Source: Pseudomonadota bacterium
Lineage (GTDB): Bacteria > Pseudomonadota > Gammaproteobacteria > UBA9214
Reading direction: 5' to 3'
Assembly: GCA_039714975.1 (NCBI GenBank)
Contig: JBDLIH010000001.1
Span: forward strand, 34,756-98,755
Length of the DNA: 64,000 bases
Part shown: positions 1 through 64,000 of the stretch, piece by piece
Position numbering within the stretch: position 1 is the stretch's first letter
Layout of the letters: the number at the start of each line of letters is the position of its first letter
Notes under the pieces: generated by a model
What the model was told of the DNA's origin: nothing
What the model saw: only the letters and a program-made list of their open reading frames with translations
The model's database searches: none
Made by a program: the position numbers and the translations under genes

Positions 1-637
1 CACCGGTATAGAGTATCGGCCGTCTGGCGGTCTGCATCAGCTTCACTGCACGCCTGATCTGTCCGGTATGTCCGACATGCACCGGGTTGTAGGAGCGCAT
101 ATTTACCCTGTCTGGGTAGCTGAATCCGGCTTTATCGGCGGTAATATCCTTGGGAATATCCACCACCACCGGGCCGGGACGCCCCGTGGTCGCGACATAA
201 AACGCCTTCTTGATCGTCTCGGCCAGATCGTTGACGTCCTTCACCAGGAAATTGTGTTTTACACAGGGACGCGTAATACCGATGTTATCCGCTTCCTGGA
301 AGGCATCATTCCCGATCAGGTGTGTCGGTACCTGGCCGGTAAAGACCACCAGGGGAATGGAATCCATATACGCTGTGGCAATGCCAGTCACAGCATTGGT
401 TGCACCCGGACCTGAAGTCACAAGTACCACGCCGGGTTTTCCGCTTGAACGGGCATAGCCATCGGCGGCATGTGTAGCCGCCTGCTCATGACGCACCAGA
501 ATATGCTGCACCTTGTCCTGTGTGTACAGGGCATCATAGATATGCAACACGGCACCACCGGGGTAACCGAATATATATTCAACCCCTTCTGCTTCCAGCG
601 AGCGCACAAAGATTTCCGCGCCTGTGAGTTCCACCAA
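1..637 (-). CDS. Acetolactate synthase large subunit (IlvB/IlvI family), N-terminal part; 3' end lies beyond the left window edge
   Basis: Minus-strand translation from TTG (637) or GTG (634) with GGAG RBS gives [36 protein letters not shown]...[31 protein letters not shown]..., the TPP-enzyme N-terminal domain, near-identical to IlvI. Not in the ORF track because the frame runs off the window and starts with a non-ATG codon. The plus-strand ORFs 68..415 and 210..458 are antisense shadows. Confidence 0.85.
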
Positions 638-888
638 TCCTTACTCCTGCCGTAAACCGCTTTATTTTCTGACTGCGTAAAAAAAAGCCCGGGAAACGGG
701 CGATTCGGTCGCTTTCTTGAAACATGAGAAAGTACTGATATTCAAAGTAAAGGTCAAGGGATTCCCGCCATGCTACGCTGCCCCCGACAGTAATGCCGGA
801 CGGATATTCAATGTGTGACCTGATAACTTGTCCTGCAGCCTGCGCAACCTTACTATTAGTGCAGATTTCTAACAGGATAGCTCGCCTA

Positions 889-1377
889 ATGAAGCCATTT
901 TACGCTCCCCCGGTGTCACGCAGATGGCTGCGGACAACCACCCTGCTCATCGCCATGCTGCTACTGCAATCCCCCGCATTAGGAGACATTTACAAGTGGA
1001 CTGATAAAACCGGCGAAGTTCAGTATACCCAGACGCCGCCACCGGGCGGTATTACCACCCAGAAAATTCAGGGTGCTCCACCCCCTGCGGAATCGCAGGA
1101 GACCATTCACGAGGATCAGAAGCGGCTGCAGGAGAGACTCGAGGCCTTCGAAGAACGTCGCGCCAGGCAGGAGGAAGACGAAGCTATCAAGAAAAAAGAC
1201 AGTGAAATCAATGAGAAAAACTGCATTACCGCTGAAAACAACCTTGCCAAACTGCAGAAGGGTGGTATAAAGCGCTACCTAACACCCGAAGGTGAAGTCA
1301 TACGCCTCACTGAAGAGGACCGCCAGCGGCGCATCACCGAGGCGAATAACCAGGTAAAGCAATACTGCAACCCCTGA
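889..1377 (+). CDS. DUF4124 domain-containing secreted protein
   Basis: ATG at 889 (internal M33 of ORF 793..1377). Signal peptide MKPFYAPPVSRRWLRTTTLLIAMLLLQSPALG followed by DIYKWTDKTGEVQYTQTPPP (DUF4124 signature), then a charged coiled-coil tail. Confidence 0.7.
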   Translation: MKPFYAPPVSRRWLRTTTLLIAMLLLQSPALGDIYKWTDKTGEVQYTQTPPPGGITTQKIQGAPPPAESQETIHEDQKRLQERLEAFEERRARQEEDEAIKKKDSEINEKNCITAENNLAKLQKGGIKRYLTPEGEVIRLTEEDRQRRITEANNQVKQYCNP

Positions 1378-1390
1378 GGATAGTGCTCCC

Positions 1391-1735
1391 ATGCCCTACC
1401 TTAAAATCCAGACCAACCAGAACCTGCCGGTGGACAGCGCCAGGCAGCTCGCCAAAAAAGCATCCGCACTGGTGGCCAGACAGCTTGGCAAGCCGGAAAG
1501 CTACGTCATGACCTCGGTAGAAAACAGTCCGGCCATGACCTTTGCCGGCACGGACGAACCACTGGCCTTTCTGGAACTCAAGAGTATCGGGCTTCCGGAG
1601 TCCCTCACCGCTGACACGTCCCGGGCGCTATGTGAACTGGTCTCGACAGAGGCCGCGATTGATTCGGCCCGTATCTATATCGAATTTTCCGACGCAGCAC
1701 GCAAAATGTGGGGCTGGGACAAGGGTACCTTCTAG
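1391..1735 (+). CDS. MIF/tautomerase-superfamily protein (phenylpyruvate tautomerase-like)
   Basis: 114 aa starting [12 protein letters not shown] (Pro-1 after Met, typical of tautomerase superfamily/MIF). Compact ORF between the DUF4124 gene and proS. Confidence 0.6.
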
Positions 1736-1826
1736 GCCGGTTCCCCCCCGGGACCACCTCCGGTGTACCTGCAGCCGTCTGGCCGCTACAATCTGCGCCC
1801 ATCCAGGCCAATTTTTTTCAAACACC

Positions 1827-3539
1827 ATGCGACTTTCCCGGTTCCCGCTCTCCACACTGAAAGAAACCCCGGCTGATGCCGAGATCATCAGCCACCAGTT
1901 AATGATGCGCGCCGGCATGCTGCGCAAGCAGGCGGCCGGGATCTACAGCTGGTTACCGCTCGGCCTGCGGATTCTGCGCAAGGTTGAGGCCGTTGTGCGG
2001 GAAGAGATGGAACGCGCCGGCGCCCTGGAATTACTGATGCCGGCAGTACAACCTGCCGAACTGTGGGAAGAATCCGGCCGCTGGGAGCAATATGGACCGG
2101 AACTGTTGCGTTTCCATGACCGTCACCAGCGAGAATTCTGCTTCGGCCCGACACATGAAGAGATCATCACCGATATCGCACGACGCGAGATCCGCAGTTA
2201 TAAGCAACTGCCGGTGAATTACTACCAGATTCAGACCAAGTTCCGTGACGAAATCCGGCCACGTTTTGGCGTGATGCGTGCACGTGAATTTCTGATGAAA
2301 GACGCCTACTCCTTCCACGTCGACCAGACTTCGCTGGATAAAACCTATCAGCTGATGTACGACACCTACAGTCGTATCTTTACCCGGCTGGGACTCGGAT
2401 TTCGCGCCGTGCAGGCCGACAGCGGCACTATTGGCGGCAGTGTCTCCCACGAGTTTCATGTGCTGGCAGACTCCGGTGAAGATGCCATCGCGTTCTCATC
2501 CAGTGGTGAATATGCCGCCAATGTCGAACGTGCCGAGACCGTTGCACCTGCGGGCGACCGCGCAGCTCCGGCCACAAACATGACCGTTGTGGACACGCCG
2601 GGCCAGCACACGATCGAAGAACTGTGTACCTTCCTGGATGTTCGTGCGGACCGCTGCGTAAAAACCCTGCTGGTAAATGGCCAGGAATCCGATGTCGTTG
2701 CACTGATAATACGAGGCGACCATGAACTGAATGCCATCAAGGCAGAGCAGCAGCCGGCAGTCGCCGCACCCCTGCAGTTTGCAACAGACGAACAGATCAG
2801 GCAGGCAGCCGGGTGTGATGCCGGGTCACTGGGTCCGGTCGGGCTGGCGATACCGACCATTGTCGATCATGCCGCCGCACATCTGGCTGACTTTATTTGC
2901 GGTGCCAATGAAGAGAGCCGGCATCTCACCGGGGTGAACTGGGAACGGGATTTGCCGGTGCCGGACTGTGCCGACCTGCGCAATGTGGTTGAGGGTGATC
3001 CTGCTCCCGAGGGAAACGGAACGCTGAGCATCGCACGGGGCATCGAGGTCGGGCATATTTTCCAGCTCGGAAAAAAATACAGTGAGGCCATGAAAGCCAA
3101 CGTGCTGGATGAACGGGGCAAGGAACAGGCCATGATCATGGGTTGCTACGGTATCGGCGTTTCGCGCATCGTCGCAGCCGCCATCGAACAAAACAACGAT
3201 GACAAGGGCATGATCTGGCCGGATGCAATCGCACCCTACCAGGTCGCCCTGCTGCCGATGAATATGAAAAAGTCGCAACGGGTACGGGAAGCCACGGAGG
3301 CGCTGTACGAGGAACTGCTGGCAGCCGGCTTTGAAGTACTGCTGGACGACCGGCCGGTGCGTCCCGGCGTAATGTTCTCCGACATGGAACTGATCGGCAT
3401 TCCGCACCGCGTCGTGGTGGGAGAAAAGAACCTTGATCAGGGCAAGCTGGAATACAAGTCACGCCGCGACATGGAAAGCCGGGATATTCCGCGCACTGAT
3501 ATCGTCGCCTTCCTTAACACTCAACTGGACAACCGCTGA
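1827..3539 (+). CDS. proS: Proline--tRNA ligase
   Basis: True start [31 protein letters not shown]... at ATG 1827 (M96 of track ORF 1542..3539; the upstream extension overlaps the tautomerase gene). About 571 aa with class II aaRS motifs and full-length similarity to ProS. Confidence 0.95.
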
Positions 3540-3554
3540 ACCGATATACAGGGT

Positions 3555-4139
3555 ATGGCACGTCTCATACCACATATAACAGGGATCTTTCTGGTGATCA
3601 TGCTGTTGACCAACCACGCCGCCCGGGCTGCCACCCAGGAACGCCCGGACGCCGATATGCGTGCCAGCCTGATTGCAGCCATCAACTCGAGCGACAGTTT
3701 CGCTGACCGCTTCGATGCCGAGGTCTGGCTGACGGATATGTCCAGCCGTCTGCAAGGCCGTGTAGAAGACCCGGATGAGCGCCTGATGATACTCAGGCAG
3801 GTTCACTACGAGGCCCGCCGTTCAGGTCTTGAACCGGAACTGGTGCTCGCTCTGATCAATGTCGAAAGCAACTTTGATCACTTCGCGATTTCCAGTGCCG
3901 GTGCCCGTGGCCTGATGCAGATCATGCCCTTCTGGCTGGATGAAATCGGCCGTCCCGATGACAACCTGTTCGACATCAATACCAACCTGCGTTTTGGTTG
4001 CACCATTCTCAATATCTATCTGAAACGGGAAAACGGTGACATGCGGCGTGCCCTCGCCCGCTACAATGGCAGCGTCGGCAAGAACTGGTATCCGCGGCGG
4101 ATTTACAAGGCGTTACGCACGACATGGTACCAGCAGTAG
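3555..4139 (+). CDS. Lytic transglycosylase (SLT domain) with signal peptide
   Basis: LALINVESNFDHFAISSAGARGLMQIMP...YNGS: catalytic ES, GLMQ and YN motifs of family-1 SLT. N-terminal signal MARLIPHITGIFLVIMLLTNHAARA. Confidence 0.8.
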   Translation: MARLIPHITGIFLVIMLLTNHAARAATQERPDADMRASLIAAINSSDSFADRFDAEVWLTDMSSRLQGRVEDPDERLMILRQVHYEARRSGLEPELVLALINVESNFDHFAISSAGARGLMQIMPFWLDEIGRPDDNLFDINTNLRFGCTILNIYLKRENGDMRRALARYNGSVGKNWYPRRIYKALRTTWYQQ

Positions 4140-4145
4140 CTGAAT

Positions 4146-5477
4146 CTATCCCGATTCAAAAAGTGCAATCGACTCCACGTGCGCGGTGTGAGGAAACATG
4201 TCCATCACCCCGGCCGATAATAAGCGATAGCCCTTTTCATTAACCAGTGTGCCGGCATCCCGTGCCAGCGAACCGGGGTGACAGGAGACATAGACGATGC
4301 GTTGTGGCCCGATATTGCCCAGCACATCCATCACCTCGGCCGCACCACTGCGTGGCGGGTCAAGTAATACCTTGTTATAACCCGCCCCCGCCCACTGCGC
4401 CCCGGTGGCATCATCAGCAAGATTGGCCGTATAGAATGTAGCATTCCCGATACCGTTCAGTATGGCATTGTCACGCGCACGACTGACCAGACCCGCCTCA
4501 CCTTCTACACCCGTAACCGTGCCCGCATGGCGTGCCATGGGCAAGGTGAAATTACCCAGCCCGCAGAACAGATCCAGGACCGCATCATCCCGATCCAGCG
4601 CCAGCATACCGAGTACACGCGCAACCATTTGTTCATTTATTGCTGTATTGATCTGGGTGAAATCTGTCGGATTAAACTGAATTTCAATCGACTCTGCCGG
4701 CAAGTGGTAGGACAGGACGGACTGTTCCGGCCAGAGTGGCTGTACACTGTCCGGCCCGGCAGCTTGCAGGTAGACATGCAGCGCCTGATCAATTGCACTC
4801 TGCTTTAGCCTGTCGCAATCACGCTGGCTCAAGAGGTCCAGATGCCTGAAAATCAGTGCTGTAATGGACCCGGTAACGGCTACCTCAATCTGCGGAATAC
4901 GTGCCCTGGCTTCCAGCTGTTCGATCAGTTCCGACAAGTCGCCAAGGTGTTCACCAACCGACGGATGCAGGACCTCACACCTTGTCAGATCGGCGACATA
5001 GGGACTGCGCTTTTCACGGAAGCCAACCAGCACCCGGCCCTTTTTGATGACATCTTTTACACCCAGCCGTCCCTTGGTACGGTAACCCCAGACCGGCCCC
5101 GTGAGCGGTGGCAGCACCGCTTCCGGTACAACCTTGCCGATGTGCCTGAGATTATCGAGCAATACCTGCTGCTTGGCTTTTATTTGTGCAGCGGGTTCCA
5201 TGTGCTGCAGGCTGCAGCCGCCACACAGTCCGAAATGCGGGCACTTCGGTTCCACCCGCTGCGGTGAAGCCTGTGTCACCCCGGTGACGCGGCCTTCATC
5301 AAACTTCCTGCGGGAACTCAGGTATTCAAAGCTGACCACTTCACCGGGCAAGGCACCATCAATGAAGACCGCCTTGCCCTCCAGATGCGTAACACCGCGA
5401 CCGTCGTGGCCCAATGACTCAATGGTGATGCCACTGACCGGCGCCGGCAGGCGTTTTTTACGACTGCGTTTGCTCAT
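4146..5477 (-). CDS. rlmD: 23S rRNA (uracil1939-C5)-methyltransferase RlmD (RumA)
   Basis: 443 aa with TRAM domain, Fe-S cysteines CPHFGLCGGCSLQH, SAM motif LDLFCGLGNFTLP and C-terminal nucleophile region, as in RumA. Confidence 0.9.
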   Translation of the reverse strand: MSKRSRKKRLPAPVSGITIESLGHDGRGVTHLEGKAVFIDGALPGEVVSFEYLSSRRKFDEGRVTGVTQASPQRVEPKCPHFGLCGGCSLQHMEPAAQIKAKQQVLLDNLRHIGKVVPEAVLPPLTGPVWGYRTKGRLGVKDVIKKGRVLVGFREKRSPYVADLTRCEVLHPSVGEHLGDLSELIEQLEARARIPQIEVAVTGSITALIFRHLDLLSQRDCDRLKQSAIDQALHVYLQAAGPDSVQPLWPEQSVLSYHLPAESIEIQFNPTDFTQINTAINEQMVARVLGMLALDRDDAVLDLFCGLGNFTLPMARHAGTVTGVEGEAGLVSRARDNAILNGIGNATFYTANLADDATGAQWAGAGYNKVLLDPPRSGAAEVMDVLGNIGPQRIVYVSCHPGSLARDAGTLVNEKGYRLLSAGVMDMFPHTAHVESIALFESG

Positions 5478-5529
5478 GTTCAGGGATAGTAATTCTGGTA
5501 ACTGTGATACAACAGGAGATCAGGAATCG

Positions 5530-6306
5530 TCAACCGTTCTCCCAGTTCTGCAGGAACTCGGTCAGGTGTGGCTTGTTTTCCTTTTCCAGTTCCGCCCGCA
5601 CCTGCTCACACGACTGATCGTACTGCGTATCACTGATACGGCCACGAATCATTTCAAAGCGCTGGTAGACGAGATAGGTATTGAGTACATCCGTTTCACA
5701 ATAATTGCGGATGCCCTCGACATCACCGGCCTGGTAATTATCCCACACCTTGCTGCCGTCCATGCCCATCTTGCCCGGAAAACCCAGCATGGTCGCTATG
5801 TCATCCAGTCGCGCCACCGCCCGCGCCTGGTAGCCGGCCAGCACATCCATAACGTCTGTGTGTCGCTCATGAAAGCGGCTCAGGTAGTTATTCCACTTGA
5901 AGTTCTTGTCATCATTGCCATTGTCCCAGTAGCGCGGTGCTGCAATGCCATGCAACAAACTGCGGTAATGGATGACCGGCAGGTCAAAACCGGAGCCGTT
6001 CCAGGAAACCAGTGTCGGTGTAAAACGTTCTATGCCGTCAAAAAAACGCTGCAGCAGTTCCTGTTCCGGTGAATCCGGCTCACCCAGTGACCACACCTTG
6101 AACTTGTCCGGTGTCTGTAACACCACGGAGATGGCCACGATGCGATGCAGATGATGCCGCAGGAATTCCGAGCCGCCCGTCTCGGCGGCACGCTTGTGAA
6201 ACATCACCTTGCCGACGTTGTCGTCATCCAGTTCGTCAAGTCCGTACAAACGGCGGCCTGATGCCACATCGGGAACCGTCTCGATATCAAATACGAAGGT
6301 ATTCAC
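5530..6306 (-). CDS. 3'-5' exonuclease (PolB-exonuclease-like, RNase H fold)
   Basis: MNTFVFDIETVPD...SWNGSGFDLPV...YCETDVLNTYLVYQRF: DEDD-type exonuclease motifs of the predicted PolB-like 3'-5' exonuclease family. Confidence 0.75.
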   Translation of the reverse strand: MNTFVFDIETVPDVASGRRLYGLDELDDDNVGKVMFHKRAAETGGSEFLRHHLHRIVAISVVLQTPDKFKVWSLGEPDSPEQELLQRFFDGIERFTPTLVSWNGSGFDLPVIHYRSLLHGIAAPRYWDNGNDDKNFKWNNYLSRFHERHTDVMDVLAGYQARAVARLDDIATMLGFPGKMGMDGSKVWDNYQAGDVEGIRNYCETDVLNTYLVYQRFEMIRGRISDTQYDQSCEQVRAELEKENKPHLTEFLQNWENG

Positions 6307-6322
6307 TTAGTACCTGCCAGGC

Positions 6323-6922
6323 CTATTTCTGCATCCACGCACCCTTCTTGTTCTGGTGCCACCAGCCGGCCGGTGCATTACCGACCCAGCGTTTGGCAAA
6401 GGTACTGCGAATCTCGGCTTCCCATTCCGGGTGTCCGTTGGCCCTGGCAATTTCCTTATACAAGGCGCTGCGATCGCGGTTCTCTTTTGAGACGAGGCCC
6501 TTGACAGCATTTCTGTCCTGCATGGGCACCAGTTTCTGATCCCGCACGATGATCTCGCCATTAGCTGTCATGCCAATAGCCCCGGATTTATAGTGAGGCG
6601 CCAGTTTCTTGTGGCGCTTCTCCATACTGGCTTTTAGTTGCTGGATCGCCGGGGTGTTCACGGAAATATCCGCATTGGCCTGTGCCGGACTGAAAAACCA
6701 GTCCAGCAGGACAATCGCTGCAGACGGCTGCTCCCCGGTCTGAATCCGCGACTGTGGTTCCACTGGTGTTACTGTTTCGACCGGTTGCTCACCGTAGACA
6801 TCCCGGATAATACGGTCTGCCGCCTTTTCTGCGGCTTCCGCCGGAAAATACACATTAATCGTGACGCAGGCTGCAACAAACAGCAGCAGGGTCATTGCCA
6901 CAGGAATCCGTAATTTTTTCAT
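6323..6922 (-). CDS. YdbL-like DUF1318 lipoprotein, possibly with YnbE-like N-terminal segment
   Basis: ATG at 6922 (M25 of track ORF 6323..6994) with GAGG RBS. MKKLRIPVAMTLLLFVAAC lipobox, then C-terminal DUF1318-type region. Lies directly downstream of the ydbH-like gene. Confidence 0.65.
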   Translation of the reverse strand: MKKLRIPVAMTLLLFVAACVTINVYFPAEAAEKAADRIIRDVYGEQPVETVTPVEPQSRIQTGEQPSAAIVLLDWFFSPAQANADISVNTPAIQQLKASMEKRHKKLAPHYKSGAIGMTANGEIIVRDQKLVPMQDRNAVKGLVSKENRDRSALYKEIARANGHPEWEAEIRSTFAKRWVGNAPAGWWHQNKKGAWMQK

Positions 6923-7010
6923 CACCTCGCCTCTCTTCTCCATGAATTTCGTGAATCGGGTACTGGCATCTGCTAACCCGCAAAAGGGTAACACGGACTT
7001 TGACAGGGTT

Positions 7011-9095
7011 TCACTCCACGATCACGTCCTGCTGTCCGGTGACGGCCATGATCTGTGCGATCAGGGTGTCCCAGTCAACACGATCAGCATAACCAATCAC
7101 ATCCAGCCGGGGCGGAATCAGCCGTCCCTTGACTAGATAATAACCCTCCGTTGCCGGCACAACACCACCCATGTCACAAATTCCATTCTCCAGGCGACAG
7201 CGGATACCGAGGCGGTCATACGGGAAGTCTTCGAAAAAGCGCATAAAGCTGCGTGACAACGCACCGCCCACCCCGGCTCCCCCGATGCTGGAGATATTAT
7301 CCACGGCCTTCTGACTGATGCGATGGCGTGAGGAATCATTTTCGGGCGTCGCAAACTCGGCGTCGAAGGCCACCGGTCGCCATGATTCCATATCCAGCCC
7401 GTCAACCCTGCCTTCAAGACGGCCTTCAATCCTGCCAAACGAGAATGCCCGGGTCAGTGTTTCAAGATCGATATGATCGACATGTGCGTCAAGTTGCAGG
7501 CGTGGCACCAGGCCGAACGGTTGTTCCAGTATCAGGTTCTGCAAGGTCACCTCACCGTCGAAGACGCGTATAAGCAGAATGCCGCCAACTTCGAGGTTGC
7601 CATTATCATAGCGAACATTCGGAATCACCCCGGACAGTTTGCCTGCCAGTTCCGGCCATCCCAGCGCCAGGCTTAATTGCGACAGTGACACCGGCTCGAG
7701 CAGACCATTGACCTGCCAGCGCAACCCGGCGTCCTGTCCGGATTCCAACTGGAAATCATCAATTTCAAGTGCACCGTCCAGCACCGGTATTGCAACCGGC
7801 TGCACCAGATGGACATAATCACGGCCCACATCAATCACAAAGTGTGTCGCACCCAGCGCCACCTGGAAGACACTGCCGCCTGCCCAGGCAAGCTCGGAAC
7901 GCACCGGCGTGGGGGTGTCGGACCAGCGCAGCTGGCCATTCATTGCATTCAGTTCGAAGCGGCCCTCGCGGTCATCGACTGACAGGTTGACCGGGTCAAG
8001 TGCAACATGACTGAGCTTGCCCTGCTCCCAGCGCAAGTTGCCGCTGAGTTGCCCGGCGGTGTCCAGATCGGCAGCCGCGGAATCATACAACCATGGCTGC
8101 AAATAGGTGTCATACAGGGATGGAAATTCTGCCTGGCGAACCTCAAGTCGCAGTTCCCGGACCGGTGGATCCCCTGCCAGGTTAATTAAACCGTAGGCCT
8201 CAATTTCCAGACTGCCGGGGTGCCTGAAAGTAAATGACTGCAACGCCACTTGTTGCTGCGTTGACAACCAGTCAAAACGGGCATTAAGCTGCAGCGGCTG
8301 CGATGGCATTTCAACAAACACCGGATCAATGTACAGCGCGCCCCGCCGCCCGCTTATGTCCAGCGACACCCGCATGCCGGTGGTCACCCCTTTCAGGGCC
8401 GCATGCAGCGAAACATCCAGGTTCTCACCGGCAAGACCGCCTTCAGCATCGGAAATTTCTTCTGCCAGAAGGCGCACCTCGACATCGGCCTCGCTTAACT
8501 GCAACGCCACTCCATTCATGTTTACGTTCACATCCAGTCGGCCGCTGCCGTCAACGACGGGGACCGCAATACCAGTGGCAGCCAGATGACGCGTGACGGC
8601 TGGCAGAGACAGCGCCTCACCGTTGGCAGTTATCTGCCAGTGCGTGTCTGACAGCGTTGCCTTAATTGCCAGTCTCCCGTCAAACACACGGACTCCCAGC
8701 AACTCGGCCTCGATATGACCTGTGTCAAGCTGGTAACGAAAGGCGGCCCTGATATCCTGCCGACCCAGCACACTGGATTGCGCCTTGAGTCTGCCCTTTG
8801 CACAATGCACATCAGCGGCCGTGTACCGGGCACGCGCACAAGAGAGTGTGACCCCGGACAGTTCACCGAGACCTTCTGGCAGTGCAACGCCCTGTGCCTG
8901 CAATACCAGTCCGGCATGCCGTTCATCCAGCCAGTTGAGTTGCACCGTGACCGCTTCTGCCGACCAGCCCTCACCCTCAATTGTACCCAGCTTCAGACGA
9001 ACGACATCAACAGCGAAACCCGGCAGTACGACAATGGCCAGCAGGCCAGGTACAAGCAGTAACGCTGTTACAAGCCTGCGCCGGGGGCACATCAT
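7011..9095 (-). CDS. YdbH-like AsmA-family envelope protein
   Basis: 694 aa with N-terminal TM anchor MMCPRRRLVTALLLVPGLLAIVVL and a long beta-rich periplasmic region. Synteny with the downstream DUF1318 (YdbL-like) gene mirrors ydbH-ynbE-ydbL. Its start abuts the cysM stop. Confidence 0.65.
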   Translation of the reverse strand: MMCPRRRLVTALLLVPGLLAIVVLPGFAVDVVRLKLGTIEGEGWSAEAVTVQLNWLDERHAGLVLQAQGVALPEGLGELSGVTLSCARARYTAADVHCAKGRLKAQSSVLGRQDIRAAFRYQLDTGHIEAELLGVRVFDGRLAIKATLSDTHWQITANGEALSLPAVTRHLAATGIAVPVVDGSGRLDVNVNMNGVALQLSEADVEVRLLAEEISDAEGGLAGENLDVSLHAALKGVTTGMRVSLDISGRRGALYIDPVFVEMPSQPLQLNARFDWLSTQQQVALQSFTFRHPGSLEIEAYGLINLAGDPPVRELRLEVRQAEFPSLYDTYLQPWLYDSAAADLDTAGQLSGNLRWEQGKLSHVALDPVNLSVDDREGRFELNAMNGQLRWSDTPTPVRSELAWAGGSVFQVALGATHFVIDVGRDYVHLVQPVAIPVLDGALEIDDFQLESGQDAGLRWQVNGLLEPVSLSQLSLALGWPELAGKLSGVIPNVRYDNGNLEVGGILLIRVFDGEVTLQNLILEQPFGLVPRLQLDAHVDHIDLETLTRAFSFGRIEGRLEGRVDGLDMESWRPVAFDAEFATPENDSSRHRISQKAVDNISSIGGAGVGGALSRSFMRFFEDFPYDRLGIRCRLENGICDMGGVVPATEGYYLVKGRLIPPRLDVIGYADRVDWDTLIAQIMAVTGQQDVIVE

Positions 9096-9986
9096 TCAGG
9101 CAGGAAAGACTCCGGTTGACAGGTAGCGGTCACCCCGGTCACAAATAATCGTGACGATCACCGCCTGTTCAACCTGTTGCGAAAGCTCCAGGGCGGCAGC
9201 CACTGCGCCGCCGGAGGAAACACCGGCGAAGATACCTTCCCGGGCCGCCAGTGCCAGCGTGATGCGTTCCGCATCAGCCTGGTCTACCTCGATAGTGCGA
9301 TCCACACTGGCCACGTCGAAGATCGAGGGCAGATAGGCTTCAGGCCAGCGACGAATGCCCGGGATTGACGATCCTTCAGACGGCGTCACACCGACAATCT
9401 CCACTGCCGGGTTCTGTTCTTTCAGGTAGCGCGAGGTTCCCATAATGGTACCGGTGGTCCCCATGGCACTGACAAAATGGGTAATGCTGCCCGCAGTATC
9501 GCGCCAGATTTCCGGACCCGTGCCTTCGTAGTGCGCCAGCGGGTTGTCGGGGTTTGAAAACTGGTCCAGCACCTTGCCCTCGCCACGCACCTCCATTTCC
9601 TTCGCCAGGTCACGGGCGCCTTCCATACTGGCCTCCTTGCTGACCAGAATGATCTCCGCACCAAAGGTCTTCATCACCGCACGCCGTTCGGTACTCATGT
9701 GTTCGGGCATAATCAGCACCATGCGATAGCCCTTCATCGCTGCCGCCATCGCCAGTGCTATACCGGTGTTGCCGCTGGTCGCTTCTATCAGCGTGTCACC
9801 CGGCTTGATCTCGCCGCGTTCCTCGGCATATTTGATCATGGCGAGTGCCGGGCGGTCCTTTACCGAACCAGCCGGATTATTACCCTCCAGCTTGACCAGC
9901 AGTGTATTCGTAGTGTCACCCGGCAGTCGTTGCAGGCGTACCAGCGGTGTATTGCCAACAGTCGATTCAAGCGTGGGGAAATTCAT
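9096..9986 (-). CDS. cysM: Cysteine synthase B
   Basis: MNFPTLESTVGNTPLVRLQRL...EGNNPAGSVKDRPALAMI...EATSGNTGIALAM...ICDRGDRYLSTGVF: near colinear with CysM, including the PLP lysine and SGNTG loop. Confidence 0.93.
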   Translation of the reverse strand: MNFPTLESTVGNTPLVRLQRLPGDTTNTLLVKLEGNNPAGSVKDRPALAMIKYAEERGEIKPGDTLIEATSGNTGIALAMAAAMKGYRMVLIMPEHMSTERRAVMKTFGAEIILVSKEASMEGARDLAKEMEVRGEGKVLDQFSNPDNPLAHYEGTGPEIWRDTAGSITHFVSAMGTTGTIMGTSRYLKEQNPAVEIVGVTPSEGSSIPGIRRWPEAYLPSIFDVASVDRTIEVDQADAERITLALAAREGIFAGVSSGGAVAAALELSQQVEQAVIVTIICDRGDRYLSTGVFPA

Positions 9987-10173
9987 GCCCGTCCATCCGT
10001 CATTATCAGTGGACTATAGTATAACCATGAACAGGATTTATCAGACAGCCATTAGTGGATTTTACTGACTGCACCCGCATGGCGAACAGCGCCCGCTTCC
10101 TTTAGCATGTCACCTGCGCCGGTTAATGGCAGCCCTGCCGGTCTGAATAACTGACAACAGGATAATTGAGCCT

Positions 10174-10638
10174 ATGGACAGTAATAATGAACCGGTACAA
10201 CCCGGGCACACTGGACGCCTTGCCCGGGCAGCAGAATCAATACTGCAATTCTTCATGCGTGCCCTGACACCCGTCAACAATCCTCTCTCAGTGATACCTG
10301 AAGTCCCGGAGTTACCAATAGACACCCGGGCGCCGAAGGGACGCAGACACTCCTTTTCAGGTGAATTATTTGCCGAGTTACTGATCGAACTGCCCGTGCA
10401 TCGCCGTCAAATATTGCGTGCCTGGGAGGCCGGCGATCTTGATACGCTCAGGCAAGCTGTCCACAAGCTGCTTGGCGCCGTTGCCTACTGTGATGCACCG
10501 GAACTGGAGGAAGCAATACGAGAGCTGCGACTGGCATTAAAGACTGAAGATCAACACACCATTGATGTCTACCATGAGCGAGCCCTCAATGTGATTGACG
10601 GTACACTGAGGTACAGTGGCTACCGGGGTCACGGATAG
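10174..10638 (+). CDS. Stand-alone Hpt (histidine phosphotransfer) domain protein
   Basis: C-terminal ...LRQAVHKLLGAVAYCDAPELEEAI... matches the Hpt helix with phospho-accepting His (HKLKG-like). 154 aa, no other domain. Confidence 0.6.
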   Translation: MDSNNEPVQPGHTGRLARAAESILQFFMRALTPVNNPLSVIPEVPELPIDTRAPKGRRHSFSGELFAELLIELPVHRRQILRAWEAGDLDTLRQAVHKLLGAVAYCDAPELEEAIRELRLALKTEDQHTIDVYHERALNVIDGTLRYSGYRGHG

Positions 10639-10676
10639 CAAGGATATCCTGAATAAAGGCCGCCCTGCTCCTGGTG

Positions 10677-11429
10677 CTAGATCGGCCGCGCCTCCCGCAT
10701 CAGCCGTTTCATGTCTGCAACAGCCGTTGCCAGCCCGGTAAAAACGGCCTGCGCAATAATGGCGTGACCAATATTCAACTCACGGATCTCCGGGATGGCC
10801 GCGATCTGTTTTACATTGTGATAGTGCAACCCATGACCGGCATGCACCGTTAGCCCGGCAGCAACGCCCTGGCGAACCGCCTCCACGATACGGGCCAGTT
10901 CCCCGGCCTGCTGCGACGCATCACCGGCATCGGCAAAATGACCGGTATGGATCTCAATACAGGGGGCACCTGATTCGGCGGCCGCAGCAATCTGCCCGGG
11001 ATCGGCATCAATAAACAGGGAGACACGGATACCGGCTGCCTGCAGACATGCACAGGCCTCGCGTATCCGGGGTAACTGGCCAGCAACATCAAGCCCGCCC
11101 TCGGTGGTCAATTCCTCACGCCGCTCGGGTACCAGACAACAGTCCTCCGGTTGTACCCGTTCGGCAAACGCCAACATGTCGTCTGTCACCGCCATTTCCA
11201 GATTCATACGGGTCTGCAAAATATCTTTCAGCATCAGCACGTCACGTTCCTGGATATGACGGCGGTCTTCACGCAAGTGCAGCGTGATGCTGTCTGCACC
11301 GGCCTGTTCCGATTCGATGGCCGCCTGCACCGGGTCCGGATAGCGCGTACCCCGTGCCTGACGCAGCGTCGCGACGTGATCAATATTCACACCCAGCAAC
11401 AATTCAGCATCGTGTCCCATAGTCTTCAA
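10677..11429 (-). CDS. pdxJ: Pyridoxine 5'-phosphate synthase
   Basis: [30 protein letters not shown]...[12 protein letters not shown]: strong PdxJ identity. Start ATG overlaps the recO stop as ATGA (11426-11429). Confidence 0.93.
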
Positions 11430-12196
11430 CCTGTCCCTTGATTAGCCGCTGTTGCCACCGTTTCACGCTGTCCTGCATGTGACATAACCGACAACTGGCG
11501 TAACACTTCCCGGGTACGCAACGGCCGTGCGCCCAGATACAGTGCCAGCGCTGCACGCATCAGGCGTTTGACCTCGCGGCAAATCTGTGACTCCTGCAGT
11601 TCATCGCGGTGCAGTGCCAGCAGACTGGAGCCATGCAGGAAGATACCCGCATCACCTGTCTGTTGACACCGCACCGGCCCCCTCTCCAGGTGATATTCAT
11701 AGAGCAGGTCTTCCCGGACCGGCGTACCGCTGTCGAACTCGTGTTCCAGCAGCAAGCCGTAACCCAGCGACTCCAGCAGGCGTTTTTCAAAAACACGCAA
11801 TGCCTGCTCCTCGTTCATGCCCAGCATCATGATCGCCTGCTCATAGGCATCAAATATTCCGGGGTGTGGGTCATGCCGGGTCATCAGCCGCAGCAATAAC
11901 TCATTCAGATAACAGGCACACAGGATCTGGCGCCCCGGGAATATGTCAACCGCCCCGCGACTCTCCACACCTGTCAGGGTACCCAGCTCACCACGCAGAC
12001 TCCATGACAACGCCAGTGGCCGTAATATCTGCAACTGGTTCCGGCTGCGCGACCGTGCAGACCGTGCACCACGCGCAACCAGCCCGATGCGTCCGTATTC
12101 CCGGCTGAACACCTCCAGCAGCAGGCTTGAATCCCGGTAAGGGTGTTGATGCAATATCCAGGCGGGTTCGAGTGAGACTCTTGTTGTTTGCGTCAT
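11426..12196 (-). CDS. recO: DNA repair protein RecO
   Basis: 256 aa, [32 protein letters not shown]... N-terminal OB fold and C-terminal helical domain. Sits in the canonical era-recO-pdxJ order. Confidence 0.9.
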
Positions 12197-12213
12197 GTCA
12201 GATAGTCAGCAGC

Positions 12214-13113
12214 TTACTCGTCGTGAGTATATCCCAGACTGCGCAGTGCCCGCTCATCATCTGCCCAGCCCTCCTTGATCTTGACCCACAGTTTCAGGTT
12301 AACCTTGCCATCAATCAAGGCTTCAATATCCTTGCGCGCCTCTATCCCCACCTCCTTCAACAAGCGCCCCTGCCTGCCAATAACAATCGTCTTTTGACTC
12401 TTGCGCTCGACCCAGATCAGCGCATGAATATGGGTAATACCGGGTTCACTTCTGAACGACTCGATTTCCACTGTCAGTCCATACGGTAATTCCCGGCCCA
12501 GCTTGCGAAACAGCTTTTCCCTGACCAGTTCCGCTGCCAGGAACCGCACCGAGCGGTCTGTCACCTGGTCTTCCGGAAACATTGCGGGTGCCTGCGGGAG
12601 TAACGCTTCAATCGCGCTCTCCAGTGCGGCGACGTTATCTCCCTTGGTGGCTGAAATCGGAATAACCTGCTCGAAGGTGTATTTCCCGGAAAGGTCCTGC
12701 AGCCGGGGCAACAGTTCATCCCGGTTGGCAAGCAGATCGATCTTGTTCACGGCCAGTACTACCGGACAGTCTATGCTATCGAGTTTTTTCAGTACCAGAT
12801 CATCATCCTGCGTCCATTTAAAACCATCCACCAGGAACACCACCACATCAACATCCAGCAACACGCTGCTGGCCGTTCGGTTCATGTGACGATTCATGGC
12901 GCGGCCGCTGTAATCGTGAATACCAGGCGTATCCACATAGATCAGCTGTGCCGTCTCCTGTGTCTTTATGCCCAGTACACGATGGCGTGTCGTTTGCGGG
13001 CGGCGCGAGGTAATACTGATTTTCTGTCCGAGTATGCGGTTCAGGAGCGTGGACTTACCCACATTGGGCCGGCCAACCAGTGCAACGTAACCACAACGGA
13101 AAGCGCTATCCAT
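12214..13113 (-). CDS. era: GTPase Era
   Basis: G1 [15 protein letters not shown]3 DTPG, NKID and C-terminal KH domain. 299 aa. Confidence 0.95.
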
Positions 13114-13793
13114 TAACCAGCCTCAAGTTGCGCCAGCATGCGCTCCGCGGCTTGCTGCTCCGCATGACGACGACTGCCGCCCTGTCCGCTGGTCGAGGGC
13201 ACATCAACGTCATTGACGACACAGGTCACCTTGAAAAACTGCGCATGCGCCTGACCGCTGACACTGGAGACGGCATATTCGGGCAGGGCCTTTTGGCGGG
13301 ACTGAAGGTATTCCTGCAAGCGCGTCTTGGCATCCTTCAAAAAGGCGACTTCGGACAGTGAGGACAACTTGCTCTCGAACAGCGCGAGAATACAGACCCT
13401 GCATTCACTAAATCCGCTATCGAGATAGATGGCACCCAGCAGTGCCTCAACGGCATCCGAAAGAATGGAATCGCGATGATGACCGCCACTGCGGCGTTCA
13501 CCGGCCCCAAGCGTCAGGTATTGACCGACATCCAGGGTACGGGCAATATCCGTCAGCGATTCACGCCGGACCAGGATTGAACGCAGGCGACTCAGTTCAC
13601 CTTCCCTTGCCTGCGGGTAACGCCGGTACAGGTCTTCGGCGATGACACTGCCGAGGACAGCATCACCCAGAAACTCCAGCCGTTCATTATTACGGCTACC
13701 GGCACTGCGATGTGTAAGCGCCTGCTGCAGCAATGCCCGGTCTGTGAACTCATGACCGAGCGACCGCTCCAGCAAGCCGGTTGATTTGATCAA
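13113..13793 (-). CDS. rnc: Ribonuclease III
   Basis: [29 protein letters not shown] signature plus C-terminal dsRBD. 226 aa. Confidence 0.95.
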
Positions 13794-14158
13794 ATCCGTT
13801 TTACTTTGACCTGTTTATTAAAGTCCATTATCACAGAAATATTAAAAAACAGGGGTACACGTGACTCATACTTGGCCGTAACCAGGTAAGACTGGCCGTA
13901 GGACTTGATTTTCAGATCCTTATGGGTGATCGAGTGTACATAACTGATATCAAAACGCCGTTCTGCACTATCCCTGATCTCTGCAGGACTCCCATAACCC
14001 GAATCTTTTGTCATCGTTTCCAGAGTCGAGGATATCTTGTAGTACTCCAGATAGGACGGCAGCATCTTGAGTGTCAATAATACGAAAAATCCAATCAGGC
14101 CAAGAATTATCAGCCAGCCAATCGCTGTGACACCTTTCTGTTGATGCAAAGAATGCAT
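13790..14158 (-). CDS. DUF4845 domain-containing membrane protein
   Basis: 122 aa with a single TM (TAIGWLIILGLIGFFVLLTL), occupying the conserved slot between lepB and rnc. Overlaps the rnc start by 4 nt. Confidence 0.6.
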   Translation of the reverse strand: MHSLHQQKGVTAIGWLIILGLIGFFVLLTLKMLPSYLEYYKISSTLETMTKDSGYGSPAEIRDSAERRFDISYVHSITHKDLKIKSYGQSYLVTAKYESRVPLFFNISVIMDFNKQVKVKRI

Positions 14159-14180
14159 AGTCTTCCCTCCGTGATTTACC

Positions 14181-15008
14181 CTATTGAATTTTCATGCCGA
14201 TCCGGTCCCAATCGACACCCCCGTTCGCACCATCCCAGTTCATCCAGACACGAAACGCCTTGCCCACCAGGTTTGACTCCGGCACCGGTCCCCAGTAACG
14301 GCTGTCATTGCTGTTATCGCGATTGTCACCCATGACGAAATATTCATCTGCCCCCACAAGATACTCACCCTCGAGCCCCGGTGTGCGTGGCATCACCAGA
14401 ATATCATGTATCACGTCTCCCAGTTGCTCCTGGCGCTCACTGGCGCCTGACATGGAGATACCGGAACCGACACCAATATAGACGCCGGCCGGAACCTGTC
14501 CGATCGGTTCACCGTTGATGAAGACGATTTTGTTGTAGTAGCCGACCCGGTCACCCGGCAGTCCGACGATACGCTTGATGTAATCGACGGAAGGATCTTT
14601 TGGATAACGGAACACCACCACATCACCGCGCACGGGTTCACCCATTTCAACAATCTTGTTGTTCAGCACAGGCAGTCGTATTCCGTAGGAAAACTTGTTC
14701 ACCAGGATGAAGTCACCGGTCAGCAATGTCGGCATCATGGAGTTGGAGGGAATGCGAAACGGTTCCACCAGAAACGAGCGCAGCAACAGAACCGCAAGAA
14801 TCACCGGGAAGAATGACTTGCAATATTCGACGAACGTGGATTCTTTTAACGTCGTGATGACCTGGTCGGAGTCCTGGGCAGCCCCCCTGTCAACCAGTGC
14901 AGCTACCTTGCGACGGCGCTGCCGCGCCAGGACCAGAGCATCAAATGCCCATGCGAAACCTGTAAAAAAGGTTGCCGCAATCAGTAATGCCGGAAAATCA
15001 ATATTCAT
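14181..15008 (-). CDS. lepB: Signal peptidase I
   Basis: Two N-terminal TMs, catalytic SMMPTL (Ser) and KRIVGLPGD (Lys) boxes, GDNRDNSNDSR box. 275 aa. Confidence 0.93.
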   Translation of the reverse strand: MNIDFPALLIAATFFTGFAWAFDALVLARQRRRKVAALVDRGAAQDSDQVITTLKESTFVEYCKSFFPVILAVLLLRSFLVEPFRIPSNSMMPTLLTGDFILVNKFSYGIRLPVLNNKIVEMGEPVRGDVVVFRYPKDPSVDYIKRIVGLPGDRVGYYNKIVFINGEPIGQVPAGVYIGVGSGISMSGASERQEQLGDVIHDILVMPRTPGLEGEYLVGADEYFVMGDNRDNSNDSRYWGPVPESNLVGKAFRVWMNWDGANGGVDWDRIGMKIQ

Positions 15009-15079
15009 CGTTCCCTCATTTGCTCATGCTGATAACAACGGGTTCTGCTGATCCAGGGCCATTATATTCATAGCCATGA

Positions 15080-16879
15080 TCAGTCATCCACACGCAACAC
15101 GGCCAGAAATGCCGCCTGTGGTATCTCTACCTTGCCAAACTGTTTCATGCGTTTCTTGCCAGCCTTTTGCTTCTCCAGTAACTTGCGCTTGCGGGTGATA
15201 TCGCCACCATAACATTTTGCTGTCACATTTTTACGTAATGCCTTGACTGTGGTGCGTGCAATAATCTGTGCCCCAATCGCCGCCTGGATGGCGACATCAT
15301 ACATCTGCCGCGGGATCAGTTCCTTCATCTTGCTTGCCAGTGCCCGGCCACGGGACTGCGAGGCATCGCGGTGTACAATCAGCGACAGGGCATCAACCCG
15401 CTCGCCATTGATGAGCACATCCAGCTTGATCAGCGGGGCGGCCTGGAAACGCAGGAAATGGTAGTCGAACGAGGCATAACCCCGGCTTACCGACTTGAGC
15501 CGGTCAAAGAAGTCCAGCACGATCTCGCTCATGGGTAATTCATAATTCAGTGACACCTGGCTGCCAAGGTACTGCATATCCTTCTGTACCCCGCGCTTCT
15601 CGATACACAGCGTAATCACACTGCCCAGATAATCCTGCGGCACCAGAATGTTTGCCAGGATAATCGGCTCACGAATCTCTTCAATTTTATTGACCGGTGG
15701 CAGACTGGCCGGGTTGTCGATCCTGATGACCTCCCCGCTACTGTCCAGCACCTCATAGATGACGGTCGGTGCGGTGGTAATCAGGTCGAGATCATACTCC
15801 CGTTCCAGCCGCTCCTGTACGATTTCCATGTGCAGCATACCGAGAAAGCCGCAGCGAAAGCCAAAACCCAGCGCCTCCGAAGTCTCCGGCTCATAATGCA
15901 GTGCCGCATCATTCAGCCGCAGCTTCTGCAAGGCATCACGCAGGTTTTCGTAGTCATCCGAGCTGACCGGGTAAAGGCCGGCGAACACATTGGGCTGCAC
16001 GGTCTTGAACCCGGGCAGTGCCTCCTCGGCCGGATCGTTTACCAGTGTCAGGGTATCGCCCACGGGCGCACCATCGATGTCCTTGATGCCGGCAACCAGA
16101 AAGCCGACGTCACCGGCGACCAGTTCTTCCCGGTCCAGCGGTTTCGGTGTGAATACACCCAGCTTTTCAACCTGGAAATGACGCCCGGTCGACATGACGC
16201 GAATCTTGTCACGGCGTGACAGGCGGCCGTCCACCACACGGACCAGCGACACCACGCCGACATAGTTATCAAACCAGGAATCGACAATCAGCACCTTCAG
16301 CGGGGCATCCACATTACCGCGTGGCGGCGGGATGCGGCGGATCAGTTCTTCCAGGATATCCGGCACACCCTCACCGGTCTTGGCACTCACCAGCACAGCG
16401 TCACCGGCATCAATGCCGATGATCTCTTCAATTTCCTGCTTTACCCGCTCGGGGTCAGCCGCTGGCAGGTCGATCTTGTTCAGCACCGGTACGACTTCAA
16501 GATCCAGATCAATTGCGGTATAGCAGTTCGCGACACTCTGGGCCTCGACCCCCTGGGCGGCATCGACAATCAACAGGGCGCCTTCACAGGCAGCCAGTGA
16601 ACGTGACACTTCGTAGGAAAAATCCACATGTCCCGGGGTATCAATCAGGTTGAGTTCATAATCCTGCCCCGAGCGCGACTTGTAGTTCAGGGAGACACTC
16701 TGTGCCTTGATGGTAATGCCGCGTTCGCGCTCCAGGTCCATGGAATCAAGCACCTGATTCTCCATCTCGCGGTCGCTGAGTCCCCCGCACAACTGGATAA
16801 AACGGTCTGCCAGCGTGGACTTGCCGTGATCGATATGCGCAATGATTGAGAAATTGCGGACGTGCTGGCTATCTGTCAT
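15080..16879 (-). CDS. lepA: Elongation factor 4
   Basis: [21 protein letters not shown]-domain and the LepA-specific C-terminal domain. 599 aa. Confidence 0.96.
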
Positions 16880-17097
16880 GAAAATAAGCGCGCTGCTCCC
16901 GAACGCGACGCTCAGGAATGCGGGTTACGGTTGGGAAACAAGCGTCTTGGCTACACGGCCAGGTTATCAGTAAGACATTGATTATACAGTAACCCTGTAG
17001 CAAGTCACCCATCTGCCGAAAATCAGCCGCTAGCCCGCATTTCTTACGGGGTGGCGGGATGATCGCACAGGAATCGGGATTAACAAGCGAGGACTCG

Positions 17098-17358
17098 TCA
17101 ATCCCGTGAGGAGCGCGGGCTTAACTGCAGATGCTCGCGCAAGCACGCTTCCTCCAGAAAGTAGTAACAAATCTCAACCTCCCCGGCCGCCAGCACCGGC
17201 ACCCGGGTATCGTAGCGGCGCCGCAACTCGGGATCGGAATCGATATCCACGCCCAGTAACTGAAAACCGAGTTCGGGACGCAGGCGCTCCAGCGCCTGCA
17301 TCATGTCACTGCATAAATGACACCCACGACGTGTATAGACCGTCAGTTGCTGCATCAA
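17098..17358 (-). CDS. Glutaredoxin-like protein (DUF836 family)
   Basis: 86 aa, YTRRGCHLCSDM CxxC motif and thioredoxin-fold spacing. Lies between mucD/degP and lepA. Confidence 0.6.
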   Translation of the reverse strand: MMQQLTVYTRRGCHLCSDMMQALERLRPELGFQLLGVDIDSDPELRRRYDTRVPVLAAGEVEICYYFLEEACLREHLQLSPRSSRD

Positions 17359-17385
17359 TCAGGCACCACCGCTGGCATGAAACAA

Positions 17386-18816
17386 TCAGTCCTCTGCCGG
17401 CACCTTGATGGCGAGGAAGGTCGGGCTGCCACTCCGCTGCACCAGCAGGGCCACCGATTTGCCGGCCGGCAGTCCCTTGACTGTTTTCTCGAACTGCTGG
17501 AGATCCGTAACCGGTTTATTGTCAATCGCCAGGATAATATCGTCCTTGCGAACACCTGCCTGGGAAGCCGGCCCGGTGACCATGTGAGTCACCAGCACTC
17601 CGTCTTCAATCTCCAGTTCTTCCTTTTGTTCGTTACTGAGATCAGCGGCAGTGAACCCCAGCCGGTTGGCCGTTTTCTTCTCGGACTTGACATCAGCCTG
17701 TGCAACACTCTGATCATCCGGCAATTCACCCAATTTGACGTTCAGGGTCTTTTCCCGGCCATTGCGGATGACGGTCACCGGCAGTTTCACACCCACCTTG
17801 GAGCTGCCGACGATTGGCGGCAAATTGGAGGAATTCATCACCTTCTGCTTGTTGAACTCGACAATGATGTCACCCACGTTGATGCCCGATGCCAGTGCAG
17901 GACTTTCCGGAAGCACCTTTGCCACCAGTGCACCGCGCGGATGTTTCATACCAAAGGACTCGGCCAGATCCAGCGTTACATCCTGAATCAACACACCGAG
18001 CCAGCCACGACTCACTTTGCCGCTGGTCTTCAACTGGTCTGCCACATCCATCGCCACTTCGATCGGAATGGAAAAAGACAGGCCCATATAACCACCGGTG
18101 CGGCTGTATATCTGCGAGTTCACGCCGACCACCTCGCCTTCCTGGTTGAACAGCGGCCCTCCGGAATTACCGGGATTGATGGCAACATCCGTCTGGATGA
18201 ACGGCACATAGTTTTCCCGTGGCAGGCTGCGTCCCTTGGCACTGACAATACCGGCCGTCGCGGAATGATCGAAGCCAAACGGTGAGCCAATCGCCAGGAC
18301 CCACTCGCCCACTTCCAGCTCACTCGATTTGCCAATTTTCACGACTGGCAGGCCGGTCGCCTCTATCTTCAGCAAGGCAACATCACTGCGGGCATCAGCG
18401 CCGATGATTTCAGCCTTCAACTCCCGCCGGTCACTCAGGCGAACGATAACTTCATCCGCATCCTTGACGACATGGTAGTTGGTCATCACATAACCATCCT
18501 TGGAGATAATAAAACCCGAGCCCAGAGACTTCGCATCATGGTAACCGGGATCACCCTGCTCTTCCTGCTCGAAGAAATATTTGAACAGCTCGCCAAACGG
18601 GCTACCCTCCGGAAACTCGGGCATTTCAAACCCTTCCGGAAGCTCCGGCATGCCGGCCTGGATCTTTTGCGTGGTACTGATATTGACGACAGCACTGCTG
18701 GTCTCCTTCACCAGGTCAACAAAGGTGGGAAGGTGATTTGCCCGGGCAGCTTGCATGCCCCACAGGAAAACACCCAGGAACAGGACATACAGTGAAAACT
18801 TGCTAACATTCAACAT
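17386..18816 (-). CDS. Periplasmic serine endoprotease DegP/MucD (HtrA family) with two PDZ domains
   Basis: Catalytic triad context (MTNYHVV, D..., GNSGGPL). Start chosen at MLNVSKF (ATG 18816, GGAGAG RBS) rather than the track's 18831. Follows rseC as in the rpoE-rseABC-mucD operon. Confidence 0.9.
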   Translation of the reverse strand: MLNVSKFSLYVLFLGVFLWGMQAARANHLPTFVDLVKETSSAVVNISTTQKIQAGMPELPEGFEMPEFPEGSPFGELFKYFFEQEEQGDPGYHDAKSLGSGFIISKDGYVMTNYHVVKDADEVIVRLSDRRELKAEIIGADARSDVALLKIEATGLPVVKIGKSSELEVGEWVLAIGSPFGFDHSATAGIVSAKGRSLPRENYVPFIQTDVAINPGNSGGPLFNQEGEVVGVNSQIYSRTGGYMGLSFSIPIEVAMDVADQLKTSGKVSRGWLGVLIQDVTLDLAESFGMKHPRGALVAKVLPESPALASGINVGDIIVEFNKQKVMNSSNLPPIVGSSKVGVKLPVTVIRNGREKTLNVKLGELPDDQSVAQADVKSEKKTANRLGFTAADLSNEQKEELEIEDGVLVTHMVTGPASQAGVRKDDIILAIDNKPVTDLQQFEKTVKGLPAGKSVALLVQRSGSPTFLAIKVPAED

Positions 18817-18856
18817 ACACTTACTCTCCATACCAATTATCAGTCATCATGCCACT

Positions 18857-19324
18857 TTAAACTATATTTCCGGCCTTGATCTGTTGTCGAAGCACCACTG
18901 GCTGATAGGCCGCATCCTGCTCCGTATTCCGGCTGAAACGCTTCAGCCAGATCAATGCCACAACAAAACCGCTGCTTGCACCAACAATAGACAGCAAATC
19001 AGACTGCATGGCTAACAGCTGATGCCCCAGTAGCTGACCGGCCAGCGCACCGGCAAACAGGCCAAGCAACGGGACCGCATACACCGCCAGTGAGCCGCGC
19101 ACCAGACCGGACTCGGCTATACCGACTACCACGTTATCACCGACAGACGCATTGATACGGTTCAACACCCGCAGCCGCACCCGGCGCTGTCCGAGTACTT
19201 TTGCAATCGCCGAGGTACCGCAGCCCTTGCGCACAGTACAGCTACCGCAGGCGGTGGCGCGTGCACTCTCAATCCAGGCAAACTCACCCTGTACCTCAAC
19301 GACCTGTCCGGATTCCTCTATCAT
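18857..19324 (-). CDS. rseC: Sigma-E regulatory protein RseC (SoxR-reducing system RseC/MucC family)
   Basis: 155 aa with an N-terminal cysteine cluster (ACGSCTVRKGCG) and two C-terminal TMs. Position after rseB. Confidence 0.8.
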   Translation of the reverse strand: MIEESGQVVEVQGEFAWIESARATACGSCTVRKGCGTSAIAKVLGQRRVRLRVLNRINASVGDNVVVGIAESGLVRGSLAVYAVPLLGLFAGALAGQLLGHQLLAMQSDLLSIVGASSGFVVALIWLKRFSRNTEQDAAYQPVVLRQQIKAGNIV

Positions 19325-19334
19325 GGACAGAGCA

Positions 19335-20336
19335 CTAGCGTTTGCTTACCGAACGAGCCACACTCTGCACAGTTGCCGCAGGCACTTCACCCACGACAGT
19401 AACCTGGTAGTCGCCAAGCACGGTTCCATATGCATTCATGGCACCCATGTTAGAAAGACCGGTGAATTCTGTATCATTCGCCATCATTTTTTCCACGTAA
19501 ACCGAGACCGTTGCCAGACCATCAGTAAATACCATGTGTTCCGCATGTTCACCACCCTGACGCACCCGCCTGCGCTGGGAATCAGTCATTTTAAAGCCTG
19601 CCGGCAGCAGCGCTACGGTCCAGGTCGACTGCACCGGGTTGACTGCAGGGTTCTCGCCGCCGCTCTCCTGGCGGAACCAGTTATAACCTTCGCCGGTGAG
19701 GGACGGCTCAAGGGAAGCGGCGGGGATCCGGTCACCGACTTTCAGACCGGTAAACATGACCTGTTCGATGGCCGTGCCGTCCACATCGTTTAATTCAAAC
19801 TTGAGCAACATAAAGTTCGTTGTATCGATCCAGAAACGGTAACCGTATCGATATTTATCGCGTGGTGCGATGGCTATCACCCGGGCCATCACTCCGGCAA
19901 CGCGGTCTTCTCCAACATCGCGCAACTGGTAGTAGGGTGACAGACTGTCCAGGTCCTCGGGGACATCGGGAAACGGTTGCCGTGGCCGACTCTGCCCCAC
20001 CATGACGGACTTGTTGTCCGGCATGATGCAGGTCACGACCTTATCATCCCGTAGCACCTCACGCGCACTGCCGGTCAGGGCAATCAAGCGTTCCTTTTCA
20101 CCACCCGGGCTTGCCTGGTGTACGATACGCATCGCCTCCAGCTTGCCACCATGGAGATAGACAAAGGTGCCGTCGTAGTTGAGTGTCTGCAACGCGACGG
20201 ACATGCTGTCCAGCCATTGGCGAGCACTATCCGGGGAAGAATCACCTGTTGCAAAAGCAGGCTGCAGGGGAACCAGCCCGGCAAGGACCAGTGAAGCAAG
20301 CAGCAGCCATTTCACGCCTTTATTCCTTGGCATCAA
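19335..20336 (-). CDS. rseB: Sigma-E regulatory protein RseB (MucB)
   Basis: 333 aa periplasmic protein with signal peptide. MucB/RseB family similarity throughout (LNYDGTFVYLHGG...). Confidence 0.88.
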   Translation of the reverse strand: MMPRNKGVKWLLLASLVLAGLVPLQPAFATGDSSPDSARQWLDSMSVALQTLNYDGTFVYLHGGKLEAMRIVHQASPGGEKERLIALTGSAREVLRDDKVVTCIMPDNKSVMVGQSRPRQPFPDVPEDLDSLSPYYQLRDVGEDRVAGVMARVIAIAPRDKYRYGYRFWIDTTNFMLLKFELNDVDGTAIEQVMFTGLKVGDRIPAASLEPSLTGEGYNWFRQESGGENPAVNPVQSTWTVALLPAGFKMTDSQRRRVRQGGEHAEHMVFTDGLATVSVYVEKMMANDTEFTGLSNMGAMNAYGTVLGDYQVTVVGEVPAATVQSVARSVSKR

Positions 20337-20862
20337 CGTTCATTTCATGACCAACAAGACGCACATAGGGCAACATGCCACGATTCACGGCGTACTCGTT
20401 ATGATTGACCAGATAGGCATCGAGGCTTTGTGGTGCCTGCGGAGAGCTGACAGGCAGTGGCCTGATATCGGCACGCAGGTAGTCTTGTGCAACAGGCGCA
20501 GATGCCATTGCCGGTGCCGATGAGGGTTCATTACGAATGGACTGCAGTGATAACACGGCAACAACCGCAACAGAGGCCGCAACGGCCAGCCCCGCAACCG
20601 GCTTGAACAGGCCGGCAAACCGCGGCGCTTCGACATGCACGGCCGACTCCTCCTGTAATGCGGCCTGTATGCTTTTGTGAAAGCCGGCATCGACCCGGGG
20701 AGGTAAATGATTCTGCAGGGCATCACTGATGATCTGGTAACGTGCCAGACGCTCGCGCAGGGCAGGATCTGTGCCCAGTTGCCTGACCAGTAATGCCTGT
20801 TCGGCAGCTACCAGTTCATCATCAACCAGTGCAGATAATTGTTCGTGTAGTTTCTCTTTCAT
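20320..20862 (-). CDS. rseA: Anti-sigma-E factor RseA (MucA)
   Basis: N-terminal anti-sigma domain LSALVDDEL...ARYQIISDAL, central TM, periplasmic C-terminus. Overlaps the rseB start. Confidence 0.88.
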   Translation of the reverse strand: MKEKLHEQLSALVDDELVAAEQALLVRQLGTDPALRERLARYQIISDALQNHLPPRVDAGFHKSIQAALQEESAVHVEAPRFAGLFKPVAGLAVAASVAVVAVLSLQSIRNEPSSAPAMASAPVAQDYLRADIRPLPVSSPQAPQSLDAYLVNHNEYAVNRGMLPYVRLVGHEMNVDAKE

Positions 20863-20882
20863 AGTGACAAGCCCGTGTAGTC

Positions 20883-21458
20883 CTAATCCAGCAAGGGTTT
20901 CAAACGTGTGTCGATTGCATCCCTTGCCCTGAAGATTCTTGAGCGCACCGTCCCGATGGGGCAGTCCATGGTCTGTGCAATCTCTTCATAACTCAATCCT
21001 TCCAGCTCGCGCAGGATGATTGCTGTTCTCAATTCATCCGGTAACTCGTCTATCGCCTTTGCAATCGAATCCTGGATCTCATCCTTGAGCAGCAATCGTT
21101 CCGGTGTTGCATACTCCTTCAGACCCGTGGCACCTTCATATTGTTCCGCATCCTGGGCATCAATATCGCTTTTCGGTGGCCGGCGACCACCGGCGACCAG
21201 ATAATTCTTGGCAGTATTGATGGCGATCCGGTAGAGCCAGGTATAAAACGCACTGTCGCCCCGGAAGCGGCCAATTGCCTTGTAGGCCTTGATGAAGGCC
21301 TCCTGCGCCACGTCCCGCGCCTCTTCCGGATCATGTACGTAGCGATAGACCAACTGGGTGATTTTGTTCTGATATTTAAGGACCAGGATGTCAAACGCCT
21401 GTTTTTCACCCTCTTGAACCCTCTCAACCAGTGCCTGATCTATGCTTCGTTCGCCCAT
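20883..21458 (-). CDS. rpoE: RNA polymerase sigma-E (sigma-24, AlgU)
   Basis: DQALVERVQEGEKQAFDILVLKYQNK..., region 2 and region 4 motifs colinear with RpoE. 191 aa. Confidence 0.96.
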   Translation of the reverse strand: MGERSIDQALVERVQEGEKQAFDILVLKYQNKITQLVYRYVHDPEEARDVAQEAFIKAYKAIGRFRGDSAFYTWLYRIAINTAKNYLVAGGRRPPKSDIDAQDAEQYEGATGLKEYATPERLLLKDEIQDSIAKAIDELPDELRTAIILRELEGLSYEEIAQTMDCPIGTVRSRIFRARDAIDTRLKPLLD

Positions 21459-21576
21459 CCGGGCTGTCTCCCCTCAACCCGCCACTATCCAAATGGACCC
21501 TGCCCGTAGCGAATAGTTCAGTGTTAGTGTATAAAAATCAGATGCTTCCACAGAAAATACAGCAACCCGCCAACAT

Positions 21577-23199
21577 ATGGTAACTGACAACAGTTTTGAT
21601 GTCCTGATTATTGGCAGCGGTGCGGCCGGACTCACCCTGGCACTGCACCTGCCCGGGTATATACAGGTTGCGGTACTGGCCAAGAGTGCCCTGAATGAAG
21701 GCAGTACGCTGTATGCACAGGGTGGCATTTCCGCCGTCACCCAGGCGACGGATACCTTCGAGTCCCATATTGCCGACACACTGGATGCGGGCGCCAGTCT
21801 CAACAACCCGGAAACCGTACGCTTTACCATCGAAAATGCACCGGCGGCGATCCGCTGGCTGGTCGAGCTGGGTGTGCCGTTTACCCGTGGCAGCGACACC
21901 GGCGACAGCTTTCACCTGACCCGTGAAGGTGGTCACTCCACCCGCCGGGTTTTACATGCGGACGACGCCACCGGACGCGCCATGGAAACCACCCTTGTGG
22001 ATGCAGCCCGCAGGCGCAGTAATATCACCCTGCTGGAACACCATATCGCCATTGATCTGATTACCGCAAAAAAACTGGGCCTGGCGCACAATCGCTGTGT
22101 CGGCGCCTATGTGCTGAATCGCAATCAACAGACGGTCGAGACTTTCACGGCCCGCAACGTGGTGCTGGCCACCGGCGGTGCCAGCAAGGTATACCTGTAC
22201 ACCAGCAACCCGGACACCTCCAGTGGTGATGGTATTGCCATGGCCTGGCGTGCCGGCTGCCGTGTCGCCAACATGGAATTCAACCAGTTTCACCCGACCT
22301 GCCTTTACCATCACAAGGCAAAGTCGTTCCTGGTCTCCGAGGCCGTCCGCGGTGAAGGCGGCCGCCTGCTATTACCCGACGGCACACCGTTCATGGAGCG
22401 TTTTGATGTACGCGGCAACCTGGCACCACGCGACATCGTCGCCCGCGCCATTGATCATGAAATGAAACGCCTCGGTGCCGAATACGTATTACTGGATATC
22501 AGTCACAAACCGGCACCGTTCATCAAGGAGCACTTTCCGACGATCTATGCCCGTTGCCGTGAACTCGGTTACGATATGGCAATGGAGCCGATTCCGGTGG
22601 TACCGGCCGCACACTACACCTGCGGGGGTGTTATAACCGACCTGAATGGCCAAACCGACCTGCCCGGCCTGTATGCCATTGGCGAAGTCGCCTGTACCGG
22701 CATGCACGGTGCCAACCGCATGGCAAGCAACTCACTGCTGGAATGCCTGGTGTTTGGTATCGCGGCCAGCGAACATATTGCCGCTTCTCTGGATAGCATC
22801 CCGGCACCTCCCACCCTGCCCCCGTGGGACGAATCACGGGTGCGTGACTCGGATGAGGAAGTGGTGGTCAGCCATAACTGGGACGAACTGCGCCGCTGTA
22901 TGTGGAACTACGTCGGCATTGTGCGGACCGACAAGCGCCTGCAACGCGCCTGGCGGCGTGTTGACCTGCTGCAGCAGGAAATCCAGGAATACTACAGTCA
23001 TTTCACAGTATCCAATGATTTACTGGAACTGCGCAACCTCGCGCAGGTGGCCGCGCTGATCATTCGCTCCGCACAGTTGCGCAAGGAAAGCCGCGGCCTG
23101 CATTTCACCCTCGACTACCCGGAAGCGGACACCAGCAAGCCACCGACCGACACCATACTTACACCGGAACAAGCGCAGGATATCGACCTGGCGGTGTAG
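21577..23199 (+). CDS. nadB: L-aspartate oxidase
   Basis: [20 protein letters not shown]-binding Rossmann and succinate dehydrogenase/fumarate reductase flavoprotein-like fold. Divergent from rpoE as in enterobacterial and pseudomonad synteny. 540 aa. Confidence 0.95.
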
Positions 23200-23221
23200 G
23201 CAGCAATCAAGGGGGACTTTC

Positions 23222-23338
23222 AAGCTGAGTGCCAGATTTATTATTAGCCACGAAACCCACGAAAGGACACGAAAGAATTCCCAGAAAGGATTTTATTTTT
23301 CTGTGTTTTCCGTGGATTCCGTGGCAAATGTTTTTTTC
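23222..23338. repeat. Palindromic intergenic repeat, copy A (CACGRAA-heptad family)
   Basis: AAGCTGAGTGCCAGATTTATTATTAGCCACGAAACCCACGAAAGGACACGAAAG...TTTTCCGTGGATTCCGTGGC. The left 55 nt is near-identical to copy D at 58735; the arms are inverted copies carrying three CACGRAA units at about 10 bp spacing. Between convergent nadB and acyP. Confidence 0.7.
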
Positions 23339-23343
23339 TTTAA

Positions 23344-23613
23344 TCAGGTAATCTCGAAGCAGCTATAGACGGACTCCTCCGGGCAGGTCTCGCACTGCAC
23401 ATCACTGACCGCTGCTTGCGGCGACCCTTTCCACAACCACTGTTGCAATAACTCGACTGCAGGCTGCGGTCCACAGACCGTGACAGCAACCTGCCCGTCC
23501 GGCAGATTAGACACCCGTCCGGTCAAACCCAGTGCCTGTGCCTGGTCACGTGTTGAAGCACGGAAGAAAACACCCTGTACACGACCGGATACAAAACAGC
23601 GGATACAGGGCAT
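23344..23613 (-). CDS. Acylphosphatase
   Basis: VSGRVQGVFFRASTRDQAQALGLTGRVSNLPDGQVAV: the two acylphosphatase signature regions. Start taken at MPCIRCFVSG (23613) for a roughly 90 aa protein; the track extension to 23694 is likely spurious. Confidence 0.75.
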   Translation of the reverse strand: MPCIRCFVSGRVQGVFFRASTRDQAQALGLTGRVSNLPDGQVAVTVCGPQPAVELLQQWLWKGSPQAAVSDVQCETCPEESVYSCFEIT

Positions 23614-23626
23614 GCGGGTACCAGGA

Positions 23627-24121
23627 TCAGCGGTCGGCAGACGCCGCAGTAGCCGCACCGGGAAACTGTTCCTTGCGTTCAATATATTTCTCAATCGCCT
23701 CCTGCGTCACAGGGCCTTCCTGGCGGGCCATGCGCTCGCCCTGCGGAGAAATGATATAGGTCGTTGGCAGCCCCATCACCGGACCAAGTTTGGTCACCGG
23801 CACCGGATCCATACGCACCACCGGGTAAGACATAAAGTGACTGTCAACAAACTCCTTCAGGTAATCATTGTTGACCTCTTCATAGTCAACGCCAAGCACC
23901 ACCAGCTTGTCACTGTTCTCTTCATGCAGGGACACCAGCTCGGGAATCTCATCAAGACAGGGCGGACACCAGGTCGCCCAGTAATTGACTATGACCCATT
24001 TACCACGAAAGTCCGAGAGCGAGACAGACTTGCCCTCAATATCCTGTGCAGTAAAATCCACTTCGTCCGCAACAGACGGCGCGACGGCAAACAGCGCCAT
24101 AATGAATACCAGTAATTGCAT
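23627..24121 (-). CDS. TlpA/ResA-family periplasmic thiol:disulfide oxidoreductase
   Basis: Signal peptide then VNYWATWCPPCLDEIPEL (WCPPC thioredoxin-fold active site). 164 aa. Confidence 0.85.
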   Translation of the reverse strand: MQLLVFIMALFAVAPSVADEVDFTAQDIEGKSVSLSDFRGKWVIVNYWATWCPPCLDEIPELVSLHEENSDKLVVLGVDYEEVNNDYLKEFVDSHFMSYPVVRMDPVPVTKLGPVMGLPTTYIISPQGERMARQEGPVTQEAIEKYIERKEQFPGAATAASADR

Positions 24122-24228
24122 GTGTGACTCCTTGATAAGGTTTTGGAGATTATACCCTCTTGCCGGCTTCTGCAGTTGAATTCAGTTACACTAACTAACG
24201 TGAACCCTGATTTGCCGGCAATATACGC

Positions 24229-25752
24229 ATGAGTACCATAAGCCAGGATGATTTCATCACCAGTATCTGCGACGCGTTGCAGTACATATCCTATTATCAC
24301 CCGCGGGACTTCATCCAGGCACTGCATGAGGCCTGGCAGCGCGAGGAATCACCGGCCGCACGCGATGCCATGGCACAGATACTGATTAACTCGCGCATGT
24401 GTGCCGAGGGCCACCGGCCCATCTGCCAGGATACCGGTATCGTCAATATTTTCCTTAAGGTGGGTATGGATGTTCACTGGGAATCCGATACCGGCATCGA
24501 TGACATGGTCAACGAGGCGGTCCGTCGCGCCTACCTGGACCCGGATAATCCGCTACGCGGCTCTATTGTCAGTGACCCGGCCGGCAAACGCATCAACACC
24601 GGTGACAACACCCCGGCTGTCATTCACAAGGACATCGTGCCCGGTAACAAGGTCGAGATCATTGTTGCCGCCAAGGGCGGCGGTTCTGAAAACAAGGCCC
24701 GTTTCGCCATCCTGAATCCCAGTGACGACATCGTCGAGTGGGTCTTGCAGCAAGTCCCCACCATGGGTGCAGGCTGGTGCCCGCCCGGCATCCTCGGCAT
24801 CGGCATTGGCGGTACCGCCGAGAAGGCCATGCTGCTGGCCAAGGAAGCGATCCTCGAACCCCTGGACATGCATAACTTGCAGAGACGCTGGCCGGAAAAC
24901 ACACGGGAAGAACTGCGCCTGGAAATTTTTGAAAAGGTGAATGCACTGGGTATAGGCGCCCAGGGGCTTGGCGGCCTGACCACCGTTCTCGACGTCAAGA
25001 TCAGGGACTACCCGACTCACGCCGCCTCCAAGCCGGTCGCCCTGATACCCAACTGCGCCGCCACCCGGCATGTACATTTCACGCTCGATGGCAGTGGTCC
25101 GGTTGACCTTGTGCCCCCACGACTGGAGGACTGGCCGGTAATCACACGCGAGACCAGTGCCAACACCCGACGGGTCCAACTGGATGACATCGATCCGGAA
25201 GCTGAACTGGACTGGCAGCCCGGTGATACCCTGCTCATCAGCGGCAAACTGCTCACCGGACGCGATGCCGCACACAAACGCATCATCAATTATCTCGATC
25301 GCGGTGAACCGCTGCCCAACGGGCTGGATTTCAGGGGACGTTTTATTTATTACGTCGGCCCGGTGGACCCGGTCGGTGACGAGGTCGTCGGGCCTGCCGG
25401 CCCGACCACGGCAACACGTATGGACAAATTCACTGACGAGTTGCTTGAAAAGACCGGGCTACTCGGCATGATCGGCAAGGCGGAACGCGGCCCCGAGGCC
25501 ATCAAGTCCATTGCCAGGCACAAGGCCGTCTATTTAATCGCCACCGGCGGTGCCGCCTACCTCGTGTCCAGGGCAATAAAAAAGGCACGCGTGATCGCCT
25601 TTCCCGAATTGGGCATGGAGGCCGTGTATGAATTTGAAGTCGAGGACATGCCAGTCACCGTCGCCGTCGATACCCGGGGTAATTCCATCCACGAGATCGG
25701 CCCACGGGAATGGAAAATGCGTATCGGTAATATACCGGTGGTCACTAAATAA
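24229..25752 (+). CDS. Class I fumarate hydratase (FumA/FumB type, Fe-S)
   Basis: 507 aa colinear with class I fumarase (CQDTGIVNIF... N-terminal catalytic region and C-terminal beta subunit-like domain). Confidence 0.92.
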   Translation: MSTISQDDFITSICDALQYISYYHPRDFIQALHEAWQREESPAARDAMAQILINSRMCAEGHRPICQDTGIVNIFLKVGMDVHWESDTGIDDMVNEAVRRAYLDPDNPLRGSIVSDPAGKRINTGDNTPAVIHKDIVPGNKVEIIVAAKGGGSENKARFAILNPSDDIVEWVLQQVPTMGAGWCPPGILGIGIGGTAEKAMLLAKEAILEPLDMHNLQRRWPENTREELRLEIFEKVNALGIGAQGLGGLTTVLDVKIRDYPTHAASKPVALIPNCAATRHVHFTLDGSGPVDLVPPRLEDWPVITRETSANTRRVQLDDIDPEAELDWQPGDTLLISGKLLTGRDAAHKRIINYLDRGEPLPNGLDFRGRFIYYVGPVDPVGDEVVGPAGPTTATRMDKFTDELLEKTGLLGMIGKAERGPEAIKSIARHKAVYLIATGGAAYLVSRAIKKARVIAFPELGMEAVYEFEVEDMPVTVAVDTRGNSIHEIGPREWKMRIGNIPVVTK

Positions 25753-25772
25753 ACGCTTACACGAGAAAAATC

Positions 25773-26126
25773 ATGACAGCTGACGTAACCATCTACTTCA
25801 ATCCAGAATGCAGCAAGTGCCGCCTGAGTATCGAAATCCTGGAAAAAGAAGGGCAGCACGCCGAGGTCATTGAATATCTCAGCACGCCACCGGATGCCGG
25901 GACACTGGAATCAATCCTCACCATGCTGGGTATGGAACCGCGTGACCTGATGCGTAAACATGAGCAGGAATACACCGAGACCGGGCTGGATAACCCGGAC
26001 CTGACACGCGAACAACTGATCAATGCCATGATCGACTATCCACGCCTGATTGAACGTCCCGTTGTTATTAAAAACGGCAAGGCAATAATCGGCAGGCCAC
26101 CGGAAAAAATACTGGATATTCTGTGA
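25773..26126 (+). CDS. ArsC/Spx-family (glutaredoxin-type arsenate reductase-like) protein
   Basis: IYFNPECSKCR N-terminal catalytic Cys context and overall ArsC-family length (117 aa). Confidence 0.75.
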   Translation: MTADVTIYFNPECSKCRLSIEILEKEGQHAEVIEYLSTPPDAGTLESILTMLGMEPRDLMRKHEQEYTETGLDNPDLTREQLINAMIDYPRLIERPVVIKNGKAIIGRPPEKILDIL

Positions 26127-26137
26127 GCACTGAGTGA

Positions 26138-26737
<600 letters not shown>

Positions 26738-26762
26738 CCTGCCAGACCTTACACAAACAGCC

Positions 26763-27164
26763 ATGCCCGGCAGCCGCTTTCTCTACGCACTGACCCTGTT
26801 CGGTTACTTCAGTACGCTGGCGCTATTGACTGCATGGTACAGCTGGCTGGCTCCGGCCACCCATTTCCCGGCGGCACTGGTGCTACTGATACTGGTTGCT
26901 CCCCTGCTGTTTCCCCTGCGTGGGCTGTTGCACGGCCGCAAGTACACCTTTGCCTGGAGTTGCTTCCTCGCCCTGCTCTATTTCACCCACGGCGTCATGG
27001 AGGCCTACAGTGATGAACTGACCAGCCCCCTGGGTTTGCTGGAAGTCACGTTCAGCTCCCTCTGGTTCCTGGGTGCCATGGGCTACATCAAGACTCGCCG
27101 ACAGGAAAGGGGGGTGGAAACTGATGACGACACGCGTCTCCATCCCCCTCGTCATCCAGACTAA
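26763..27164 (+). CDS. DUF2069 domain membrane protein
   Basis: ATG 26763 (M19 of track ORF). About 4 TM helices. Conserved partner immediately downstream of wrbA. Confidence 0.65.
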   Translation: MPGSRFLYALTLFGYFSTLALLTAWYSWLAPATHFPAALVLLILVAPLLFPLRGLLHGRKYTFAWSCFLALLYFTHGVMEAYSDELTSPLGLLEVTFSSLWFLGAMGYIKTRRQERGVETDDDTRLHPPRHPD

Positions 27165-27169
27165 TGCCG

Positions 27170-27691
27170 TTAGGCATCCCCGGGCTCGAGACTAAGGTAA
27201 CCAATACCTGCCGCGGCACCCAGTCCGGAATTGGCCTCGATCGCCAGCGGTTGGAGACTGATATTCTTATTCCCGCCACCAACAAGGATCGCTACACCGG
27301 TACCCACACCAACCGTTGCAGAGACCCGGCCACCCAGATAGGTGCCAGCCAGGCCATGGGCACCTGGATGTACATCAGATGAACCGCCGATGACCGCGTA
27401 GACAACATCCTCAGTGTGCTTCCAGTTCAGGTCGAGACCCAGGCCGATTCCGGCACGACCGCTATAGTGCTCACTACCTTCCGGATGCGAAAAGACACAA
27501 TCGACTCCGACGGTCGAGTTGACCAGATAGTATGCGTAGGTACCGGGGATTTTTTTACAGGTCAGCACGCCAATTTCCACACCGCCCGCCCCTTCTGCCA
27601 GCACCTCGCCAGTCAGTAAGGGTAGCGATGTGGCAAGTGCCATTATCACACCACCCGTCACAGCAGATAACTGCTTCTTTAACATATTCAT
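27170..27691 (-). CDS. Secreted Gly-rich hypothetical protein
   Basis: Start ATG 27691 (MNMLKK..., GGAGGG RBS 7 nt upstream). The track M1 at 27706 is actually TTG. Signal peptide, Gly-rich beta-like repeats (GAGGVEIGV..., GIGLGLDL..., VGVGTGVAILVGGG). Confidence 0.55.
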   Translation of the reverse strand: MNMLKKQLSAVTGGVIMALATSLPLLTGEVLAEGAGGVEIGVLTCKKIPGTYAYYLVNSTVGVDCVFSHPEGSEHYSGRAGIGLGLDLNWKHTEDVVYAVIGGSSDVHPGAHGLAGTYLGGRVSATVGVGTGVAILVGGGNKNISLQPLAIEANSGLGAAAGIGYLSLEPGDA

Positions 27692-27894
27692 GATACTGCC
27701 CTCCAATCGTACACATAACAGTTGGAGTCCGGAAGAAAACCATGGTTCTGTAATTACACTTGATTATTGTGTGAACAAATTGCTGTTAAAGCTGTCGCAC
27801 AAAGGTAGATATTTCTGTATATCTTCCCCATGCGCAAGGTAATTATCTATACTAGGCACCCGAAGCAATCCAGCAATAACAAGAGCCGCGTCCC

Positions 27895-28773
27895 GTGTAT
27901 CTACAGCATGCTTCTGCAATCACCCGTATCACCCTGATACCGCTACTGCTTGCCCTTGCGCTGGCTTCCGGTTGTTCAAGCATGGTCGCCAGGGCTACCG
28001 GCAACCTCTCGGACAGCCTGTCTCGGGCGGTACTGAACCAGAATGACCCGGAGACGGTCCGCCAGGGTGCACCGACCTTTCTGCTGATGCTCGACGGTTT
28101 TATCAATGATGATCCGGACAACCAGGCACTGTTATTGTCCGGGTCCCGGTTGTACGGGGCCTATGCGTCTGCATTTGTTGATAACGAGGAGCGTCAACGT
28201 CGTCTGGCAAACAAGGCATTTCACTATGGCCGTCGTGCGGTCTGTGTTTCGCATAATGATTTTTGTGCTGTCATCGACAAGCCCTTTGTAACATTCAAGG
28301 AACATGTGACTGATTTCAACACGGGTGATGTCCCCTTGTTGTTCGGTTTTGCATCTGCCTGGGCGACCTGGATACAGGCTAACAGTGATGACTGGAATGC
28401 CACCATCCAGTTACCCAAAGTTGCCGCACTTATGGACCGCGTCATCGAACTTGACGAAACCTACAACCATGGCAACGCCCACTTGTACATGGGTGTGCTG
28501 ACTACGCAACTGCCACCGGAATACGGGGGCAAGCCGGAGGTCGGAAGGCAACATTTCGAACGTGCCAACGAATTGTCAGCCGGACACAACCTGATGGTGA
28601 ATGTGCTGTTTGCGAAATACTATGCACGGCTGGTATTCAATCAGGAGCTGCATGACAAGCTCCTGAATGAGGTACTTGCCAGTAACACGGAGGCGCCCGA
28701 GTTGACACTGAGCAACGTACTGGCACAACAGCAGGCAAGGGAACTACTGGAAGACAGTCATGATTTTTTCTAG
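27895..28773 (+). CDS. TRAP transporter TatT component (TPR-like lipoprotein)
   Basis: GTG start. Lipobox LALASGC. Helical TPR-like protein of the TatT family placed upstream of dctPQM, the TPAT-type arrangement. Confidence 0.75.
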   Translation: MYLQHASAITRITLIPLLLALALASGCSSMVARATGNLSDSLSRAVLNQNDPETVRQGAPTFLLMLDGFINDDPDNQALLLSGSRLYGAYASAFVDNEERQRRLANKAFHYGRRAVCVSHNDFCAVIDKPFVTFKEHVTDFNTGDVPLLFGFASAWATWIQANSDDWNATIQLPKVAALMDRVIELDETYNHGNAHLYMGVLTTQLPPEYGGKPEVGRQHFERANELSAGHNLMVNVLFAKYYARLVFNQELHDKLLNEVLASNTEAPELTLSNVLAQQQARELLEDSHDFF

Positions 28774-29788
28774 CCGCATGCGTGGAAATCCAGGATTGAT
28801 ACTCACGATTTGTGCTGCACTGCTGCTGACACTGTCAGCAGCAGTCGATGCCATCACACTGAAGGTTGCCACGCTGGCACCGGAGGGTACCTCGTGGATG
28901 AAACAGATGCGCAAGGGGGCCAGTGAAATCAGCGAGAAAACCGATGGCCGGGTGAAAATAAAGTTCTACCCTGGCGGCGTCATGGGCAACACCAGCACCG
29001 TATTGCAGAAAATGCGAGTTGGCCAGTTGCAGGGCGGTGCCTTTACCGGGGCAAGTCTGTCACAGGTTTATCCCGATGCACAGCTATACAGCCTGCCCAT
29101 GGTGTTTCACTCCCATGAAGAAGTTGCCTATGTGCGGCAGCGAATGGATGACACATTGATAAAGGGCCTGGCAGACAAGGGAATGGTCGTACTTGGAATC
29201 AGTGATGGAGGTTTTGCCTACATCATGTGCAAGAAACCATTACGCCGGCTTGGTGACCTGAAGGGTCAGAAGGTATGGATGCCCGAGGGCGACGTCCTGA
29301 CCGAAGCAATGTTTGAATCGGCGGGTGTTTCACCGATACCCTTGCCGGTTGCGGATGTCTATACAGGTCTGCAAACCGGACTGCTGGATACGGTGGCCGG
29401 TGTGCCAACCGGCATTGTTGCCTTCCAGTGGTATACCAGTGTCACCCACCTGACCGATGTTCCCCTGATGTTTCTGTCCGGCATGTTTGCCGTTGACAGC
29501 AAGGCCTTCAAACGCATCAAGCCAGGCGACCAGAAAATCGTCAGGAAGGTCATGGGACGCATTTTCAAGGATCTCGATGCAGTGAACCGGGCCGATAATG
29601 AATCGGCCAGATCGGCGCTACAGAGCCAGGGAATAGAATTTGTTCACCCTAACAGGGCTGAACGGGACAACTGGGAATCAATCGCAAAACAGGGGCGTGA
29701 ACGAATGGTCAGCCGGGCAAAATATACACCGGCACTGGTCGACAGGATGCTTGGCTATATCCGGGAATATCGCACACAGCAACAGTGA
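28760..29788 (+). CDS. TRAP transporter substrate-binding protein (DctP/TatP family)
   Basis: Signal peptide, DctP-family fold (KIKFYPGG...GQLQGG...). 342 aa. Confidence 0.88.
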   Translation: MIFSSRMRGNPGLILTICAALLLTLSAAVDAITLKVATLAPEGTSWMKQMRKGASEISEKTDGRVKIKFYPGGVMGNTSTVLQKMRVGQLQGGAFTGASLSQVYPDAQLYSLPMVFHSHEEVAYVRQRMDDTLIKGLADKGMVVLGISDGGFAYIMCKKPLRRLGDLKGQKVWMPEGDVLTEAMFESAGVSPIPLPVADVYTGLQTGLLDTVAGVPTGIVAFQWYTSVTHLTDVPLMFLSGMFAVDSKAFKRIKPGDQKIVRKVMGRIFKDLDAVNRADNESARSALQSQGIEFVHPNRAERDNWESIAKQGRERMVSRAKYTPALVDRMLGYIREYRTQQQ

Positions 29789-30288
29789 GTGAAGACGACA
29801 AAACCGCATCACCTCCAGCACCGCTATGGCTTCGGTGGCTGCATAACATGGAAGATGGCCTGCTGGGTCTGATCCTTTTTACCATGGTCGTCCTGGCAAG
29901 CAGCCAGGTCATCATGCGCAACCTCTTTGACAGCGGCTTCTCCTGGGGTGACCCCCTGTTACGACTGCTGGTGCTGTGGCTGGGGTTGATGGGTGCCATG
30001 GTGGCCACCCGGCTGGACCGGCACCTCACGGTGGACGCACTGTTGCGCGTGCTGCCACCTGCCCTGCAGCGCATCACCCGATTCATGACAAAGCTGGCCA
30101 CGGCCGCTGTGTGCGCACTGCTGGCCTGGCATTCGGCACGCCTGGTCGCCATTGACTATGAATACCAGAGCCTGGTGATTGGCTCCATACCGGCCTGGAT
30201 CGGTGACCTGATCCTGCCCATCGCCTTTACGGTTATGACCCTACGCCTCGTACTGCAGGCAATCATGCTGTTCAGGGCACGCACATGA
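29785..30288 (+). CDS. TRAP transporter small permease (DctQ family)
   Basis: 167 aa with 4 TM. Overlaps neighbours by 4 nt on each side. Confidence 0.85.
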   Translation: MSEDDKTASPPAPLWLRWLHNMEDGLLGLILFTMVVLASSQVIMRNLFDSGFSWGDPLLRLLVLWLGLMGAMVATRLDRHLTVDALLRVLPPALQRITRFMTKLATAAVCALLAWHSARLVAIDYEYQSLVIGSIPAWIGDLILPIAFTVMTLRLVLQAIMLFRART

Positions 30289-31568
30289 TTGCCTCCAGTC
30301 TCATCCTGATCGGGTTGGCGCTGCTGGGCATGCCGCTGTTTGCTGTCATTGCAGCCGGAGCCTTGTATGGCTTCCATACCGAGGAGATTGACCTTGCCGT
30401 TGTCGCCATCGAAATCAACCGCCTGGCCACCATTCCCGTGCTACTGTCCATTCCGCTGTTTACCTTTGCCGGCTACATGCTGGGTGAAAGCAATGCGCCG
30501 CAACGGCTGGTACGCGTAACCAACGCATTTCTGGGCTGGTTCCCCGGCGGACTGGCCGTGGTGGCCATCATGGCCTGTGGCATGTTTACCGCCTTTACCG
30601 GTGCCTCCGGGGTGACCATTGTTGCACTGGGGGCATTGCTCTATCCGGCCCTGAAGGAAGCCCGCTATCCGAACAATTTCAATCTGGGCCTCATTACAAC
30701 CTCCGGCAGCCTCGGCATTCTGTTTGCCCCCTCACTGCCACTCATCCTCTACGCTGTCGTGGCACAACAATTGTCACTCGACCAGCCGATCAGCATTGAC
30801 GACCTGTTTCTAGCGGGCATCTTCCCTGGCCTGCTGATGCTTGCGGTGCTCGCTGCATGGGCCATGCTGGTACGCAAACGCAGTGACAACGATGCGACGA
30901 CCACGTCTTTCACTGCCAGGGAATGTGGCCTGGCACTCAGGGAAGCGATCTGGGAAATCCCTTTCCCGTTCCTGCTGCTGGGCAGTATCTATACCGGGCT
31001 GCTGGCCGTATCCGAGGCCGCTGCCTTGACCGTGGTCTACGTATTCGTCGTCGAGGTACTGATCTACCGCGAGATCCCGTTGCGCAATCTGGCACGCATC
31101 ACCCGGGAGGCCATGGTCATGGTCGGCGGGATACTGATCATACTGGGTGTATCACTCGCCTCGACCAACTATATTATTGATATTGAACTGCCCGCGCAGC
31201 TGTTCGAAACCATCCGTGAAAACATCGACAGCCGCTGGACCTTCCTGCTGTTACTGAACATCTTTCTCCTTGGCGTCGGTATGATGCTGGACATCTTCTC
31301 GGCACTGGTCATCCTGGTGCCGCTGCTGGTACCGGTTGCCCTGAGCTACGGCATCCATCCCGTGCACCTGGGCATCCTGTTTCTGGCCAATATGCAGCTG
31401 GGTTACTTCACCCCGCCGGTGGGTCTGAACCTGTTCATCGCCAGCTATCGATTCAATCGCCCGATCCTGGAATTGTATAAAGCCACATTGCCGTTCTTTT
31501 TCCTGTTACTCGGCGCGGTACTGATCATCACCTACTGGCCACAATTGAGCCTGTTTCTGATTACTTAA
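30285..31568 (+). CDS. TRAP transporter large permease (DctM family)
   Basis: 427 aa polytopic membrane protein with DctM-family motifs (GASGVTIVALGALLYP..., GILFLANMQLGYFTPPVGLNLF). Confidence 0.9.
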   Translation: MIASSLILIGLALLGMPLFAVIAAGALYGFHTEEIDLAVVAIEINRLATIPVLLSIPLFTFAGYMLGESNAPQRLVRVTNAFLGWFPGGLAVVAIMACGMFTAFTGASGVTIVALGALLYPALKEARYPNNFNLGLITTSGSLGILFAPSLPLILYAVVAQQLSLDQPISIDDLFLAGIFPGLLMLAVLAAWAMLVRKRSDNDATTTSFTARECGLALREAIWEIPFPFLLLGSIYTGLLAVSEAAALTVVYVFVVEVLIYREIPLRNLARITREAMVMVGGILIILGVSLASTNYIIDIELPAQLFETIRENIDSRWTFLLLLNIFLLGVGMMLDIFSALVILVPLLVPVALSYGIHPVHLGILFLANMQLGYFTPPVGLNLFIASYRFNRPILELYKATLPFFFLLLGAVLIITYWPQLSLFLIT

Positions 31569-31695
31569 TCTGGTCCTGCGCCCGCTTAGTCAACAAGGCT
31601 GCGGATAGCATCTACAGAACATGTAGAAGGCCCCGAATTGTACTGGGGACCACAGGAGGGTGTCACCGCCTGATGGTAGAGGAATGGCCACCACA

Positions 31696-32130
31696 TCATG
31701 GGACTGCTGTTCCGGAAATTACTTGCGCAGCGAGATCAAAAGTATAAACTCCGTTGAGTACCTCGCCTTTTCCCACCGTATAAAACTTCGCTTTATTAAT
31801 GATCAATGCATCAGAAAAATCAGCCTCTTTCTTTTTATTACCGACCTTGACCGGTGTTGCTTGTCGATAATCGTTCAAGGCCCGCCACACCGTTTGCCCG
31901 TCCTCAAAACAAATATTAGGTTCTTCGAATAGCGAATGAAGCACATCGATCATCGCTGTTTTGTCTAACTTGTATTTTTTCCCTTTGAGTGTCCACAGGG
32001 TTTCAACCAGCACCACATCTGTTATCAACACAGGTGTAGAGCCATTAATCAACCTGTCAGCCTTTGCTGCTTGCCTTTTGTCATCCCATAGCAGGTAACG
32101 AAGCAATACATTGGTATCGACTGCAATCAT
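31696..32130 (-). CDS. vapC: PIN-domain toxin VapC
   Basis: MIAVDTNVLLRYLL...FSDALIIN: PIN acidic residues D5, E, D in place. 144 aa, 9 nt downstream of the antitoxin gene. Confidence 0.85.
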   Translation of the reverse strand: MIAVDTNVLLRYLLWDDKRQAAKADRLINGSTPVLITDVVLVETLWTLKGKKYKLDKTAMIDVLHSLFEEPNICFEDGQTVWRALNDYRQATPVKVGNKKKEADFSDALIINKAKFYTVGKGEVLNGVYTFDLAAQVISGTAVP

Positions 32131-32139
32131 ACCTATCTC

Positions 32140-32355
32140 CTAGTCCAGGACACTCTGTAGAGATGCTTCGTCGCTTACTGAGGTGTCAGCCTTGACATGT
32201 TTGAGAATCCCCTTGGCTGCACCGGGGATCTTTTTGACAATAGTGATATGACCATCAGCAACAAAGCTCTGGTACTCATCACCGGGTTCGATACCGACTT
32301 GCTGGCATTGATCAACAGGCAATGTGATTTGTCTTTTAGAACTGACTTTTGGCAT
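32140..32355 (-). CDS. vapB: AbrB/MazE/SpoVT-family antitoxin (VapB)
   Basis: MPKVSSKRQITLPVDQCQQVGIEPGDE: swapped-hairpin AbrB-like DNA-binding fold. 71 aa. Confidence 0.8.
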   Translation of the reverse strand: MPKVSSKRQITLPVDQCQQVGIEPGDEYQSFVADGHITIVKKIPGAAKGILKHVKADTSVSDEASLQSVLD

Positions 32356-32359
32356 GTTC

Positions 32360-32432
32360 CCACCCTCTTTACTATTAAGCTATTAGTAAAGAATAGCAAC
32401 GTCTTTACTATAATTCAATATGTAAAGATCTG
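32360..32432 (-). promoter_or_regulatory. Putative vapBC promoter/operator
   Basis: Upstream of vapB: TCTTTACTA at 32366 and 32402 (direct), its reverse complement TAGTAAAGA at 32384, and a TATAAT-containing stretch. This palindromic and direct repeat layout is typical of TA autoregulation. Confidence 0.45.
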
Positions 32433-32750
32433 GCAGTCGTGGCCGGAGTGTGACATTCACACTGATTTGATTGAGGAAACAGATTGAATGCGTACAAAGC
32501 CTAAACACGGCTGCTTCTTTCTGAATCCCCAAGAATCAGTTTACGGCCCCAATGTAACCTGGAGGAGTGGCAGCACTGAGACGCACACTGTGTGATCTAC
32601 TTACAATTCAAACTGTGATGACATCCGCAAGGTGTCTCGCGCCCAAGGCCGCTCTACGGCGAGAATGACCATTCAGCCGGATCTGTTCAGCCCGCATTCA
32701 GCGAACATTGCCTATCCTGTCTGTGAACCATGAAAAACAGGAGACAGACA

Positions 32751-33278
32751 ATGAAACGCATAATGACTGTAATGACATTCGGTATTTCGGTACTGGCATT
32801 CTCCGGTGCGGCCGTCTCGGGGCATGGCTTCATTGACAAGGCCAGGGTCGTCGAGGCGACACCACTGTATGAAACCGTTGAAGTGGCGCAACCTGTCAGG
32901 GAGTGCTGGACCGAAAGGGTCACCCGCAACAGCCATGGGCATGGGTCCTATGTCGCACCGATTGCCGGTGGTATTGTCGGCGGCGTGCTCGGCCACCAGT
33001 TCGGCGGGGGGCGTGGGAAAACAGCGCTGACCGTCGCCGGTACACTGCTTGGCGCCTCACTCGGACACGGCTACAGCACCTCCCACCACCAGCCACGGTC
33101 CACGGTTGAATACATGGAACGCTGTGAGACCGTTGATCGTTATGAACAGCAGCAACAACGCGTCGGCTATCGTGTAAAATACCGCTATGAGGGACAAACC
33201 TACTACACTGAAACCACTGAGCACCCGGGTAAATTTATACCGGTGCGCGTCAGGGTCTCGCCGGCTAACGGCATTTGA
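32751..33278 (+). CDS. Glycine-zipper (2TM) outer-membrane lipoprotein-like protein
   Basis: ATG 32751 with AGGAGA RBS (M8 of track ORF). Signal peptide, then GGIVGGVLGHQFGGGRGKTALTVAGTLLGASLGHG glycine zipper. C-terminal RVGYRVKYRYEGQTYYT motif shared with the paralog at 35760..36158. Confidence 0.7.
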   Translation: MKRIMTVMTFGISVLAFSGAAVSGHGFIDKARVVEATPLYETVEVAQPVRECWTERVTRNSHGHGSYVAPIAGGIVGGVLGHQFGGGRGKTALTVAGTLLGASLGHGYSTSHHQPRSTVEYMERCETVDRYEQQQQRVGYRVKYRYEGQTYYTETTEHPGKFIPVRVRVSPANGI

Positions 33279-33300
33279 TGCCGTATCACACACCATACCT

Positions 33301-33609
33301 ATGACCTGGGCACGACTGATTACTGCCTGGCTGACCCTGTTACTGGCCACCGGCCCGGTAATCGCGGCTCCGTTTCATCACCCCCCCCTGCAAATTGCGC
33401 AACGCGACAATGCAGGCAGAGGCGGCATCAGCCTGGACGAGGCAGTCGCGCAGACACGGCAGCAACACAAAGGCAAGGTCCTGTCTGCGGAGACCACCCG
33501 CGTCGACGGCCGCAAGGTCTACCGCATCAAGATCCTGACGAAGGACGGGCGGGTCAAGCGCACCCGCATAGATGCCCGTACCGGGCAAACAATGTCACGC
33601 GGACGTTGA
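33301..33609 (+). CDS. PepSY-domain periplasmic protein
   Basis: ATG 33301 (M39 of track ORF). Signal peptide, then KGKVLSAETTRVDGRKVYRIKILTKDGRVKRTRIDARTG (PepSY beta-hairpin). Stop lies 4 nt before the response regulator start. Confidence 0.65.
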   Translation: MTWARLITAWLTLLLATGPVIAAPFHHPPLQIAQRDNAGRGGISLDEAVAQTRQQHKGKVLSAETTRVDGRKVYRIKILTKDGRVKRTRIDARTGQTMSRGR

Positions 33610-33612
33610 GTC

Positions 33613-34296
33613 ATGCATATCCTGGTTGTCGAGGACGAAACCCGCCTGCGGGAACAACTCAGGAAGCGCCTGCGTGACAGCGGCTACGCCGTCGATGTAG
33701 CGGCCGACGGTGAAGAAGGCCTGTACTATGGCGAAGAATATCCACTCGACATGGCAATTATCGATATCGGGCTGCCGAAACTGTCCGGCATCGAACTGAT
33801 CCGCCGCCTGCGTGCCCGGGACAAGCATTTCCCTATCCTGATCCTGACGGCCAGGGGCAACTGGCAGGACAAGGTGGAAGGCCTGGAGAGCGGCGCCGAT
33901 GATTACCTGGTCAAACCGTTTCGCTTCGAAGAACTCGAGGCGCGCTTGAATGCCCTGCTGCGACGCGCATCCGGCTGGTCGAAACCGGTGCTGGACTGTG
34001 GACCGGTTTCGCTGGACACCGGCAAACAATGCATCACGGTCTCCGGCAGTCCCGTGGAACTGACCGCCTTCGAGTACCGGGTGCTGGAGTACCTGATGCT
34101 GCATGCCGGTGAGGTCATCTCCAAGACCGAATTGACGGACAATCTCTACGAGCAGGATTACGACCGTGACAGTAACGTACTGGAAGTTTTCATAGGACGA
34201 CTGCGCCGCAAGCTGGACCCGGACAACACCATCAACCCCATAGAAACACTGCGTGGCCGCGGTTATCGATTCCGGCTGGAAGCAAACGCCGGCTGA
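33613..34296 (+). CDS. OmpR/PhoB-family response regulator (PhoP-like)
   Basis: MHILVVEDETRLRE...D51-type receiver, winged-helix C-terminus (TLRGRGYRF). 227 aa. Confidence 0.9.
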   Translation: MHILVVEDETRLREQLRKRLRDSGYAVDVAADGEEGLYYGEEYPLDMAIIDIGLPKLSGIELIRRLRARDKHFPILILTARGNWQDKVEGLESGADDYLVKPFRFEELEARLNALLRRASGWSKPVLDCGPVSLDTGKQCITVSGSPVELTAFEYRVLEYLMLHAGEVISKTELTDNLYEQDYDRDSNVLEVFIGRLRRKLDPDNTINPIETLRGRGYRFRLEANAG

Positions 34297-35645
34297 TGCA
34301 TTCCCTGCACAGTCGACTGCTACTGGCTGCTTCCCTGGTACTTGCCGGATTCCTCGGCGCAACCGGTCTCGCGCTCGACAAGGCCTTTCGTGTCAGTGCC
34401 GAGGCCGCCATGCAGGACCGCCTGCAGTCTCATGTCTACGCCCTGCTCGCTGCTGCAGACGAAGATGGGGACGGCCGCATGATCCCGGCAGATGAGCTAC
34501 CGGAGCCACGTTTTTCGAAACCGGACTCAGGTCTGTATGCTGTTATCAGCAACCACGACAGTGAACCGCTGTGGCACTCCGGTTCACTGACCGGCCGGGA
34601 CTTTGACCTGGGGGAACAGCAAAAACCCGGTGAGCGCCGCTTTAACCGGCTTGCCCGTTCGGGCATGCAACTGTATGCCCTCGCGTATGGCGTCGCCTGG
34701 GAAGACTATGCCGGTACGGAATCACTGTATACGTTCACTGTGGCAGAAGACACCTCTGTGTTCCAGGCAGAGATTGACAGTTTCCGCTCCACCCTGTGGC
34801 GCTGGCTTGGCGGCATGGCACTGGTGTTGCTGCTCGCGCAGGGTTTCATCCTGCGTTGGGGCTTGCGGCCACTGCGGACCGTCACCGCCGACCTGCAACA
34901 GATCGAACAGGGCCGCACTGACCGCCTTGACGGACACTACCCCAAAGAACTCACCGGCCTGACCTCCAGCCTGAATTCCCTGGTCGAACACAGCAAGGCA
35001 GTACAGGTCCGATACCGCAACAGCCTCGATGACCTCGCCCACAGCCTGAAAACACCTTTGGCCATTTTGCAGTCCAGTGATGCAGACGACCGCAGCGACC
35101 CGGGTGACAATCACGCCCTGGTCAGGGAACAGGTGGAACGCATGGATGAAATCATCAGCCATCAACTGCAACGTGCCGCCGTATCCGGCCGGACCACACT
35201 GGCCAAACCGGTGCCGGTCAGCAAGGTCGTGGAACGGCTGGTGCGCTCCCTCGACAAGGTGTACCGGGAAAAACACGTGACGGTTGAGCTGGAACTGGAT
35301 CCGTCAGTCACCTTCACCGGCGACAAGGCCGACCTGACGGAGATCCTGGGTAACCTGCTGGAGAATGCCTACAAGTACTGTCACCATGCGGTGCGGGTCA
35401 GCGTGAGCACTGATCAACAGGCCGATGGCGTTGAGATCAGAATCGAAGATGACGGCCCGGGCATAACACCTGAACAGGTCGACACACTCCTGCAACGCGG
35501 CAGGCGCATGGACGAGTCAATACCCGGCCAGGGCATCGGCCTGAGCATGGCCAACGAGATTATTACCGTGTACGGCGGTCAACTGGTATTTGCTGCCAGC
35601 CCTCTGGGGGGCACCTTGTTGCGGGTAATATTCAACGATCAATAG
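34296..35645 (+). CDS. Sensor histidine kinase (PhoQ-like)
   Basis: Two TMs flanking a periplasmic domain, HAMP, H-box LAHSLKTPLAIL, N/G boxes NLLENAYKY...DDGPGI...GQGIGLS. 449 aa. Confidence 0.88.
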   Translation: MHSLHSRLLLAASLVLAGFLGATGLALDKAFRVSAEAAMQDRLQSHVYALLAAADEDGDGRMIPADELPEPRFSKPDSGLYAVISNHDSEPLWHSGSLTGRDFDLGEQQKPGERRFNRLARSGMQLYALAYGVAWEDYAGTESLYTFTVAEDTSVFQAEIDSFRSTLWRWLGGMALVLLLAQGFILRWGLRPLRTVTADLQQIEQGRTDRLDGHYPKELTGLTSSLNSLVEHSKAVQVRYRNSLDDLAHSLKTPLAILQSSDADDRSDPGDNHALVREQVERMDEIISHQLQRAAVSGRTTLAKPVPVSKVVERLVRSLDKVYREKHVTVELELDPSVTFTGDKADLTEILGNLLENAYKYCHHAVRVSVSTDQQADGVEIRIEDDGPGITPEQVDTLLQRGRRMDESIPGQGIGLSMANEIITVYGGQLVFAASPLGGTLLRVIFNDQ

Positions 35646-35656
35646 GCCTCTGAATG

Positions 35657-35750
35657 TCGTCATTGCGAGCGCAGCGTGGCAATCTCGTAATGCAGACTGG
35701 TTGTTCAGAGATTGCTTCGTCACTTTGTTCCTCGCAATGACGGCGTTTTA
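35657..35750 (+). terminator. Long-loop inverted repeat followed by T-run (putative terminator for the kinase gene)
   Basis: GTCGTCATTGCGAG (35657-35670) and CTCGCAATGACGGC (35731-35744) are reverse complements (13 of 14), followed by GTTTTATTT. Confidence 0.35.
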
Positions 35751-35759
35751 TTTAAACTG

Positions 35760-36158
35760 TCAATGCATCGGCGACAGGCTGACATTTACTGGCATCTGCT
35801 TACCAGGATCGTAAGACATCCGGGTGGTCTCCGTCTCCCTGCCATAACGATAGGTCACCCGATAAGCACTAATGTGTTCACGGGCACGTTGTTCTGTGAC
35901 GTTTCTGCAACGGCGCTGTTGCTGCCACAGACGTGCCTGACTTCGGATATCCTCACCGATGGTCGCCGCGACCCCGTTAAACTCACGCGCCGAACTGTCC
36001 GGTTCCGTGCACACCCGGCGTGTGACCGGCTCATAGCGTGTCTCAATAATCGGCTCCACGTTCAGCACCGGGGCAAAGGCCTGGTATTCAACGGCGTTTG
36101 CGAAACTGCTTATGCAGCTGGTAAATAACAGGATCCCTAGCAGTATTTCAGTTTTCAT
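35760..36158 (-). CDS. YMGG-like lipoprotein paralog (shares C-terminal motif with 32751..33278)
   Basis: ATG 36158 with AGGAAAG RBS (the track M1 is TTG). Signal/lipobox LLFTSC. C-terminal YRVTYRYGRETETTRMSYDPGKQMPVNVSLSP parallels RVGYRVKYRYEGQTYYTETTEHPGKFIPVRVRVSP of the upstream paralog. Confidence 0.6.
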   Translation of the reverse strand: MKTEILLGILLFTSCISSFANAVEYQAFAPVLNVEPIIETRYEPVTRRVCTEPDSSAREFNGVAATIGEDIRSQARLWQQQRRCRNVTEQRAREHISAYRVTYRYGRETETTRMSYDPGKQMPVNVSLSPMH

Positions 36159-36234
36159 TTGTCTTTCCTGCAATTAACCCCTTCGCGCCTTGCAGGCGCG
36201 AACAAAGATTGCCTGTAATTTTCATTTGCAGCAT

Positions 36235-37029
36235 TTATCCAAATCCCATCTTGCCGAGCAACTGCTGCCCCCTGCTCCGCTCAGCCTCATTGGCATACAA
36301 CATCACCACGTCGAAACCGCCAGCCGCTCGACGAAACCAGTCCAGGCGCAACTCGCCGAATCCGGGCTGCAGCCGGTCAACAAAGGCGGCCGCGCGGTAG
36401 GGACGGGAAAAATGGATAATGAACAGGCGACCCTGTCCCGAATAGCGTTGCCCTGGAGCAGCACGACCTGCCTCGCTACGACCATTCAGGACGTAATCAA
36501 GATGCCGCATGATGTAGGCGCTGTACCAGACCGCACCTTCCGGCAAGCGCCCACCGGAAACAGGAATCCGTTCAGGTCCGTAATTATAGGCCGCCAGGGT
36601 GCGATTCAGATCGCCATGATAGCGTTGCTGCAATTCCTTCAGGTAGCGCGCACCTGCATCAACATTAGTACAGGGGTCCAGCACCTCGGACAATCGCTCC
36701 AGACCCAGGTGTTTTGCCGTGCCGGGCCAGAGTATCTGCATCAGCCCGTAGGCATTGGCCTTTGAACGGGCCATTGGTTTGAAATCACTCTCACCCCTGG
36801 CAACGGCCAGTAACAGGGTTTCCGGCAGGTCGTGAGCAATCGCCGCGCGACTGAAACACTGTGCGTATGGAAATTCCAGCGCCGGTTGGGTCTGTTGTGC
36901 AGACTTCGCATACGTCTGCCAGCGTGCTTCCAGTACCCGACTATCAATCGACGGATCTGTTTTTGCGTCAACCGAGATAGCCCGCAGCAAACCCGCACAG
37001 AGTACCACTGTCAATGAATGCCGCATCAT
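36235..37029 (-). CDS. Lytic transglycosylase (SLT domain) with C-terminal SPOR-like domain
   Basis: Signal peptide. ARGESDFKPMARSKANAYGLMQILWPGTAKHLG...AAYNYG (SLT catalytic motifs). C-terminal about 80 aa (GRLFIIHFSRPYRAAAFVDRLQ...FDVVMLYANEAERS) resembles the SPOR fold. Last gene of the seven-gene operon. Confidence 0.7.
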   Translation of the reverse strand: MMRHSLTVVLCAGLLRAISVDAKTDPSIDSRVLEARWQTYAKSAQQTQPALEFPYAQCFSRAAIAHDLPETLLLAVARGESDFKPMARSKANAYGLMQILWPGTAKHLGLERLSEVLDPCTNVDAGARYLKELQQRYHGDLNRTLAAYNYGPERIPVSGGRLPEGAVWYSAYIMRHLDYVLNGRSEAGRAAPGQRYSGQGRLFIIHFSRPYRAAAFVDRLQPGFGELRLDWFRRAAGGFDVVMLYANEAERSRGQQLLGKMGFG

Positions 37030-37031
37030 GA

Positions 37032-37562
37032 CTACTCCAGCTCCAGTCCGGTGACGTCCTCAATTTGAGCGACCATTGCCTGTCGCTCACCGTCATCCCG
37101 GTAACTGAAGACCACCTGGTAATTTTCCGGCCCCTCGCTGATCACTTCCACGGGCACCCCGGTGGCCAGTGTCAGGCGTCGTGCAAACCCCTGTGCGGCC
37201 CACTCACTCCGGAAGGGACTCCAGACCAGGTAATGTGATACCTCCGTGGCCTCATTGCGGTAGGCCGTTTCGTAGCTTGCCATGGATTGATTCCATGACT
37301 GCGGTGTAATCTCAATGTCATCATCGTCAACATCCGGCCGGGATTTCTCATCATGGCTGCTGGCATCGGCAGCCGGAATTACCACGTCCCCAATGACGAC
37401 ATCCTCTGCCGGTACCGGTCCGACGGGTATATCTGCTGCGCTGCTGACGGTCAGCTGTACCGGCACCTGTACTGATGATGGAGACATACCGGCACCCAGA
37501 GCCAGTAAAAAGATGGCCAGCATCAGCAATGCACCCACAAGCATTCCAATTCCCCGTGTCAT
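37032..37562 (-). CDS. SPOR-domain membrane protein
   Basis: Start ATG 37562 forms an ATGA overlap with the stop of the upstream lipoprotein gene. TM helix, acidic linker, C-terminal SPOR domain (YLVWSPFRSEWAAQGFARRL...YQVVFSYRDDGERQAMVAQI). Confidence 0.65.
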   Translation of the reverse strand: MTRGIGMLVGALLMLAIFLLALGAGMSPSSVQVPVQLTVSSAADIPVGPVPAEDVVIGDVVIPAADASSHDEKSRPDVDDDDIEITPQSWNQSMASYETAYRNEATEVSHYLVWSPFRSEWAAQGFARRLTLATGVPVEVISEGPENYQVVFSYRDDGERQAMVAQIEDVTGLELE

Positions 37563-38995
37563 GGCAGTCGCCTCGCTGTCCATACCGTGTGATCAGGGTT
37601 CGACGCAATCAGGCGGTCAAGCCTGTCCAGCCATTGGTCGCGGTTTTCAGTGCCTGTGTGCAGACCACTGACATCACTGCAGGCATCGGGCACGTCGCTC
37701 AACAGCTGGCTGAATTGCCGCCGCTGTTCCACACCCGTGACGGCAATGGCATAGACCGTTGGCCAATCGGACGACGTGAAACGTGATTCAGGAAACCGGT
37801 ACGCATGTCTACCCGGGTGTGACTGCACGGTGGACGTCGTGTCACAGGCACCGGATAGTTGACTAATACCGTCTTTGCTACCGTGTGCAATCACAAATAC
37901 CTGCCCGGCCTGCCCGACATCCACTTCCAGTACCGGGCAACCGCGCAAGCCGTCGCTGCAACCGTCACGATAGGCATTACTGCTTGCGTACCGCACCAGT
38001 TCCATGCGGCTTATGGTCGGCGTCATGCCGCTGTTTTCCTGTACCACGCTGTGCGTGCCGGGACTGTTGGGGCTATTGCCGGCAGGCGGGATACGGACGT
38101 AGGTCGCCGTGTCCATGCCGGCAAGGTGTACGCCGGAGTCCCCGGGATGCAGTACCACCCAAACCTGGTAAAGGTCCGGCTGTATCATGTGGGTCTCACC
38201 ACGAAGAACAAGGTTCGCTTGCCGGCCTGCATCGGTCACCTGCACCTCGCGGTAACGTGACAGGTTGTTGCCGATCAGGCCCAGCAGGGTGCGCAGCTGT
38301 GGCTGATCAGAGCTAATCTGATCGACCTTGATTTTCAGGTCTTCCACATCCTGCTGACGTAGCAGGCAACTCAGGTTGTTGGCCAGGTAAGTAGCGGCCA
38401 GGTCCGGCTGTCCGGCACTGAAGGGCAAGACCCTGAGACCCCGCAGTGACTCATCTGTATGCCGCACTTGCAGGGCACGTAACTCACTGCCGGTCAGATT
38501 CCCCGACCAGTGATGACCGAAACCGCTGACCCATTCACCCGCCTTGACATCCAGGGCACGCACCGACACCCGAAAGCGGGCCGTGGCTGTGCGTGTTATT
38601 TCGATACCAATAAAATAACTGGCATCACGGATTCTGCCGCACTGCACCTGGTCCAGCCGACGATGATGTTGCACCTGCTGTTGTTGCGGTTGCCAGGGCA
38701 CGTGGACGCCCGGGATTTTCAGCAGACTGTCCATAAGCTGGTCACGCATACCGCGCGTTAAACCGTCAATATCCGGCTGTATATCATCGCCATCGAGGCG
38801 CACAATAATCACGGGTTCGCCCTTGAAGCGTGGATGCTGGCCCAGTTGTTGCGACACATAGGGTGCGAGCTCGGTAGCCACCCAGTCCTGCAGCAAGGAC
38901 TCTGTGCTGTGTCCGGAACGCAAGGGCGTCTGGCTGCAGCCTGCAGTCAATAGCAGGACCAGTAATGCAAACAGGGTGTGTCGCCCGGTCATCAT
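37559..38995 (-). CDS. Large uncharacterised lipoprotein
   Basis: Start ATG 38995 (M54 of track ORF), 4 nt after the stop of the upstream coiled-coil gene. Lipobox LLLTAGCSQ. 478 aa with no recognisable catalytic motif. Confidence 0.6.
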   Translation of the reverse strand: MMTGRHTLFALLVLLLTAGCSQTPLRSGHSTESLLQDWVATELAPYVSQQLGQHPRFKGEPVIIVRLDGDDIQPDIDGLTRGMRDQLMDSLLKIPGVHVPWQPQQQQVQHHRRLDQVQCGRIRDASYFIGIEITRTATARFRVSVRALDVKAGEWVSGFGHHWSGNLTGSELRALQVRHTDESLRGLRVLPFSAGQPDLAATYLANNLSCLLRQQDVEDLKIKVDQISSDQPQLRTLLGLIGNNLSRYREVQVTDAGRQANLVLRGETHMIQPDLYQVWVVLHPGDSGVHLAGMDTATYVRIPPAGNSPNSPGTHSVVQENSGMTPTISRMELVRYASSNAYRDGCSDGLRGCPVLEVDVGQAGQVFVIAHGSKDGISQLSGACDTTSTVQSHPGRHAYRFPESRFTSSDWPTVYAIAVTGVEQRRQFSQLLSDVPDACSDVSGLHTGTENRDQWLDRLDRLIASNPDHTVWTARRLP

Positions 38996-38999
38996 GGCA

Positions 39000-39968
39000 T
39001 CACTTCTCCAGTACCACCTGACCGTCACTGCGGATGACCAGCACCCCACCCTGCTGCCCCCGTGTCTGTTCTCCCTGCATAAGCAAGGCAATGGCCGCTT
39101 TTGTAGCCACGGGCAATTGCACTCCCCAGACCACGAGGGGCCGGGCGATGCCATCTACCGTGTTTTCAAGACCGTGAATATAATGTTCCGGAACGGTCGT
39201 TGCCGACATCTCATGAAACCATCCCGGGAAAGGGACCGGCATAACGACAGGCCGGCCTGCATCCATCGAGAGGCGCCACGCCTGCTGATCGACCATGCCG
39301 TACAGCGAAACGCTACCCGCCGTGACCAGTCGGTCCAGTGCGGCATCGGTAGCGAAACGCAAGGTAAATCCCTGCTTGTCGGGTACAGGCCTGGCTACGG
39401 GCACGGGCTGGTCTGTATTCTGTTGCGACTGACGCTTGACCGCCGCTATTTCCTCACGGTTATGATCAAGCTGCTCCTGCGTGCTCAGAAGTCGTCCGCT
39501 GAGTTGCTCGGGATTGTGTGCTTGCTGCGCCGAATCCTGTTCGATGTCAGCCAGCGCCTGGCGTCCCTGATCAAGCTGACGGTCCAGATTCTCCAGCCGG
39601 GTTTCGAGTCGGTCGCGCAACTCGCGCGCCTGTTGAGTTTGCCCGGCAAGCTGTACAAGGTGTTTTTTTGAGTCAGTCAAAACCTGCTGCGTGCGGTCCT
39701 TTTCTGATTTCAGTGCCTGCAACTCGGCCTGCAGTTCCCGCAGCTGTTGCTGCTGCGCCCGGATTTCCTGCCGTATCCTTGCCGCCTGTAAGACCAGCGC
39801 CGGTTTACCCTGCTCCTGCACCGGAATACCTTGCACCAGCGCAAACACCGCCATCAGACACAGTCCGATAATTGACATGAAGCGCATGACATCCGTTTGC
39901 AGGGCATCGGTATCACTGCCTGCAGCAGAGGCTGATAAAAATCTTGCATGTCGACGGCGCCGGATCAT
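39000..39968 (-). CDS. Single-pass membrane protein with long coiled-coil (uncharacterised; partner of MotA/ExbB-like channel)
   Basis: Start ATG 39968 overlaps the stop of the MotA-like gene (ATGA). TM MRFMSIIGLCLMAVFALV, then about 130 aa of heptad-rich coiled coil (LRELQAELQALKSEKDRTQQ...), then a globular C-terminal domain. Confidence 0.6.
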   Translation of the reverse strand: MIRRRRHARFLSASAAGSDTDALQTDVMRFMSIIGLCLMAVFALVQGIPVQEQGKPALVLQAARIRQEIRAQQQQLRELQAELQALKSEKDRTQQVLTDSKKHLVQLAGQTQQARELRDRLETRLENLDRQLDQGRQALADIEQDSAQQAHNPEQLSGRLLSTQEQLDHNREEIAAVKRQSQQNTDQPVPVARPVPDKQGFTLRFATDAALDRLVTAGSVSLYGMVDQQAWRLSMDAGRPVVMPVPFPGWFHEMSATTVPEHYIHGLENTVDGIARPLVVWGVQLPVATKAAIALLMQGEQTRGQQGGVLVIRSDGQVVLEK

Positions 39969-40630
39969 TGCTCTTCCTGCAAACCACAGGGCGTGCTGCT
40001 GCGTGCACTCGCACAGTCGATAGACTCGCGTATATCACTGAGCAATGCCTCCACCCGGTTGGCGTGGTGCTGTTCCTGTTCCTCGTAGTAGCGACTCAGC
40101 CGGGTACCCAACAGCGAACTCTTGGTCACCCGCATCACGTAGCCGCCAATGCCACCCACGATGGTGGTCGTCAGCGCAGTCAGAATGCCGCCTTCCACCA
40201 AACGCTGCAGCACGGCAGAGGCACCGGCTTCCGCGGCCGCATCTGTATCACCGAGTGCAAACAACAGGGCACTGCGCATACCGATCGCGGTCCAGATTAC
40301 GCCAATACCAAAGAACAGACTGGTCCACACATCGTTCAAATGCTCGAGCTGACTGATCTCATCGAGTGGGCGGTTGTCGTCCAGCCATTGTTTCAAGGTC
40401 CGCAGACTGTGGATATACAAGCCCAGGGTGATACCGAAAGGCAGCACGGATAACCCCAGATTACGGCGGCTCCACTCAAACAGCACCTGAACCTGTGGCA
40501 CTTCGAGAACGGATACCGAGATGAGCTCGAGTACTGTCAGCAGGTACACCACCACCAGGCCGGTGATAAAGCTGAGCATCATACCCAGCAACATGCCGTT
40601 GAAAAAGCCGCGATCCTTCAGCCGTTTCAT
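39965..40630 (-). CDS. MotA/TolQ/ExbB proton-channel family protein (orphan, no ExbD/TolR/MotB partner nearby)
   Basis: 221 aa, 4 predicted TMs. The last two (LNDVWTSLFFGIGVIWTAIGM and GGILTALTTTIVGGIGGYVM) match the conserved channel helices of the MotA_ExbB family (GLLGTV.GM / A.ITT..GL pattern). Confidence 0.65.
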   Translation of the reverse strand: MKRLKDRGFFNGMLLGMMLSFITGLVVVYLLTVLELISVSVLEVPQVQVLFEWSRRNLGLSVLPFGITLGLYIHSLRTLKQWLDDNRPLDEISQLEHLNDVWTSLFFGIGVIWTAIGMRSALLFALGDTDAAAEAGASAVLQRLVEGGILTALTTTIVGGIGGYVMRVTKSSLLGTRLSRYYEEQEQHHANRVEALLSDIRESIDCASARSSTPCGLQEEQ

Positions 40631-40636
40631 TGTTGC

Positions 40637-41194
40637 TTACTCAATCGGCCCACAGGCCTCGCAGGTGGCCTCCAGTACCAGTTCAGTTTCCTGGTAAAGG
40701 TTACTGGCACGTGTATAGTTGAGCCGGTCGACACTGATCCTGAGCAGACCCTGCTCCTTGTCAGCCAGTTCCCGGTTCATGTCACGCATGACCTCGGACT
40801 GCTGCGGGCAGGTCTGTGCGCAGACACTGTAATCACTCACCAGGGACACGTACTTGATACCAAAATAACGGTTATAGATTTCCCGCGCCTGACGCTTGCT
40901 CAACAGGCCGGCATCATTTGCCCACAACAGGAAGTCGCTGAAACTGGCCTTGTTTTCCTTTTTCGGGTCACCCTCTGCAATCGTCAGCAGGCGCTGGAAA
41001 TAGGCATCGAACTCATGTTCGCAACCGGTTTCCAGGTCAAAGCGTGCAGCACTGATGGCGTGTTCCAGGTTCGGCCCCTCCGGCAGGCTGCAGGCCGTTG
41101 CCCTGGTTGTATTACTGCTACAGGCCGCCAGTGAGGTCGTGATGACAGCCAGCGTGAAGAGTCCGGTCAGTTTTGTTTTCATTGATGCGTTCAT
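40637..41194 (-). CDS. Uncharacterised Cys-rich lipoprotein
   Basis: Lipobox SLAACSS. 185 aa with 8 cysteines including a C-terminal CEACG. No family recognised. Confidence 0.5.
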   Translation of the reverse strand: MNASMKTKLTGLFTLAVITTSLAACSSNTTRATACSLPEGPNLEHAISAARFDLETGCEHEFDAYFQRLLTIAEGDPKKENKASFSDFLLWANDAGLLSKRQAREIYNRYFGIKYVSLVSDYSVCAQTCPQQSEVMRDMNRELADKEQGLLRISVDRLNYTRASNLYQETELVLEATCEACGPIE

Positions 41195-41218
41195 GATGGT
41201 TCTCCAGTTCAGTTACTG

Positions 41219-42058
41219 TCACATTTGCAGGGCACTTTCATAACCGCTGTCGGCCGGTCCGGCGGGTGGAATCGCCATCGGAATGACATGGGGTTCTTCA
41301 CCAAACAGGATGCCCTTGACGCCGGCCACCACTTCCTGCATTTCCGGGGTAATGGTCCCGAAGGACTGGTTAAGCTGCTCCATCAGGGTTGCGCGGGCAA
41401 TCTCTTCCCGGGTACGTGCAATCAGGCTGGAGGTTTCCTGCATGTCGAGATAGATATCCGAGGCAATCACAGCCAGTGAGGAATTGGTCCTGCCACCGGA
41501 GCGCGCCACCAGCTTGTAGTATTGGCTAAACCGGTCACTCAGCCGCATACCGGAGCGCCCGCGCAGCGACGGCTGACTGGCAGTGGCCGATTGACCGGAC
41601 TCCTCACCAATCAACAGTTCCTGCAAGGTCCAGGACGTTTTCTTCTGACCCAGCTCCTTGCGAATGCGCTTCTCAAGACTGGAAGATGTGGCATTCACCG
41701 CAGTTTCCATCTCCGGCAGCCTGGCTGCCATAACATCCAGCATTTCGAGATAACTTTTTCCGAGTTGCCTGGCGATACGTTCACAGCCGGGATCACCTTC
41801 ATTTCCCTCGCATTTGCTTTCCAGGTAAAGCTTTTGCTGTTCATCCAGCTGGCCGATGACGGCCTGCAATCCGGTTTCCATCTCCGCTGCAACATTGCCG
41901 GTATGCCTGATTTCCTCCAGCACAGTCGTCGGGAACAACTTGATAGTCGGTGCGGTCGAACTTGCATAAGCGGCCACCGGCAGTAACAGACACCCGGTCA
42001 GCAGCATTCCGAGAAATTGCTGTGTACCTTTTCGTTCACAAATTATTGCTGTAATCAT
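41219..42058 (-). CDS. Uncharacterised secreted protein (first gene of seven-gene operon)
   Basis: Start ATG 42058 with AGGAGG RBS (M14 of track ORF). Signal peptide MITAIICERKGTQQFLGMLLTGCLLLPVAAYA. Helical, no family recognised. Confidence 0.5.
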   Translation of the reverse strand: MITAIICERKGTQQFLGMLLTGCLLLPVAAYASSTAPTIKLFPTTVLEEIRHTGNVAAEMETGLQAVIGQLDEQQKLYLESKCEGNEGDPGCERIARQLGKSYLEMLDVMAARLPEMETAVNATSSSLEKRIRKELGQKKTSWTLQELLIGEESGQSATASQPSLRGRSGMRLSDRFSQYYKLVARSGGRTNSSLAVIASDIYLDMQETSSLIARTREEIARATLMEQLNQSFGTITPEMQEVVAGVKGILFGEEPHVIPMAIPPAGPADSGYESALQM

Positions 42059-42370
42059 TGGGATCCCCTCCTTGCAGTTATTGATTTCATGGTTCACCTC
42101 GATGCCTTCATGTCCCTGTCTTTACGAGCTTTAATATAGGCAAGTGTTCCTGAACAGAACCTGAATGACGATGAAAAGACTGACAGTAATTGTCAACGAG
42201 AAAAAAAAGGCCGCGTATAGAGGCAACCGGCAACGGGAAGGAGACTTCAAGCAAACGACACTGGCAGAGAAAACCGTGTCTGGGAATATGAAGGGGCGTC
42301 TCCCGTCTTTTAGTAAATTCAGCCAGGCACGATTCCATAGTGCTATTCTATCTGATGCTGTCAAACACAA

Positions 42371-43342
42371 TTGCTCAAAGCTTATTCCCTCCGTCACCTT
42401 TTATCCCTATCATTCACCGGTACAGACAACATACCCGGGCGCATAGAATTGAGAAAAACTGTCGTATTTATACTTTCATCCAACTACAGCGGCTCACACT
42501 TCCTGTCGCTGTTAATCGGCAGCCACTCGCATGCAATGCACCTGGGTGAAACCCGACGACTTGCCTCATCAGGCAGCCGGGTTGCAAGCAAGGAAGAACC
42601 CCGATTTTGCTTCGTCTGTGGCAGCCATCAGGAATGCAGCCTGTTCAGGGGGATACAGGAAGTACCGCTTGAGGTGATTTACAGCCACCTTTTCATGCGT
42701 GCAAAGTCAGACACCAGTGTACTGGTTGACACTTCAAAAAAAACCGCATGGGCGCAGCAGTTTGAGAATAACCCTGATTATCGAATACTTTATATCCACC
42801 TGGTAAGGGACCCGAGAGCACTGGTACGCAGATGGTCACAATCCTACACAGACTTTACCGACCGGTTGAAACAAAGAAAAAAACAGTTAACAAAACGTCC
42901 GGCACTGGCATTTGCCCCGCAATGGAAGATCTATACTCACAAATGGCTGCACCAGAACAGGAAAATAACCGATTTTCTGAGCACAAGAGGAAGACAGGGA
43001 TACATCGTCTCCTACCATGACCTTGCAGCCTCAACACACAGTACACTCGCAGAACTGATGCAATGGCTCGGACTTGATTTTGAGCCCGGTCAGATTAATT
43101 ACTGGGAACACGAACATCATGGCACCCAGAAAGCCGACTATGGCTGGATCAACCAAAGTAATAGAACTTTCTTTGACCTGCGCTGGCAGGAAGACATTGC
43201 TGAAGAGGTTCAACAATCCATTGCAACCGACACGGATGTGCTTGCCTATCTCGATGGGATCGGTCTTGCACTTCATGATAACGGTCTGACTCGCATCAGG
43301 GAAGAAAAAGGGACACAGGAATCAAAAGCTTGCCAACCCTGA
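42371..43342 (+). CDS. Sulfotransferase-family protein (Stf0-like)
   Basis: VVFILSSNYSGSHFLSLL (5'-PSB-like P-loop, compare RSGST) and IHLVRDPRALV (3'-PB RDP motif). The track start at 42371 is TTG; the true start is probably the internal TTG near 42449 (LRKTVVFIL). Sits in an AT-richer patch. Confidence 0.55.
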   Translation: MLKAYSLRHLLSLSFTGTDNIPGRIELRKTVVFILSSNYSGSHFLSLLIGSHSHAMHLGETRRLASSGSRVASKEEPRFCFVCGSHQECSLFRGIQEVPLEVIYSHLFMRAKSDTSVLVDTSKKTAWAQQFENNPDYRILYIHLVRDPRALVRRWSQSYTDFTDRLKQRKKQLTKRPALAFAPQWKIYTHKWLHQNRKITDFLSTRGRQGYIVSYHDLAASTHSTLAELMQWLGLDFEPGQINYWEHEHHGTQKADYGWINQSNRTFFDLRWQEDIAEEVQQSIATDTDVLAYLDGIGLALHDNGLTRIREEKGTQESKACQP

Positions 43343-43458
43343 ATGGCCATTCCCACCGGCGGGCATTCAATTACAACTCTTAACCGGCAGCATCCCGGAT
43401 CAAAAACACGATATCGGCGGGGTGTTCTTCGTGACGGCCTTCTGCACTTTCAATCAGC

Positions 43459-44328
43459 CTATTCGAAGACAACCGTCCGGTTTACATAGACCAGGATATT
43501 GTGGTGCAGATGGTGCCATACGGCACGGGCCAGCACCATCTTCTCGAGGTCGCGTCCCTTGCGGATCATATCCTCGACAGAATCCTCGTGGCTGACGCGC
43601 ACCACGTCCTGTTCGATGATCGGTCCGGCATCCAGTTCGGCGATCGCATAATGACTGGTTGCGCCAATGATCTTCACTCCCCGCTCATGCGCGGAGTGGT
43701 AGGGCCGGACGCCGGGAAACGCCGGCAGAAAGGAATGATGGATATTAATGATCCGGTCCGTGTAGCTGTCGATCAGCCCGTCGCTCAGGATCTGCATGTA
43801 GCGCGCCAGTACGATGAAATCGATTTGGTACTGCTGCAGCAGTTCAAGCTGTTTGCGCTCCTGTTCCACCCGGTTCTCCGGAGTGATCGGCAGGTGCACA
43901 TAATCGATACCCAGCCGCGCAGCTGCAGTCTGCATATCGGTATGGTTACTGATAATCAGAGGGATCTCGACCTGCCACTCGCCGGCCTCGTAGCGGGCCA
44001 GGATATCGTAGAAACAGTGCGGCTGTTTTGACACAAACAGCGCCATGCGCGGCACTTCATCCGAGAAATGCAGCCGCCAGTTCATCGAGAAACGTTTTGC
44101 TACAAGGGTTTCAAAATACTCACCGATCTTCCCGTCGGCAATAACAAAATCATGCAGGTCCCATTCGATGCGCATGAAGAAGACCTGGCGCTCGGTATCC
44201 ACGTGCTGGTCCAGATACAGGATATTGCCACCGTTCTTGAAGATGAACTCGGTAATTGATATCACAATCCCCTTCTGATCCGGGCAGTGAATCAGCAGGA
44301 TTGCCGACTTCGGTGTTGTATTGTTCAC
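43459..44328 (-). CDS. purU: Formyltetrahydrofolate deformylase
   Basis: ACT domain ILLIHCPDQKGIV, formyltransferase core IINIHHSFLPAFPGVRPYHSAHERGVKIIGATSHY. Start taken at GTG 44328 (RBS AAGGGAAG) for a roughly 290 aa product. The longer track ORF would overlap the cupin gene. Confidence 0.85.
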   Translation of the reverse strand: MNNTTPKSAILLIHCPDQKGIVISITEFIFKNGGNILYLDQHVDTERQVFFMRIEWDLHDFVIADGKIGEYFETLVAKRFSMNWRLHFSDEVPRMALFVSKQPHCFYDILARYEAGEWQVEIPLIISNHTDMQTAAARLGIDYVHLPITPENRVEQERKQLELLQQYQIDFIVLARYMQILSDGLIDSYTDRIINIHHSFLPAFPGVRPYHSAHERGVKIIGATSHYAIAELDAGPIIEQDVVRVSHEDSVEDMIRKGRDLEKMVLARAVWHHLHHNILVYVNRTVVFE

Positions 44329-44347
44329 ATCGCTTCCCTTGAAAACA

Positions 44348-44752
44348 TCAGGACTCTGCAGTAAATCCAAAGGCCTTGTCGTGAACATAGACAAGCTTGC
44401 AGGCCTCCAGATATTTCGCATCGTGAATACGTCCACTGGTGATGTAACCGGTATCACCCTTGTTCAGGATCACGACCTCCCCCTCCGGGACCAGCCCGTC
44501 TGCCGTGCGAGTATAGAACCGGATCGCCATCCTGCCTTCCACCACCACGGTCATGTCATCACCGGGATGGGAGTGTGGCGGCTCCTCGCTACCGGCTTCC
44601 CATTGTTCCAGCATGACTTCAACGCCGTCAGGATTAGTGGGGACGGTTGTTCTCAGAGAAAAGCCATCCGGAGTATCCGGAATGGTTATATGATTATTCC
44701 AAACGGCACTTGTGGATGCAATCACATCAGGCCCCTGGTTGTTTCTGGACAT
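44348..44752 (-). CDS. Cupin-domain protein
   Basis: 134 aa, PHSHPGDDMTVVVEG...G (cupin motifs 1 and 2). Strong AGGAGA RBS. Confidence 0.65.
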   Translation of the reverse strand: MSRNNQGPDVIASTSAVWNNHITIPDTPDGFSLRTTVPTNPDGVEVMLEQWEAGSEEPPHSHPGDDMTVVVEGRMAIRFYTRTADGLVPEGEVVILNKGDTGYITSGRIHDAKYLEACKLVYVHDKAFGFTAES

Positions 44753-44804
44753 ACGGTATCTCCTTTTTTGTTGCGAATAACAGGGTAATGACCATTAATT
44801 CAAG

Positions 44805-44840
44805 CCCCTCTCCCCAACCCTCTCCCGGAGGGAGAGGGAG
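44805..44840 (-). terminator. GC-rich hairpin downstream of hda (putative terminator)
   Basis: CCCTCTCCC GGA GGGAGAGGG perfect 9 bp stem with 3 nt loop, preceded by a second CCCCTCTCCCC copy, about 35 nt after the hda stop. The trailing U-run is weak. Confidence 0.35.
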
Positions 44841-44872
44841 CAAACAATACAACAATGTGTTGATCATGCAGA

Positions 44873-45577
44873 CTAGCGGTTACTATCGAGCACGGACTTG
44901 ACGAAGGGTACCGTGAGGCGGCGCTGTTCAATCAACGAGGCCATATCCAGGGTATCGAACAGTGCGAACAGGGTTTGCAGATCACGCGGAAAACGCCGCA
45001 GCAGATATTGCGCGGTCTCTTCCGGCAACTCCAGCCCACGCGCCTGCGCCCGACAACCCAGCGCCGCGATCATTTCACCCTCGCCCAGCGATTTCAACAC
45101 GTAGGTCAGGCCCCAGCCTAATCTCGATACCAGATCGGGCAGCAGAAACCCCGCTTGATCCGGGCGTTTCTCACCGGCAATTAATAACGTACCACCGGTC
45201 TGCCTGACACGATTAAACAGGTCGAATAAACCACGTTCCCAGTCGTCATGTCCGGCAATGGCTGACACGTCATCAATACAGACAAGATCCAGCTGTTCAA
45301 GGTCATCGAATACAGTCACCGTATATTCAAGCAGCTCCTGTAACGGCAGGTAGCTTGTTGTGCGTCCACTTTGAACGGCAGCGTGACACGCGGCCTGTAG
45401 CAGATGCGTCTTGCCCATACCTTCTTCACCGGCCACATAGACAAGCGATTCGCCCACTCCGGTCGCCGACTGCTTCAGCCCATCTACAGTCTCCAGGTTT
45501 TGGCCCGGAAAGAAAGTGTTGAAACGGGCACTGTCCCTGAGTGCAAGTCCGAGTGGTAATTGGGGATGACTGTTCAT
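44873..45577 (-). CDS. hda: DnaA regulatory inactivator Hda
   Basis: Start MNSHPQLPLGLALRDSARFNTF (ATG 45577) parallels the E. coli Hda N-terminus. Walker A GEEGMGKTHLL and AAA+ DnaA-like fold. Confidence 0.88.
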   Translation of the reverse strand: MNSHPQLPLGLALRDSARFNTFFPGQNLETVDGLKQSATGVGESLVYVAGEEGMGKTHLLQAACHAAVQSGRTTSYLPLQELLEYTVTVFDDLEQLDLVCIDDVSAIAGHDDWERGLFDLFNRVRQTGGTLLIAGEKRPDQAGFLLPDLVSRLGWGLTYVLKSLGEGEMIAALGCRAQARGLELPEETAQYLLRRFPRDLQTLFALFDTLDMASLIEQRRLTVPFVKSVLDSNR

Positions 45578-45655
45578 TGAAAAGCATGACGTCATTACCG
45601 CTGGCGCGGGCATGACGTGATTATGTTCAGGGACTGATGCTGTCCTGGTGTCCTG

Positions 45656-46210
45656 TTAATCCTGGCCTCGCTTGTTCAATGCCCGCCGACCCCATGTCCA
45701 GACGTAATCAAAACCGCTCCAGAGGGTCGTTGCCAGTACACTGTACAAAATGATGTCCAGCCATAATGGCGGCAGTTCATGGATTCCCTGGCTAAAAATA
45801 ACGGCCAGTACCAGCAGGATCTGGGCAAAGGTATTCAGCTTGCTGACCATGCTTGGCTCGGCTTCAAGGCGTTCGACACGCATATGAAACATGATGGCAC
45901 CGCCAACGATAACCAGGTCACGCAGCACTACCAGTGCGACCAGCCACAGGGGTATCCAGCCCATCCACCCGAGCGTCACAAAACAGGATACCAGCAGGAG
46001 TTTGTCGGCCAACGGGTCCATCAATGCGCCCAGGCGACTGGTCCAGTTGTTACGCTTGGCCAGGTAGCCATCCAGCCCATCGGATAAACCGGCAACACCA
46101 AAAAGAATCAGGGCCGCACCAAAACGTTCATTCAACAGCAGCATAACGACGGGCGGCACCAGTAAAAAACGGAAGCCCGTTATCAGGTTGGGTATATCGC
46201 GAGCCTTCAC
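45656..46210 (-). CDS. CDP-alcohol phosphatidyltransferase family protein (PgsA-like)
   Basis: DGLDGYLAKRNNWTSRLGALMDPLADK (D-G-x2-A-R...G-x3-D-x3-D motif) and multiple TMs. 184 aa. Confidence 0.8.
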   Translation of the reverse strand: MKARDIPNLITGFRFLLVPPVVMLLLNERFGAALILFGVAGLSDGLDGYLAKRNNWTSRLGALMDPLADKLLLVSCFVTLGWMGWIPLWLVALVVLRDLVIVGGAIMFHMRVERLEAEPSMVSKLNTFAQILLVLAVIFSQGIHELPPLWLDIILYSVLATTLWSGFDYVWTWGRRALNKRGQD

Positions 46211-47262
46211 TGGCGCAGACGGTAGCTACCCGGAATATCCGTTATGACCGGTTCCAGTACCGTGCCGATGGTAACAGTACGCGTCAAATCCTCCAGGCTG
46301 CCACTGAGCTGCAGCGCATAATCAATTTCTGCACCCGCCACCTGCTCCACCTGTACATCAACCACGGCTGTCAGCCCCCTGAGATAGGCACTGAGGCGTG
46401 CATAGTCAGACAACGAATCCACCCCGGACACGGATATGCTGACCGTGTTCAGGTTCCCGCCGCCCCGCGCAACCGCAAAGCGCGATGCCAGTATGTCCGC
46501 GGTATCATCAATCCCCTGCTGCGACAGCTTGTCCAGTTGCTTCCGACTGTCCGACCAGGCGGAGGGCTTACCCGCAACCTCCAGATGCCAGCGTGACGAC
46601 CAGCCACCGGAGGGACTGCGGTTCAGGCGCCCGATCAATACTGCCTGCGGGTTATAGCGTCTGGATGCCGCCATCACGTTTTCAAAGAAACCACCCCAGA
46701 TGTCCGAGAACCGTACCTGTGACTGGTCCTCAAGATCCATCAATGGAAACACGATGGGCACGCCACGCTGCTTCGCTGCCAGTGCAATCTGCTGATGCAC
46801 ATCCGTGTCATCAGCAGCGGAAACCACATAACGTTTGCCACGATCTTCCACCGCCAGCCACACAAGTGTGTCCGGACGTTCATTTCCCCAGTAGGTTTGA
46901 CCCTGCTGCTGCAGTGACTTGCGGATCGCATCCCCGTCAAAACGCACCCACAGTTTCAGCAACGGCGGCTCACTCCCGGGCTCGTTAAAATACCGGTATT
47001 GCTGTACCAGCGCGTCGGGTTTCTTCAGCATCTGTTTCGCCGTTGCGGTCGTCAGCACCGTATCCTGACCGGCGACCCGTACCAGCACCTCCTGCAGCGC
47101 AGAGCGCATGGCACGGCTGCGCACGCCCGTCGTCTGGTTTGGCACCACCACCTCGGCATCGAACAGGTCCTGCGTGGCGGCCCGGACAGTGGCAGCCGGC
47201 AGCAACAGTAGCAGGCAGAGAAGACCGGCCAGAAAGGTACTGCTTTGTTGATATTTATCCAT
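46207..47262 (-). CDS. DUF2066 domain periplasmic protein
   Basis: 351 aa with signal peptide. Occupies the conserved position between purM and hda seen in pseudomonads. Confidence 0.6.
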   Translation of the reverse strand: MDKYQQSSTFLAGLLCLLLLLPAATVRAATQDLFDAEVVVPNQTTGVRSRAMRSALQEVLVRVAGQDTVLTTATAKQMLKKPDALVQQYRYFNEPGSEPPLLKLWVRFDGDAIRKSLQQQGQTYWGNERPDTLVWLAVEDRGKRYVVSAADDTDVHQQIALAAKQRGVPIVFPLMDLEDQSQVRFSDIWGGFFENVMAASRRYNPQAVLIGRLNRSPSGGWSSRWHLEVAGKPSAWSDSRKQLDKLSQQGIDDTADILASRFAVARGGGNLNTVSISVSGVDSLSDYARLSAYLRGLTAVVDVQVEQVAGAEIDYALQLSGSLEDLTRTVTIGTVLEPVITDIPGSYRLRQ

Positions 47263-47406
47263 GCGTTATCACATCAGGTTAAGGAATGCCGTAAAGCATA
47301 CGGGTATCTGCAGAATTTGACCATATCACAAACTGCGGTTTACACCGGTTGCAGGCGGCCGCTACCATAGCGCCCCTGCACAATTCGGTATCGGGAGAGT
47401 CCGCGC

Positions 47407-48453
47407 GTGAGCGTACCAGACAACAAACAGGCTTTAAATTACCGGGATGCCGGCGTCGACATCGATGCCGGCAGCGAGTTGATCGAACGCATCAAACCGG
47501 CGGTGGCCAGGACCCGCCGCCCGGGCGTACTTGCCGGCCTCGGTGGCTTTGGTGCCCTGTTCGAATTACCGCTGGACCGCTACCGCGAACCGGTGCTGGT
47601 CTCGGGTACCGATGGTGTCGGCACCAAGCTGAAACTGGCCATGGAGGCCGGGCAGCATGACAGCATTGGTATCGACCTGGTGGCGATGTGTGTCAATGAC
47701 ATCGTGGTGGCCGGCGCCGAGCCCTTGTTTTTTCTGGATTACTACGCTACCGGAAAACTCGACCTCGATGTCGCGACCGATGTCATCAAGGGCATCGCCA
47801 GGGGCTGCGAACTCTCGGGCGCGGCGCTGGTCGGTGGCGAGACGGCGGAAATGCCGGGGATGTACAGCGACGGTGATTATGATCTCGCCGGTTTCAGTGT
47901 CGGCATTGTCGAGAAATCCGCCATCCTTGATGGCAGCGCTGTCAAACCCGGCGATACCCTCATTGGCCTGTCCTCATCAGGCCCGCATTCAAACGGTTAC
48001 TCGCTGATACGCAAGATCATCGAGGTCAGCGGCAGCTCGCTGGATGATGACCTCAATGGACGCCCGCTGGCAGAGTGGCTGCTGGCGCCGACGCATATCT
48101 ACGTAAAACCCTTGCTGTCGCTGTTCAAGCAGGTCCCGGTTCATGCCCTCGCCCATATCACCGGCGGTGGGCTGTCCGAAAACCTGCCGCGGGTATTACC
48201 CGAGAACACCTGCGCAGTCATCGACACGGGTTCATGGCAGCAGTCAGCGGTGTTCGAGTGGTTACAGCACAACGGCAAAGTCGAGACACAGGAGATGTAC
48301 CGCACCTTCAACTGCGGAATTGGCATGGTCGTGTGTGTCGCAGCAGCGGATGCAGCGACGACGGTGGCACACCTGAAGGACCAGGGTGAGGACGCCCGCA
48401 TCATCGGCCATGTTGACCAGGGTGAAGGCGTGCCCGTCGTCAGGTTCGACTAG
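47407..48453 (+). CDS. purM: Phosphoribosylformylglycinamidine cyclo-ligase
   Basis: [20 protein letters not shown]...GGFGALF...[11 protein letters not shown]: colinear with PurM. 348 aa. Confidence 0.95.
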
Positions 48454-48483
48454 CTGGCGGCCATCCATAAACACCGTAATTTC

Positions 48484-48570
48484 TCTCGCCAAGGCGCAAA
48501 GATCGCAAAGAAAAACATACCGTTAGAACAGTACGATTTTAACTTTGCGATCTTTGCGTCTTGGCGAGAA
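48484..48570. repeat. Near-perfect 27 bp inverted repeat with 32 nt loop between purM and purN
   Basis: CTCGCCAAGGCGCAAAGATCGCAAAG (48485-48510) and CTTTGCGATCTTTGCGTCTTGGCGAG (48544-48569) with a single G/A difference (G-U in RNA), followed by AATTATTCTTTCT. Confidence 0.7.
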
Positions 48571-48611
48571 TTATTCTTTCTGGATAGACAGTAGTAAAGC
48601 ACAGAGCACTT

Positions 48612-49292
48612 ATGACCGACCCTGCAGCCTCTCCTCTCCCTGTTGTCATCCTGATTTCCGGACGCGGCAGCAACCTGCAGGCCATCATTGCAGCCGTTGC
48701 CGACGATGCGCTGCCGGTCGATATCCGTGCCGTCATCAGTAACCGTCCGAATGCCACCGGTCTGCAAGGGGCGGCACAGGCAGGCATTGCAACAGCCATT
48801 GTCGATCACACTCTGTATACAGACCGGCGGGCATTCGACCAAGCCTTGCAGGCGTGCATCGATCAGTATCAGCCGGGACTGGTGATCCTGGCAGGTTTTA
48901 TGCGCATCCTGAGCGCGGACTTCGTCGATCATTACCGCGGACGCATGTTGAACATCCACCCCTCACTGCTACCGGACTTCCCCGGTCTGAACACCCATCA
49001 ACGGGTACTGGATGCCGGCAATGAAGTACATGGCGCCAGCGTTCATTTCGTGACTGCGGACGTGGACGGCGGACCGGTCGTGCTGCAGGCACGTGTACCG
49101 GTACATACTGACGATACCGCTGAAAGCCTCGCTGCGCGGGTGCTGGAACAGGAACACCAGCTTTATCCGATGGCAATCCGCTGGTTTGCCAGACGTCGGC
49201 TGACACTCGGTGAAAAAGGACAAGCAGTACTCGACGGTGTCATACTGACTGAACCTCGACAACTGTCTGCGATTGTGAGTGAAGCCTGCTGA
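48612..49292 (+). CDS. purN: Phosphoribosylglycinamide formyltransferase
   Basis: VVILISGRGSNLQAII...NIHPSLLPDFPGLNTHQ...: PurN motifs. 226 aa. Confidence 0.93.
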   Translation: MTDPAASPLPVVILISGRGSNLQAIIAAVADDALPVDIRAVISNRPNATGLQGAAQAGIATAIVDHTLYTDRRAFDQALQACIDQYQPGLVILAGFMRILSADFVDHYRGRMLNIHPSLLPDFPGLNTHQRVLDAGNEVHGASVHFVTADVDGGPVVLQARVPVHTDDTAESLAARVLEQEHQLYPMAIRWFARRRLTLGEKGQAVLDGVILTEPRQLSAIVSEAC

Positions 49293-50026
49293 TGAGACGG
49301 CTCAACCTGTCACTGCTGCTGTTCACAGGGATGCTACTGACCGTCGCGGCCGCGGCTGCGCCGCTGCCGGATTTCGAGGCCAGTTACAAACTCGAGCAAC
49401 ACGGCCTGCGTATCGGCACCGCCACCCTCGCATTGCACACAGATGAGCAGGGACAGTACCAGTACGAATTTCGCAGTCGGCCAACCGGCTGGATCTCCTG
49501 GCTGATTAATAACCAGTTACACGAAAGCAGTCGCGGGAAAACCATAGCCGGCGGCATCCGTCCGGACGAATATCACTACCAGCTCAGTGGTGGCAAACGA
49601 CGGGAGGCCAACCTGTCATTTGACTGGGAATCCATGACGGTTGAGAATCATGTCGCCGGCAGTCACTGGGAGATGGATATCCCGGCCGGCACACTCGACA
49701 AGCTGGCCACACAACTGGGCATGATGATCGCCCTTGGCCAGGGCCGGCAGGATGTCACCTTCACTGTCGCTGATGGCGGCATACTCAAGGAATACCGTTA
49801 CCGGGTCATCGGCAAGGAGACCCTGGATCTGCCTGCGGGCACCCTCAAGACCGTCAAGGTCGCCAGGCTGCGCAAGGATATCGACCAGGAAACCATTATC
49901 TGGTTTGCCCCGTCATTGCACTACCTGCCGGTACGCATCAGGCGACGCGACAGTGATGACGAGGAATATCTAAGCGACCTGGAGGAATTCAGCCGGTCGC
50001 TCTGGGGGAAGCAAAACAAGCGTTAG
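49292..50026 (+). CDS. DUF3108 domain protein
   Basis: 244 aa with signal peptide. Conserved neighbour downstream of purN in pseudomonad-like synteny. Start overlaps the purN stop. Confidence 0.6.
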   Translation: MRRLNLSLLLFTGMLLTVAAAAAPLPDFEASYKLEQHGLRIGTATLALHTDEQGQYQYEFRSRPTGWISWLINNQLHESSRGKTIAGGIRPDEYHYQLSGGKRREANLSFDWESMTVENHVAGSHWEMDIPAGTLDKLATQLGMMIALGQGRQDVTFTVADGGILKEYRYRVIGKETLDLPAGTLKTVKVARLRKDIDQETIIWFAPSLHYLPVRIRRRDSDDEEYLSDLEEFSRSLWGKQNKR

Positions 50027-50035
50027 CCGATCCCG

Positions 50036-50180
50036 TCATTCCCGCGAAAACGGGACAAAAGCGCGTAGCACGTTGAACGCCCAAAGGGCGGCCCGAAAGG
50101 GTGAGCATAGCGAATTATCCAGTAACGCATAGAAATTGATTTCTGGATTCCGGGTCTTCGCTACGCTCCGCCCGGAATGA
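50036..50180. repeat. Nested imperfect palindromic element with GNRA-like mini-hairpins between convergent DUF3108 gene and dcd
   Basis: Outer CGTCATTCCCGCG / CGCCCGGAATGACG, inner GCGTAGC / GCTACGC, and internal GCCCAAAGGGC and CCCGAAAGGG hairpins. Contains GGATTCCGGG, reminiscent of the CACGRAA repeat family arms. Confidence 0.4.
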
Positions 50181-50189
50181 CGTATTTCT

Positions 50190-50756
50190 CTAGGTCTTTG
50201 GCAGGGTCACGCCCTGCTGTCCCTGGTACTTGCCACCGCGGTCCTTGTAGGACGTTTCGCAGACTTCATCGGACTCCAGGAACAGTACTTGCGCCACGCC
50301 TTCGTTGGCATAGATCTTTGCAGGCAGGGGTGTGGTATTGGAAAACTCCAGTGTGACGTGTCCTTCCCATTCCGGTTCAAACGGCGTGACATTGACGATA
50401 ATGCCGCAGCGGGCATAGGTGGATTTACCGAGACAGATGGTAAGCACGTTGCGCGGAATACGGAAGTATTCAACCGTACGTGCCAGCGCAAACGAGTTCG
50501 GCGGGATGATGCAGACATCCGACTTCACATCGACAAAACTGTTGTCGTCAAAATTTTTCGGGTCCACGATGGCTGAATTAATATTCGTGAAAATCTTGAA
50601 CTCGTCGGAACAACGAATATCGTAACCATAACTGGAAGTCCCGTAGGACACGATGCGGCCGGCACCGTTTTCACGTACCTGCCCCGATTCAAACGGCTCG
50701 ATCATGCCGTGCTCCTCGGCCATGCGGCGGATCCATTTGTCCGATTTAATTGACAT
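50190..50756 (-). CDS. dcd: dCTP deaminase
   Basis: Start [22 protein letters not shown] (ATG 50756), 188 aa. dUTPase-like jelly-roll with [26 protein letters not shown]... matching Dcd. Confidence 0.9.
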
Positions 50757-50798
50757 GAATGCGTTTCCTTGTCTCAGCCAGCTATTCTGCCGAGCGTC

Positions 50799-50905
50799 GC
50801 TCCTGTGAGTGAAAGACAAGGCGAAAATCCACGGGGAAGCGGAGCGTACAAATAGTACGTGAGCATTTTCCGTGGATTTTTAACGCCGTATTTCGCCACA
50901 GGAGC
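50799..50905. repeat. Palindromic intergenic repeat, copy C (variant with AAATCCACGG core)
   Basis: GCTCCTGTG...GGCGAAAATCCACGGGGAAGCGGAGCGTAC AAATAG TACGTGAGCATTTTCCGTGGATTTTTAACGCCGTATTTCGCCACAGGAGC: near-symmetric about the centre. Shares the ATCCACGG / CCGTGGAT core with copies A, D and E. Confidence 0.65.
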
Positions 50906-50910
50906 GGGGC

Positions 50911-52002
50911 TCAGTCGTTCTGGATAACGATCTGCGGGAAGCGCGCCGCATAATCCTTGGTCTTCAGGGACAGCTTGGCGGCGGTGCGGCGAGCGATCTC
51001 GCAATAGATCTGTGAAATACGCGCATCGGGGTCGGCCACGACCGTAGGCTTGCCGGAATCGGTTTCTTCGCGGATACGCTTGTCCAGCGGCAGTGCGCCG
51101 AGGAAGTCGGCATTGTTCTCTTCCGACATGCGTTCACCGCCACCCTGGCCGAAGATGTACTCCTCATGGCCGCATTCGCTGCAGATATGAATACTCATGT
51201 TCTCGATTACACCCAGCACCGGCACTTCCACCTTCTCGAACATCTTCAGTCCCTTGCGCGCATCCAGCAAGGCAATGTCCTGCGGTGTCGTCACAATCAC
51301 GGCGCCGCTGACCGGCACCTGCTGTGCCAGGGTCAACTGGATGTCACCGGTACCCGGCGGCAGATCGACGACCAGATAATCCAGGTCCTTCCAGTTGGTG
51401 TCGTTCAGTAGTTGTTGCAGGGCCTGGGTCACCATCGGGCCACGCCAGATCATCGGTGTTTCTTCATCCACGAGGAAGCCAATAGACATGGCCTGCAGGT
51501 GGTAACTGTTCATGGGTTCCAGGGACTTGCCGTCCAGCGATTCCGGTTTGCCACTGACACCCAGCATGCGTGGCTGGCTCGGGCCGTAGATATCGGCATC
51601 CAGGATGCCGACCCTGGCGCCTTCGGCCGACAGCGCCAGTGCCAGGTTGACAGCGGTGGTGGATTTACCCACCCCGCCCTTGCCGGAGGCGATAGCGATA
51701 ATGTTCTTGATGCCCTCGATGTGCTTGACGCCTTTCTGGGCAGAATGCGCGGCTATCCTGGTGGACACATCAACAGCGGCGCTATTGATACCGTCGATGG
51801 ACTCGAGCAGTGCTTTCAGTTTCGCGGCCAGTTCATCGTGATAGCCTTTCGCGGGAAAACCCAGTACCACGGAGACTCCAGCCTTGTCACCATCGACCTT
51901 GATCTCCTTGACACTCTTGGTCGAAACCAGGTCTCGTTCCAGATAGGGGTCTATATAGGTTGCCAGTCGTTCTTCAACCTGGGCTTGGGTTACATCGGCC
52001 AT
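50911..52002 (-). CDS. apbC: Iron-sulfur cluster carrier protein ApbC/Mrp
   Basis: Start MADVTQAQVEERL (ATG 52002, GAGGAG RBS). Deviant Walker A GKGGVGKST, CxxC (CSECGHEE) at C-terminus. Divergent from metG as in E. coli mrp-metG. Confidence 0.9.
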   Translation of the reverse strand: MADVTQAQVEERLATYIDPYLERDLVSTKSVKEIKVDGDKAGVSVVLGFPAKGYHDELAAKLKALLESIDGINSAAVDVSTRIAAHSAQKGVKHIEGIKNIIAIASGKGGVGKSTTAVNLALALSAEGARVGILDADIYGPSQPRMLGVSGKPESLDGKSLEPMNSYHLQAMSIGFLVDEETPMIWRGPMVTQALQQLLNDTNWKDLDYLVVDLPPGTGDIQLTLAQQVPVSGAVIVTTPQDIALLDARKGLKMFEKVEVPVLGVIENMSIHICSECGHEEYIFGQGGGERMSEENNADFLGALPLDKRIREETDSGKPTVVADPDARISQIYCEIARRTAAKLSLKTKDYAARFPQIVIQND

Positions 52003-52201
52003 CGCTACACTCCTCGGGAAATCACACGCCGGCCTGACGGCCGGTGAAAATTGACCGCGCATTGTACACGAACTTGCCGGCACCGTCCCGGCGTCGACAA
52101 ATACAGACACCACCGCATGTCCGCACGAACGACAGGTCTATGGCATAATTGGCGCCCGAATATTCATACATGTTTCAGGGTTTTATTCCCGACACCCGCA
52201 A

Positions 52202-54241
52202 ATGAGTCAAGAAAAGCGCACAATTCTGGTCACCAGCGCCCTGCCCTATGCCAACGGGCCTATCCACATTGGCCACCTGGTAGAATACATCCAGACAGAC
52301 ATCTGGGTGCGATTCCAGAAACTGCGCGGGCACGACTGCCGCTATGTCTGTGCGGATGATGCGCACGGCACCCCCATCATGCTGCGTGCCCGCCAGGAAG
52401 GCATTACCCCGGAGGCACTGATTGCGGCATCAGCTCAGGAGCACCAGGCGGATTTTGCCGACTTCAGCGTCGGATTTGATAATTATCACTCCACCCATTC
52501 AGACGAAAACCGCCGCCTGTCTGCACAGGTGTTTGAGCGTAACCAGGCAGCCGGGCATATCTCGGAGCGCACCATCACCCAGGCCTATGATGCACAGGAG
52601 AACATGTTCCTGCCGGACCGTTTCATCAAGGGTGAATGTCCGAAGTGCGGTGCAGCCGACCAGTACGGTGACAATTGCGAGGCCTGTGGCGCCACCTACT
52701 CGCCCACCGAATTAAAGAACGCGGTATCAGCCATCTCCGGTACCACCCCCGTTGAAAAGGAAACCGAGCACCTGTTCTTCAAGCTGACTGACTTCGAGGG
52801 CATGTTGAAGGAGTGGATCAAGGCGGGCCACCTGCAGCCGGAAGTCGCCCACAAGGTGGAAGAATGGTTCAGGGATGGCCTGCAGGAATGGGGCATCTCA
52901 CGGGATGCACCCTACTTCGGTTTCGAGATCCCCGGTCATCCGGACAAGTATTTCTATGTCTGGATGGATGCGCCCATCGGTTACATGGCGAGCTTCCAGA
53001 ATCTCTGTGAGCGCACCGCGGGTCTGGACTTCGAGCGCTACTGGAACAGTGGCTCCGATACCGAGCTGTACCATTTTATTGGCAAGGACATTATCAACTT
53101 CCATGCACTGTTCTGGCCGGCCATGCTCAGCGGTGCGGGTTTCCGCACACCGACTGCAATTTATGCACACGGCTTCCTCACCGTTGACGGCCAGAAGATG
53201 TCCAAGTCGCGTGGCACCTTTATCAAGGCACGGACCTACCTGGACCATTTGAATCCGGAATATCTGCGCTACTACTTTGCCGCCAAGCTCGGCAGCGGCG
53301 TGGATGATATCGACCTGAATCTGGAAGACTTTGTGGCACGGGTTAACAGCGATCTCGTAGGCAAGGTCGTCAATATCGCCAGCCGTTGCGCCGGTTTTAT
53401 AAACAAGCGCTTTGCGGGACGCCTGGCAGATGATTGCAGCGAAGCCGAACTGTATCAATCCTTCGTCACAGAAAGTAATAACATCGCCGCTGATTACGAG
53501 AACCGCGAGTTCGGTCATGCCCTGCGCAAGATCATGGCGCTGGCCGACAGGGCCAACCAGTACATCGATGCCAACAAACCCTGGGTACTGGCAAAACAGG
53601 AAGGCCAGGAACAGGCCGTCCAGGATGCCTGCAGTGTCGGGCTGAATTTATTCCGGGTACTGATAACCTGGCTGCAACCGGTGTTGCCGGTCATGGCAGC
53701 CGAGGCAGAAACCTTTCTGAATATTCCAGCCATGACCTGGGACGCCATTGAGACGCCCCTGACCGGTCACACCATCAACAAATTCAAACCGCTGATGACG
53801 CGTGTTGAACAGGAGAAAATAGATGCCATGCTGGAAGATTCCAAAGACAGTCTCGGGGACAATGCGGCTCAGGCAGAAGCAACAACGGGTCCACTGAAAG
53901 ATGACCCGATTGCGGAGACCATCAGCTTCGAGGATTTTGCGAAGCTGGATCTGCGCATCGCACGCATTACCGGGGCATCACACGTCGAGGGTGCCGACAA
54001 GTTGCTGCAGCTGACACTCGATATCGGTGGCGAGACCCGCAATGTCTTTGCCGGCATCAAATCCGCCTATACGCCTGAAGCACTGCAGGGCAAACTAACC
54101 GTCATGGTCGCCAACCTCGCCCCGCGCAAGATGCGCTTTGGTCTCTCCGATGGCATGGTGCTGGCGGCCGGCCCGGGCGGCAGTGAGCTGTTTGTGCTGC
54201 ACCCCGACGAGGGCGCACAGCCCGGAATGCGCGTCAAGTAG
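52202..54241 (+). CDS. metG: Methionine--tRNA ligase
   Basis: [22 protein letters not shown] (HIGH), KMSKS, zinc knuckle [19 protein letters not shown]-terminal EMAP/tRNA-binding domain. 679 aa. Confidence 0.96.
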
Positions 54242-54262
54242 ACAACGTAACTAACTGATATA

Positions 54263-54844
54263 ATGACAGAACTTGCCCTGATCCTTATCAGCACCGTACT
54301 GGTCAATAACTTTGTGCTGGTGAAATTCCTCGGCCTGTGCCCGTTCATGGGCGTGTCGCGCAGCGTCGATACCGCCACCGGTATGGCACTGGCAACCACC
54401 TTCGTTCTGACACTGTCTTCCATCTGCAGCTACCTCGCCAATGAATATTTACTGGAGCCGCTGGGGCTGGAGTATCTGCGTACCGTGACCTTTATCCTGG
54501 TAATTGCCGCCGTGGTGCAATTCACCGAAATGGTGGTGCACAAGACCAGCCCGCTGCTCTACAAGGTGCTGGGTATCTTTCTGCCACTGATCACGACCAA
54601 CTGCGCCGTACTCGGCGTGGCGTTATTGAACGTCCAGCAACATTTTAATTTTATTGAATCGGCCGTCTACGGCTTTGGTGCCGCTGTCGGTTTTTCAATG
54701 GTACTGATTCTTTTCTCTTCCATTCGTGAACGGGTCGCCGCCGCCGATGTCCCGGTACCGTTCCGCGGTTCTGCCATTGCACTGGTAACCGCCGGTCTCA
54801 TGTCGCTGGCATTCATGGGCTTTTCCGGACTTATCAAAGGGTAA
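54263..54844 (+). CDS. rnfA: Electron transport complex subunit RnfA/RsxA
   Basis: 193 aa, 6 TM. Near-colinear with RnfA. Confidence 0.93.
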
Positions 54845-54867
54845 GCGCCGCTTTCTGGTTTGATGTC

Positions 54868-55428
54868 ATGCTAAGCGCAATCATTGCATTAGGGATACTT
54901 GCCGCACTGATTGGCCTGGTGCTGGGTTATTCGGCGATTCGTTTTCATGTCGACAGTGACCCGGTGGTTGATCAGATCGATGCCCTGTTACCGCAAACCC
55001 AGTGCGGTCAATGCACCTATGCGGGTTGTCGTCCCTATGCAGAAGCCATGGCGGCAGGTGAAGCAGACATCAACCAGTGCCCGCCGGGCGGTGAGGCCAC
55101 CATCCAGGCGCTCGCCGATTTGCTGGGTGTGGATCCCAAGCCGCTGAACCCCGAGCACGGCGAGCATTCAGAAAAAACGGTGGTGATCATTGATGAACAG
55201 GTCTGCATTGGTTGTACCTTGTGTATACAGGCCTGTCCGGTTGATGCCATCGTGGGCGCCGCCAAACAGATGCATACCGTAATCCGCAGTGAATGCACCG
55301 GCTGCGACCTTTGCATCCCGCCCTGCCCGGTCGAGTGTATCCATGTCGTCCCGCTTAAACCCACAATTGGCAGCTGGGTCTGGCCGAAACCATCCGGGCA
55401 GATGTTGAGGGAAGTACAACATGGTTGA
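54868..55428 (+). CDS. rnfB: Electron transport complex subunit RnfB
   Basis: N-terminal TM, CxxC cluster (CGQCTYAGC) and two 4Fe-4S ferredoxin motifs ([24 protein letters not shown]). Confidence 0.92.
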
Positions 55429-57088
55429 GTCCGCTGTCAGTTTCAGCCGGCCACCCGTGTCGTCGTTCGATCGCCTTTATACTTTCCACGGCGGGCTGAA
55501 ACTGCCCGGTCACCGGGAAGTCTCTGCAGCAAGGCCGATTCTGTCGGCCGGCGTGCCAGCAGTCCTGGTATTACCACTGCAGCAGCACATAGGAGAGCCG
55601 GCTGAATGCCTGGTCCAGCCCGGTGACATCGTGTACAAGGGCCAGCTGATTGCTCAACAGGTCGGTGTAGTCAGTGCCGCCGTGCATGCATCGAGTTCCG
55701 GCACGGTCACCGCGGTTGAAGAACGCCCGGTCCCCCACCCTTCGGGCCTGCAGGCACCCTGCATCATCATCGAGACCGATGGACTGGATCGTTACCCGGA
55801 AGACGAAATAACGGCACTTGATTATTCCTGCATGGAACCGCAAGAGCTCTGCGCCCACATCCGCCGTGCCGGTATTGTCGGTCTCGGGGGGGCCGGATTC
55901 CCCACGCAGGCCAAACTGGGGTGCGGTAAACACAAAATCGACCTGCTGCTGATTAATGCCGTCGAGTGCGAACCCTATATCACCTGCGACAACCGGCTGA
56001 TACAGGAGCGTGCGACCGAGGTCATCGAAGGTGTCAGGGTACTGCAACATGCCGTGCAGGCAGACAACTGCATCATTGCCGTTGAGGACGACATGACGGC
56101 AGCCGAACAGGCATTGCACACGGCACTGGCAGCAAGCAATGAAACCGGCATCAAGGTGACACGGGTGCCGGAAGTCTACCCGAGTGGCGGGGAACGCCAG
56201 CTGATCAGGATACTCACCGGACGTGAAGTCCCCAGCCAGGGATTTCCGTCAGACATCGGCATTATTTGCCAGAATGTCGGTACTGCCGCGGCGGTCTACA
56301 ACGCCGTTATAAAACAGCAACCGCTGCTGTCCCGCATTGTCACAGTGACCGGTGACGGCGTGGCACAGCAACAGAACTTCGAAACACTGATCGGCACACC
56401 TGTCAGTCACATGATTGCGGCCGCTGGTGGCTATACGAAAGATGTAGAGCGCTTGCTCATCGGCGGTCCCATGATGGGTTTTACCGTCCCCGTCGACAAT
56501 GTTCCTGTCACCAAGACCCTCAACTGCATACTGGCGGTCACCCGCGAGGAAATGCCTGCGCCACCACCGGCACAAGCCTGCATCCGCTGCGGCAAATGTA
56601 CCGAGGTATGCCCTGCCGACCTGTTGCCACAGCAGCTGTACTGGTATGCGCGCAGCAGCAATCAGGATGCTGCCCAGGATTACAACCTGTTTGATTGCAT
56701 CGAATGCGGCTGTTGCGCCCATGTCTGTCCGAGTCATATACCGCTGGTACAGTATTATCGCCACGCCAAATCAGAAATCTGGATGAAGGAAAAGCAGACA
56801 AAGGCCTCAGACATCGCACGGCAACGGCACGAGGCCCACCTCAATCGGCTGGCTCGTATCAAGCAGGAACGTGCCGAGCGCATGGCCAAAAAGAAACAGG
56901 CATTATCAAGCGATGGTGGCAGCAGCGATAAAAAGAAGGCCGCCATAGAAGCAGCGCTGGAACGGGTAAAACAGAAAAAGGAAAAGGCCAACACGATACC
57001 TAAAAACGTGGAAAACCTGACTACCGAACAGCAGCAGCTAATTGATGCAGTTGATAAACGACGCCAGCATAAAAACGACACTGACTAA
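55421..57088 (+). CDS. rnfC: Electron transport complex subunit RnfC
   Basis: NADH/FMN-binding GLGGAGFPT, two ferredoxin-like Cys clusters ([24 protein letters not shown]), Lys/Ala-rich C-terminal tail. Confidence 0.92.
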
Positions 57089-58104
57089 TGGAATTCAAAA
57101 CCTACAGCTCACCGCACCTGCCGGTTTCCAACAGCGTCACGACCATGATGCGGCGTGTGATGATTGCACTGCTGCCCGGTACCGTGTGTGTCACCTGGCT
57201 ATTTGGCTGGGGCATTGTGATCAATATCCTGCTGGCCGGCCTGACCGCGCTTGTTGCTGAAGCCGCAATACTGGCGTTGCGCAGGCGCCCCGTGACGACA
57301 CTGATGGATGGTAGCGCACTGGTCACCGGGGTACTGCTGGCACTGGCACTGCCGCCACTGACCCCGTGGTGGATTCCCGTCATCGGCAGTCTGTTTGCCA
57401 TTGTGATCGCAAAACAACTTTATGGCGGACTTGGGTACAACCCGTTCAACCCGGCCATGGCCGGATATGTGGTACTGCTGATTTCCTTTCCACTGGAACT
57501 GACGCTGTGGTCTGCACCCGGTGCACATTTCGGATTTACTGATACATTGATCCATGCATTTACCGGCAACCTGCCCGCAGACCAGACGATGGATGCACTG
57601 ACCATGGCCACCCCCATGGATAGCATCAAGACACGCCTGGGTCTGAGCGAAACACTCAGCGAGATACACGGCAGCCCCCTGTTTGGCAGTTTCGCAGGGG
57701 CCGGCTGGGAATGGATCAACCTGTGGTTCCTGCTCGGTGGTTTATGGTTACTGCAAATGAAGGTCATCCAGTGGCAGATTCCGGCCGGTATGCTGGCTGG
57801 CCTGGCGTTCATCGCCTTCGTGTTCTACGCCATCAACCCCGACGTCTACACCACGCCGTTATTTCAGCTGTTCAGTGGTGCCGCCATGCTGGGGGCCTTT
57901 TTTATTGCAACAGACCCGGTGTCCGCCTGCACCACACCCCGTGGGCGTCTCTACTATGGTCTCGGTATCGGCCTGCTGACGTACATCATCCGTACCTGGG
58001 GTGGTTACCCTGATGGCGTTGCCTTCGCAGTGCTGTTGATGAATATGGCGGCACCAACCATTGACCACTACACACGACCACACGTGTTTGGTCATGACGA
58101 ATAG
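57088..58104 (+). CDS. rnfD: Electron transport complex subunit RnfD
   Basis: 338 aa polytopic, FMN-attachment region, RnfD/NqrB family. Confidence 0.92.
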   Translation: MEFKTYSSPHLPVSNSVTTMMRRVMIALLPGTVCVTWLFGWGIVINILLAGLTALVAEAAILALRRRPVTTLMDGSALVTGVLLALALPPLTPWWIPVIGSLFAIVIAKQLYGGLGYNPFNPAMAGYVVLLISFPLELTLWSAPGAHFGFTDTLIHAFTGNLPADQTMDALTMATPMDSIKTRLGLSETLSEIHGSPLFGSFAGAGWEWINLWFLLGGLWLLQMKVIQWQIPAGMLAGLAFIAFVFYAINPDVYTTPLFQLFSGAAMLGAFFIATDPVSACTTPRGRLYYGLGIGLLTYIIRTWGGYPDGVAFAVLLMNMAAPTIDHYTRPHVFGHDE

Positions 58105-58109
58105 CTGCC

Positions 58110-58736
58110 ATGCAGTATCGCCAGATAATCATCACCACCATCATCCTGCTGCTGTTTGCCGTGATCGGTACCACCCTGGTGGCCTTCACCTTTGACAAGA
58201 CCCGTGAACAGATCGCCGCCAATGAACGCGCCACCCTGCTACGTAAACTGCATCGCCTGATCACACCGGACCAGCATGACAACATGCTGCTGGAAGACGC
58301 CGTATCTGTCGCGGATGAAGCACTGCTCGGCACTGATAAACCTGTCATGGTTTACCGTGCCCGCAAGGACGGTGAACCGGTCGCGCTGGTGATCGCGGCC
58401 ATTGCACCGGATGGATACAGCGGTTCTATCAAGATACTGGTCGGCATCAATGTAGACGGTTCCCTGAGCGGTGTGCGCGTGGTTGCCCACCGCGAAACCC
58501 CCGGCCTCGGCGACGCCATTGATGAAGCCCGCTCGGACTGGATACACATTTTTGATGGCAAATCACTGCAATCACCCGTCATAAGCCGCTGGGCTGTGAA
58601 GAAAGACGGTGGCGATTTTGATCAACTGACCGGCGCCACCATCACCCCGCGTGCCATGGTTAGAGCAGTGCGTAATGCCCTGCTATACTACCGTGACCAT
58701 CAGGAAGAATTGTTTGCACCAGCAGCACCAGATTAA
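58110..58736 (+). CDS. rnfG: Electron transport complex subunit RnfG
   Basis: N-terminal TM, FMN-binding domain with TGATITPRA (covalent FMN Thr). Confidence 0.9.
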   Translation: MQYRQIIITTIILLLFAVIGTTLVAFTFDKTREQIAANERATLLRKLHRLITPDQHDNMLLEDAVSVADEALLGTDKPVMVYRARKDGEPVALVIAAIAPDGYSGSIKILVGINVDGSLSGVRVVAHRETPGLGDAIDEARSDWIHIFDGKSLQSPVISRWAVKKDGGDFDQLTGATITPRAMVRAVRNALLYYRDHQEELFAPAAPD

Positions 58737-58852
58737 GCTGAGTGCCGGATTTTTTAATGGCCACGAAATCCACGGAAGAACACGGAAATATTTCTTAAAA
58801 GGCCTTTATTTTTTCGTGGTTTTCGTGGATTCCGGGGCTGATTTTTTTGCTT
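58735..58852. repeat. Palindromic intergenic repeat, copy D (CACGRAA-heptad family), inserted between rnfG and rnfE
   Basis: AAGCTGAGTGCCGGATTTTTTAATGGCCACGAAATCCACGGAAGAACACGGAAA - loop TATTTCTTAAAAGGCCTTTATT - TTTTCGTGGTTTTCGTGGATTCCGGGGC. Begins in the rnfG stop codon. The rnfG-rnfE spacer (146 bp) is the only large gap in the rnf operon. Confidence 0.75.
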
Positions 58853-58881
58853 TTTCAGATTGAATCAGTAGAGGCAGGCAG

Positions 58882-59571
58882 ATGAGCGAGCCAGGCTACA
58901 CACACATTCTCAAAGAGGGCTTATGGGTCAACAACCCGGGCCTGGTACAACTGCTGGGCCTGTGCCCCCTGCTGGCCGTCACCACCAACGCCATCAACGG
59001 ACTGGGGCTGGGTCTTGCCACCCTGCTGACACTGGTTGCCTCCAACGTGACCGTGTCACTGATTCGTAACGTGGTCCGGCCCGAAGTACGCATCCCGGTT
59101 TTCGTACTCGTGATCGCTTCGATTGTCACAGTCATTGAACTGGCAATGAATGCCTGGCTGCATGACCTCTACCTGATCCTGGGGATTTTTATCCCCCTGA
59201 TCGTCACCAATTGCTCCATTATCGGCCGTGCAGAATCCTTTGCCTCCAGACAGTCCGTGGACCGCGCCTTGCTGGACGGACTGGCAATGGGTGCCGGCTT
59301 CACCCTGGTACTGGTCGCCCTGGGTGGCCTGCGTGAACTCATCGGTCAAGGCACCCTGCTGTCGCAGGCCCACCTGATGTTCGGTGAATTCGGGCATCAC
59401 CTGACGCTGACACTGATCGACGATTACCATGGTTTCCTGCTGGCTATCTTGCCGCCGGGTGCATTCCTCGGTCTGGGCTTCCTGATTGCCGGCATGAATA
59501 TCATCAATGCCCGCCGCGAGCGCAAGGCTGCGCGTGTAACCGCAACGACCGCGCAACCGGTAAACGCCTGA
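58882..59571 (+). CDS. rnfE: Electron transport complex subunit RnfE
   Basis: 229 aa, 6 TM, RnfE/NqrD family ([24 protein letters not shown]). Confidence 0.92.
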
Positions 59572-59587
59572 TCGTTTCTGGCAGACC

Positions 59588-60223
59588 ATGAACCGCGCCA
59601 GGCGCCAGGAAATCTTCACGCGGCTGCGAGATGCGAATCCGGAGCCGACCACCGAGCTCCTGTATGGCAATCCATTCCAGCTACTGATCGCCGTCATCCT
59701 GTCAGCACAATCGACCGACGTGGGTGTCAACAAGGCTACCCGCCCGCTGTATAAAAAGATCAAGACACCGCGCGCCATGCTAAAACTCGGTGAAAATGGT
59801 CTCCGGGACTATATAAAAACCATCGGACTGTTCAACACCAAGGCAAAAAACATCATCAAGACCTGTGCCATCCTGGATAAACAGCATGGAGGCAAGGTGC
59901 CAGAGGACCGTGCCGCTCTGGAGGCCCTGCCCGGTGTCGGGCGCAAGACGGCCAATGTGGTACTGAACACGGCCTTCGGCCATCCGACGATTGCTGTGGA
60001 TACCCATATCTTCCGGGTGTCCAACCGCACCGGCATCGCGCCAGGCAAGAATGTCGCCGAAGTCGAGAAACGCCTGCTGCGACTGGTGCCGGATGAATTC
60101 AGGCAGGATGCCCACCACTGGTTGATCCTGCACGGGCGTTATACCTGTGTCGCCCGCAAACCACGTTGCCAGTCATGCTGCATCTCTGACCTGTGCGAAT
60201 ACAAGGACAAGAACCTGGACTAG
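59588..60223 (+). CDS. nth: Endonuclease III
   Basis: HhH-GPD LPGVGRKTANVVL, catalytic K/D, and 4Fe-4S CVARKPRCQSCCISDLC. 211 aa. Follows rnfE as in E. coli. Confidence 0.94.
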   Translation: MNRARRQEIFTRLRDANPEPTTELLYGNPFQLLIAVILSAQSTDVGVNKATRPLYKKIKTPRAMLKLGENGLRDYIKTIGLFNTKAKNIIKTCAILDKQHGGKVPEDRAALEALPGVGRKTANVVLNTAFGHPTIAVDTHIFRVSNRTGIAPGKNVAEVEKRLLRLVPDEFRQDAHHWLILHGRYTCVARKPRCQSCCISDLCEYKDKNLD

Positions 60224-60453
60224 ATCAATATCTTTGCAGCTATTGTAACTCACTGATATTCTGCTATATTTGTAACCATCTTCATGAATATCCATCATCA
60301 CAAGCCATAACTTCAGGCACAGACTTCGCATCCAGAAACTTTTTGATTGAGTCAATGTCGTATTTGTTGACGCAACAACAGGTCGTGGCAAACGACCGGA
60401 ACACCCGGGGCATCTGCCCTGCTTTATATTAAACTCACATGGAGGCATTTCTA

Positions 60454-60792
60454 ATGTCACAAAAAGCTTTAAAGAAACCCCTGGCCATTGCCCTTGGTGC
60501 CGCATTCGTAACTTCTCTGGCCGGTACCCCGGTTGCCAATGCGGCGGAAAACCCGTTTGCCATGTCCGAGCTGTCCAGCGGCTACGTAGTAGCCGAGATG
60601 GAAGAAGGCAAGTGCGGCGAAGGCAAGTGCGGCGGCGACAAGGCCAAGAAAGAAGGCAAGTGCGGCGGTGACAAGGCCGCCACTGAAGACAAGGCCACAG
60701 CAGAAGGCAAGTGCGGTGAAGGCAAGTGCGGTGGCGAGAAGAAAGTGGAAGAAGGCAAGTGCGGTGAAGGCAAGTGCGGCGCTAGCAAGTAA
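60454..60792 (+). CDS. Secreted Cys-repeat RiPP precursor peptide (bufferin-like, EGKCG-repeat type)
   Basis: ATG 60454 with GGAGG RBS (M6 of track ORF). Sec signal MSQKALKKPLAIALGAAFVTSLAGTPVANA|AENPF..., then 7 Cys in EGKCGEGKCGG / EGKCGG modules. Directly upstream of the DUF692 and DUF2063 genes. Confidence 0.7.
   Translation: MSQKALKKPLAIALGAAFVTSLAGTPVANAAENPFAMSELSSGYVVAEMEEGKCGEGKCGGDKAKKEGKCGGDKAATEDKATAEGKCGEGKCGGEKKVEEGKCGEGKCGASK
60604..60790 (+). repeat. Tandem 15 bp coding repeats (GAAGGCAAGTGCGGN, 7 copies) inside the precursor gene
   Basis: gaaggcaagtgcggcgaaggcaagtgcggcggc ... gaaggcaagtgcggtgaaggcaagtgcggt...: visible by eye. Generates the antisense artefact ORF 60582..61004 (PHLPSPHLPS repeats). 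Confidence 0.8.
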
Positions 60793-60812
60793 TTTAACCG
60801 CTCTGTCTTGTT

Positions 60813-61679
60813 GTGAGCACTAAAGCCTATCCTGTTACAGGAACGGGTCTTGGCTTGCGGCGGTCCCTGATGGGGCCGCTGCAGGACAATCCACCCGAAC
60901 CGGTTGATTTTTTCGAGATCGCCCCCGAGAACTGGATCGGTATCGGGGGCAGGATGGGCAAGGACTTCCGCTACTTTACCGAACGTTACCCCTTTATCGC
61001 GCACGGACTGTCGTTGTCAATCGGCAGCCCTGCCCCACTGGACGAAACATTTATCCAGCGCGTCAAGCGCCTGCTCGATGAACATCATATTCGTTTCTAT
61101 TCCGAACACCTGAGTTATTGCAGTGATAACGGACATCTCTATGACCTGATGCCGATCCCCTTTACGGAAGAAGCCGTGCACTATGTTGCCGGACGTATCC
61201 GCCGCGTGCAGAATATACTCGAGCGCCGGATTGCAATGGAGAACGTTTCCTACTACGCCGCACCCGGCAAGGAAATGGAAGAAATCGATTTCATCAATGC
61301 GGTACTTGCAGAGGCCGATTGTGATCTGCTGCTCGACGTGAACAATATCTACGTCAACAGCATCAACCACCGCTATGACGCAGAATCCTTCATGAAGGCA
61401 TTGCCGGCCGAACGCGTGGTCTATTTCCACATGGCCGGACACTATGATGAAGCCGATGACCTCAAGGTAGACACCCATGGCGCGCCGGTTATTGAACCGG
61501 TCTGGTCATTACTGGAAGCGGCCTACCAGCATTTCGGTGTGGTACCCACACTGCTGGAACGTGACTTCAACATCCCGCCACTGCCGGAATTACTCGCTGA
61601 AGTCAGTCACATAAAACGTTTGCAGGACAAGTGGGACGACCACCATGCCAAAGACATCAGTCATGGAATCCACGCCTGA
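60813..61679 (+). CDS. DUF692-family protein (MbnB-like TIM-barrel di-iron enzyme)
   Basis: GTG start. N-terminal [10 protein letters not shown] (GxGLGxR motif of DUF692), HMAGHY..., 288 aa, length and motif pattern of DUF692/MbnB. Confidence 0.75.
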
Positions 61680-62430
61680 ATTTATTCAGCGGCAATATGA
61701 GTTTGCCGCGCATATCCGCGACCCGGATCATAAACCTGCACCCGGTGACGTTGAAGACCGACGCATGGCAATCTATCGTGAACTCTTTTACAACAATGTA
61801 GAAGGCTTTCTCAGCAACACCTTTCCTGTATTACGCGAACTCCATGACGACGACCGCTGGCATGCCATGGTACGGGACTTCTTCAGCCAGCATCTTTCGC
61901 AGACACCGTTGTTCCTGGAGATCCCGCGTGAATTCCTCGCCTGGCTGGAGAACGAGCGGAATACACAGCAGGCAGATCTGCCGTTCATGCAGGAACTGGC
62001 CCATTATGAATGGGTTGAGCTCGCACTCTCGATCTCCGAAGAAAACATCACAGCGGCAGCCGCAGACCCCGAGGGTGACTTCCTGACGGGCATACCGGTA
62101 CTGTCGCCCCTGGTATGGCACCTGGCCTACCACTACCCGGTACACAGGATTGGCCCGGACTACCAGCCAGACCAGCCGGGTGACAGCATGACCTGCCTTG
62201 TGGTCTACCGTAACCGTGAAGATGAAGTCGGCTTTATGGAGGTCAACCCGGTGACCAAGCGTTTACTGGAACTCGTCGATGCAGACGAAGGCGAGAGCGG
62301 TGAACAGTTGTTGAACCGCATCGCGACCGAGATGTCACATCCACAGCCCGAGGTTGTCATCAACAGTGGCCTTGATATTTTCAAGGGACTTGCACAAAAA
62401 GACATTATTCTCGGTGTTAAAACACCGTAA
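61645..62430 (+). CDS. DUF2063-family protein (MbnC-like partner of DUF692)
   Basis: 261 aa overlapping the DUF692 gene end by 35 nt. N-terminal [15 protein letters not shown]...FYNNVEGFL pattern typical of DUF2063 proteins encoded immediately downstream of DUF692. Confidence 0.65.
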
Positions 62431-62478
62431 TCCCGCCACCGGGATTACACGATCATTACAGCACAAAGGGAGAGTCGC

Positions 62479-63123
62479 ATGATCGTAATACTGAATTTTT
62501 TCCAGAACCTGCTGGACAAGTTCCGCGCCCTTGATTTTCTTGCACCACTGGCACTGCGGCTTTACCTGGTACCTATCTTCTGGATGGCAGGCACCATGAA
62601 ACTGAAAAATGCCGGACTCGACTGTCTCTCCGGTGTCAACGGTCCCTGTGATTTCACACCCAAGCAGGACATCATTGACTGGTTCGGCAATGTGGAGTGG
62701 GGCCTCGGGCTGCCCTACCCCGAATTACTGGCCTATCTGGCCTCCTATACCGAATACTTTGGCGCTATCCTGCTGCTGATCGGACTGGCAGTGCGCTGGA
62801 TTTCCATCCCGCTCATGGTCACCATGGTTGTCGCCGCGGTCACGGTTCACCTTCCGAATGGCTGGCTGGCGATTGCGGATGGCAGCGGCATCTTTGCGAC
62901 AGCACGTACCGAGGGTGCCGTCGAGCGACTGAATGTTGCCAAAGACATCCTGCAGGAACATGGCAACTACAGCTGGTTAACCGAAAACGGCAGTTTTGTG
63001 GTACTGAATAACGGCATCGAATTTTCCGTCACCTATTTCATCATGTTACTGACCTTGTTCTTCATTGGTGCCGGCAAGTACTTCAGTGTTGACTACTTTA
63101 TTGCGCGCAAGTGGCGTCGCTGA
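62479..63123 (+). CDS. DoxX-family membrane protein
   Basis: YLASYTEYFGAILLLIGLAVRW (DoxX Y..E..G..LLL.G signature), 4 TM, 214 aa with GGGAGA RBS. Confidence 0.7.
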   Translation: MIVILNFFQNLLDKFRALDFLAPLALRLYLVPIFWMAGTMKLKNAGLDCLSGVNGPCDFTPKQDIIDWFGNVEWGLGLPYPELLAYLASYTEYFGAILLLIGLAVRWISIPLMVTMVVAAVTVHLPNGWLAIADGSGIFATARTEGAVERLNVAKDILQEHGNYSWLTENGSFVVLNNGIEFSVTYFIMLLTLFFIGAGKYFSVDYFIARKWRR

Positions 63124-63153
63124 CCCGGACATTTTTTTAAAGAACACCCAATT

Positions 63154-63233
63154 GGCCACGGAATCCACGAAAACCACGAAAAAATAAAAGCCTTATAAGA
63201 AATCTTTCCGTGTTCTTCAGTGGATTTCGTGGC
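63154..63233. repeat. Palindromic intergenic repeat, copy E (CACGRAA-heptad family, inverted orientation relative to copy D)
   Basis: GGCCACGGAATCCACGAAAACCACGAAAA - loop AATAAAAGCCTTATAAGAAATC - TTTCCGTGTTCTTCAGTGGATTTCGTGGC. The loop and right arm are the reverse complement of copy D's loop and left arm. Confidence 0.7.
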
Positions 63234-63275
63234 TATATTATTTTTTAGTAAGTGATATACGGGGCTTTTCACAAA

Positions 63276-64000
63276 ATGACGAGCGAAATGTTTCCGGTCA
63301 TTGCGACCATTATGCAGGTCATGGCGGCCCTGTTTGTCACCCTGATCGGCTTCGGTGTACTCGCAGTGATTGTGCTGTTTATCATCGACATCACCCAGAC
63401 CAAAAGCGCCATCCGCCGCAACTACCCGGTGGTCGGGCGGTTCCGTTATTTCTTTGAGCAACTCGGCGAATTCTTTCGCCAGTATTTCTTCGCCATGGAC
63501 CGCGAGGAATTACCGTTCAACCGTGCACAGCGCTCCTGGGCCTATCGTGCGGCCAAGGACATCGACAATACCGTCGGGTTCGGCTCCACCCGCGACCTGC
63601 GGCAGACCGGCACGGTGCTGTTTGTGAACTGCCCGTATCCGACGCTGGGGGAGGATGCCGTCCCGACCCGCAATATCACCATTGGACCGTACTGCCAGCA
63701 CCCCTACACGACAAATTCGCTGTTCAATATTTCCGGCATGAGCTATGGCGCTATCTCGAAACCTGCCGTGCTGGCCCTGTCAAAGGGTGCCAGGAAAGCC
63801 GGTTGCTGGATGAATACCGGTGAAGGTGGCCTGTCACCCTATCACCTCGAAGGGGGGGCTGACATCGTCTTCCAGATCGGTACCGCCAAGAACGGGGTTC
63901 GAGACCCGGCAGGCAACCTCAACGATGACAGGATACGAGAGGTCGCCGCACACGAAGCTGTACGCATGTTTGAAATCAAGATGAGTCAGGGCGCAAAACC
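63276..64000 (+). CDS. FMN-dependent glutamate-synthase-family (GltB domain 2-like) membrane-anchored protein, 5' part; continues beyond window
   Basis: ATG 63276. N-terminal TM (VIATIMQVMAALFVTLIGFGVLAVIVLFII), then ...FNISGMSYGAISKPAVLALSKGARKAGCWMNTGEGGLSPYHLEGG..., the conserved FMN-binding region of glutamate synthase-related proteins. Runs off the window edge, hence not in the ORF track. Confidence 0.7.
   Translation, partial: MTSEMFPVIATIMQVMAALFVTLIGFGVLAVIVLFIIDITQTKSAIRRNYPVVGRFRYFFEQLGEFFRQYFFAMDREELPFNRAQRSWAYRAAKDIDNTVGFGSTRDLRQTGTVLFVNCPYPTLGEDAVPTRNITIGPYCQHPYTTNSLFNISGMSYGAISKPAVLALSKGARKAGCWMNTGEGGLSPYHLEGGADIVFQIGTAKNGVRDPAGNLNDDRIREVAAHEAVRMFEIKMSQGAK

What the first reader, a model, noticed from the sequence alone, without database searches (positions are those of the whole stretch)
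36235..42058. Tightly coupled seven-gene operon of uncharacterised envelope proteins (secreted protein, lipoproteins, orphan MotA/ExbB-like channel, coiled-coil TM protein, SPOR protein, SLT transglycosylase)
Seen in sequence: seven consecutive minus-strand ORFs with spacers of 24, 6, -4 (ATGA), 4, -4 (ATGA) and 2 nt, i.e. one translationally coupled operon, with strong RBSs where spacers exist. Products in order: a signal-peptide protein (279 aa); a Cys-rich lipoprotein (185 aa); a MotA/TolQ/ExbB-family 4-TM channel (221 aa); a single-pass protein with about 130 aa of coiled coil (322 aa); a large lipoprotein (478 aa); a TM + SPOR-domain protein; and an SLT lytic transglycosylase that may carry a SPOR-like C-terminal tail. 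A glycine-zipper lipoprotein gene follows on the same strand. Established: MotA/ExbB/TolQ proteins are PMF-driven stator channels that normally work with a TolR/ExbD/MotB partner. SPOR domains bind denuded septal glycan. SLT enzymes cleave glycan strands. Inference: the gene set suggests a PMF-energised, septum- or peptidoglycan-targeted envelope machine in which the coiled-coil protein substitutes for the missing ExbD/TolR-type partner. I do not recognise this gene combination as a described system. It is a plausible candidate for a novel cell-envelope or division-associated apparatus.
Basis: partly seen in the sequence, partly recalled or inferred. Interest (0 to 1): 0.65.

Follow-up and report, generated by a model that had tools for sequence, protein, structure and literature searches.

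The report
Unannotated envelope operon with MotA-like motor
A tightly packed seven-gene operon, found in the same order in many marine-sediment bacteria and annotated nowhere, probably encodes a new proton-driven machine that reaches from the inner membrane through the cell wall towards the outer membrane.

Summary
The seven minus-strand ORFs and their spacers (24, 6, -4, 4, -4, 2 nt) are exactly as described. The cluster is real: g1 to g7 occur in the same order in essentially every locus long enough to show it among 80 related genomes (Gammaproteobacteria and Desulfobacterales). A reduced core (g1-g2-g3-g4-SLT) persists at about 31% identity.

Only the SLT transglycosylase passes any curated HMM. 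The "MotA/ExbB" call for g3 fails Pfam thresholds and profile-profile tests. It is supported by fold searches, by recurrent weak PF01618 hits, and by six of its seven invariant residues, including both pore threonines, falling in register on invariant TolQ/ExbB residues.

The partner g4 has an invariant Asp at the start of its single TM helix, like MotB/ExbD/TolR. It also has a 68-210 residue spacer (coiled coil or proline-rich) and a conserved C-terminal domain with no known fold match.

SPOR is not confirmed. Instead, g6 and the SLT tail share one domain. There is no evidence for septal targeting.

Best reading: an undescribed MotAB/ExbBD-type motor whose B subunit is also the periplasm-spanning transducer, with a dedicated cell-wall lytic enzyme. 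This is a new variant of a known kind.

The parts
41219..42058 (-). g1: secreted, mostly helical periplasmic protein of 279 aa. It is the most conserved product of the cluster and has no known family.
   Evidence: ORF; AAGGAGG RBS. The signal peptide is variable, while the mature part is conserved from PTIKLFPTTV to the C-terminus, with two near-invariant Cys (C83, C92). It is 46-92% identical across orthologues in the main set of loci and 25% in L086. No Pfam, NCBIfam or PDB sequence hit.
40637..41194 (-). g2: Cys-rich lipoprotein of 185 aa (lipobox LAAC, Ser at +2). No known family.
   Evidence: 7 Cys. Conserved Cys columns C25, C35, C58, C125, C178 and C181 in 28 orthologues. No Pfam or PDB hit. 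Outer-membrane sorting is inferred from the +2 rule only.
39965..40630 (-). g3: 4-TM inner-membrane protein of 221 aa, a candidate minimal MotA/TolQ/ExbB-type channel subunit.
39000..39968 (-). g4: single-pass partner of 322 aa. It has a basic cytoplasmic N-terminus, a TM helix (24-45) with invariant Asp26, a periplasmic coiled coil (about 57-185), a Pro-rich linker, and a conserved alpha/beta C-terminal domain (200-321).
   Evidence: ATGA overlap with g3. Invariant L23, D26, M28, F30, I33, C37 and L38 in 56- and 64-sequence alignments. AF2 model. The C-terminal domain has no significant Foldseek PDB match. Spacer length is 68-210 aa, either coiled coil or 19-26% Pro.
37559..38995 (-). g5: large lipoprotein of 478 aa (lipobox TAGC, Ser at +2). 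Its N-terminal ~290 residues are conserved even in distant clusters.
   Evidence: L086 orthologue: 29% identity, E 3e-43, over residues 19-286. In a mixed g1/g2/g5 set, 3 of 52 sequences hit DUF4384 at E 5.7e-9; these are presumed, not verified, to be g5 orthologues. No Pfam hit for the window copy and no PDB sequence homologue.
37032..37583 (-). g6: bitopic protein with an N-terminal TM (about 11-29), an acidic linker, and a ~70-aa C-terminal domain shared with the tail of g7. The likely start is 37562.
   Evidence: Invariant W121, F124, A130, G132, F133 and V157. hhalign of the g6 C-terminal domain against the g7 tail gives Prob 95.7%, E 1e-8. SPOR PF05036 reaches only E 0.12 on the isolated domain and 0 of 47 orthologues at E 0.01.
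36235..37029 (-). g7: secreted family-1 lytic transglycosylase (SLT domain 58-155) with a C-terminal ~70-aa domain homologous to the g6 C-terminal domain.
   Evidence: PF01464 at E 1e-26, and 42 of 42 orthologues hit SLT. Invariant E80-S81, G95-x-M97-Q98 and A147-Y148-N149-x-G151 motifs. The tail is homologous to g6. One of 42 orthologues hits SPOR at E 0.0093.
42131..42228 (-). Upstream control region. It holds a terminator-like hairpin (42228-42209) followed by a conserved element, GGAACACTTGCCTATATT (42150-42133), about 90 nt before the g1 start.
   Evidence: Hairpin plus T-run; sequence. GGAACnC-TTGCCTATATT-like elements lie at about -80 to -106 in ~20 of 70 loci, all close relatives. A role as a promoter is inference only.

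Best explanation
The seven genes form one self-contained envelope module whose core is an ion-driven motor of the MotAB/ExbBD/TolQR type.

**Proposed parts.**
- g3 is a minimal 4-TM A subunit. Its last two TM helices carry the Thr-containing pore motifs.
- g4 is the B subunit. Its N-terminal helix, with the invariant Asp, would sit in the g3 ring as the proton-binding axle.
- Unlike MotB, ExbD or TolR, g4 has no OmpA-like or ExbD-like domain. It continues into a long periplasmic spacer (about 130 residues of coiled coil here, roughly 19 nm; proline-rich in other lineages) and ends in a conserved globular head.
- g4 would therefore be both axle and force transducer, doing in one chain what TolR plus TolA, or ExbD plus TonB, do in two.
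- The head is proposed to engage g1 (periplasmic) and the lipoproteins g2 and g5 (predicted outer-membrane).
- g7 (SLT) and g6, which share a small domain, would cut and hold open the peptidoglycan where the stalk passes. Dedicated transglycosylases do this for flagella, secretion systems and the gliding machinery.

**Shown.** Operon structure, conserved synteny, the SLT identity, the invariant Asp and Thr positions, the variable spacer with a conserved head, and the domain shared by g6 and g7.

**Inferred.** The 5:2 assembly, proton coupling, which partner binds which, and the cellular process served. Outer-membrane or cell-wall maintenance is the most likely process. Septal action is possible but unsupported.
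For: **Cluster conservation.**
- g1 to g7 are syntenic in essentially all sufficiently long loci of 80 genomes, from 85% down to 42% g3 identity. These include Sedimenticolaceae, Thiogranum, Woeseiaceae, Motiliproteus, tubeworm symbionts and Desulfobacterales.
- A reduced core, g1-g2-g3-g4-SLT(-g5), persists at about 31% identity.
- No flanking gene is conserved beyond close relatives.

**g3 as a MotA/ExbB-like subunit.**
- 9 of the top 30 Foldseek PDB hits are ExbB, TolQ or ZorA.
- PF01618 is the most recurrent Pfam match among 48 family members. In one member it covers residues 79-187 against profile positions 29-126 of 127.
- Six of the seven invariant g3 columns coincide in register with invariant TolQ/ExbB columns, including both pore Thr.
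- A signature built from these columns hit only 81 g3 orthologues and the 3 true TolQ/ExbB proteins in 2.58 million six-frame residues.

**g4 as the partner.**
- Invariant D26 at the cytoplasmic end of the single TM.
- ATGA coupling to g3.
- A spacer of 68-210 aa that is either coiled coil or Pro-rich, and a conserved head with pLDDT about 90.

**Precedents.**
- TolQ-like genes paired only with an Asp-bearing 'transpore helix' protein and no TolR (PMC12204202, section 8).
- A lytic transglycosylase linked to the Agl gliding motor (PMC11444678 abstract).
Against: - No curated HMM recognises g3 or g4.
- The g3 family profile finds no ExbB, TolQ or MotA chain in the PDB even at E 10.
- hhalign against an 82-sequence TolQ/ExbB profile gives Prob 1%.
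- When restricted to the two TM helices, hhalign scores 10.8. Column-shuffled templates score 11.3 +/- 3.0, so composition alone could produce the similarity.
- The family consensus sequences do not hit PF01618.
- The signature regex was designed after seeing both families.
- The g4 head resembles no known force-transducer or peptidoglycan-binding domain.
- Stoichiometry, proton dependence and partner contacts were not testable here.
Confidence: 0.55

Rival explanations
1. A peptidoglycan-remodelling or envelope-scaffold complex without a motor. On this view g3 is just a 4-TM membrane anchor, g4 is a structural coiled-coil or spacer protein, and the module positions the SLT enzyme with periplasmic and lipoprotein regulators. 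No proton coupling is involved.
For: SLT is the only significant family match. All sequence-profile tests for MotA/ExbB fail. Gly/Ala/Thr-rich TM helices can mimic the motifs, because shuffled templates score as high.
Against: An invariant Asp inside a TM helix is costly and is kept in every orthologue. Both Thr and three Gly align in register with the TolQ/ExbB invariants. Fold searches are enriched for ExbB, TolQ and ZorA. The pair is translationally coupled.
Confidence: 0.22
2. A divergent paralogue of Tol-Pal that does the same job, outer-membrane constriction and stabilisation at division. On this view g5 and g2 stand in for TolB and Pal, and g1 for CpoB.
For: Both are seven-gene units built around a motor, a long periplasmic transducer, a periplasmic protein and lipoproteins. 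The alpha-helical versus Pro-rich spacer dichotomy mirrors TolA domain II (PMC12204202).
Against: No TolB, Pal/OmpA, TolA_C/TonB_C or CpoB/TPR signal appears in any product or orthologue. The g4 TM lacks the SHLS His. Tol-Pal has no dedicated SLT. Whether these genomes also keep canonical Tol-Pal could not be tested. One locus, L042, has a canonical ExbB-ExbD pair 5 kb away.
Confidence: 0.13
3. A Zorya-like or other anti-phage defence module that uses a MotAB-like sensor.
Against: No PADLOC hit for g3, and only coiled-coil noise for g4. There are no nuclease, helicase or other effector genes. The gene order is conserved across orders and two phyla, in locally housekeeping neighbourhoods (purU, hda, pgsA-like) with uniform GC. 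All the accessory products are periplasmic or lipoproteins.
Confidence: 0.02

Closest known systems
TolQ-like motor with 'transpore-helix' vWA partners and no TolR/ExbD (described computationally in PMC12204202, section 8)
   Same: An A-type channel gene is tightly paired with a single-pass protein. That protein's TM carries the conserved proton-binding Asp, and it continues into a spacer and a globular periplasmic head. The B subunit would therefore also be the force transducer, with no separate TolR, ExbD, TolA or TonB.
   Different: - The head here is not vWA and has no PDB fold match.
- The A subunit lies outside Pfam MotA_ExbB and has 4 TM helices with almost no cytoplasmic domain.
- There is one partner gene, not a heterologous pair.
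- The conserved companions differ: g1, two lipoproteins, g6 and an SLT enzyme.
TolQRA-TolB-Pal-CpoB and ExbBD-TonB
   Same: Both are proton-driven inner-membrane motors that act on the outer envelope through a long periplasm-spanning protein, whose spacer is alpha-helical or proline-rich. The operon scale is similar, with periplasmic and lipoprotein partners. The pore Thr motifs and the Asp position match.
   Different: - There is no ExbD/TolR periplasmic domain.
- There is no SHLS-type transducer helix.
- There is no TonB_C/TolA_C, TolB or Pal.
- Axle and transducer are fused in one protein.
- A dedicated lytic transglycosylase is part of the unit.
GldLM (type 9 secretion and gliding motor)
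   Same: A small A subunit with little cytoplasmic mass surrounds a B-subunit dimer. That dimer is itself a long periplasmic shaft delivering energy to outer-membrane components.
   Different: From my own knowledge, GldL/GldM use a different charged pair (Arg on GldM, Glu on GldL) and GldM has four folded periplasmic domains. Here the Asp is on the B subunit, as in MotB, and the shaft is a coiled coil or Pro-rich spacer with a single head. No sequence or fold match to GldL or GldM was seen.
MotAB/PomAB flagellar stator and ZorAB
   Same: 4-TM topology of the A subunit, with N and C termini in the cytoplasm. ZorA gives the best long structural matches. The Asp lies at the start of the B-subunit TM, in a DxMxxM pattern like MotB ADFMTAM.
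   Different: - There is no large cytoplasmic torque-generating domain or ZorA tail.
- There is no OmpA-like peptidoglycan-binding domain on the B subunit.
- There are no flagellar or defence genes nearby, and there is no PADLOC hit.
Machine-dedicated lytic transglycosylases (from my own knowledge: FlgJ/SltF, EtgA, VirB1, IagB; AgmT from PMC11444678)
   Same: An SLT-family enzyme is encoded inside the operon of a trans-envelope machine, presumably to make or hold a local gap in peptidoglycan. NCBIfam's best partial matches are flagellar and T3SS transglycosylases.
   Different: The enzyme carries a C-terminal domain shared with a separate membrane-anchored protein, g6. The machine it serves is not a flagellum, pilus or secretion system.

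Membership tests
MotA/TolQ/ExbB channel family (Pfam PF01618; A subunit of 5:2 motors) | Match to the family HMM at or above the gathering score | tested here: not met
   No PF01618 hit for the window protein at E 0.1. Among 48 family members, 5 hit weakly, with best E 0.0028; the one hit whose score was seen was 12.5 bits, below the 22.9-bit cutoff. The family consensus gives no hit.
MotA/TolQ/ExbB channel family (Pfam PF01618; A subunit of 5:2 motors) | Profile-level sequence similarity to bona fide members | tested here: not met
   The g3 profile against PDB sequences finds no ExbB, TolQ or MotA at E <= 10. hhalign against an 82-sequence TolQ/ExbB profile gives Prob 1%. For the TM3-TM4 region alone the score is 10.8, against 11.3 +/- 3.0 for shuffled templates.
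MotA/TolQ/ExbB channel family (Pfam PF01618; A subunit of 5:2 motors) | Fold of the protomer resembles solved A subunits | tested here: inconclusive
MotA/TolQ/ExbB channel family (Pfam PF01618; A subunit of 5:2 motors) | Two conserved pore Thr (TolQ T145/T178, ExbB T148/T181) in the last two TM helices, within GxxxTxxG and GIxxALxxTxxG motifs | tested here: met
   g3 T114 is invariant and T156 is kept in at least 90% of members. Together with G110, G117, G148, L153 and G159, they align without gaps inside each block to the TolQ/ExbB invariants. The signature is specific in 2.58 million residues. It was designed post hoc.
MotA/TolQ/ExbB channel family (Pfam PF01618; A subunit of 5:2 motors) | Pentamer around a dimer of the partner's TM helices | not testable with these tools
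   No multimer prediction was available.
MotB/ExbD/TolR (B subunit) | Adjacent gene encoding a single N-terminal TM helix with an invariant Asp near its cytoplasmic end | tested here: met
   g4 overlaps g3 by ATGA. D26 is invariant in alignments of 56 and 64 sequences and lies at the start of helix 24-45. The same motif is present in the distant L085 and L086 copies.
MotB/ExbD/TolR (B subunit) | ExbD-type (PF02472) or OmpA-like (PF00691) periplasmic domain | tested here: not met
   No such Pfam or NCBIfam hit on the whole protein or on the isolated N- and C-terminal parts. The g4 profile against the PDB gives only coiled-coil proteins. Foldseek finds nothing significant for the C-terminal domain.
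TolA/TonB periplasmic force transducers | TM helix with the SHLS motif (conserved His) that docks on the outside of the motor | tested here: not met
   The conserved TM sequence is LQTDVMRFMxIxGLCLMAxFALV, with no His or Ser-His-Leu-Ser pattern.
TolA/TonB periplasmic force transducers | Long periplasm-spanning domain II (alpha-helical or Pro-rich) followed by a globular C-terminal domain | tested here: met
   Helix 57-185 plus a head at 200-321. The spacer is 68-210 aa, coiled coil or 19-26% Pro, across orthologues.
TolA/TonB periplasmic force transducers | TonB_C/TolA_C fold of the C-terminal domain | tested here: not met
   No Pfam hit and no significant Foldseek PDB hit.
SPOR domain (PF05036) | HMM match at the gathering score in g6 or in the g7 tail | tested here: not met
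   The g6 C-terminal domain alone gives E 0.12, 13.1 bits, against a cutoff of 21. 0 of 47 g6 orthologues hit at E 0.01. 1 of 42 g7 orthologues hits at E 0.0093. hhalign against FtsN and DamX SPOR domains gives Prob below 4%, though that template was thin.
SPOR domain (PF05036) | beta-alpha-beta-beta-alpha-beta fold that binds denuded glycan | not tested
Binding needs an experiment.
SLT family-1 lytic transglycosylase (PF01464) | HMM match and the catalytic Glu-Ser, GLMQ and AYNxG motifs | tested here: met
   E 1e-26. 42 of 42 orthologues match. E80, S81, G95, M97, Q98, A147, Y148, N149 and G151 are invariant.
Zorya (ZorAB plus effectors) | ZorA/ZorB HMM matches and ZorC/D/E-type effector genes | tested here: not met
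   PADLOC gives nothing for g3 and only JetC/LmuB coiled-coil noise for g4. No effector-like gene lies in the conserved unit.
Tol-Pal system | TolB beta-propeller, Pal OmpA-like lipoprotein, CpoB TPR | tested here: not met
   No such domains appear in g1, g2 or g5, or in 52 of their orthologues. Profile searches of the PDB are empty.

The most novel reading that the evidence does not exclude
This is a separate functional class of ion-driven envelope motor, distinct from Mot, Ton, Tol, Agl, Gld and Zor.
- Its A subunit is a minimal 4-TM protein so divergent that it escapes the MotA_ExbB family model.
- Its B subunit is itself the periplasm-spanning transducer and carries a new head domain.
- It has its own peptidoglycan-cutting enzyme with a membrane-anchored companion, plus three conserved periplasmic or lipoprotein partners of unknown fold.
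- It would energise an outer-envelope process not yet described, in abundant marine-sediment bacteria (Woeseiaceae, sulfur oxidisers, Desulfobacterales).
Probability: 0.4. Interest if true: 0.75.

Novelty: new variant of a known kind. Interest (0 to 1): 0.62.

Why it matters
Proton-driven inner-membrane motors are the only known way Gram-negative bacteria deliver energy to the outer envelope. Only a handful of such systems are understood.

If confirmed, this would be another one, with an unusual design:
- axle and transducer fused in one protein;
- a built-in cell-wall lytic enzyme;
- three conserved partners of unknown fold.

The g3 family has relatives in 365 species-representative genomes. 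It forms 220 clusters at 50% identity and more than 2,700 clusters at 90% identity. Many of the carriers are abundant sediment lineages.

It also shows that family-HMM surveys of MotA/ExbB homologues can miss whole branches.

If g3 turns out not to be a motor, the cluster is still a conserved, wholly unannotated peptidoglycan-associated module worth naming.

Tried and rejected
**Checks on g3 that found nothing**
- Pfam, NCBIfam, PADLOC and PHROGs on all products gave only SLT.
- The g3 profile against PDB sequences gave nothing relevant.
- hhalign of the g3 family against a 2-sequence TolQ/ExbB profile, and then an 82-sequence one, was not significant.
- The region-restricted hhalign recovers the expected register, but its score is no better than with shuffled templates.
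- hmmsearch of the g3 profile against E. coli TolQ, ExbB and MotA scored about 0 bits.
- The family consensus sequences did not hit PF01618.

**Searches and scans that led nowhere**
- A viral-contig scan for TolQ/ExbB relatives, meant to build a profile, returned none.
- Profile searches of the PDB for g1, g2, g4 and g5 gave no homologues beyond coiled-coil noise.
- Foldseek on the g4 model gave no significant match for the head domain.
- Literature searches found no description of this gene set.
- A homologue search seeded with a Woeseiaceae orthologue, aimed at finding a cultured host, returned only metagenome-derived entries.

**Interpretations rejected or left open**
- SPOR stayed below threshold in four Pfam searches (the g6 and g7 products, the isolated C-terminal stretches, and orthologue sets of each) and in one hhalign test.
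- The apparent absence of g5-g7 in the complete genome CP070821.1 is an assembly gap: a run of N lies inside g4.
- A sigma-54 reading of the upstream GGAAC...TTGC element was rejected because the spacing is wrong. An ECF/sigma-E-like reading remains possible but untested.

Full report
**1. Observation**

The window carries seven consecutive minus-strand ORFs between 36235 and 42058:

| Gene | Coordinates | Length |
|---|---|---|
| g1 | 41219-42058 | 279 aa |
| g2 | 40637-41194 | 185 aa |
| g3 | 39965-40630 | 221 aa |
| g4 | 39000-39968 | 322 aa |
| g5 | 37559-38995 | 478 aa |
| g6 | 37032-37562 | 176 aa (183 aa from 37583) |
| g7 | 36235-37029 | 264 aa |

- The spacers are 24, 6, -4, 4, -4 and 2 nt, exactly as reported.
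- g1 has an AAGGAGG ribosome-binding site. g2, g5 and g7 have GGAG-type sites.
- GC content is uniform.
- The neighbours are housekeeping genes: purU, hda, a pgsA-like gene and a PhoPQ-like two-component system. This is ordinary chromosome, not an island.

**2. The cluster is conserved**

The g3 family is small but coherent.
- It forms 220 clusters at 50% identity in 1.84 billion representatives.
- It has more than 1,700 to 2,700 clusters at 90% identity.
- Every source name among the best-scoring clusters listed is 'hypothetical' or an arbitrary label.

A scan of one genome per species found relatives in 365 genomes. The 80 best were fetched. They come from uncultured Gammaproteobacteria (Sedimenticolaceae, Thiogranum, Ectothiorhodospiraceae, Chromatiales, Woeseiaceae, Motiliproteus, Lamellibrachia and Escarpia symbionts) and from Desulfobacterales.

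- tblastn of the window products shows g1-g2-g3-g4-g5-g6-g7 in the same order and strand in essentially every locus long enough, down to about 42-45% g3 identity.
- Median spacers there are 25, 6, -4, 1, 9.5 and 1.5 nt.
- Nothing outside g1-g7 is conserved except g8 and the neighbouring synteny in close relatives.
- Two much more distant contigs (about 31% g3 identity across the alignment; 38-39% over the best local BLAST segment) keep g1-g2-g3-g4-SLT. One of them adds a shortened g5.
- The unit is therefore real. Its irreducible core is g1, g2, g3, g4 and the transglycosylase.
- The one apparent exception, CP070821.1, has a run of N inside g4.

**3. What the products are**

Only g7 is recognised by curated models.
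- It matches SLT PF01464 at E 1e-26, and 42 of 42 orthologues match.
- The E-S, GLMQ and AYNxG motifs are invariant, so it should be an active family-1 lytic transglycosylase.

The other products have no Pfam, NCBIfam, PADLOC or PHROG family.
- g1 is secreted. Its signal peptide is variable, its mature sequence is very conserved, and it has two conserved Cys.
- g2 and g5 are lipoproteins with Ser at +2. By the E. coli sorting rule they would go to the outer membrane, which is an inference.
- DUF4384, a domain of unknown function, was hit by 3 of 52 sequences in a mixed g1/g2/g5 orthologue set. I presume these are g5 orthologues, but this was not checked.

**4. Is g3 MotA/ExbB-like?**

*Against:*
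- The window protein has no PF01618 hit.
- The family profile finds no ExbB, TolQ or MotA in the PDB.
- hhalign against an 82-sequence TolQ/ExbB profile, built from a metagenome scan, gives 1% probability.
- Restricted to the last two TM helices, the hhalign score (10.8) is no better than with column-shuffled templates (11.3 +/- 3.0).

*For:*
- The AF2 model (pLDDT 89) has four TM helices, both termini in the cytoplasm, and a long C-terminal helix.
- In Foldseek no hit is significant on its own, yet 9 of the top 30 among 350,542 chains are ExbB, TolQ or ZorA.
- Among 48 family members, PF01618 is the Pfam family matched most often (5 members, best E 0.0028). In one member the match spans residues 79-187 against profile positions 29-126 of 127, which is the right region.
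- Six of the seven invariant columns of the g3 family (G110, T114, G117, G148, L153, G159) fall, without gaps inside either block, on invariant TolQ/ExbB columns (G141, T145, G148, G170, L175, G181). Near-invariant T156 falls on TolQ T178.
- The two Thr are, from established knowledge of these motors, the pore residues that face the partner's Asp.
- A signature built from these positions matched 81 g3 orthologues, the three genuine TolQ/ExbB proteins and nothing else in 2.58 million six-frame residues. It was written post hoc.

My estimate is that g3 belongs to the MotA/ExbB superfamily with a probability of about 0.75. It is not a member of the Pfam family as currently defined.

**5. The partner g4**

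- g4 overlaps g3 by ATGA.
- Its basic N-terminus is followed by a TM helix (24-45) that begins with LQTDVMRFM.
- L23, D26, M28, F30, I33, C37 and L38 are invariant in 56 orthologues from genomes and 64 from metagenomes. The motif survives in the distant copies.
- The Asp lies at the cytoplasmic end of the helix, as in ExbD (IDVM), TolR (LDVL) and MotB (ADFM).
- After the helix comes a single long helix, 57-147 plus 153-185. Then come a Pro-rich linker and an alpha/beta domain (200-321, pLDDT about 90).
- Profile hits to myosin, tropomyosin and SMC confirm coiled-coil character.
- The head has no significant PDB match (best E 0.038) and no ExbD, OmpA, TonB_C or TolA_C signal.
- Across orthologues the spacer ranges from 68 to 210 residues. 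It is either coiled coil or 19-26% proline, and one distant copy has almost none.
- What is conserved, then, is an Asp-helix, a spacer of variable make and a head. The coiled coil as such is not conserved.
- That is the TolA/TonB body plan, including its helical versus proline-rich dichotomy (PMC12204202), joined to a MotB/ExbD-type helix.

**6. g6 and g7**

- The SPOR call is not confirmed. The isolated g6 C-terminal stretch gives E 0.12. None of 47 g6 orthologues hit at E 0.01. One of 42 g7 orthologues reaches E 0.0093.
- The g6 C-terminal domain and the g7 tail are homologous to each other (hhalign Prob 95.7%, E 1e-8).
- The enzyme and a membrane-anchored companion therefore share a small domain, possibly SPOR-like. 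A plausible role is binding peptidoglycan or each other.

**7. Mechanism proposed**

g3 and g4 would form an ion-driven motor of the 5:2 type.
- The g4 dimer would be both the axle and a roughly 19-nm periplasmic stalk.
- Its head would act on g1, g2 and g5 at or near the outer membrane.
- g7 and g6 would open and hold the peptidoglycan for the stalk.

Stoichiometry, proton coupling and the partner map are all inferred. There is no evidence for or against septal action.

The closest published idea is the TolQ-like plus Asp 'transpore-helix' vWA pairs that lack TolR (PMC12204202, section 8). GldLM is the closest solved design. A transglycosylase tied to a MotAB-type gliding motor is a precedent for the SLT (PMC11444678).

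**8. Rivals**

- A motor-less peptidoglycan-remodelling scaffold (about 0.2).
- A Tol-Pal functional paralogue (about 0.13). This is really a sub-case of the main model.
- A defence system (about 0.02). There are no PADLOC hits and no effectors, the gene order is conserved across orders and two phyla, and this window's neighbourhood is housekeeping.

**9. Verdict**

The operon, the novelty and the ExbD-substitute idea hold. The MotA label is plausible but sub-threshold. The SPOR label and the septal idea are unsupported.
- Novelty: a new variant of a known kind of machine.
- Interest: moderate to high for envelope and motor specialists.

Noticed in passing
window 42133-42150 (minus strand); the same element lies about 80-106 nt upstream of g1 in L002, L005-L007, L009-L011, L013, L014, L017, L018, L023, L027, L028, L030, L031, L034 and L037: A conserved element, GGAACnC-TTGCCTATATT, precedes g1 in close relatives, often followed about 16 nt after GGAACnn by TC. 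It could be an ECF/sigma-E-type -35/-10 pair or an extended -10. The spacing does not fit sigma-54.
   Followed up: partly
window 42209-42228 (minus strand): A terminator-like hairpin followed by TTTTTTTT lies just upstream of the conserved element. It would insulate the operon from upstream minus-strand transcription.
   Followed up: no
window 32730-33278 (+) and 35760-36173 (-): Two YcfJ/UmoD-family (PRK11280) paralogues flank a PepSY-like ORF and a PhoP/PhoQ-like two-component system (33187-35645). The first has the glycine zipper. The second (g8) matches only the C-terminal part of the family and follows g7 in 26 closely related loci.
   Followed up: partly
L001/L007 (CP070821.1), locus coordinates about 11350-11460: A run of N in a genome labelled as a complete chromosome interrupts the g4 orthologue. 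A multicopper oxidase gene follows, so the cluster looks truncated there. This is probably a scaffolding join.
   Followed up: partly
L042 4353-5392: A canonical ExbB-like/ExbD-like pair, next to ComEC-like and LpxK-like genes, lies about 3 kb upstream of the cluster (about 5 kb from g3) in a Sedimenticola thiotaurini MAG. The new module therefore coexists with ordinary ExbBD-type motors.
   Followed up: partly
L086 3560-6317 and 12545-14728; L050 3661-4416: In the distant and Desulfobacterales-type versions, a sigma-factor-like gene lies upstream. In L086 it is followed by a Lon_C-containing protein. L086 also has a 727-aa Peptidase_C1 protein with a second SLT-like region downstream.
   Followed up: no
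window 42371-43342 (+): A divergently oriented 323-aa ORF upstream of the operon has no NCBIfam match. Its function was not examined.
   Followed up: no

What the first reader, a model, noticed from the sequence alone, without database searches (positions are those of the whole stretch)
39000..40630. Orphan MotA/ExbB-family channel translationally coupled (ATGA) to a coiled-coil single-pass protein instead of an ExbD/TolR/MotB partner
The 221 aa ORF has the two conserved C-terminal channel helices of the MotA_ExbB family (…FFGIGVIWTAIGM… and …ILTALTTTIVGGIGGYVM…). It is unusually short and has no ExbD/TolR/MotB-like gene, and no TonB/TolA/OmpA-like partner, anywhere in the 64 kb window. Its stop overlaps the start of a protein with one TM helix followed by a long heptad-repeat coiled coil. 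In known systems (Tol, Exb, Mot, Zor, GldLM, AglRQS) the partner's single TM helix carries the protonatable Asp. Here the candidate partner TM (MRFMSIIGLCLMAVFALV) has no acidic residue, so either the mechanism differs or the true partner is elsewhere.
Basis: partly seen in the sequence, partly recalled or inferred. Interest (0 to 1): 0.55.

Follow-up and report, generated by a model that had tools for sequence, protein, structure and literature searches.

The report
Hidden MotA/ExbB-like motor pair in envelope operon
Two overlapping genes probably encode a very divergent proton-driven membrane motor whose partner does carry the key aspartate, and they sit in a seven- to eight-gene cell-envelope operon of unknown function that is conserved in hundreds of marine sediment bacteria.

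Summary
The ORFs, the ATGA overlap, the single TM helix and the long coiled coil are real. No canonical ExbB/ExbD/TolQR/MotAB/TonB/TolA gene is in the window or linked in 79 of 80 related genomes.

(1) The 221 aa protein does not pass any MotA_ExbB family model. The similarity is faint but consistent. Profile-profile alignment is in the right register and beats all 380 shuffled controls. The two pore threonines are invariant. The seven best Foldseek hits are all PomA/ExbB/MotA.

(2) The partner is not acid-free.

The pair therefore looks like a new, Pfam-invisible A/B motor family (confidence about 0.6). The B subunit carries its own periplasm-spanning arm, which is a coiled coil or a Pro-rich linker. 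Its C-terminal domain matches no solved fold.

The pair is embedded in a conserved operon with a secreted protein, two lipoproteins, a membrane-anchored protein and an SLT lytic transglycosylase. The family occurs in 337 species genomes (sulfur-oxidising Gammaproteobacteria and Desulfobacterales). What the operon does is unknown.

A published precedent exists for TolQ-like motors whose Asp-bearing partner is not TolR.

The parts
39965..40630 (-). g221: 221 aa, four-TM inner-membrane protein and candidate A (channel/stator) subunit. Predicted TM helices are about 13-33, 58-76, 101-125 and 147-167, with a cytoplasmic C-terminal helix reaching about residue 210.
   Evidence: ORF. AF2 model with pLDDT 73.7 and helices H2-33, H59-84, H89-126, H137-210. 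1707 relatives, none with a Pfam domain. 234 clusters at 50% identity.
40130..40336 (-). Channel-core hairpin of g221 (residues 99-167): ...FFGIGVIWT114AIGMR... and ...GGILTALT155T156TIVGGIGGY...
   Evidence: Translation. T114, T155, T156, R119, Y164 and N57 are invariant in 79 orthologues. hhalign aligns this hairpin to TolQ 139-186, with T114 on T145 and T156 on T178. The score of 25.3 exceeds all 380 shuffled controls.
39000..39968 (-). g322: 322 aa bitopic protein and candidate B subunit / force transducer. Its ATG overlaps the g221 stop codon (ATGA).
   Evidence: 550 relatives. The start overlaps the g221 stop by 4 nt in most of the 47 loci where a motif search placed the start, and in many of the rest.
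39822..39914 (-). Trans-pore-helix region of g322 (residues 19-49): DTDALQTDVMRFMSIIGLCLMAVFALVQGIP. The D26 codon is at 39891-39893.
   Evidence: This is the most conserved part of the protein. The motif is present in 76/80 loci. It aligns on the TolR/ExbD Asp.
39399..39803 (-). Coiled-coil arm of g322 (about residues 56-190), followed by a short Pro-rich spacer. Length varies between orthologues, and Woeseiaceae have a Pro/Glu-rich linker in its place.
   Evidence: Heptad periodicity. Whole-segment deletions and KPVIEKRPPPAPA-type repeats in the alignment. Woeseiaceae sequences.
39003..39383 (-). Conserved C-terminal globular domain of g322 (about residues 196-322) with invariant GFxLRF, WFHEMS..TVP.HY and WGVQLP motifs.
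41219..42097 (-). g292: secreted (signal peptide), mostly helical periplasmic protein with two invariant Cys. It is the first gene of the operon and among the most conserved (57-90% identity outside Desulfobacterales, about 50% there).
   Evidence: No Pfam or PDB relative.
40637..41194 (-). g185: Cys-rich lipoprotein. The lipobox is conserved in all lineages, there is no Asp at +2, and a CxxxC motif is nearly invariant.
   Evidence: Only weak SCO1/SenC similarity (5/23 members, best E 0.0017).
37559..38995 (-). g531: lipoprotein of about 478 aa. The real start, MMTGRH...LLTAGCS, lies 4 nt after the g322 stop.
   Evidence: 5 of 25 orthologues match DUF4384 (best E 2e-9). No PDB relative.
37032..37583 (-). 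g183: N-terminally membrane-anchored protein with a low-complexity acidic/Pro linker and a conserved C-terminal domain of about 75 aa (WSPFRS..AA.GFA.RL...).
   Evidence: It looks SPOR-like by eye, but Pfam SPOR matches only 1/26 members at E 0.079.
36235..37029 (-). SLT-domain lytic transglycosylase (264 aa, signal peptide).
   Evidence: Pfam SLT PF01464, E 1e-26. Syntenic in 64 of 80 loci.
35760..36173 (-). g137: small secreted protein with a UmoD/PRK11280-like C-terminus. It is a facultative last gene of the cluster, present mainly in the closer relatives.
   Evidence: NCBIfam NF008437 at 2.5e-9 and UmoD at 7.7e-9, both below their cut-offs. Synteny table.

Best explanation
g221 and g322 are the A and B subunits of a very divergent member of the ion-driven '5:2' motor class (MotAB / ExbBD / TolQR / ZorAB / GldLM).

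Inferred mechanism:
- Five copies of the 4-TM g221 surround a parallel dimer of the g322 TM helix.
- Protons from the periplasm bind the invariant D26 of g322. D26 is ringed by the invariant T114 and T155/T156 of g221.
- Release of the protons to the cytoplasm drives relative rotation of the two subunits.
- Unlike ExbD/TolR, the B subunit is also the force transducer. Its periplasmic arm (a dimeric coiled coil of about 135 residues plus a Pro-rich spacer here, or a Pro/Glu-rich rod in Woeseiaceae) carries a novel-fold head domain outward, towards the peptidoglycan or outer membrane.
- There it presumably engages the co-encoded periplasmic protein (g292) and the lipoproteins (g185, g531).
- The SLT transglycosylase and the anchored g183 remodel or bind peptidoglycan around the assembly.

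Shown:
- gene order, overlaps and operon synteny;
- four TM helices in g221 and one in g322;
- the invariant Asp and Thr residues;
- the variable linker;
- the folded C-terminal domain with no solved relative;
- the lipoboxes and the signal peptide;
- the SLT domain.

Inferred:
- homology to MotA/ExbB;
- the 5:2 stoichiometry;
- proton flow through D26;
- rotation;
- what the head domain binds;
- the cellular role, for which my best guess is an energised envelope or peptidoglycan-associated function analogous in logic to Tol-Pal.
For: (1) Coupling.
- The ATGA overlap is confirmed.
- A 4-nt overlap recurs in most of the orthologous loci where the start could be placed.
- g322 follows g221 in 79/80 loci.

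(2) A-subunit likeness.
- hhalign of a 115-sequence family profile against a 16-sequence ExbB/TolQ/MotA profile aligns both helices in register, IGVIWTAIGM with IGLFGTVWGI and GGILTALTTTIVG with PGIAEALIATAIG.
- P is 0.006 for the full profile and 0.0024 for the core.
- The score is 25.3. Column-shuffled controls give 12.65+-2.37 (max 23.5) and block-reversed controls 14.35+-1.98 (max 20.2). None of the 380 controls reaches the real score.
- Reversed profiles give P 0.1-0.25.
- PF01618 is the commonest sub-threshold Pfam hit among 115 family members (9 members, best E 0.0028).
- The seven best Foldseek PDB hits are PomA, ExbB and MotA chains, and 15 of the top 50 belong to this class.
- The residues aligned on the essential TolQ T145/T178 are invariant in 79 orthologues.
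- The predicted topology is N-in with four TM helices, like MotA.

(3) B-subunit likeness.
- There is an R-rich cytoplasmic tail of about 25 residues.
- The invariant D26 opens the TM helix in a 'DVM' context, as in ExbD.
- hhalign puts D26 on TolR D23 (P 0.02; 2/150 shuffles reach the score).
- The heptad register fits a parallel dimer.

(4) No alternative Asp-bearing partner.
- No ExbD/TolR/MotB is found in the window or in 79/80 loci.

(5) Precedent.
- TolQ-like motors without TolR, whose vWA-domain partner carries the Asp-bearing trans-pore helix, are described in PMC12204202, section 8.
Against: - No curated model recognises either protein. Pfam, NCBIfam, PADLOC and PDB profile searches give no MotA/ExbB or ExbD/MotB hit for the window proteins. 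NCBIfam gives none for the 115 family members either.
- An exhaustive profile search of 1.84 billion representatives returned only 234 proteins. It did not pull in the very large MotA/ExbB family.
- The hhalign probability is only 6-12%.
- All Foldseek E-values are >=0.24, with TM-scores of 0.23-0.31.
- The prolines conserved in MotA/ExbB/TolQ channel helices (TolQ P138, P187) are absent.
- D26 lies at the very edge of the hydrophobic stretch. R29 sits one turn inside it, which is unusual for B subunits.
- No compensatory change was seen in g221 where R29 becomes Ser.
- No complex prediction could be run, so stoichiometry and contacts are untested.
Confidence: 0.6

Rival explanations
1. g221 is an unrelated small 4-TM membrane protein, acting as a scaffold, anchor or simple channel. 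g322 is a membrane-anchored periplasmic tether or structural protein. The resemblance to MotA/ExbB and the conserved Asp reflect helix-packing constraints, not a motor.
For: No curated profile recognises either protein. All the structural similarity scores are individually non-significant. The MotA/ExbB prolines are missing. The family is small and self-contained.
Against: The profile-profile match is in the correct register over two helices and beats all 380 composition-matched controls. The best Foldseek hits are concentrated in one protein class out of 350,542 chains. Thr, Thr and Asp are invariant at exactly the positions that matter in known motors. Translational coupling is conserved.
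Confidence: 0.25
2. g322 is a TonB/TolA-type transducer that docks on the outside of a g221 pentamer. The Asp-bearing ExbD/TolR-like axle is encoded elsewhere in the genome.
For: The architecture of TM anchor, long helical or Pro-rich linker and globular head is that of TolA/TonB. The alpha-helical versus Pro-rich alternation of the linker mirrors what PMC12204202 reports for TolA domain II.
Against: The TM helix has no His and no SHLS motif, and it carries the invariant Asp expected of the axle. The head domain has no TonB/TolA-like fold. No ExbD/TolR is linked in 79/80 loci. The 4-nt overlap argues for a fixed-stoichiometry pair.
Confidence: 0.08
3. The pair is a Zorya-like or other anti-phage defence module built on a MotAB-like sensor.
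Against: PADLOC finds no defence-family hit apart from coiled-coil noise. There are no ZorC/D/E-like genes. g221 lacks the long ZorA tail. The cluster is present in 337 species with strict synteny and high sequence conservation, next to housekeeping genes. Nothing was found in plasmids.
Confidence: 0.03

Closest known systems
ExbB-ExbD / TolQ-TolR (Ton and Tol-Pal motors; Pfam PF01618 + PF02472)
   Same: The genes are adjacent and translationally coupled. The A subunit has two consecutive channel helices with a Thr in each (T114 with TolQ T145, T156 with T178). The B subunit is N-in and single-pass, with an Asp opening the helix in a 'DVM' context like ExbD D25. The setting is a cell-envelope operon with lipoproteins.
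   Different: Neither protein reaches any family threshold. g221 has four TM helices (MotA-like topology) and almost no cytoplasmic domain. The channel prolines are absent. The B subunit has no ExbD-type periplasmic domain. There is no separate TonB/TolA, because the B subunit carries the long arm and head itself.
TPH-vWA partners of TolQ-like motors lacking TolR (Williams-Jones et al. 2025, PMC12204202)
   Same: The logic is the same. A TolQ-like gene has no tolR/exbD next to it. Its single-pass neighbour supplies the Asp-bearing trans-pore helix and is proposed to transduce force directly.
   Different: The head domain here is not vWA and matches no solved fold. The A subunit here is not recognisable as TolQ by profile models. 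The accessory genes also differ (g292, g185, g531, g183, SLT).
MotA-MotB / PomA-PomB flagellar stators
   Same: The A subunit has a four-TM, N-in topology. The best Foldseek hits are PomA and MotA. The position of the B-subunit Asp relative to the helix start resembles MotB D32. The pair is associated with peptidoglycan-active proteins.
   Different: There are no flagellar genes nearby. The TM2-TM3 cytoplasmic loop is about 24 aa, against about 100 aa carrying the torque-generating charges. There is no OmpA-like peptidoglycan-binding domain and no plug motif was identified.
GldL-GldM / PorL-PorM (type IX secretion and gliding motor)
   Same: The B-type subunit is a dimeric, periplasm-spanning shaft. 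A conserved Arg lies in the B-subunit TM region (R29 here, Arg in GldM). The A subunit is minimal.
   Different: GldL has two TM helices and a TM Glu, whereas here the acid is on the B subunit. There are no T9SS genes. The organisms are Proteobacteria and Desulfobacterota, not Bacteroidota.
NCBIfam NF006543 (PRK09039.1-2, 'peptidoglycan-binding protein')
   Same: It gives a weak match (E 7.6e-4) covering residues 5-182 of g322, that is the N-terminal anchor plus the coiled coil.
   Different: The score is far below the cut-off (19 against 305 bits) and is probably driven by the coiled coil. The C-terminal halves are not matched.

Membership tests
MotA/TolQ/ExbB proton channel family (Pfam PF01618) | Significant match to the family profile | tested here: not met
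   The window protein has no PF01618 hit at E<=1. 9 of 115 family members have sub-threshold hits, best E 0.0028. NCBIfam TolQ/ExbB/MotA models give no hits. A PDB profile search finds none.
MotA/TolQ/ExbB proton channel family (Pfam PF01618) | Two consecutive C-terminal channel helices with the conserved Thr pair (TolQ T145/T178, ExbB T148/T181) | tested here: met
   hhalign register. T114 and T155/T156 are invariant in 79 orthologues. The alignment score exceeds all 380 shuffled controls.
MotA/TolQ/ExbB proton channel family (Pfam PF01618) | Conserved prolines in the channel helices (TolQ P138/P187, MotA P173/P222; the MotA numbering is from my own knowledge) | tested here: not met
   The aligned positions are F/G and G/Y in g221.
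MotA/TolQ/ExbB proton channel family (Pfam PF01618) | Fold similarity to solved A subunits | tested here: inconclusive
MotA/TolQ/ExbB proton channel family (Pfam PF01618) | Pentamer enclosing a dimer of the partner helix (5:2) | not testable with these tools
   Only single-chain prediction was available.
ExbD/TolR (PF02472) and MotB (PF13677 + OmpA PF00691) | Significant profile match | tested here: not met
   No such Pfam or NCBIfam hit. A custom ExbD HMM finds nothing in the window.
ExbD/TolR (PF02472) and MotB (PF13677 + OmpA PF00691) | N-in single TM helix with an invariant Asp near its cytoplasmic end | tested here: met
   D26. The motif is present in 76/80 loci. It aligns on TolR D23 (P 0.02-0.065).
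ExbD/TolR (PF02472) and MotB (PF13677 + OmpA PF00691) | ExbD-type or OmpA-like periplasmic domain | tested here: not met
TonB/TolA force transducers | TM helix with SHLS motif / conserved His that binds the outside of the motor | tested here: not met
   The helix MRFMSIIGLCLMAVFALV contains no His.
TonB/TolA force transducers | Extended helical or Pro-rich periplasmic linker | tested here: met
   Coiled coil plus KP/PA-rich repeats. PE-rich linkers in Woeseiaceae.
TonB/TolA force transducers | TonB/TolA C-terminal domain fold | tested here: not met
Zorya ZorAB | ZorA long cytoplasmic tail and linked zorC/D/E genes | tested here: not met
   The g221 tail is about 50 aa. PADLOC finds nothing relevant. 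The neighbouring genes are envelope proteins.
TPH-vWA motor partners (PMC12204202) | vWA head domain on an Asp-bearing trans-pore helix | tested here: not met

The most novel reading that the evidence does not exclude
The whole g292-g185-g221-g322-g531-g183-SLT cluster encodes a previously unrecognised proton-motive-force-driven trans-envelope machine of sediment sulfur-cycling bacteria. It would be a new 5:2 motor family whose B subunit is itself a rotating, periplasm-spanning shaft. The shaft would end in a new-fold head that works on outer-membrane lipoproteins and/or peptidoglycan. Five further protein families without any annotation would act as its components.
Probability: 0.4. Interest if true: 0.75.

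Novelty: new variant of a known kind. Interest (0 to 1): 0.6.

Why it matters
Ion-driven 5:2 motors power flagella, nutrient import, outer-membrane maintenance, gliding and secretion, and one phage-defence system. Each newly found family has revealed a new way of delivering inner-membrane energy to the envelope.

This family escapes every curated model, so standard surveys of MotA/ExbB homologues would miss it. It is nevertheless strongly conserved in at least 337 species that matter in marine sediment sulfur cycling, including tubeworm symbionts.

It would add an example in which the axle subunit is also the periplasm-spanning force transducer. It would also give a handle on six conserved protein families of unknown function. 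MAGs assigned to the cultured taxa Sedimenticola thiotaurini and Motiliproteus carry the operon, which may make it experimentally tractable.

Tried and rejected
- Direct family assignment: Pfam, NCBIfam, PADLOC and PDB sequence searches on all eight cluster proteins gave only SLT and weak UmoD-like hits.
- The urea-transporter hit of g221 (E 1e-4, below cut-off) is shared by only 2/115 members and is rejected as chance.
- hhalign against single E. coli TolQ, ExbB and MotA sequences was uninformative. A 16-sequence reference had to be assembled from E. coli and plasmid records.
- A scan of viral contigs for ExbB/TolQ relatives, meant to deepen the reference, found none.
- The exhaustive representative search did not bridge to MotA/ExbB, and its weak tail was not visible.
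- The most divergent family members are still typical family members, so an intermediate-sequence search was not attempted.
- I looked for a change in g221 compensating for R29S in Motiliproteus and found none.
- SPOR identity of the g183 C-terminus is not supported by Pfam.
- g292, g185 and g531 profiles gave no PDB relatives.
- tblastn of g221 and of the g322 N-terminus against plasmids found no match.
- The look-up of the window protein's own contig was not on record.
- A literature search for related orphan motors beyond PMC12204202 and PMC12505986 found nothing specific.
- One shuffle run timed out and one failed for a format reason before the valid run.
Full report
**What is there**

On the minus strand, 42097-35760 holds eight co-directional ORFs with minimal spacing:
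- g292 (41219-42097);
- g185 (40637-41194);
- g221 (39965-40630);
- g322 (39000-39968);
- g531 (real start at 38995, ends at 37559);
- g183 (37032-37583);
- an SLT-domain protein (36235-37029);
- g137 (35760-36173).

The g221 stop and the g322 start overlap as CAATGATCC, a true ATGA overlap. The g322 stop is followed after 4 nt by the ATGATG start of g531. A terminator-like hairpin lies upstream of g292, at 42228-42209. The finding's coordinates and its description of the two ORFs are therefore correct.

**Are they real genes, and how widespread are they?**

- g221 has 1707 relatives in the 90%-clustered database. The 120 best are 76-100% identical, nearly all are 219-222 aa, all are labelled hypothetical, and none has a Pfam domain.
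- g322 has 550 relatives.
- An exhaustive profile search of 1.84 billion 50%-cluster representatives returns only 234 proteins, so the family is compact.
- In one-genome-per-species contigs, 337 stretches encode a relative. The carriers are:
  - Gammaproteobacteria: Sedimenticolaceae, Chromatiales, Ectothiorhodospiraceae, Thiogranum, Woeseiaceae, Motiliproteus, and the Lamellibrachia and Escarpia tubeworm endosymbionts;
  - Desulfobacterales.

**Context**

- tblastn of the eight window proteins against the 80 retained loci shows the order g292-g185-g221-g322-g531-g183-SLT in almost every locus long enough to show it, including Desulfobacterales.
- g137 is found mainly in the closer relatives.
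- Two complete genomes (L010, L022) have only the first four genes at this site.
- No other window ORF is co-conserved, apart from a convergent two-component system in the 13-15 closest loci. An SLT paralogue at 3555-4139 simply cross-hits the SLT gene.
- g292 has a signal peptide.
- g185 and g531 have lipoboxes in all lineages.
- The SLT domain is solid (E 1e-26).
- g292, g185, g531 and g183 have no informative Pfam or PDB relatives.

**Is g221 a MotA/ExbB protein?**

By curated models, it is not.
- Pfam, NCBIfam and PDB profile searches give no such hit.
- The large MotA/ExbB family was not recruited by the exhaustive search.

Several independent weak signals nevertheless agree.
- Among 115 diverse family members, PF01618 is the most frequent sub-threshold Pfam hit (9 members, best E 0.0028).
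- I assembled 16 ExbB/TolQ/MotA reference sequences from E. coli K-12 and plasmid records. hhalign aligns the family's two C-terminal helices in register with TolQ 139-186. P is 0.006 overall and 0.0024 for the core.
- The real score (25.3) exceeds all 190 column-shuffled controls (12.65+-2.37, max 23.5) and all 190 block-reversed controls (14.35+-1.98, max 20.2). Reversed profiles give P 0.1-0.25.
- The aligned residues include the two threonines that are essential in TolQ/ExbB (established knowledge). Here they are T114 and T156, and both are invariant in 79 orthologues.
- The AF2 model (pLDDT 73.7) has four TM helices with MotA-like N-in topology and a long TM4 that continues into the cytoplasm.
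- Foldseek against 350,542 PDB chains puts PomA, ExbB and MotA at ranks 1-7. Each E-value is >=0.24, however.

Evidence against:
- the hhalign probability is only 6-12%;
- the conserved channel prolines are missing;
- the cytoplasmic domain is minimal.

I put remote homology, or at least equivalence of the channel core, at roughly 0.65-0.7.

**The partner**

The ATGA-coupled start is M1, and the N-terminal 27 residues are conserved.
- The segment DTDALQTD26VMRFMSIIGLCLMAVFALVQGIP is the most conserved part of the protein.
- The motif LQ[TSV]D[VI]M[RS]F occurs in 76 of 80 loci, from Gammaproteobacteria to Desulfobacterales.
- ExbD reads ...PFIDVMLVLL... and TolR ...PLLDVLLVLL.... hhalign places D26 on TolR D23 (P 0.065 and 0.02; 2 of 150 shuffles reach the score).
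- The protonatable Asp expected of a B subunit is therefore present and invariant.

Downstream of the helix, residues 55-190 form a continuous heptad repeat. Whole segments of it are deleted in some homologues, and a KPVIEKRPPPAPA-type repeat of variable copy number follows. In Woeseiaceae the coiled coil is replaced by a Pro/Glu-rich linker.

**Is a canonical partner linked elsewhere?**

- HMMs of ExbD/TolR and ExbB were run against all six-frame ORFs of the window and the 80 loci. They find a canonical pair only in L045, 3 kb away from the cluster.
- tblastn of E. coli and plasmid TolA, TonB, MotB, TolR, ExbD, TolQ, ExbB and MotA finds nothing in the window.

**Interpretation**

The best reading is a divergent A/B pair of the 5:2 motor class, in which the B subunit doubles as the periplasm-spanning force transducer.

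This has a published precedent. Williams-Jones et al. 2025 describe TolQ-like genes without tolR whose vWA-domain neighbour carries an Asp-bearing trans-pore helix surrounded by the Thr ring (PMC12204202). The present family differs in three ways:
- its A subunit is invisible to profile models;
- it has a different, unmatched head domain;
- it has a fixed set of accessory envelope proteins, including a lytic transglycosylase.

The phylogenetic survey of MotAB relatives (PMC12505986) relies on detectable homology and is unlikely to have included it.

The cellular function is unknown. The combination suggests an energised envelope or peptidoglycan-associated machine, analogous in logic to Tol-Pal. 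That combination is an inner-membrane motor, a long arm, a secreted protein, two lipoproteins lacking Asp at +2 and therefore probably outer-membrane lipoproteins, and a peptidoglycan-cleaving enzyme. This last step is inference only.

**Verdict**

- Novelty: a new variant of a known kind.
- Interest: 0.6.

Noticed in passing
window 3555-4139 (+): A second SLT-type lytic transglycosylase paralogue (194 aa). It cross-hits the operon's SLT gene in 38 related loci.
   Followed up: partly
window 40637-41194 (-); L001 11457-14393: The lipoprotein g185 has a nearly invariant CxxxC motif and weak SCO1/SenC similarity (5/23 orthologues, best E 0.0017). In genome CP070821.1 the four-gene core is followed directly by a 978 aa multicopper oxidase. 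A copper or redox link is conceivable but untested.
   Followed up: partly
window 33613-35645 (+): An OmpR-type response regulator and a sensor histidine kinase are convergent with the operon. They are syntenic with it in the 13-15 closest loci only.
   Followed up: partly
L058, L061, L066, L071 and other Woeseiaceae loci, directly downstream of the g221 orthologue: The partner protein has a Pro/Glu-rich (PEPVPEPV-type) linker in place of the coiled coil. This parallels the helical versus Pro-rich alternation reported for TolA domain II.
   Followed up: partly
L010 (CP070821.1) and L022 (CP070738.1): Two complete MAG chromosomes carry only g292-g185-g221-g322 at this site. The g531, g183 and SLT genes are absent locally, which suggests that the minimal module is four genes.
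   Followed up: no
window 39003-39383 (-): The partner's head domain has an invariant His/Glu/His-containing patch (WFHEMS..TVP.HY) and a WGVQLP motif. This could be a binding site or a metal site.
   Followed up: no
L043, L048, L078 (Motiliproteus): The otherwise invariant R29 of the partner helix is Ser (DVMSFMAILGFC). No matching change was seen in the channel protein.
   Followed up: yes
alignment A3 (one member among P0245-P0389): One family representative also matches CrcB fluoride-channel models at about 1e-24 to 1e-26. This is probably a gene fusion or a mis-called ORF.
   Followed up: no
window 42001-44000, ORF 42371-43342 (+): A local GC dip (0.50 against about 0.56) lies just upstream of the operon. 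It contains a 323 aa ORF that is not conserved in any related locus, possibly a recent insertion.
   Followed up: no
L045 2220-3389: This is the only related locus with a canonical ExbB-ExbD pair within 8 kb of the cluster (Sedimenticola thiotaurini MAG). It is not adjacent to the cluster.
   Followed up: partly

Follow-up and report, generated by a model that had tools for sequence, protein, structure and literature searches.

The intervening sequence (IVS) in the 23S rRNA of Coxiella burnetii is 428 nt long and contains an S23p ORF (PMC4990558). Its inverted-repeat stem carries three tandem GACAGAT heptads and it is excised by RNase III, with cleavage at the first repeat (PMC4990558). These heptamers were noted without explanation in the 2016 study of the Coxiella element, which also called the origin and mobility of rRNA IVSs poorly understood (PMC4990558). 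In REPIN-RAYT systems, short scattered hairpins that lack target-site duplications are associated with a gene for a small protein flanked by the same repeats, and these pairs were described as mostly vertically inherited (PMC3116915). A third body of relevant work concerns the GxxExxY proteins (PF13366), whose function was given as 'Unknown' in a 2012 survey of PD-(D/E)XK enzymes (PMC3424549). Clustered at 50% identity, the family falls into about 29,000 groups, and no functional paper later than the 2012 survey was found in the literature.

Here we describe three hairpins found in spacers between protein-coding genes of a 64-kb stretch of DNA (the window). We consider it probable, at roughly 60%, that they are gene-less, IVS-like members of a selfish element family that has spread horizontally and that in its full-length form carries a GxxExxY gene.

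Hairpin copies A, D and E in the window

Copies A, D and E belong to one palindrome family. The core is exactly 79 nt long in all three, and the 29-nt arms have the sequence GCCACGRAAYCCACNRAAGRACACGRAA, which carries CACGRAA units. When the window was searched by nhmmer with a profile made from foreign copies, copy A was matched at 23220..23327 on the forward strand (E=2.6e-21), in the convergent gap between nadB and acyP. Its core hairpin occupies 23247-23325 and the units of its left arm are all CACGAAA. Copy D fills the spacer between rnfG and rnfE at 58729..58869, also on the forward strand (nhmmer E=3.8e-24), and copy E lies on the reverse strand at 63153..63237 (E=4.9e-20; core 63155-63233) as a bare hairpin 3' of doxX, at a break in synteny. 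The core of copy D (58760-58838, forward strand) is made up of the left arm GCCACGAAATCCACGGAAGAACACGGAAA at 58760..58788, the loop TATTTCTTAAAAGGCCTTTAT at 58789..58809, to which the loops of many foreign copies are related, and the right arm TTTTTCGTGGTTTTCGTGGATTCCGGGGC at 58810..58838, which has a mutated outer unit and, in register, falls 1 nt short of the left arm. The three CACGRAA units of the left arm start at 58762, 58771 and 58781; their spacing is 9 and 10 nt, and the 10-11 bp given in the preliminary description needs correction.

The kinship of the three copies is far above chance. Copies A and D are 79% identical across 114 nt, and copies D and E are 91% complementary across 87 nt, so copy E is copy D inverted, loop included, just as had been proposed. 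Terminal inverted repeats are present in copies D and E, with at most two mismatches to the canonical arm. The palindrome reaches 2 nt past its GCC...GGC boundaries, with T at -2 in 34 of 34 foreign copies and A at +2 in 33 of 34. The window has 27 occurrences of CACGRAA where 16.9 +/- 3.8 would be expected; 0 of 100 shuffles reached 27, and the surplus is located in copies of the hairpin elements. The neighbouring genes (rnfABCDG, rnfE, nth, DoxX, nadB and acyP) agree with those named earlier for the rnf operon, nadB/acyP and doxX.

Copies A and D have additional flanks, AAGCTGAGTGCCRGATTT at the left and ..TCAGRT at the right. They carry parts of a composite element of ~190 nt, which is intact in metagenome-assembled genomes (MAGs) and has its own 32-nt outer inverted repeats (CTAGTAC.CTTTCAAC.TGATAATAACGGAT), often TA-flanked. 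By nhmmer, copy D aligns to positions 42-187 of the 193 in the composite model, and in the profile alignment it lacks the left terminal repeat.

The preliminary description had counted four related elements in the window. Profile matches bear this out for A, D and E; the fourth, its 'copy C' in the apbC/dcd spacer (50799..50905, reverse strand), has no profile match, and its sole sequence in common with the family is the 8-mer ATCCACGG. This palindrome is distinct, structurally conserved and much stronger at -61 kcal/mol; relatives have it at the same position, and the changes in it are compensatory. A second hairpin family of like architecture is represented in the purM/purN spacer (48484..48569; folding z=-9.3), with arms TCTCGCCAAGGCGCAAAGATCGCAAAGAAAAA built of CGCAAAG units; this hairpin is not in relatives L120 and L123, and its arm family also flanks a GxxExxY gene in L090. 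A search of the whole window against Rfam at gathering thresholds gave no match and no rRNA.

An old insertion between rnfG and rnfE

Intergenic gaps in the rnf operon range from -8 to 23 nt, the single exception being the 145 nt between rnfG and rnfE, so the operon is tight and split only there, as first described. The stop codon of rnfG (TAA, 58734..58736, forward strand) lies within the element-derived sequence CAGATTAAGCTGAG, which agrees with the element start previously placed at that codon. Comparison of orthologous rnf operons found the element between rnfG and rnfE in six relatives (L120 and L122-L126; RnfG 82-92% identical) and missing from one lineage, L121. At the empty site of L121 there is no spacer either: the RnfG tail is longer, stop and start codons overlap as TAATG, and the junction is intact. 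On this sequence comparison the rnfG/rnfE copy is an old insertion, and the element supplies the stop codon of rnfG. The insertion boundaries could not be fixed to the base at either rnfG/rnfE or purM/purN by comparing filled with empty sites, because the flanks are too diverged.

The long retention of the copy may indicate a host-selected cis element, in which an exapted selfish hairpin would terminate or attenuate transcription within the operon, or stabilise the mRNA, and set the ratio of rnfABCDG to rnfE-nth. Identity to the window copy is 76-96% among the orthologous elements against 59-80% at four-fold degenerate sites of rnfG and rnfE, although such slow divergence could also be produced by conversion from other copies. 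All of the rnf orthologues fold strongly (-41 to -60 kcal/mol), but uncompensated mismatches build up in their stems, with decay in L125 and L126, and the L121 operon has an intact junction with no hairpin at all. In copy A and the orthologous rnf copies the stem is followed by a T-rich tract that the composite-element consensus does not have; T-rich tracts follow copies A and E on the forward strand, and a T7 run (58842..58848, forward strand) begins 3 nt past the stem of copy D. A simple terminator scan calls none of the hairpins, and a 29-bp stem with a 21-nt loop is unlike the canonical intrinsic type, in which a short GC-rich stem with a loop of 3-8 nt runs directly into a U tract. The same sequence occurs at unrelated loci in several phyla, so the origin of the hairpin is not specific to rnf. 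With all of this taken together, a host-selected function at rnf seems to us rather unlikely, and we favor an inserted selfish hairpin.

For such an inserted hairpin, the one argument for an RNA-processing site within the rnf operon is the likeness to the Coxiella IVS, whose heptad stem has the same layout and which RNase III excises. In the rnf transcript the stem of ~29 bp would form an RNase III substrate or a 3' barrier, and for that reason an insertion between rnfG and rnfE may have been tolerated. The uncompensated stem mismatches of the orthologous rnf copies count against this part, and so does the lack of strand asymmetry in the arms of gene-bearing elements, where 67 G.U and 69 A.C mismatches lend no support to selection for a stem in the sense RNA.

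Distribution and the GxxExxY gene-bearing members

A search of GTDB species genomes located the arm pattern in at least 119 stretches. Carriers include Marinobacter spp., Tamilnaduibacter, Oceanisphaera and Vogesella, as well as many uncultured Gammaproteobacteria (MAGs), Desulfobulbia MAGs and a Nitrospirota MAG. The presence of the same arms in dozens of genomes from several phyla speaks against chance similarity, the alternative considered at the outset, and it points to horizontal spread of the heptad hairpins, in contrast to the mostly vertical REPIN-RAYT pairs. Copies are set in AT-rich intergenic DNA. Pairing of arms across 0.92 Mb yielded 124 elements with a modal size of 79-81 nt, others ranging from 90 to 546 nt. 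BLAST of 72,556 plasmids with a canonical 80-nt copy gave no match, a full-text literature search for the arm sequences found no paper, and a search of the Marinobacter literature on MITE and REP elements returned nothing relevant.

Neighbouring genes were co-directional in ~49 gaps, convergent in ~17 and divergent in ~8, counts of qualitative value only since the crude ORF calling behind them misassigned even the window's own neighbour genes. The three direct units in each arm, about one helical turn apart, and the inversion of the two arms would suit an operator or iteron array for a host chromosomal regulator or replication protein unrelated to GxxExxY. However, gene 3' ends and convergent gaps are, by the same crude calling, far commoner than divergent promoter regions, the flanking genes are unrelated, and the motif varies between genomes along with the enclosed nuclease gene, all of which make such an array very improbable.

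That nuclease gene is found in the longer members of the family, in which the same arms enclose a gene for a ~125-aa GxxExxY protein (TIGR04256 / PF13366), a minimal PD-(D/E)XK nuclease. In Marinobacter daqiaonensis (L078) the arm-enclosed gene matches PF13366 at E=1.4e-39. L028 has another gene-bearing member with the same arms, L208 and L215 have copies at one operon position, and L211 has a copy at a different operon position; TIGR04256 matches to all five genes have E-values of about 1e-38 to 1e-43, and the arms in L078, L028, L208 and L215 fit the same pattern as those of copies D and E. Additionally, a complete Marinobacter genome (L231) has a CACGAAA hairpin directly upstream of its single-locus GxxExxY gene. 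Annotated proteins closely homologous to that of L078 occur in Marinobacter, Tamilnaduibacter, Oceanisphaera and Thiohalobacter, all of them hairpin carriers or close relatives of carriers. A search for a GxxExxY gene in the window, and in relatives within +/-10 kb, found none. Gene-less forms outnumber gene-bearing ones ~60:1 in our sample and have a conserved loop of their own; when this loop was compared with the inner ends of the gene-bearing copies as its possible source, only ~5-8 extra nucleotides aligned beside the right arm, too few to be of use.

Bracketing of GxxExxY genes by such arms is near-universal. The flanking inverted arms of 62 of 72 metagenomic GxxExxY genes exceeded the 99th percentile of shuffles, those of 56 exceeded the shuffle maximum, and two more arm-flanked cases were found on viral contigs. 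In 48 of the 62 the best internal period was 8-10 nt (9 nt in 30, 10 nt in another 11, 8 nt in the other 7), and the three units of an arm carry one common core motif. A paralogue with 62% identity has CACAGAA arms, and the nearest protein neighbour was of the same unit class in 41 of 51 cases against 16.2 expected; the unit motif of the arms tracks the lineage of the GxxExxY protein. Together with the arm-enclosed nuclease gene and the core motif common to the units of an arm, this lends indirect support to the putative array of protein-binding sites suggested in the preliminary description. The nuclease looks active, judging from residues D65, E75, K77 and E26, which are invariant or nearly so, and from an AF2 model (pLDDT 95.5) whose nearest folds are the Cas4 core and the Hjc resolvases.

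The gene-bearing members bring the family close to the rRNA IVSs, which likewise have a terminal inverted-repeat stem around a small ORF or a short loop, with three tandem heptamers in the stem (GACAGAT there; CACGGAA, ACAGGAT, CACAGAT and others here). IVSs are also considered selfish and horizontally transferred, and are tolerated since the transcript is not destroyed. The two differ in that the window copies lie in protein-coding spacers (nadB/acyP, rnfG/rnfE and downstream of doxX) and not in helix 25 or 45, that these copies have no ORF, and that the ORF of the arm family encodes a PD-(D/E)XK nuclease in place of the four-helix S23p protein. S23p-family (PF05635) genes flanked by arms of the same design are themselves present in L208, L211 and L215, in operons that also contain the GxxExxY elements. 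A scan of viral contigs for such genes gave two distant phage genes without arms, which are uninformative on this point. Because these unrelated ORFs occupy arms of the same design, the ORFs may be cargo and the heptads perhaps recognised otherwise.

Mobility and a possible role for GxxExxY nucleases

MITE-like mobility, which the preliminary description had suggested, agrees with the spread of the family and with the element-free L121 junction, but target-site duplications are missing and no transposase adjoins the solo arms. The longest direct repeat flanking each of 34 short copies averaged 2.59 nt, re-paired flanks gave an average of 2.51 nt, and 45 gene-bearing copies likewise gave no duplication. 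Beside 59 solo arms there was no transposase gene; housekeeping genes adjoin them, and no family recurs (CysQ-like, LarC-like, prepilin peptidase, RseP and SDR, identified by eye from translations). The analysis recovered neither a recent insertion polymorphism nor an exact junction, and among the long forms, which encode only GxxExxY, there was no partner IS with these termini. A classic MITE would be an IS deletion derivative that depends for its movement on a DDE transposase supplied in trans and bound to the arms or to the outer repeats. Terminal inverted repeats with variable interiors, orthologous sites that are filled or empty, and the derivation of copies A and D from the composite element with its outer inverted repeats would all fit this origin. 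The hairpin ends without duplications, the solo arms without transposase genes and the lack of a plasmid match do not; the composite's left terminal repeat is missing in copy D, and the only recurrent arm-enclosed gene encodes a 125-aa nuclease, smaller than known transposases and unlike them in fold. We regard a classic MITE as improbable, although copies A and D could have moved by a different system, via the composite. The Correia/NEMIS, ERIC and RUP MITEs are similar in size (~80-190 nt), in terminal inverted repeats, in intergenic and intra-operon sites and in forming long RNA hairpins when transcribed. Here, in contrast, neither target-site duplications nor a cognate transposase-encoding IS were found, interiors are exchangeable, and the long forms hold a nuclease gene.

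Mobilisation of a REPIN-type element by a RAYT, an HUH tyrosine transposase, seems the least probable of the alternatives. The hairpin doublet shape, the many intergenic copies without target-site duplication and the association with a single-locus gene in Marinobacter are as expected of REPINs (PMC3116915), and the repeat motif is coupled to a protein lineage. Yet the arms are triplets of direct units in place of palindromic REPs with a GTAG head, and the associated protein is a PD-(D/E)XK nuclease (PF13366 / TIGR04256) and not an HUH-Y1 protein. The earlier view that the motif is not a REP/ERIC/Correia-type element was right. In L118, genuine REP-like GTAGGGTGC units adjoin the hairpins as a separate repeat. 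Free-standing homing-endonuclease genes offer another parallel, as small nuclease genes within short selfish units; here the same gene (88-90% identical) is found in different spacers of one operon in different genomes. The GxxExxY elements differ in having no known target cleavage, intron or intein context, and in the much commoner gene-less form with its own loop.

The gene-less selfish hairpin that we favor has the architecture of an IVS, but placed in intergenic spacers of ordinary operons. The unit of the family is an inverted pair of arms, each of three tandem ~9-10-nt repeats (CCACGGAA plus 1-3 nt), that enclose a short loop or a small gene. The heptad units would be putative recognition sites of the element-encoded nuclease, and the GxxExxY protein may act in trans on gene-less hairpins, as a RAYT is thought to act on REPINs. 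Several observations run against a nuclease acting in trans: the window and the +/-10 kb in relatives gave no GxxExxY gene, S23p ORFs occupy arms of the same design, and copies A and D carry parts of the composite element. More tentatively, and with less confidence than we attach to the gene-less copies themselves, GxxExxY proteins may be the mobility or maintenance nucleases of an unrecognised class of hairpins that lack target-site duplications. On this proposal the arm units bind the nuclease, gene-less hairpins are mobilised in trans, and rRNA IVSs are members that landed in rRNA. The arrangement would parallel REPIN-RAYT, with a PD-(D/E)XK nuclease in place of the RAYT, and the Hjc-like core hints that extruded cruciforms may be its substrate.

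If true, this would account for a class of hairpins that abounds in the intergenic DNA of marine and sediment bacteria and would give a role to a large protein family of hitherto 'Unknown' function. The origin and mobility of rRNA IVSs would also become approachable, with the Marinobacter GxxExxY protein and the CCACGGAA arms as a concrete protein-DNA pair. For annotation, the insertion explains the element-derived end of rnfG, and such spacers should not be taken for promoters. The rnf copy itself is a natural case of a hairpin element retained within an essential-looking respiratory operon.

Hairpins A, D and E and the rnfG/rnfE insertion

Three related heptad-repeat hairpins lie in the nadB/acyP gap (A, 23222-23343), in the rnfG/rnfE gap (D, 58735-58852) and downstream of doxX (E, 63137-63245). 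A and D are 79% identical across 114 nt, and D and E are 91% complementary across 87 nt, so E is D inverted, loop included, which bears out the kinship proposed in the preliminary description. Anchoring on the outermost 18 nt of the arm gave each hairpin a core of 79 nt (23247-23325, 58760-58838 and 63155-63233). The arm, GCCACGRAAYCCACNRAAGRACACGRAA, holds three CACGRAA units with start-to-start spacings of 9 and 10 nt, in place of the 10-11 bp first reported. CACGRAA occurs 27 times in the window against 16.9 +/- 3.8 expected, a count reached by 0 of 100 shuffles, and the surplus is located in the hairpin elements. Folded as single strands, A, D and E reach -31 to -38 kcal/mol (z = -3.2 to -5.2). 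An Rfam search of the entire window gave zero matches. A weak arm-like match to the element profile on the minus strand at 45778-45808 (TTATTTTTAGCCAGGGAATCCATG, E=0.0026) probably reflects chance or a solo arm in advanced decay.

Pfam matches place rnfA, B, C, D, G, E, nth, DoxX, nadB and acyP as annotated earlier, and the rnf genes are tightly packed except for the one wide gap, a 145-nt rnfG/rnfE spacer. RnfG of the window is identical to a protein from an NCBI 'Pseudomonadota bacterium' MAG. Comparison of orthologous rnf loci shows that copy D is an old insertion which supplied the rnfG stop codon. The same element, beginning at the same TAAGCTGAG, sits at the identical position in six relatives (L120, L122, L123, L124, L125 and L126), whose RnfG is 83-94% identical to that of the window in the search listing and 82-92% over aligned residues. 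In L121 (RnfG 88-90% identical) there is no spacer; the stop codon of rnfG overlaps the ATG of rnfE, and the longer RnfG tail (...APAVTTATSNQ) resembles more distant homologues. The profile alignment of D starts at 58729, ahead of the rnfG stop codon, which is thus element-derived; the last one or two rnfG codons probably are as well. Between the window and the six relatives the element is 76-96% identical and the four-fold degenerate sites of rnfG and rnfE 59-80%, a slower rate in the element, which indicates that it is moderately constrained or is converted by other copies. All rnf orthologous elements retain strong folding (-41 to -60 kcal/mol), and some of their stems contain uncompensated mismatches.

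Other palindromes of the window

The palindrome in the apbC/dcd gap (copy C, 50799-50905) had been counted into the family and is removed from it here. It has only ATCCACGG in common with the hairpins, and a profile HMM trained on foreign copies detects A, D and E (E = 1e-20 to 1e-24) and misses C. This 107-nt palindrome folds far more strongly than A, D and E (-61 kcal/mol, z = -11.9) and is retained in the apbC/dcd spacer of relatives (L120 2579-2685, L123 and L126), among which both sides have changed in 11 pairs. We treat it as a separate element under structural constraint. Copy C contains GTACAAATAGTACG, GACAAGGCGA and AACGCCGTA, which we take to be reminiscent of Neisseria Correia elements, a putative link. 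The 14-mer among these is found in a primer upstream of porB in Neisseria meningitidis (PMC4189776).

The purM/purN spacer holds a member of a second hairpin family, built to the same plan with arms TCTCGCCAAGGCGCAAAGATCGCAAAGAAAAA (48484-48569; -52 kcal/mol, z=-9.3); this hairpin is missing from the corresponding spacers of L120 and L123. The DUF3108/dcd spacer is a repeat landing site: in the window it holds another palindromic insert (50033-50187, CGTCATTCCCGCGAAAACGGGA ... CCGGAATGACG), and in its place L120 has a 166-nt element with CACGGAA arms. Hairpin E is located at a synteny break, and its spacer, too, behaves like a typical repeat landing site. Separately, a tandem coding repeat at 60603-60783 (two 82-nt copies, 79% identical, AGAAGGCAAGTGCGGCGAAGGCAAGTGCGG) encodes GKCGEGKCG-type repeats in a small ORF that precedes genes of the MbnB/TglH and HvfC families.

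Spread of the arm family and its GxxExxY genes

A degenerate arm pattern, scanned over one genome per GTDB species, matched at least 119 stretches. The matches listed include many Marinobacter species, Tamilnaduibacter, Oceanisphaera, Vogesella, another Neisseriaceae, Ectothiorhodospiraceae, Thiohalobacterales, Cocleimonas and many Gammaproteobacteria MAGs, and, outside this class, Desulfobulbia and Thermodesulfobacteriota MAGs, one Nitrospirota MAG and a possibly mis-binned 'Halobacteria' MAG. Within 0.92 Mb of these matches 124 elements could be paired, with a modal size of 79-81 nt; the remainder measure 90 to 546 nt and have unrelated interiors, nested arms or tandem arrays. Among the matches listed, 34 short copies have common arms and the loop sequence AAATTTCT.A..GG..TT.TT. 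Position -2 is always T in these copies, position +2 is A, and the flanks are AT-rich (~80% A+T). The target duplication considered earlier is not seen in them: direct repeats shared by their two flanks reach a mean maximum length of 2.59 nt, and control pairs of flanks taken from different loci 2.51 nt. No transposase was found beside solo arms. In several MAGs the hairpin forms part of a composite of ~190 nt that is bounded by 32-nt terminal inverted repeats. A and D keep remnants of this composite (left-hand AAGCTGAGTGCCRGATTT and right-hand TCAGRT), covering positions 42-187 (D) and 46-157 (A) of the 193-position profile, and E is a bare hairpin without composite flanks. At least five copies (L109 2040-2120, L038 6039-6118, L094, L054 and L060) have the loop turned round with respect to the asymmetric outer flanks, which implies that it was inverted, or synthesised anew, through the palindrome. 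In L118 (2980-4150), L069 (680-1440) and L041 (2939-3346), mosaics of several repeat families form tandem arrays of ~200-285-nt units, made up of CACGGAA arms, runs of CACGTCT heptads and REP-like GTAGGGTGC...GCACCCTAC palindromes.

Two long elements enclose a ~125-aa ORF: in L078, from Marinobacter daqiaonensis, the arms span 1638...2203 and the ORF 1687-2091 (PF13366, E=1.4e-39), and in L028 the arms span 2519...2951. Both proteins match TIGR04256, 'GxxExxY protein'. A third such gene, in L090, lies amid the other arm family (CGCAAAG/CGCCAAG units), that of the window hairpin at 48484-48569; this arm family occurs also in L043 and L095. Close relatives of the L028 protein are encoded in a Desulfobulbaceae lipid (APE-like) operon, where they exactly fill the space from the stop codon of one gene to the ATG of the next: in one spacer in L208 and L215, and as an 88%-identical gene in another spacer in L211-L214, all with CACGGAA arms. 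CACAGAA arms flank a paralogue that is only 62% identical, and a decayed second copy lies beside it. The same operon carries PF05635 (S23p-family) genes between inverted arms of 8-9-nt units. Almost all of its intergenic spacers are filled with heptad/octad-repeat arrays or hairpins (AGAAGTTA/AGGAGGTA; ACAGAAT/CAGGAT), as in L208 4187-4257, 4715-4796 and 5671-5790, L215 4164-4311 and 5681-5839, and L211 9029-9162; some purine-rich units hold GGAGG just before start codons and may thus double as ribosome-binding sites. Annotated close homologues of the L078 protein occur in Marinobacter, Tamilnaduibacter, Oceanisphaera and Thiohalobacter, which are taxa with hairpins or close relatives of such taxa. 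In a Marinobacter species the gene sits at one fixed locus, between DUF2442 and Fic genes, in every contig examined (L222-L231). In L231 (CP101118.1, 1375-1866) a complete CACGAAA hairpin lies immediately upstream and the downstream arm is absent, an arrangement that recalls single-copy RAYT genes.

A metagenome scan with an alignment of these three GxxExxY proteins (L078, L028 and L090) returned 80 loci (41-58% identical), 72 with both flanks. The inverted repeat between upstream and downstream flanks exceeded the 99th percentile of shuffled flanks at 62 of these 72 and the shuffle maximum at 56, with a median score of 19 for inverted and 11 for direct comparison. Arm units include GACAGGAT, CACGGAT, CACAGAT, CGCAGAT and AGGGGAT; internal periodicity is strongest at 9 nt in 30 arms, at 10 nt in 11 and at 8 nt in 7, and most arms lie 3-60 nt from the gene end. 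No target duplication was seen at the gene-bearing metagenomic loci. Nearest protein neighbours have the same unit class in 41 of 51 cases (16 expected); unit class follows protein lineage. Viral contigs supplied two further arm-bracketed cases.

The GxxExxY family comprises 29,054 cluster representatives at E <= 0.001. Many are ~260 aa with two full domains (P0241, P0242, P0246 and others); these are true duplications or else tandem genes that gene callers joined across arms lacking stops. No PDB chain is sequence-related to the family. An AlphaFold model (pLDDT 95.5) shows a PD-(D/E)XK core of minimal size whose nearest structural neighbours are Cas4 SSO0001, archaeal Hjc resolvases and lambda-exonuclease-type nucleases. 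D65, E75 and K77 (D...ELK), as well as E26 in the GxxExxY helix, are fully or almost fully conserved. A 2012 superfamily survey listed PDDEXK_3 as of unknown function with multiple transfers (PMC3424549), and we found no paper tying PDDEXK_3/GxxExxY to flanking repeats.

Proposed mechanism and relation to rRNA intervening sequences

These comparisons show that A, D and E belong to an arm family that brackets GxxExxY genes and has spread horizontally without target duplication. The preliminary reading of a mobile, MITE-like element that possibly binds protein or serves in RNA processing was along the right lines: horizontal spread and the filled and empty rnf sites speak for mobility, and the lack of target duplication and transposase against a classic MITE.

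We propose four steps, in order of falling confidence. The gene-less hairpins, which outnumber gene-bearing elements ~60:1 among the matches listed, would be non-autonomous derivatives. The repeated units may be protein recognition sites, because an RNA stem needs no three similar units, yet the units share a core and change with the enclosed gene. GxxExxY may be their recogniser; against this, arms of the same design bracket an unrelated ORF family, in which case the ORFs could be no more than cargo. Least certain, by analogy with 23S rRNA intervening sequences (IVS), the stem might be processed in transcripts; the arms show no strand bias of G.U versus A.C (67 vs 69), and this and the decay of the rnf orthologue stems count against such processing. 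More speculatively, if a resolvase-like nuclease acted on a cruciform that its own palindrome extrudes, this would account for precise loss, loop flipping and the absence of target duplication.

The closest described system is the 23S rRNA IVS. That of Coxiella burnetii is a 428-nt selfish element whose inverted-repeat stem is cut by RNase III and which has an internal S23p ORF; its 'three, tandem heptameric repeats (GACAGAT)' have the RNase III site at the first repeat's start (PMC4990558). The layout is identical to that of the arms found here and the unit almost identical, and the S23p-family genes of the Desulfobulbaceae operon likewise lie between arms. The element class is thus known from rRNA, and A, D and E are best filed as gene-less intergenic members of IVS-like heptad-arm elements associated with GxxExxY nucleases. 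We know of no description of this class as abundant gene-less hairpins in ordinary operon spacers, of GxxExxY as its second cargo, or of the covariation of unit and protein. The mobility hypothesis proposed for these hairpins is testable and potentially much more novel.
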